DNA from: Candidatus Heimdallarchaeota archaeon
GTDB taxonomy: Archaea; Asgardarchaeota; Heimdallarchaeia; Heimdallarchaeales; Heimdallarchaeaceae
DNA length: 16,907 bases
Assembly (NCBI GenBank): GCA_019057815.1
Contig: JAHLWR010000038.1
Coordinates: 1-16,907 of the forward strand
Direction: 5' to 3'
How positions within the stretch are numbered: position 1 is the first letter of the stretch; each line of letters begins with the position of its first letter. The notes beneath the pieces were generated by a model. It had not been told where the DNA came from, did not search any database, and saw nothing but the letters and a program-made list of their open reading frames with translations. Made by a program: the position numbers and the translations under genes. Shown here in pieces: positions 1-16,907 of this stretch.

Positions 1-47
1 CGTTCTTTTTCTTCAGTCACTCTTCTTCTTACTAGTGATTCTGTCAC
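1..47 (-). CDS. Possible 5' end of a gene running off the left edge (MTESLVRRRVTEEKE...), product unknown
   Basis: Only minus frame open from ~47 to the edge. GTG at 47-45 follows an in-frame TAG at 53-51; alternative GTG at 20-18. TATA-like TTTTTAA on the minus strand at 149-143. Only 15 codons are visible. Confidence 0.4.
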   Translation of the reverse strand, partial: MTESLVRRRVTEEKE

Positions 48-94
48 CCTCTATCGCGTGCGGCGACTCTTCAGAACACTTGCTGAAGGGGGTG
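45..94. ncRNA. Candidate structured RNA element (three-way junction), possibly the 5' leader of the minus-strand gene
   Basis: Stems CACCC 45-49/GGGTG 90-94, TCGC 54-57/GCGA 63-66 and CTTCAG 69-74/CTGAAG 83-88. 35/60 G+C in 41-100 versus 14/60 in 121-180. Confidence 0.4.
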
Positions 95-188
95 TGAGAG
101 TGTAAAAGGCTTATTGCGGAAGTACTATTACCATAGAAAAGGTTAAAAAGGGAAATTTTTTTTTAGAACTAATTAAAAGGTGATTAAA

Positions 189-365
189 ATTCCTACAATT
201 GTTGACGAATCATGTTGCGTTGGTTGTGGCGCTTGCGTAGATGTCTGTCCAGAAGATGTCTATGAGTTAATAGATGATATAGCTAAAACGGTTAACAAAG
301 ACAACTGTACTGATTGTGGTTTATGTATAGATGAGTGCCCCAGTGAGTGCATTGACTTTGAATAA
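189..365 (+). CDS. fdx: 2[4Fe-4S] dicluster ferredoxin (start ATT 189, or GTG 180 as in the ORF track)
   Basis: Two CxxCxxCxxxCP motifs (CVGCGACVDVCP, CTDCGLCIDECP); acidic, ~58 aa; AGGTGA at 178-183. Confidence 0.93.
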   Translation: MPTIVDESCCVGCGACVDVCPEDVYELIDDIAKTVNKDNCTDCGLCIDECPSECIDFE

Positions 366-379
366 ACTAGTTAAACTAC

Positions 380-399
380 TTTTTTCTCTTTTTTGTTCC
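380..399 (+). terminator. Oligo-T archaeal terminator of the ferredoxin gene
   Basis: T-rich tract (TTTTTTCTCTTTTTTGTTCC) starting ~15 nt after the stop. Confidence 0.55.
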
Positions 400-483
400 T
401 TTGATCCTAATATGTGTTATTAAGTCTAATTAAAATTCGGGAAAATATTTCTCCTTCCCGTTATCTATTGTTTATGTGACATA

Positions 484-520
484 ATAAAAAAAGAAAGAGA
501 GATTTTGTTTTTTTCTCTTT
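484..520 (-). terminator. T-rich terminator of the 741-aa gene with a weak hairpin
   Basis: Minus strand after the stop reads AAAAGAGAAAAAAACAAAATCTCTCTTTCTTTTTTTA. Confidence 0.5.
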
Positions 521-2746
521 TTATAATAGTGGTTTTGACATACTCATAGCATTTCCTGTAATTAAAAATGACACAGCTTCAGCGAAGTTTGTACTTTGAG
601 ACATGAAACCTACTACTTCTCCTGTTGCTTCATCCGTTGCTGCTATTAGCACTTCTTCTTTTTCCCTTCTAACACCAATGAATTTTGGTGTGTCAGGTCC
701 TTCTCTTAATACTCTTATTTTCACATTTGCTTGAGATTCCAGAACATCAGCTACCCATGGATCTCCTTTGTTTACACTTGTCACTATGGTTATTTGTACT
801 GTACTTGAAAGTTCTTTTATTGCAGCTATTGGTATATATTCCTTTTTAGGTGACATTATCGTTGTATTGTTCTTAGTAGCTTTAATTATTCGTGCAATAT
901 GATCCATAACAGCATCTATTCCTATAATAGTTGATGTTCTAATTTGTAGTGCAGACACTTGTTTTGATGTTGCCTCCAGAGTTTTAAAATCATTACTTAG
1001 AGATTGAGTAGTGCTTACTAAACTATTTGATAATGTATTCAAATATTTCTCTGATTCCTCAACGTAGTTTTTCGCTTCGTCAACTTCATTTCCTAAGCTA
1101 CCAGCTATAAGAGTTCTATTTTCCTGCAATCCTGCCTTAGTTGTTTCTACAATAGAGCTAGCTGTATTTATCATTGAATCAACGCTTTGTTGCAAGAAGT
1201 TACTTAAGTCAGCAGAGAGTGTAGTAATTGTGTCGTTAAGATTGTTTATAGATTCTTGTGTCTGTTCAACTATTTTTGTTTCCTGTTCAGAGAAAAGTTC
1301 ATCAAGATTTTGTACTTGTTGTTTCCATTTCTCATCTACGGTAGTATGATTACGATCCAAACCTTGTGTAATTGTTTCATCAATCTGATCTGTAAGCGTT
1401 TTGAATGATGCTCTAAACGAATTTATACCTTCAACTATACCAGTTGTATTCTCATTAAGTTCTGATGTTAGATTTTCTCCAAAAACCCCAAATCTATTTA
1501 TTGCTTGCTCTCTTATATTTTGGACTATTTGTTTATAATTAGTCAAGGTTTCATTAAAATGGGCTTCTAGTTTTTGATTGAAAACATCTCTCTCACTGAT
1601 TAGATTATTTTTCTGCGTTTGTTCATCATTTTGAAACTCAGTGAATTTTATTGCCATCTTGTCCTTAATTCCAGTTATTGTAGAATAAATTGCAGAGTTT
1701 TTATTTTCCACTAATTCGTTTATCGCTTCTTCTTTTACTTGATGTAAATGATTACTCATCGAATCAATTGCTTCTTGAAGTTTTGTTGAAAAATTCGTTA
1801 CTTTATTATTTAGAATGGTGCCTAGTTTACCATTTAAATCTTCAAGAGATGTAGAAACAACATCCGAAAGCTGATCTATTGTTTCCCCTGCTTTTCTTGA
1901 TACAATAGAAGAGAATTCCAAATTTTTCTCTGTTTGAGCTTGATTAAATTCTCTTACATCTATTTTTGTTTTATCAATATCAGTTTCAAGTAAACTTGCA
2001 ATAGAATCAACTTCATTAGTATAAGACTCTGTTAATTGTTCCATTTTTGATTTGATGGTAGATGATACAACCTGGATTTTTTCAATCGATTGTGTAGAAC
2101 TCTGTTCGACTTTTGTTTTAGCTGATTGTATTTGTGTTGCATTAGATTGTTTAATATCAGAGATTGTATCACTTAGGTTGTTTTGGAATTCTACCATGTT
2201 GGATTTAATATCGTCAATAGATCCGTTCATAGAAGATATAATTGAAACTTTCTGTGTTTCTTGTAAGGATGTTATGTTATCTTTAAGTTCATTTGATTTT
2301 CTAGATAATTCTTCATCTTGTTGTTTATTGCTATTTTGTATATCTGTAGTAAACTGGGTAAATTTAGCATCTATTTCTGTGCCCTTTTGAGAGACAGAAT
2401 CTGTTAACTGAGTTCTTAAACTGTCTACAATTGTATGAAAATTAGTTTTTTTCTCTCTTAAGAACGTTGAAGATTCCTTTAAATGTTCTCTTATTTCATT
2501 GCTCATTTTTTCGCTCGATTCTCCCAAATAATCTAGAGGAATTCTACAGTAATATTTTTCTATATATCCTTCTGAAAATCCAGCTGCTCCCTTTGCAGCT
2601 AATCCTTCTAAAGCTTTTTGAACTATAGAATAATGTAAATTTCCGAGACTACAGATTTCAATTGCTGTTAATTGCCCATAACCCAAAAGAAGTTGGTAGA
2701 TCTGCTTTTCTTCCATAGTCATTTCTAATCTTTCAATAAACGACAT
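521..2746 (-). CDS. TrmB-like winged-helix protein with a ~530-aa hendecad helical/coiled-coil insert and a C-terminal TrmB/PLD-like alpha/beta domain
   Basis: N-terminus EEKQIYQLLLGYGQLTAIEI...ALEGLAAKG...KYYCRIP fits the TrmB wHTH pattern. C-terminus IIGIDAVMDHIARIIKATKNNTTIMSP...QITIVT...NVKIR...EKEEVLI fits the TrmB effector domain. GGTGA at 2758-2754. Confidence 0.8.
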   Translation of the reverse strand: MSFIERLEMTMEEKQIYQLLLGYGQLTAIEICSLGNLHYSIVQKALEGLAAKGAAGFSEGYIEKYYCRIPLDYLGESSEKMSNEIREHLKESSTFLREKKTNFHTIVDSLRTQLTDSVSQKGTEIDAKFTQFTTDIQNSNKQQDEELSRKSNELKDNITSLQETQKVSIISSMNGSIDDIKSNMVEFQNNLSDTISDIKQSNATQIQSAKTKVEQSSTQSIEKIQVVSSTIKSKMEQLTESYTNEVDSIASLLETDIDKTKIDVREFNQAQTEKNLEFSSIVSRKAGETIDQLSDVVSTSLEDLNGKLGTILNNKVTNFSTKLQEAIDSMSNHLHQVKEEAINELVENKNSAIYSTITGIKDKMAIKFTEFQNDEQTQKNNLISERDVFNQKLEAHFNETLTNYKQIVQNIREQAINRFGVFGENLTSELNENTTGIVEGINSFRASFKTLTDQIDETITQGLDRNHTTVDEKWKQQVQNLDELFSEQETKIVEQTQESINNLNDTITTLSADLSNFLQQSVDSMINTASSIVETTKAGLQENRTLIAGSLGNEVDEAKNYVEESEKYLNTLSNSLVSTTQSLSNDFKTLEATSKQVSALQIRTSTIIGIDAVMDHIARIIKATKNNTTIMSPKKEYIPIAAIKELSSTVQITIVTSVNKGDPWVADVLESQANVKIRVLREGPDTPKFIGVRREKEEVLIAATDEATGEVVGFMSQSTNFAEAVSFLITGNAMSMSKPLL

Positions 2747-2798
2747 GTTTTTTTCACCAATTTTAATTATTGAAGACTCCTTAAATTAAAGGATTTTT

Positions 2799-2814
2799 AA
2801 TCTTTCGAAAGATT
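2799..2814. promoter_or_regulatory. Perfect 16-bp palindrome AATCTTTCGAAAGATT overlapping the putative BRE/TATA of the 741-aa gene
   Basis: Exact self-reverse-complement. Minus strand reads CGAAAGA-TTAAAAA ~50 nt upstream of the ATG. Confidence 0.6.
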
Positions 2815-2947
2815 GGTATTTTTACACAGTTCACATTTTTGATATCTAAAAAATCAGCAGATTGTAAAATAAGACAAAGATAAAGATAAACAAGTTTAAG
2901 AATCATATTTAACTTATACAATTCATCATTAATTCATCGGTAGAAAA

Positions 2948-3571
2948 ATGGTAGAATACGAAATTGTATCTTGGGATCAAAGTTATCAGATGACATTTTA
3001 TCTATTCCAAAAAATAGCTGAAAGTGGGTTTTATCCTGATGTTATTGTTGGGATAGCTAGGGGAGGATGGATACCTGCCCGACTATTAGCAGATTTTTTT
3101 GGCAATAAAAGAACAGCAAATCTTAAGATTGAATTTTACGATAACACTACTAGATCTACAGATGAACCAATAATAACCCAAGAAATTTCTGAAAATGTTG
3201 AAGGTAAAACTGTTTTAATTGTAGATGATGTGGCAGACTCAGGAAAGAGTCTTTCTGCAGCCATCAAACATATAAAAGTAAAAAAACCTTTAGAAATGAA
3301 ATCCGCCACATTGTACTACAAGAAACATAGTATCATAAAACCGGATTATTATATTAAAGAAACAAAAAATTGGGTTGTTTACCCTTGGGAAACAGGAGAA
3401 ACAATTAGTTTTCTTTACAACAAATTAAAAGATAAGAAGTCCCCAAAGGAAATAAAGAGCTATATCAAAGATATTGGTATTGGTTCACCACTTGTAGAAG
3501 CATATTTCTCTCTAATCCTTGAACAAGAGAAAAGGAATGATTTAAATGGAAGAAAAAGATGGAAACGCTAA
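2948..3571 (+). CDS. Type I phosphoribosyltransferase, purine salvage (hypoxanthine/xanthine/guanine PRT-like)
   Basis: VIVGIARGGWIPARLLAD; PRPP-binding VLIVDDVADSGKS; KPDYY...WVVYPWE. Confidence 0.9.
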   Translation: MVEYEIVSWDQSYQMTFYLFQKIAESGFYPDVIVGIARGGWIPARLLADFFGNKRTANLKIEFYDNTTRSTDEPIITQEISENVEGKTVLIVDDVADSGKSLSAAIKHIKVKKPLEMKSATLYYKKHSIIKPDYYIKETKNWVVYPWETGETISFLYNKLKDKKSPKEIKSYIKDIGIGSPLVEAYFSLILEQEKRNDLNGRKRWKR

Positions 3572-3848
3572 CGAATTATTAGATAATGAAGTTCTTGAGA
3601 GAGTTAATATTGGTGTTGTAGCTGTATCACTAAGCATGTATGATGAAGGCATGACTTTAGAAGAACTAGCTGAAGTTACAGGAATCAATGAAACAAGTGT
3701 AAAAGATATTTTAGGGGTTCTAGCGAAGAAAGGAATGGTTAAGAAAAAAATCACATCTGACGTTTATATCGTGATTAACTTCAAAAAATTGCTCCACTAT
3801 CTTGTTGAAAGTGGACTAGTTTTTCCAATTAGTGACTTAAAACAATAA
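3546..3848 (+). CDS. Small winged helix-turn-helix protein
   Basis: GMTLEELAEVTGINETSVKDILGVLAKKGMVKK...VY is a typical wHTH pattern; overlaps the PRTase 3' end by 26 nt. Confidence 0.8.
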   Translation: MEEKDGNANELLDNEVLERVNIGVVAVSLSMYDEGMTLEELAEVTGINETSVKDILGVLAKKGMVKKKITSDVYIVINFKKLLHYLVESGLVFPISDLKQ

Positions 3849-3853
3849 TTCAT

Positions 3854-5392
3854 TCAGTTAAAGAACTTCTCTAATGAAGCTTGTGAGGGCTTTTTCTTTT
3901 TATCTTTTTTTCCTTTTGTGTCTTTCTCTTTTAATACAGGGGGTGTTTTCTCTGTTTTTTCTAGTTCAGGTTTGGTTTGAGAGAGATCCTTTGTAGAAGG
4001 GGTTTGAAGTAGCGCTTTTGTTTGTTTTATTCCTTTCTTTTTGGGTTTCTTTGTAAAGTCTAATATGTTTATTGGTTTTACTTCTTTAGCTTCTCCTATC
4101 CATGCTTCAGCCATCTGTTGATATGCCAGCTCATAGTGTTTCATTATTTCTTGAGTAACCTTATTAGAACCACCAGTTAGAAAGTCAACATCATCTTGAT
4201 CAAATCTAAGCCATACTGCAATCCCTGCAGCCATTCTGGGATCAGTTCGAAAAATTATTCTCAAATACGGATAGATATCATTTTCAAACAATTTTGTTGA
4301 GCTATGAAGTTTTTGTGCAGCTTTATCTGACATTTTTTTTATCTTAGCCTTTCTCACCCTGAATTTTCCCATTAATCCCCAATAACTAGGAAAACCGAAA
4401 TTAGAATATTTAAAGGAAGATTCTTTTACCAAACCAACTGATGATATGAATTGAAAAAAGTATTTTAGAAACTTCCATTCTTGTTTGATATAACATTGTG
4501 AAAGATAGAAATCGGCTTCTGAAATAAGCTCGTACATATTAAGAGTCTCTTCATTATTTGCTGCTTGTTTATATGCGTGCTCATAAACATACATCAACAG
4601 CTCTCTGTAATCAAGATCAGCACCTTCTATTGCTCTTTTTGCAGATTGTAGATCCTTGGCCATGAAAATGTTGGTAAGAACTTGATTCAAATTTTGTTCT
4701 TGATTTCGGGGTGAAAACGTGATATCTTCAAAGGTTGCACTAAAAGCTACTCCTTCTAAATCGTTAATAGCTGAACGCGCATCTCCATGTGAATTTGTTG
4801 CTATTTTTGCTAAAATATCTTCAGTTATAGAAAGACTTTCCTTTTTTATTATTCTTTTAAGCAGAGTCAAAATTTCATGATCCTTCAATCTTTCAAAATT
4901 AAAAACCCGCATAGATTTCTTTGCTGCTTTAAGAGCGGCAGCTTTAGGATCATTAGCAGTACATATTATAGGTATACGTGCTCTTTCAACAACTTTAGCA
5001 AGAGCTTTTGCTCCACCTCTATCTTCATTCCCGAATAGACCATCAGCTTCGTCAACAAGTATTAATTTTTTTACTCGAGCGCCTTGTAGAACAGTTCCTT
5101 CCGTAGATGATAATCCTACAGTTCTTTCTATAGCTTTCTTATTTCTTTTATCGCTAGCGTTTACCTCAACAAATTCAAAACCATACTTATTAACAAGGTA
5201 TAGAACGACACTTGTTTTCCCTACTCCAGCAGGTCCTGAAAGCCAAGCAGTTTTCTTTCTCTCTTGTTTCCAGTTTTTAAGCCAACCCTCTAAGGCCCTA
5301 ACTTCAGCTATGTTACCTACAAAGTCTTCAAAGGTTTTTGGTCTGTATTTTTCAACCCAAGGGATGGTTATTGAGGAACTTTGCAAAGCCAT
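3854..5392 (-). CDS. rfcL: Replication factor C large subunit
   Basis: PWVEKYRP, Walker A GPAGVGKT, EVNASD, Walker B ILVDEAD, GDARSAINDL and C-terminal PIP box QASLEKFF. ATG 5392 preferred because TTTTTTATAT (5430-5421) suggests a leaderless mRNA. Confidence 0.95.
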   Translation of the reverse strand: MALQSSSITIPWVEKYRPKTFEDFVGNIAEVRALEGWLKNWKQERKKTAWLSGPAGVGKTSVVLYLVNKYGFEFVEVNASDKRNKKAIERTVGLSSTEGTVLQGARVKKLILVDEADGLFGNEDRGGAKALAKVVERARIPIICTANDPKAAALKAAKKSMRVFNFERLKDHEILTLLKRIIKKESLSITEDILAKIATNSHGDARSAINDLEGVAFSATFEDITFSPRNQEQNLNQVLTNIFMAKDLQSAKRAIEGADLDYRELLMYVYEHAYKQAANNEETLNMYELISEADFYLSQCYIKQEWKFLKYFFQFISSVGLVKESSFKYSNFGFPSYWGLMGKFRVRKAKIKKMSDKAAQKLHSSTKLFENDIYPYLRIIFRTDPRMAAGIAVWLRFDQDDVDFLTGGSNKVTQEIMKHYELAYQQMAEAWIGEAKEVKPINILDFTKKPKKKGIKQTKALLQTPSTKDLSQTKPELEKTEKTPPVLKEKDTKGKKDKKKKPSQASLEKFFN

Positions 5393-5491
5393 GATGGTTA
5401 AATAAATCAACAATATTTCAATATAAAAAACATGTGGATACTAAATCAGTAAATTATACAAAAAAGTGTAAAGATTGGAATATTTAATTTG

Positions 5492-6106
5492 TTACTCTTC
5501 TGAACTTGTATCATCTACTTTTTCTTTTCTAAACAACATTTTGCCTAAAATACCTCCAATTGCTCCTCCAACAAGTCCAAGAATTATTACAAAGATGAAA
5601 GAGCCTACGAACAAAGCGATTAGAAATGTTACAATGAAGAGAGGAAAACCACTCATACCAGCTTCACCCGACTTAATAGAAGCGGTTAGCACAGCAAATA
5701 GAAAATCTAGAAAAATGAATGACCAAATTGCAGAAGACATTCCAGATTTTAATCCACCTCTTGAAGCTAACCCGCCCACAAAAGCTCCAATAAGCCAAAT
5801 GAGAAGTATTAGGAAATATAAACCAGCATGTCCACTAAAAGACGAATTAAGATTGTATTCTTTCAATAATGGAATTGGCAATGGTATGTCAAAATTGAAT
5901 GGTATAAATAAATTTACAACTACTAACATTAGTAAAATTATCCATAAATGACCAGCAGCACCAGCTTGTTCTACTAATGCTGTATTTGCATCTTTTACTG
6001 CTTGTACATCTATGGTTGGCCACAGAATTAGCATCAAACCAACTATCACGGTTGTACAAGTAGTAAAACCGATGAGGGTACGTTTCAAATGTTTAAACAA
6101 AAACAT
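5492..6106 (-). CDS. Multi-pass membrane protein with GxxxG-rich helices (DUF5518-like, tentative)
   Basis: About five to six hydrophobic segments; WLIGAFVGGLASRGG and GLVGGAIGGILGK; charged tail. ATG 6106 preferred over 6133 (TAAATATT at 6140-6133). Confidence 0.75.
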   Translation of the reverse strand: MFLFKHLKRTLIGFTTCTTVIVGLMLILWPTIDVQAVKDANTALVEQAGAAGHLWIILLMLVVVNLFIPFNFDIPLPIPLLKEYNLNSSFSGHAGLYFLILLIWLIGAFVGGLASRGGLKSGMSSAIWSFIFLDFLFAVLTASIKSGEAGMSGFPLFIVTFLIALFVGSFIFVIILGLVGGAIGGILGKMLFRKEKVDDTSSEE

Positions 6107-6200
6107 AACACTCAATATAACATAGCATATCAAATATTTAGAGTTTTGCTTTCACCTTTGACATTATTTGATGAAGGAATTTGTTCTATATGTGACCTAT

Positions 6201-6956
6201 TTAAAATATAAGGGACAAACAAGTTAAAGCTCCCTCACATTTTTCGAATTCACTCATATCTAGAGATAATACCTCAAAGCCTGTTTCTTTTACCATCTCT
6301 ACGACATTTGGAAACTTGGTAGACATAACGACTGCACCTTCAATTATCAAGCAATTTGTTGCGTAATATTCCTCATTTGGTACAACTATTGAGTAGAATT
6401 TTTCGAGGCAAGGATGATTCTGGTAAGCCATTGTGACAAGAATGGTTTTCTTCCCAATATAATTCACATAGCTTTTGAGGTGTACAATGGTATTATCGAT
6501 AATTGTGTCAACTTGCACCTTCAACCAAGATCGCATTTGAGCTACTCCTTCCATATTTGTTCTCTGAGTGACTCCACTGATTAAATGAGATGGCAAATGA
6601 ATAACATCTCCACCTTCTATAGTTGCAGGAGAAAAAGCTCTTTTAATATCAAAAAACTCATCTAATAGCTTTTCTACTTCAAAGTCTTCTCCTCTTCTAC
6701 TCTCTTTGGCCATTCTTGTTACAAATGCTCTTTTTCCTTGAACCACAGCAGTGTCTTCAACAAAACATGCATCAGGTTTACCATCTATTGGAAGTAACTT
6801 TATCACTTCAAGCCCAAGATTGGATAAAGTCTCACAGTAGTTATGGTGTTGCTTCTTTGCTTTAGATATATTGAGAGTATGATGAAGTGGATGGCTAGAA
6901 ATACATTTTCTATAGTTTTTTCCTGGTTCTCTAACTATAGCACATTTAGCTTTCAT
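6201..6956 (-). CDS. Dimethylarginine dimethylaminohydrolase / amidinotransferase (pentein) family enzyme
   Basis: PDACFVEDTAVV, RRGE, IEGGDV, VHLKS, EFEKCEGALTCLS; catalytic His and Cys present. Confidence 0.9.
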   Translation of the reverse strand: MKAKCAIVREPGKNYRKCISSHPLHHTLNISKAKKQHHNYCETLSNLGLEVIKLLPIDGKPDACFVEDTAVVQGKRAFVTRMAKESRRGEDFEVEKLLDEFFDIKRAFSPATIEGGDVIHLPSHLISGVTQRTNMEGVAQMRSWLKVQVDTIIDNTIVHLKSYVNYIGKKTILVTMAYQNHPCLEKFYSIVVPNEEYYATNCLIIEGAVVMSTKFPNVVEMVKETGFEVLSLDMSEFEKCEGALTCLSLIF

Positions 6957-7023
6957 TCTTCCACATAATTCTTTCTGGGATTAATTTATATATTTAGCTC
7001 TTTTAATTGCACATGGATATCTA

Positions 7024-7854
7024 ATGGTACTTATAGGTCAAACTCTTCAAGCACATAAAGGCTTAACAACTGAACACCTTCTACGTTTCACTCGTCTTCT
7101 TGGATTTGAATTATGTGAAATTAACCCAGCTGGTACATCGTTAGAAAATGTAGATAAAATCATCCCTCTTGTAGGTAATATGCCACTAACTTTTCACCTT
7201 CCAATAAAAGGTATTGAAAATTTTGAATTTGCACAACCAAACAAAAAAGATGAAATCAAGAGTGTAATTAAACTAATAAATAATAATAAAGAGGACTTAA
7301 ATCTGATTTTGGGGGTATTTCACCCTCCAGAAGCTGAGAATGGAAACCTTAAAACATTAATTGAAAATTTGAGTCAACTTGATATTAAATTGGTTGTAGA
7401 AAATGTTCCAGATTATACTGATAATGAATTTCTTGAGATTTATAACACGCTTAAGGATCATTTAGGTGAACAGCTAAAAGGGTGGTTGTTTGATGTCGCA
7501 CATTCCTATTTAGTGAATGGTCCTTCAAATTTTATGGAAATTCTAAATATTCTTCCTTTTAAAGAACTGGAGGAAATTCATCTATCTGATTGTCTTGAGG
7601 ATCGTGATGCGCACTACGCCTTTGGAGCTGGTGTTTTGCCAATAGACGAGATTTTAAGAGAAATTAAAGACAGGAAATATGACAAAATTATTGTAAATGA
7701 AATAGATGCTTATCCCTCGATTTGGAGTGTAATTGACTCATACAGAATGGTTGCAAAATTATTCAAAAAAAGCCTTTATAGAAAAGTAACATTCCGATAC
7801 AGACTCGTAAAACCACTCATTCAAAAAAAGTTGAGTAAAGCTGGCATCTCCTAA
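7024..7854 (+). CDS. Sugar phosphate isomerase/epimerase, xylose isomerase-like (AP endonuclease 2) TIM barrel
   Basis: TFHLP, VFHP, VVENV, FDVAH, IHLSD, DAH...GAG, VNE metal-binding pattern. Confidence 0.85.
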   Translation: MVLIGQTLQAHKGLTTEHLLRFTRLLGFELCEINPAGTSLENVDKIIPLVGNMPLTFHLPIKGIENFEFAQPNKKDEIKSVIKLINNNKEDLNLILGVFHPPEAENGNLKTLIENLSQLDIKLVVENVPDYTDNEFLEIYNTLKDHLGEQLKGWLFDVAHSYLVNGPSNFMEILNILPFKELEEIHLSDCLEDRDAHYAFGAGVLPIDEILREIKDRKYDKIIVNEIDAYPSIWSVIDSYRMVAKLFKKSLYRKVTFRYRLVKPLIQKKLSKAGIS

Positions 7855-7857
7855 AGT

Positions 7858-8127
7858 TCATTTTTTACCAACATTAGATAAGATTTGAAGAGAGAGATTA
7901 ATCCATCTCAGGTATGAATTCATGGCTGCTCGTGCAGATACCGAATCTTGAGCAATTATTATAAGTATAAGTTGTTCATCTTCTGTACTCAAACGGACAG
8001 ATGCCCTGTCATTTGGATTATAAGTTGTTTCCAAGTTTAACGCATCAAATAAGAGTTTACTAACATGTCTGCTCTCAAGTTTTATCTTCATAACTAGTTC
8101 AATATCACTAATAAAATTTGAGACCAT
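7858..8127 (-). CDS. pcc1: KEOPS complex subunit Pcc1
   Basis: AQDSVSARAAMNSYLRWI motif, size, and conserved position after the Brix gene. GTGA 5 nt before ATG 8127. Confidence 0.88.
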   Translation of the reverse strand: MVSNFISDIELVMKIKLESRHVSKLLFDALNLETTYNPNDRASVRLSTEDEQLILIIIAQDSVSARAAMNSYLRWINLSLQILSNVGKK

Positions 8128-8151
8128 TTTATTCACTTTATCAATGTATAA

Positions 8152-8709
8152 CTATAATCCATTTTCTATCCTTCTAGGAACAATCCTCAACTTGATTCTA
8201 GGACCTGTTTGTTGATTGTCTTTATCCAAGAATTCAACGAAAATCAATCCTTCCTCTTTGTCTAAATAATCAGCATAAACGGTAACATAATCGTGTTTTT
8301 CTAATTTACTTATATCTTCAGTTGTTGTATTGAATAACCTAGAAATAATTGTTTCTTCTTCAGAGTTGTTTAATGACGATATCAAGAGTGAAAACCTTGG
8401 TGACCTCCCTTCTGATTGTTTTCCATACTCTCTTGAGAGGGTAGATCCCCGAATTTTAATAGCATAAGGCAATTCGTGAGGTGAATCAACAAGATTAAAA
8501 ATACGAAGGAAATTAGGATTTCCTTTTATGGAATTTATTATTACAGCCGTGGCGCAACCTTGACTTTTTATCATTCCAAGAGAATAAGAAAGACGACTGG
8601 AGCCTCTAGTAAAGCGAGATGACCTTGGTACAACTTTTATAATGTCGTGAATGAAAGAACGAGTCTTTTTTGCTGGATTGCGTGATGTTGTAAAGCTAAT
8701 TCTTCTCAT
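8152..8709 (-). CDS. Brix-domain (Imp4-like) ribosome biogenesis protein
   Basis: TTSRNPAKKTRSFIHDI, RG, KGNP, GPRIK; superoperon context. GGTG at 8720-8717 before ATG 8709. Confidence 0.88.
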   Translation of the reverse strand: MRRISFTTSRNPAKKTRSFIHDIIKVVPRSSRFTRGSSRLSYSLGMIKSQGCATAVIINSIKGNPNFLRIFNLVDSPHELPYAIKIRGSTLSREYGKQSEGRSPRFSLLISSLNNSEEETIISRLFNTTTEDISKLEKHDYVTVYADYLDKEEGLIFVEFLDKDNQQTGPRIKLRIVPRRIENGL

Positions 8710-8752
8710 CAATATACACCTATCTCACTGAACAATAAAAAGTTGACTGGTC

Positions 8753-8777
8753 TTTATATTCAACCTATAGCTATAGG
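8753..8777 (-). promoter_or_regulatory. Putative Brix-pcc1 promoter: AATATAAA box preceded by the 14-bp palindrome CCTATAGCTATAGG
   Basis: Perfect palindrome at 8764-8777; AATATAAA at 8760-8753 on the minus strand. Confidence 0.5.
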
Positions 8778-8889
8778 ATATGCAATTAAGGAAGGAGAAA
8801 AAAATTGAAGGTTTACTTTTTTCTTTGAGTATATAAATGAAATTTAACATGTATAAACAATCTTTCAAAGTGTAAAGAGTAGTTGTGAG

Positions 8890-9171
8890 TTAAGCATTCT
8901 CTTTCAATGCTTCTGAAATACGAGTAATTCTACGTAACATGCTTTTACCAGCACTTGTAGTAGGCTCCCAAGCCCCTCCGGCTCTCTTTTCTCCGCAGGT
9001 TTTACAAGCCCATATTCCAAGTCCATCTCTAATGAATGTCGGTTTAAAACAAATTGGACAGCGATAAGAAATCTTACTCTTTTCCTCTATTTGTCTTACC
9101 CTTTTTCTGATGGTACTTCCATACCTGGCACCATAACGACCAGTTGAACCTACTTTCTTAGTACGTCCCAA
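8890..9171 (-). CDS. rpl37ae: 50S ribosomal protein L37Ae (eL43)
   Basis: RTKKVGSTGRYGARYG, CPIC...GIWACKTC...AGGAW; TTG start 6 nt after GGTGA (9182-9178). Confidence 0.97.
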   Translation of the reverse strand: MGRTKKVGSTGRYGARYGSTIRKRVRQIEEKSKISYRCPICFKPTFIRDGLGIWACKTCGEKRAGGAWEPTTSAGKSMLRRITRISEALKENA

Positions 9172-9202
9172 ATCCTTTCACCACGATTTGAAATCTTAGC
9201 TC

Positions 9203-9211
9203 TATTTATAA
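9203..9211 (-). promoter_or_regulatory. Putative TATA box of rpl37ae
   Basis: TTATAAATA on the minus strand 32-40 nt upstream of the start. Confidence 0.55.
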
Positions 9212-9255
9212 GAGTTATTGTTTTTAACAGAAATTAATCATTGAAATCTAAAACA

Positions 9256-9280
9256 TAAAAATAAAAAAATAGAAAAAAAG
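9256..9280 (-). terminator. Oligo-T terminator after rrp42
   Basis: Minus strand CTTTTTTTCTATTTTTTTATTTTTA just after the stop. Confidence 0.55.
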
Positions 9281-9292
9281 AATGATTCTTTT

Positions 9293-10105
9293 TCATTTAG
9301 AAGGTAGTGCTTTCATTAGCTCTTTTCTCAGACCTTTGGATATTTCTAAAGCTTGTTTAACTATTGGCATAACTTCGTCAGGTTTGAGTACACCCTTATT
9401 ACCTTTTTGAGCTGAAACGATGTGGTCATCCTCATCAAAGGCAAAAGTTAATCGCATATCTGTAACTCTTTCTTCTTTGAATGTGGGATCCATTAACAAT
9501 TTTTTTCCTATTCGATATGTAGTTACTGATATTGGGTAGTGTTGAATTTCCAATGGAACTTTCTCTTCAAGAACTTCATGTTCGTCTCCAGTAACTTTAA
9601 CTTTTGGTATTTTGGCTGTAGCTAAAGCCGCTATTGATCCTAATACAGCAGCATCAAACAAGTTCCCATCATGATTGAGAATATAAAAGTCTAGGAATAA
9701 TATCCAAACTAACTTTCCAGGGATAACACACAACTTTGCGAAGTCAATGCAATGTGACTCTCTAATTGCTCTATCTGTAACTCTAGCTAATTCTATAGCT
9801 TTTTCTGAGGGTGGTCCACTTTCAAAAAACGGAGAAGCAATAGGAGATAATTCAGCGCCAGTGGTTATAACACCTGAATTGGGTGAATCTGGGAAGGGTG
9901 TTCCTAAAACTAATTTTACCCCCACAATAATTTTTGTATCTCCCAAAGATACAAGTGCTGAACCTTCAGCTTTTTCAATATAATTAGTTTCAATTTCCAA
10001 TGAACGGTATTGAAGAACTTCCCTACCATCAACTCGCTTATTCTGTTCCAGTAGAGCAAGCATATACTCCTTCTCAATTTCGCTTATTATATACTCATCT
10101 GTCAA
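9293..10105 (-). CDS. rrp42: Exosome complex component Rrp42
   Basis: RVDGR, KAEGSALVSLGDT, PFPDSPNSG, ELARVTDRAIRES, DGNLFDA. TTG 10105 follows GAGGTGG (10118-10112). Confidence 0.96.
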   Translation of the reverse strand: MTDEYIISEIEKEYMLALLEQNKRVDGREVLQYRSLEIETNYIEKAEGSALVSLGDTKIIVGVKLVLGTPFPDSPNSGVITTGAELSPIASPFFESGPPSEKAIELARVTDRAIRESHCIDFAKLCVIPGKLVWILFLDFYILNHDGNLFDAAVLGSIAALATAKIPKVKVTGDEHEVLEEKVPLEIQHYPISVTTYRIGKKLLMDPTFKEERVTDMRLTFAFDEDDHIVSAQKGNKGVLKPDEVMPIVKQALEISKGLRKELMKALPSK

Positions 10106-10106
10106 C

Positions 10107-11093
10107 TTAAACCACCTCAGTTTTATCTTCACCTTCTTTAGAAGGTTCTTGTATTGGATTTTCCTTGGACTCCTCAGGAACTTTCTCCTTCTTGGACTCC
10201 TCAGGAACTGGTTTTGGAGCTTTAAGGGGAGGTTCTTCTACTTTTTTTTCTTTATCTTCTTTAATTGTAGATTCTGTCAGTTTTGCATCTTGTTCCTTGA
10301 TGTCTTCCTTGATGTCTTCCTTGATTTCTGTTTTACCCACCAAATTCTCCACTTCAACGGAAACTTCATCTCTAATTTTAATGTATTTTGCCTTTAGAGC
10401 TTCTTTTTGTATCTTATGAATATCAGTACAACCTTTTAGAGATAATTTCAAGGTTTCTTCAAATTGTTCAATAGTAAATACTCCATCAAGTTGCAATAAA
10501 GATATTTCGTCTAATGTAGGGGAATATCCGACTGGGACATCTCCAGAACCTTTTTGATCTTCAATATTATTCAAATCCAAAACAGCAGTATCATTTATTA
10601 AACCACCAGCTACTCCTGCAATTAATCCTTTCATTGGAATACCCGCATCTGCAAGCGCAATTGAAGCTGCTGTTAAACTTGCACAACGTGTTCCACCATC
10701 TGCTTGCAATACTTGGAGGTAAACATCGATAGTTGTTCGAGGATAGGCCTCCACAAATGCTACAGAGTTAAGGGCATTGGCAATTATTGAAGATATTTCA
10801 CGCTCTCTTCTTGAAGGAGCTGGGCTTTTCCTATCACCGACAGAAAAAGTTGACATCCGATAAAAACATTGAATTAGAGCTCTATCTGGTAGAGCTCGAT
10901 GTTTTGGATGTAATTCTCGTGGACCATAAACTGCTGCAATTATAATATTCCTTCCCATTCGTATTTCAGCTGATCCATCGGCATTTTTTAAAATACCAAC
11001 TTTTATGCTTATAGGACGCATTTGATCTAAGTTACGTCCATCTGTCCTTTTACCTTTTTCATCTATTAAAATTTCAGTACCATCGCCTGCCAT
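10107..11093 (-). CDS. rrp41: Exosome complex exonuclease Rrp41 with a ~85-aa charged low-complexity C-terminal tail
   Basis: RTDGR, ADGSA, AVYGPRE, SRREREIS, phosphate-binding QADGGTRCAS, LDL...ED...D; GGTGA at 11102-11098. Confidence 0.97.
   Translation of the reverse strand: MAGDGTEILIDEKGKRTDGRNLDQMRPISIKVGILKNADGSAEIRMGRNIIIAAVYGPRELHPKHRALPDRALIQCFYRMSTFSVGDRKSPAPSRREREISSIIANALNSVAFVEAYPRTTIDVYLQVLQADGGTRCASLTAASIALADAGIPMKGLIAGVAGGLINDTAVLDLNNIEDQKGSGDVPVGYSPTLDEISLLQLDGVFTIEQFEETLKLSLKGCTDIHKIQKEALKAKYIKIRDEVSVEVENLVGKTEIKEDIKEDIKEQDAKLTESTIKEDKEKKVEEPPLKAPKPVPEESKKEKVPEESKENPIQEPSKEGEDKTEVV
10164..10209. repeat. 19-bp direct repeat CTTGGACTCCTCAGGAACT x2, period 27 nt (VPEESK) in the Rrp41 tail
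   Basis: Identical copies at 10164-10182 and 10191-10209. Confidence 0.9.
10293..10325. repeat. 12-bp tandem repeat TTCCTTGATGTC x2.75 (IKED) in the Rrp41 tail
   Basis: Copies start at 10293, 10305 and 10317 (partial). Confidence 0.9.
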
Positions 11094-11110
11094 AATATCA
11101 CCATAATTTT

Positions 11111-11800
11111 TTAACTTTGTTTTTCAGACAAGAAACTTTGTATTCTGTTTGTTAGATTTTGTGTGAAAGCTTCACGTTCAATTTTCTTTATAGCTTCAAT
11201 AGCTCGCAATTCATCCTCTATTTTCTTTCCTTGTATCCAAATTCGTCCATTTTGACCAGTTATTATTTGGGTTCGGGTTAAACGTTTAATCATGTTTATC
11301 ATAGATCCTTTCTTTCCGATTACCCTTGGAATATGAGCTGATTCTATTTCAATTATCCTTCCACCCCTAAGTTTTCCTAATCCTCTTTCATTTGTTACAA
11401 GCGACGGATCCCTTGTTCTATCGAAAGCAAAAATTTTTGTTAATATGATATCTCCTATATCAAAGATTTTTCTAACATCATCATTAACTGAATCAAATCT
11501 TTTTTCTATTGCATTGTTGGCACTTAGTATTGCAATAAATGGACATGCAATATCGACTATCCAAGATGTAAGACTAATCTCAACAACTTTACCTATTACT
11601 AGATCTCCTGGTCTAGGAACATATTTAGCTTTAAGCGCTTTTACTTGTATAAACTCGCCTTTATCTAGAAATAGTCCAACAACCGTCGCAAAGTAGTTGT
11701 CTCCTTCTCTTATGATCCCATCACCATATTTGTAACTACCTTCAGCCAAAAGTACGCCAGGTACAACTATATCGTGGTTTTCTATTAATGTTTTAGACAT
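11111..11800 (-). CDS. rrp4: Exosome complex RNA-binding protein Rrp4
   Basis: IVVPG, YVPRPGDLVIGKV (S1), GLGKLRGG, PRVIGKKGSMI (KH GxxG), GQNGRIWI. GGTGA at 11810-11806 supports ATG 11800. Confidence 0.96.
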   Translation of the reverse strand: MSKTLIENHDIVVPGVLLAEGSYKYGDGIIREGDNYFATVVGLFLDKGEFIQVKALKAKYVPRPGDLVIGKVVEISLTSWIVDIACPFIAILSANNAIEKRFDSVNDDVRKIFDIGDIILTKIFAFDRTRDPSLVTNERGLGKLRGGRIIEIESAHIPRVIGKKGSMINMIKRLTRTQIITGQNGRIWIQGKKIEDELRAIEAIKKIEREAFTQNLTNRIQSFLSEKQS

Positions 11801-11820
11801 ATTTTTCACCGTTATTATTT

Positions 11821-12567
11821 TCATTCTGCCAATCTTTCTAATATTTTAACTTGTGCCTTTCCTTTTGTTCTAGAGGTTATCTGTTCTAAGAAATCTGCTT
11901 GTGTTCCAGATGGAATTTGAATAATTACAGCTAAAGAACCATCTGATAACCATTCTTCTTGCTGTAAATCACCAGCCCCATGGAAAAATCCGTATAAAGA
12001 ACCAGCATAACTGGGTGGGACTTTGATAGCTAACTTTACAGCTTCAAGTCTGATTGGCATAATTGGTTTTAGAAGATTAATTATTTCTAGTGCTTGACTT
12101 TTTGTATCTTCTTTGTAGTGAATGTTTACCCCCAATTCAAGGATTGTATTTTCAATTCTATCCTTAGGAATTGGTGTATTTTCACGAGGGTTGATACAAT
12201 GAATATGAATAAATTCAACAATGTCCCTTCTTTTTTCCTTTTGTATTTCATCCCTCTGATTTTGAGTCAGCTGTAATTTACCCTCTTTCAGGATTTTAGC
12301 AGCTATCTCACGTTCACTGAATCCTTCACCAAAAACGACTACAATATCGTCATCTGTAGCTTTCTGCCCTCTTGATATATTTTCATAAACGTCATAAGTT
12401 TCAAAAATATCATCGAGTTCAACTTCTTCTCCTTGAATAAAGAGCCAAGCAGGTTCGGGATTAACAAGTAATTCAAACCGTCTTCCATGAGTTTCCAAAC
12501 GAACAATAGATTTTCCACTTAAGTCTATTCGTTTATCACGAACACCACTAGCAAAATCTCGTGACAT
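11821..12567 (-). CDS. sdo1: Ribosome maturation factor SBDS/Sdo1
   Basis: GRRFELLV, ILKEGKLQLT..QR, INPRENTP, WLSDGSL; directly upstream of rrp4. ATG 12567 preferred over GTG 12576. Confidence 0.95.
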   Translation of the reverse strand: MSRDFASGVRDKRIDLSGKSIVRLETHGRRFELLVNPEPAWLFIQGEEVELDDIFETYDVYENISRGQKATDDDIVVVFGEGFSEREIAAKILKEGKLQLTQNQRDEIQKEKRRDIVEFIHIHCINPRENTPIPKDRIENTILELGVNIHYKEDTKSQALEIINLLKPIMPIRLEAVKLAIKVPPSYAGSLYGFFHGAGDLQQEEWLSDGSLAVIIQIPSGTQADFLEQITSRTKGKAQVKILERLAE

Positions 12568-12630
12568 AAATAACACACTCTACATAGATAGTTTACTCAT
12601 TATAGCTTACTGCGATATATGAGAAGTCAG

Positions 12631-12638
12631 ATTTATAA
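12631..12638 (-). promoter_or_regulatory. Putative TATA box of the SBDS-exosome operon
   Basis: TTATAAAT on the minus strand ~65 nt upstream of the ATG. Confidence 0.45.
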
Positions 12639-12768
12639 GAATATCCTTTGATGGCTAACAGCTTTTTATTCATTAAAACACCAGTTATCATATTACAGCA
12701 AAAAGATACTTTATTTAACTTTAAGAATAATGTTAGGAACACAGATAAATACAAGATGGTGGATTTAA

Positions 12769-12813
12769 CCAAACATAGCAGGAGTCCCAGTCCTTTAAGT
12801 GGGGGTAGTACAT
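12769..12813 (+). mobile_element. Degenerate IS200/IS605-family end hairpin (relic or miniature element)
   Basis: GCAGGAGTCCCAGTCCTTTAAGTGGGGGTAGTACAT resembles the recalled GAAGCCCCNNNCTTTAGNNNGGGGTAGTTCAC-type terminal motif; locally GC-rich; preceded by TTTAA at 12764-12768. Confidence 0.5.
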
Positions 12814-12816
12814 TCT

Positions 12817-13332
12817 ATGGTTAATATTTTAGTAACAGGTCAGCCCAGAGTTGGTAAAACAACAATGATTACTAGGATTTTGGTTGAGACAAATAAATCA
12901 GCTATTGGTTTTATAACAAAAGAAATCAGAGAAAAAGGTTACAGAATTGGATTTAACATAGAAACACTTTCAGGAGTAGTAAAACCATTAGCATCAAAAA
13001 AAGGAAAATCTAGTAAATACAGAGTAGGATCATATAATGTTTATGTGGAAAATGTGGATTTTGTTGTTGATTACTTAAAAGCAAAAATTGAATCTGAAAC
13101 GAATTATGACCTAATAGTGTTGGATGAAATTGGAAAAATGGAATTGTATTCCAATTCTTTCAAAGAATTCGTATTGTATTGCCTAAAACAGAAAAATGTG
13201 CTAGGTACAATCATGATGAGAGATAATGATTTCACTTCGCAAATAAAATCCCGTTCCGATACCAGAATTTTTAATTTAACTGAAGAAAATAGGATTACTA
13301 TACAACGAAATATCATGGAGCTAATGAAATAG
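12817..13332 (+). CDS. THEP1/NTPase_1 family nucleoside triphosphatase
   Basis: ILVTGQPRVGKTT, GFITKEIRE.G.RIGF, RVGSYNV, IVLDEIGKMELYS. ATG 12817 preferred; GTG 12799 lies inside the IS-like hairpin. Confidence 0.93.
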   Translation: MVNILVTGQPRVGKTTMITRILVETNKSAIGFITKEIREKGYRIGFNIETLSGVVKPLASKKGKSSKYRVGSYNVYVENVDFVVDYLKAKIESETNYDLIVLDEIGKMELYSNSFKEFVLYCLKQKNVLGTIMMRDNDFTSQIKSRSDTRIFNLTEENRITIQRNIMELMK

Positions 13333-14175
13333 ATGCCAGAAGGTCCAGAGGTTGAATGTACAAGACTCGCTTTATCTCCGCTAACTGGAAAGAGAATCGT
13401 ATCTATCAAATTCACAAAAAACTCACAAAAATATCAGAAATACAAAAATAAACAGCAAGAAGTTAATGGCTTTAATGGACAAAAACTAATCAAAATTGAA
13501 AGAAAAGGCAAATTTCTTATTTGGGTTTTTGAAAGAGAAAAAGTTATCTTGAATCATCTAGGGATGTCTGGTAAATGGATCTTACTAAAAAGTGATAAAC
13601 AGGAATTGCCATCTCACGCTAAAGTATTATTAAATTTGGAAGATTTACCACATGCAGTGTTTGATGATACCAGGAATTTCGGCCAATTTAGAGTCTTCAA
13701 TAGTTATAATTCAGTATTAGAATATAGACCTATAAAAAAGATGGGAATTGATGGTTTAGCTAAAAAGTTTCCAATCGAAGAATTCCTTGAAAAACTAAAC
13801 AAAAAAAATTATGCTAAAAGAGAAATAGGTGCTGTACTACTAGACCAAAAACTTGTTGCGGGAATGGGAAACATATACAAATCTGAATCGTTAGCTTTAG
13901 CAGAAATCAAGCCAATGAGACTTGTTAAAGAGCTTTCAGAAAATGAGAGAGAATTTCTTGGTATTTGCATTTCAAAAACGCTCCATAAAGCTCTAAAAAG
14001 TATGGGAAGTACACTTCAAACATTCAGAACCCCTGATGGTCAAGAAGGTAAAGCACAGAATTGGCATCAAGTATATGGAAAAGAAGGAAATTTATGCAAA
14101 AGATGTGGTAGTAAAATTACTAAACTAATTCAAAATGGCAGGAGTACTTTTTTCTGCTCAAAATGTCAAAAATAG
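13333..14175 (+). CDS. mutM: Fpg/Nei family DNA glycosylase/AP lyase (MutM-like)
   Basis: MPEGPEV, RKGKFL, HLGMSG, DTRNFG, H2TH LLDQKLVAGMGNIYKSESL, zinc finger CKRC...RSTFFCSKCQ. Starts immediately after the NTPase TAG. Confidence 0.92.
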   Translation: MPEGPEVECTRLALSPLTGKRIVSIKFTKNSQKYQKYKNKQQEVNGFNGQKLIKIERKGKFLIWVFEREKVILNHLGMSGKWILLKSDKQELPSHAKVLLNLEDLPHAVFDDTRNFGQFRVFNSYNSVLEYRPIKKMGIDGLAKKFPIEEFLEKLNKKNYAKREIGAVLLDQKLVAGMGNIYKSESLALAEIKPMRLVKELSENEREFLGICISKTLHKALKSMGSTLQTFRTPDGQEGKAQNWHQVYGKEGNLCKRCGSKITKLIQNGRSTFFCSKCQK

Positions 14176-14223
14176 AGTGTATTTTAGGGAAAAAAATAAA
14201 ACTATATAATTCTTTTTAGACAT

Positions 14224-16212
14224 ATGAATTTTAAAGATTTACTTAATTCAATAATGGATGAACTCTCTGGTGAAAGAGCAAAGAGAACGGTAGAGATATT
14301 GTCTACTTTTCACCGAATACAAGCTAGTTCTGGTTTATTATCAGCAATTAAAGTGATTCAAAAAGAGTTAAAAGCTATAGGGGACCAAAACTGTAAGGTT
14401 ATTGAGTACATAGCAGATGGTAAAAAACGTTATTATGATTGGAATACTCCCGTCCCTTGGGAAATTAAAGACGGTTTCTTGAAACTTATTGAACCTGAAG
14501 AGAAAATACTTTGTAGATTCACAGAGACCCCTGTAAGTATTGCAACTCATTCAAAATCAGTTGATATAATAGCTGAGATTGTTGACATTGGAGAAGGGAG
14601 AGAAAAGGATTTTGAAGGGAAAGATGTCAAAGGAAAAATAGTTTTAACATCTGGATCACCTCGATCACTAATAGAAAGAATGCACAAAAATGAGTCAATT
14701 GGAATTCTTGGCTATCCAACTGAGCAGAGAGCTGTAGGACATGCACATTTAATTCAGTATTTAGGAATTTGGCCGAATGCAGAAAATGTAGATAAAGCTA
14801 GTTTTGGATTTTCACTTTCTAGGAAACAAGCATTAGAGTTATTAAATCATTTAAAAAAGGGGAAAAAAGTAGAAGTTCACGCAAAAATCGATGCCAAATT
14901 AGAACCAGGAAATATGCAAATCCTATCTACAAAAATTGAAGGAACAAAAATTCCTGAAGAAGAAATAATTTTAATTGCTCACATTTGTCATCCTTCGCCT
15001 TCTGCTAACGACAATGCTTCGGGTAGTGCTTTATTACTAGAAGTTTTTAGAACAATATTTGAATTGATTAAACAAAGTAAACTACCGCAACCAGAAAGGT
15101 CTCTAAGGTTTTTATGGGTACCAGAATTCAGTGGTAGCCTTCCTTGGATAAAAGAACAGTCTAAGAAAGAAACCTGGAAACCACAATTTTGCATAAACTT
15201 AGACATGGTGGGAGAACACCCTGCTATTATTGGTGAACCATTCACAGTTCATCAATCTAGTATTACAACTCCATTTTACCTTAATGACGTGATCAATTAT
15301 GCAGTTACTATGATTAAAGATAATGGAAAGGCAATTGAACAAGGAGGGTGGCAACACCCTTGGAATTATCGGTTCAAATCGTTCTCTGGTGGGTCAGATC
15401 ATGTTCTTTTCAATGACGAACCAACTAGAATCCCAGCTGTTATGTTTGGTCATAATGATCGATTCTGGCATACAAATTTAGACACTATAGAGAAGGTCGA
15501 TTCAACAGAATTGAAAAGAGTAGGTCTTGTGACAACAATATCTACATTATTAAGTGCCTATATTGCAGAATTCAGTACTGTAATCCTTAATTCTTTTATA
15601 TCTGGATATTTTACGCGAAAAGGACAATTTTTAGAAACGATAACTACAGAGTTTGAAAAATATGAGAATAATAAAGAACAAGAACAAAAATTAGCCTACT
15701 ACATCATGCGACATTTGGGACAGGCATTCATATTAAATGAAAAAACCGCATTGAATTCTATAAAAATGTCTTTTAAAAAAATTGATAGTAATCTCTTAAA
15801 ACTTATAGAAGAGGATATTGAGTCATTTTTAGCGAAATTTGAGACAATTAAACAGAAAATCCCTCTTATGGAAATAAGTGATAAATTAGGGCAGGAATTG
15901 ATTAAAATACCAATAAGAAAATGGAATGGACCAATAGATGCTAGCCACATATATAGAGTTCTTAGCGACGAAGAAAAGGAGTTACAACCACCTAATTTTG
16001 AGATGTCACAAATTGAAAGAATTAAATCCTTTATTCGATCTTCTTCATTTGGAGGAACAATTCACGAAATTATTAACTTAATCAATGGAAAAAGAACAAT
16101 ATTTGATTTGCTTGTCTATCACTCCTTGTCATCTAGGAAAATATCACACTGTTCAACCGTTCTTGATTTTCTTAAACTCATGAAATTAAAGAACTTACTA
16201 GAAATCAACTGA
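14224..16212 (+). CDS. M28-type metallopeptidase (DUF4910-like) with a PA-like insert and a C-terminal wHTH-like domain
   Basis: AHICHP...ANDNASG, FLWVPE, INLDMVG, GGSDH, WHTNLD; DVKGKIVL (PA domain); EIINLINGKRTIFDL tail. Confidence 0.85.
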   Translation: MNFKDLLNSIMDELSGERAKRTVEILSTFHRIQASSGLLSAIKVIQKELKAIGDQNCKVIEYIADGKKRYYDWNTPVPWEIKDGFLKLIEPEEKILCRFTETPVSIATHSKSVDIIAEIVDIGEGREKDFEGKDVKGKIVLTSGSPRSLIERMHKNESIGILGYPTEQRAVGHAHLIQYLGIWPNAENVDKASFGFSLSRKQALELLNHLKKGKKVEVHAKIDAKLEPGNMQILSTKIEGTKIPEEEIILIAHICHPSPSANDNASGSALLLEVFRTIFELIKQSKLPQPERSLRFLWVPEFSGSLPWIKEQSKKETWKPQFCINLDMVGEHPAIIGEPFTVHQSSITTPFYLNDVINYAVTMIKDNGKAIEQGGWQHPWNYRFKSFSGGSDHVLFNDEPTRIPAVMFGHNDRFWHTNLDTIEKVDSTELKRVGLVTTISTLLSAYIAEFSTVILNSFISGYFTRKGQFLETITTEFEKYENNKEQEQKLAYYIMRHLGQAFILNEKTALNSIKMSFKKIDSNLLKLIEEDIESFLAKFETIKQKIPLMEISDKLGQELIKIPIRKWNGPIDASHIYRVLSDEEKELQPPNFEMSQIERIKSFIRSSSFGGTIHEIINLINGKRTIFDLLVYHSLSSRKISHCSTVLDFLKLMKLKNLLEIN

Positions 16213-16301
16213 AAACTACAAATTCTTATTTTTTTATTGTTATTAGGAACAAAGCAAACTATTTTAAGAGAGAATCAATATATCTAGTTCGTAGATTTAC
16301 A

Positions 16302-16907
16302 ATGACAAAGGACGAATTAAAATCTCTTGCAAATTCAGTATCCATGCTCAAAAACATGATAGAGAGCATTGTTACCACTGTACAAGACCGTTTTAAAGAT
16401 AATGATAAGATTATTGTATCATTAAAGGAAAAAATTGAAAATTTTGAAAATAAAATTGATGAAACATCAATTTCTGGCGATACTGGTCAAATAACTGTAA
16501 ACCAAGAATTACTAAAGAAAATTGAACAAATGGAATTAAGATTAGATAAGTTAAACGAGAGAATTTTACTAGTTGAAGCAGCAAAAAGTGTAAAAACGGA
16601 AATTCCTACAGCTAAACCTGTCATTGATATAAGTGCTATTGAAGATATTACAAAGGCTGAAGACAAAACTGAAATTGTCATACCTAAGGAACCAACTCCA
16701 AAATCAGAACCTCCACCAGCACCAGATATACCAATACCAGAAGTAAAAACGCCAACTCCGTCTGTTATAGATGCAAAAAGACCCGTGAGCGATGTTGCAA
16801 AGGAAGCACCAGCACCGCCAGTACCAGCACCACCAGCTGCTGCTATACCGATACCAGAAGTAAAAACGCCAACTCCATCTGTTATAGATGCAGAAAGACC
16901 CGTGAGT
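16302..16907 (+). CDS. Partial protein (>=202 aa): N-terminal coiled coil followed by a Pro/Ala-rich repeat region
   Basis: Hand-translated frame open from ATG 16302 to the edge: MTKDELKSLANSVSMLKNMIESIV...LLKKIEQMELRLDKLNERILLVE...EPPPAPDIPIPEVKTPTPSVIDAKRPVSDVAKEAPAPPVPAPPAAAIPIPEVKTPTPSVIDAERPVS. Absent from the ORF track because it has no stop in the window. Confidence 0.85.
   Translation, partial: MTKDELKSLANSVSMLKNMIESIVTTVQDRFKDNDKIIVSLKEKIENFENKIDETSISGDTGQITVNQELLKKIEQMELRLDKLNERILLVEAAKSVKTEIPTAKPVIDISAIEDITKAEDKTEIVIPKEPTPKSEPPPAPDIPIPEVKTPTPSVIDAKRPVSDVAKEAPAPPVPAPPAAAIPIPEVKTPTPSVIDAERPVS
16727..16906 (+). repeat. 63-bp direct repeat, period 117 nt (39 aa), encoding IPIPEVKTPTPSVIDA(K/E)RPVS
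   Basis: Copies at 16727-16789 and 16844-16906 with 3 mismatches (two synonymous, one K/E). Confidence 0.92.

Follow-up and report, generated by a model that had tools for sequence, protein, structure and literature searches.

The window analysed here, a stretch of 16,907 nucleotides at the start of contig JAHLWR010000038.1 from a Candidatus Heimdallarchaeota archaeon, contains a gene whose product combines a TrmB-type winged helix-turn-helix (wHTH) at residues 1–70, a helical region at residues 71–589 and a PLD-like C-terminal domain at residues 604–741 (Table 1). All 28 genomes searched in its family carry an orthologue, one copy each, and the start MSFIERL is kept across all orthologues. 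Purifying selection acts on the gene, its dN/dS being 0.23 over the whole length when measured against an orthologue that is 94% identical. The protein as a whole has a pI of 4.8. An antisense ORF inside the gene, 2052–2390 (+), was rejected as spurious, an open frame being its sole support. The phosphoribosyltransferase (PRTase) gene and the small wHTH gene that diverge from the 741-aa gene (2948..3848) are regarded as context only.

Table 1. Features of the rod-protein locus (positions in the window; residues refer to the 741-aa protein).
Feature	Position	Strand	Remarks
Whole gene	521..2746	(-)	741 aa; stop codon 521-523; single-copy as orthologue
TrmB-type winged helix-turn-helix, residues 1-70	2537..2746	(-)	Pfam PF01978 and family profile matches
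Rod arm 1, residues 71-246	2009..2536	(-)	Variable-sequence hendecad amphipathic helix; AF2 helix 71-274, pLDDT 70-87
Central conserved rod module, residues 247-407	1526..2008	(-)	Motifs IDxTKxDVRAFN and ISERDxFxQKLEAHY; AF2 confidence low at ~270-387
Polar interruption 1, residues 279-289	1880..1912	(-)	Conserved; no core hydrophobics; AF2 helix break 275-280
Polar interruption 2, residues 372-381	1604..1633	(-)	Conserved, QNxEQTQRNN; lowest periodicity amplitude; AF2 helix break 375-384
Rod arm 2, residues 408-589	980..1525	(-)	Hendecad amphipathic helix; AF2 helix 385-589, modelled antiparallel packing on arm 1
PLD-like alpha/beta domain, residues 604-741	524..937	(-)	Equivalent to N-subdomain of TrmB effector domain and to TrmBL2 C-domain; protein ends here
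Phosphoribosyltransferase, divergent neighbour	2948-3571	(+)	Adjoins orthologues wherever upstream flank recovered
Small wHTH protein, divergent neighbour	3546-3848	(+)	Adjoins orthologues wherever upstream flank recovered

The N-terminal domain matches PF01978 with 25.9 bits when the whole protein is used and with 29.9 bits for residues 1–110 (cut-off 25.6), and the same Pfam family is matched by 22 of 24 superfamily members. The N-terminal family profile retrieves TrmBL2 (5bpd; E 5.8e-15) and TrmB (3qph; E 3.1e-11). An amphipathic helix follows the wHTH directly, starting at residue 71, and the profile alignment enters the helix of TrmBL2, reaching residue 102. By profile alignment only, Val42-Gln43 are placed opposite the recognition-helix Tyr-Asp (Tyr50, Asp51) of TrmBL2/TrmB; the recognition Tyr50 that is a feature of the sugar-sensing TrmB/TrmBL1 is by this alignment absent, with Val in its place. 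The dN/dS of the wHTH is 0.10 against the same 94%-identical orthologue, and its pI spans 5.1 to 9.4 across orthologues. DNA binding by the heads is predicted but not assured, since the protein is acidic, the wHTH pI is variable and the recognition Tyr is replaced by Val.

The C-terminal domain was modelled by AF2 with a pLDDT of 93.2. Its top Foldseek match is 2f5t (E 2.9e-8), and in VIA comparisons it matches TrmB 2f5t with a Z of 14.6 (rmsd 2.5 Å over 129 aa) and TrmBL2 5bpd with a Z of 13.6; PLD-fold Nuc/FAM83 proteins are matched as well. A Foldseek search with the full model returned nothing informative beyond the C-domain. At the sequence level six of the 40 members match PF11495, the strongest with an E of 1.3e-6, and a single one matches PLDc_2 (E 0.13). 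The HKD motif, HxK(x)4D, is absent: in the 40-sequence C-domain alignment no His column is invariant or close to it, and the nearly invariant positions are occupied by P, N, R, E and E. The domain aligns to TrmB residues 110–242 only and the protein then stops at residue 741; therefore the sugar-binding barrel of TrmB (described in PMC4158304 and PMC4877046) is absent, and the sugar-binding subdomain with TrmB residues G320/E326 is not present. An earlier note on this DNA, made from the sequence alone, had proposed a TrmB-type N-terminus and a TrmB/PLD-type fold at the C-terminus, and both assignments are borne out by these matches.

The two domains are joined by an exceptionally regular helical rod. 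Prolines occur at residues 70, 633, 639, 663, 684, 687 and 739 and none lies within 71–632, so that the proline-free stretch from ~70 to ~630 described previously is real; this freedom from proline is genus-specific, ~90% of the orthologues having a Pro at 233 and another near 600. Over residues 76–625 the hydrophobic Fourier spectrum peaks at 3.68, with a power of 10.29 at exactly 11/3 (mean of the shuffle maximum 1.03, 95th percentile 1.43) versus 0.08 at 3.5, i.e. no heptad signal, and all five sub-segments tested peak at 3.66–3.68. When the sequence is laid out in 11-mers, hydrophobic residues fall at positions a, d/e and h over ~50 repeats, in a near-continuous register (local phase ~-35 degrees at 87–220, ~0 at 237–315 and ~-75 at 375–570). 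The 11-residue repeats that the earlier note had read in one stretch are thus genuine and hendecad rather than heptad, but their extent had been drawn too narrowly, as they occupy the whole 72–590 region.

The length of the rod is fixed. The spacing between P70 and P633 is 563 residues, without indels, in 38 of 38 orthologous sequences with identities down to 22%. Within the rod, conservation is highest in the module at residues 247–407, whose dN/dS of 0.08 (94%-identical orthologue as reference) about equals that of the wHTH and whose centre, residue 327, lies close to the rod midpoint at residue 330. Under a pairing i+j=660 the two polar interruptions, 279–289 and 372–381, are mirror partners. 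An HMM of residues 250–405 gave no reliable matches in other subfamilies.

In the AF2 monomer model (pTM 0.30) the rod is folded as an antiparallel hairpin, with arms of pLDDT 70–87, helix breaks at 275–280, 327–332 and 375–384, and a putative tip at which pLDDT drops below 50. VIA superposes this model on the Maxi antifreeze hairpin (rmsd 2.8 Å, 196 aa, model residues 171..482) and on chemoreceptor 2ch7 (302/309 aa, 72..588); both arms are also spanned by the matches to the Smc arm 5nnv (161..499), the CHMP4B hairpin (72..584) and PrgA (92..566). An MI covariation scan of the variable arms placed the antiparallel pairing i+j=660 at the top of 236 pairings (Neff ~15) with a z of 3.0, which is about the expected maximum of 236 trials and notable only because it coincides with the value predicted. 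After smoothing, the test for symmetry of conservation is non-discriminating: the best antiparallel sum, 654–660, has an r of 0.73, and the parallel-shift control of 314 equals this optimum with an r of 0.72. Weak symmetric optima are seen in other subfamilies (819 vs 820, 1234 vs 1229 and 729 vs 710), and a U-shaped profile arising from conserved rod ends would trivially yield such optima. Neither a conserved Gly nor a conserved Pro marks a turn at 320–345 in the orthologues, and the amphipathic periodicity runs through the midpoint. Two-copy complex prediction for residues 230–430, based on an 18-row alignment, returned ipSAE values of 0.01 and 0.08 (mark 0.42), which weigh neither way. Together, the model and the covariation peak weakly suggest a fold-back of the rod into antiparallel arms, although the modelled hairpin may be an artefact or stand for an antiparallel dimer. 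A single rod of ~80 nm, as envisaged in the earlier note, is not the favoured topology in view of the AF2 hairpin and the covariation peak at i+j=660; that figure presumes a fully extended helix and would be halved by a fold-back. The dimerisation helices of TrmB are themselves antiparallel and domain-swapped, pairing F81/I91' and F84/L88' (PMC4158304).

The protein had been singled out as a candidate for something undescribed. As such it stands, since no already characterised family was found to contain it in the literature searched, but it is no isolated case, being a member of an Asgard superfamily with multiple paralogues, and three further wHTH-rod paralogues are encoded in the same genome. 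No description of the architecture was found in the literature searched, although one may already exist in print. The superfamily comprises 376 clusters with rods of ~220–1856 aa, and all of its named members are Asgard; paralogues in this genome reach ~1,480 aa and relatives reach 2,084 aa. A 908-aa sister subfamily has ~165 extra residues, apparently on the N-terminal side only, and its periodicity peaks at 3.645, close to 51/14; the repeat of Scy is 51 residues long. Between some clades the length differs by 11, 33 or 66 residues (611, 622, 655, 721), and superfamily-wide growth of the rod in multiples of 11 was rejected, as no residue class mod 11 holds throughout. The genes of distant subfamilies have no conserved neighbours around them. 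One relative, P0007, has a precomputed match to PF27974. The family is uncharacterised and Asgard-wide, and it looks structural rather than sugar-sensing.

The identities of the domains, the periodicity, the invariant length, the pattern of conservation and the distribution are read from the data. We tentatively favour, at a confidence that stays somewhat short of probable, a TrmBL2-type architectural DNA-binding protein that is neither catalytic nor sugar-binding and carries an antiparallel-paired hendecad stalk; the antiparallel topology, the oligomeric state, DNA binding and the biological role are what we infer. The underlying plan is that of TrmBL2: a TrmB wHTH is followed by an amphipathic dimerisation helix and then by a PLD-like domain that is non-catalytic, and the sugar-binding subdomain is missing; the dimerisation helix has presumably grown by hendecad repeats to ~520 residues. 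The rod halves would most likely pair antiparallel, residue i being in register with 660-i. This could be realised as an intramolecular hairpin, its stalk ~38 nm long and probably joined with a second one in a four-helix bundle, or as an antiparallel homodimer forming a ~77 nm rod with one head per end; either topology would place the wHTH beside the PLD-like domain, as in TrmB/TrmBL2. The 247–407 module would then lie at the apex or on the dyad and might serve self-association or partner binding. The heads may bind DNA, with the rod acting as a fixed-length spacer or scaffold, and the protein would not be a metabolite-sensing regulator. The one-sided ~165-residue extension of the 908-aa subfamily sits poorly with a simple hairpin.

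That same one-sided length difference is more easily accommodated if the rod is an extended homo-oligomeric hendecad coiled coil of ~77 nm whose helices run parallel and in register, with the wHTHs clustered at one end, opposite the PLD-like domains, tethering or spacing DNA from a partner of the C-domain; we consider such an arrangement unlikely. It would fit a periodicity that stays almost in phase over 50 repeats and the lack of conserved turn residues, and comparable long hendecad rods are known in Scy and FilP (PMC9858780). Moreover, only the parallel order would keep the TrmBL2-like pairing of wHTHs; the TrmBL2 helix 'promotes dimer formation' and its two wHTHs are set on adjacent major grooves (PMC4877046). 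The AF2 arms, however, are antiparallel and covariation is highest at i+j=660, and a simple spacer would not carry its most conserved module at the midpoint. The core also speaks against it: two-stranded hendecad coils require small core residues and otherwise give way to higher-order bundles (PMC9858780), whereas here the core residues are large (L/I/F/V) and Ala accounts for only 3–6%, a composition that also counts for the antiparallel stalk.

Membership of the TrmB family would also fit an ordinary sequence-specific transcription factor, autoregulatory or controlling the divergent PRTase/small-wHTH pair, in which the rod serves oligomerisation or the sensing of a physical signal. The divergent pair is kept at all orthologous loci for which the upstream flank was recovered, and a TTGTTAAAAAAGATTCTTA-like element is conserved in the intergenic region that it shares with the gene. 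We nevertheless hold this to be rather improbable. An exact 520-residue rod, with paralogues of ~1,480 aa and relatives of 2,084 aa, exceeds the needs of a regulator, the effector-binding barrel is missing, and distant subfamilies do not have common conserved neighbours. The promoter dyads at 2778–2852 sit in a ~57-nt insertion that is limited to this genus and unique in the genome, and were ruled out as a family-wide operator on that account.

Somewhat more doubtful still, and argued by analogy, is an 11/3 helix of the apolipoprotein, phasin or perilipin kind that would lie on lipid, or on some other surface of hydrophobic character, and tether DNA to a membrane or lipid body, as PhaF and PhaM tether PHA granules to the nucleoid. 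PF01442 (Apolipoprotein) is the strongest Pfam match on the rod, weak PDB sequence matches to apoA-I and apoA-IV and a structural match to phasin PhaP (Z 9.7) were obtained, and exchangeable apolipoproteins are stored in solution as a helical hairpin or bundle. The charges follow an apolipoprotein-like class A layout, K/R making up 13–20% at the flank positions and D/E 24–32% on the far face, although this bias is weaker in other subfamilies. Yet every PF01442 score remains under the cut-off of 90 (56.9 bits here and 87.8 in the best relative, P0084), ~3 large hydrophobics per 11 residues make for a narrow hydrophobic face, proline punctuation is missing, the rod is strongly acidic (net charge -32), and a surface-coating helix would not need exact conservation of its length. 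The protein has neither a TM segment nor a lipidation motif, and nothing points to a membrane anchor. The PHA-granule idea was dropped, as the genome has no PHA synthase scoring above its cut-off.

Known members of the TrmB family are compact regulators that respond to sugar, the exception being TrmBL2, a chromatin protein. The proteins described here define an uncharacterised architecture in which the TrmB dimerisation helix appears to have grown into hendecad rods of ~220–1856 residues, Asgard-only among named members, with a rod length that is exact within each orthologous group and with several paralogues in one Heimdallarchaeial genome. Few natural sets of hendecad repeats are as long and as clean, which should make the rods useful to coiled-coil structural biology. 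Long rods of fixed length combined with a DNA-binding-type head are what would be expected of nucleoid scaffolds, tethers and rulers; the roles put forward in the earlier note (tether, nucleoid organiser or filament) are hypothetical. Going beyond the favoured architectural stalk protein, one may speculate, as a decidedly long shot, that the wHTH-hendecad-rod-PLD proteins are DNA-anchored molecular rulers, each paralogue of a fixed length (~30 to >250 nm across the superfamily), which together make up a nucleoid scaffold or, in the manner of a lamina, a spacer layer in Asgard archaea; in this picture the heads would bind DNA and the conserved mid-rod or apex modules would mediate paralogue-specific self- or partner-binding. 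In Heimdall- and Lokiarchaeota cells DNA and ribosomes are reported to lie 50–280 nm apart (PMC8776820), a separation that such a ruler scaffold, if real, could underlie.

Several known systems share individual traits with this protein. The exchangeable apolipoproteins (PF01442 ApoA1/A4/E; apoLp-III) have in common with it the 11-residue amphipathic periodicity and class-A charges, with sequence matches that are sub-threshold; they are punctuated by Pro and have a wider hydrophobic face, whereas the present protein is cytoplasmic, archaeal and flanked at both ends by domains of DNA-binding families. The antiparallel stalks of chemoreceptors (2ch7, 1qu7), SMC/Rad50 arms (5nnv, 7zr1) and PrgA (6z9l) superpose with the AF2 model over both arms; in these stalks, as in the model, the terminal domains meet at the base, and the midpoint or apex and the arm length are conserved. 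The resemblance is one of general hairpin shape and does not testify to homology. Chemoreceptor and SMC stalks are heptad and carry an ATPase head, a hinge or an MCP signal domain, whereas the rod studied here is hendecad and without those; no ATPase family match to an SMC/Rad50-like ABC head was found in Pfam or NCBIfam.

The actinobacterial cytoskeletal proteins Scy and FilP resemble it in having rods of hundreds to >1,000 residues built almost entirely of hendecads, but possess a DivIVA-like N-terminus and Ala-rich cores (PMC9858780), in contrast to the TrmB termini, large-hydrophobic Ala-poor core and archaeal host of the present protein, which has no Pfam match to DivIVA. TrmB, the sugar-responsive repressor of P. 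furiosus (3qph, 2f5t), is the best structural match of the C-domain through its residues 110–242; it differs by its sugar-binding C-terminal barrel with G320/E326, and its linker is hugely expanded here. TrmBL2, the chromatin protein and global repressor of Thermococcales (5bpd, 5bpi, 5box, 5bqt), has the same domain order and is likewise without the sugar-binding subdomain (PMC4877046). The protein is not a TrmBL2 orthologue, however, scoring 15.3 bits against the NF041141 equivalog cut-off of 530; TrmBL2 has the recognition Tyr50 and a Thermococcales host, where we find Val, an acidic protein and an Asgard host, and the TrmBL2 helix of ~30–40 residues contrasts with ~520 hendecad residues here.

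The minus-strand ORF 521..2746 encodes a protein of 741 aa in which proline occurs only at positions 70, 633, 639, 663, 684, 687 and 739, so that residues 71–632 are free of it. Fourier analysis of the strongly hydrophobic residues in the rod (76–625) yielded a single dominant peak, with a power of 10.29 at exactly 11/3 (maxima of 200 shuffles: mean 1.03, 95th percentile 1.43) against 0.08 at the heptad period of 3.5, and the peak was found at 3.66–3.68 in each of five sub-segments. When the rod is written in rows of 11 residues, hydrophobic residues occupy positions a, d/e and h across ∼50 repeats. The earlier note had proposed a proline-free helix of 11-residue repeats with a period of 3.67 rather than 3.5; this is borne out, and the repeat reaches beyond the stretch parsed there, over the whole 72–590 region. 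Two qualifications apply: ∼90% of the orthologues have a proline at 233 and another near 600, and the register is only nearly continuous, the local phase moving from about −35 to 0 and then to −75 degrees over three consecutive segments.

The same note had suspected TrmB/PLD folds at the termini, and both were recovered. Residues 1–70 score above the Pfam TrmB cut-off, and the N-terminal family profile (24 sequences) matches TrmBL2 (5bpd; E 5.8e-15) and TrmB (3qph; 3.1e-11), the alignment extending into the dimerisation helix. The Tyr-Asp pair important in DNA recognition by TrmB (PMC4158304) aligns to Val-Gln in the rod protein. The last 146 residues were modelled with confidence from a 40-sequence alignment (pLDDT 93.2). 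The top match of this model was the TrmB effector domain 2f5t (Foldseek E 2.9e-8; VIA Z 14.6, rmsd 2.5 Å over 129 aa, TrmB residues 110–242); TrmBL2 gave a VIA Z of 13.6, and the PLD-fold proteins NucT, Nuc, FAM83 and F13 came next. PF11495 (Regulator_TrmB) matches six of the 40 aligned sequences. No conserved His was found in this alignment and the domain therefore has no HKD catalytic motif; the protein stops after the PLD-like domain and thus lacks the sugar-binding subdomain found in TrmB/TrmBL1.

Full-length orthologues are present in all 28 same-family genomes searched. Among 38 orthologous sequences (29 unique, pairwise identity down to 22%) the spacing between the equivalents of P70 and P633 is exactly 563 residues in every case, and no rod indels were found. 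Whole-gene dN/dS is 0.23, calculated against a 94%-identical orthologue. Precomputed annotation assigns one orthologue, P0007, to the recent Pfam family PF27974. In one closed same-family genome (G068:C1:1799374-1801612) the orthologue is broken by in-frame stops (three TGA, one TAG and one TAA), and may represent a pseudogene or sequencing errors.

Conservation along the rod is uneven. The arms (85–245 and 410–570) are variable, whereas conservation is highest in the module 247–407, which is centred on residue 327 near the rod midpoint (330), has a dN/dS of 0.08, comparable to that of the wHTH (0.10), and is specific to this orthologous group. Within it, two conserved stretches of 10–11 residues (279–289 and 372–381) are devoid of core hydrophobics; at both, the periodicity amplitude falls and the AF2 helix breaks, and they mirror each other about i+j=660 (residue i opposite residue 660−i). 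Plotted on an 11/3 wheel, the hydrophobic residues form a narrow seam (two positions ∼60%, two ∼44%) that is mostly L/I/V/F, with Ala at only 3–6%; K/R lie beside it and D/E over the far face. The net charge of the rod is −32.

The full-length AF2 monomer (13-sequence alignment, pLDDT 68.7, pTM 0.30) contains helices at 71–274, 281–326, 333–374 and 385–589, and VIA alignments show antiparallel packing of the two long helices in the model. Known hairpins align across both arms (see the table), and together they place i+j at ∼653–661. In an APC-corrected MI scan of the variable arms (118 antiparallel and 118 parallel pairings) the top rank fell to antiparallel i+j=660, with a z of 3.0 that is about the expected extreme for 236 trials; the peak is notable only because it lies on the value predicted beforehand (∼3% by chance), and this covariation weakly favours the antiparallel pairing. 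The TrmB dimerisation helices pair F81 with I91' and F84 with L88' (PMC4158304) and so cross antiparallel, in a domain-swapped manner. By analogy, a lengthened crossing of this type would produce an antiparallel dimer, each end carrying the wHTH of one chain and the PLD-like domain of the other. An AF2 run on the monomer cannot tell such a dimer from a hairpin formed within one chain; the rod midpoint has no conserved turn residues and AF2 confidence is low at ∼270–387, features that would suit both. An extended parallel rod, although less favoured, would be in line with the 908-aa sister subfamily, in which the extra ∼165 residues seem to be confined to the N-terminal side.

When 1.84 billion cluster representatives were searched with a profile, 376 superfamily clusters were retrieved (E<=1e-3), and in nearly all of the best 150 of these the PLD-like domain is at the extreme C-terminus. 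Where both anchors could be mapped, their spacing ranges from 264 to 1,900 residues, corresponding to rods of ∼220–1856 aa. All members named so far are Asgard archaea (Heimdall-, Kari- and Hodarchaeales, Promethearchaeota and one MAG labelled Thorarchaeota). The homologues retrieved from elsewhere in the phylum (other orders and classes; 638–2,084 aa) all have a period of 3.65–3.68 (power 8–38), with no signal at 3.5. The window's genome encodes two more wHTH-rod-PLD proteins, of 767 and 1,481 aa; the gene for the latter could form a two-gene rod module with the 440-aa ORF directly before it. In a third paralogue of this genome, of 762 aa, the rod extends to the C-terminus and the PLD-like domain is missing. 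The 908-aa subfamily (loci L014 and L015, same order) has a hydrophobic period of 3.645–3.650, not 3.667. This value, near 51/14, suggests that heptads are inserted at regular intervals between hendecads, as in repeats of the Scy/FilP type.

Coordinates of neighbouring genes, paralogous loci and structural matches to the rod model
Feature	Location	Strand	Remarks
Phosphoribosyltransferase gene and 100-aa wHTH gene	window 2948-3848		wHTH TrmB/IclR/MarR-like; overlap 26 nt
Dyad-rich segment, divergent promoter	window 2778-2852		in ∼57-nt genus-only stretch
Housekeeping genes, information processing	window 3854-12576		RFC large subunit, Pcc1 (KEOPS), Brix-like ORF, ribosomal protein L37ae
Further housekeeping genes	window 3854-12576		exosome Rrp42/Rrp41/Rrp4, SBDS
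NTPase, Fpg/Nei glycosylase, M28 peptidase			downstream of housekeeping genes
1,481-aa wHTH-rod-PLD paralogue	G000:C35 (window's genome), locus L059, 2328-6773	−	
440-aa ORF	G000:C35, L059, 6792-8114	−	directly before the 1,481-aa paralogue gene, same strand; Apolipoprotein-like (11-mer) matches
762-aa paralogue	G000:C43, locus L060, 2016-4304	+	TrmB wHTH and hendecad rod, period 3.66
Maxi antifreeze	model 171..482		VIA, rmsd 2.8 Å, 196 aa, across both arms
Chemoreceptor 2ch7	model 72..588		VIA, 302/309 aa, across both arms
Smc arm	model 161..499		VIA, across both arms
CHMP4B hairpin	model 72..584		VIA, across both arms
PrgA	model 92..566		VIA, across both arms

The missing effector subdomain and absent catalytic residues, the exactly conserved length and conserved mid-rod module, the co-occurrence within a genome of several paralogues that differ in length, and the distant subfamilies, in which no conserved operon partners were found, suggest a structural or architectural role: the protein may present a TrmBL2-like DNA-binding-type head on a stalk (38 nm if a hairpin, 77 nm if extended) rather than act as a metabolite-responsive regulator. 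The protein is acidic (pI 4.8), its wHTH varies in pI among orthologues (5.1–9.4) and Val aligns with the recognition position, all of which caution against assuming strong coating of DNA. A lipid-binding rod retains some weight as a rival reading, consistent with the class-A charge pattern and sub-threshold Apolipoprotein matches, although the seam is narrow, the protein acidic, Pro punctuation lacking and PHA synthase not found above its cut-off.

Gene order around the rod gene is largely syntenic across the family, and the PRTase/wHTH pair lies divergently beside it at every orthologous locus examined with the upstream flank recovered. This conserved pair is the sole basis for regarding the protein as a local regulator of the adjacent genes, a less likely reading; against it, the window's promoter dyads fall within an insertion specific to the genus. 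The ∼57-nt stretch in question, unique in the window's genome, is shared with one orthologous locus (L033) and missing from the other orthologous intergenic regions; what is conserved across the family is a TTGTTAAAAAAGATTCTTA-like element, not the dyads.

Databases name the rod proteins only 'helix-turn-helix domain-containing protein' or 'sugar-specific transcriptional regulator TrmB', and no account of the wHTH-rod-PLD architecture turned up in full-text literature searches. Each part is already known; what appears new is the way they are combined and the expansion of the helix by hendecads to a fixed length. Since in hendecads a single core residue points towards the axis of the bundle, dimers such as Scy and FilP use Ala-rich cores, and large core residues otherwise imply higher-order bundles (PMC9858780); the core of the rod protein, in contrast, is mostly L/I/V/F. 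TrmBL2 has the same domain order as the rod protein (HTH, dimerisation helix, C-terminal domain; PMC4877046), but its dimerisation helix is ∼15-fold shorter.
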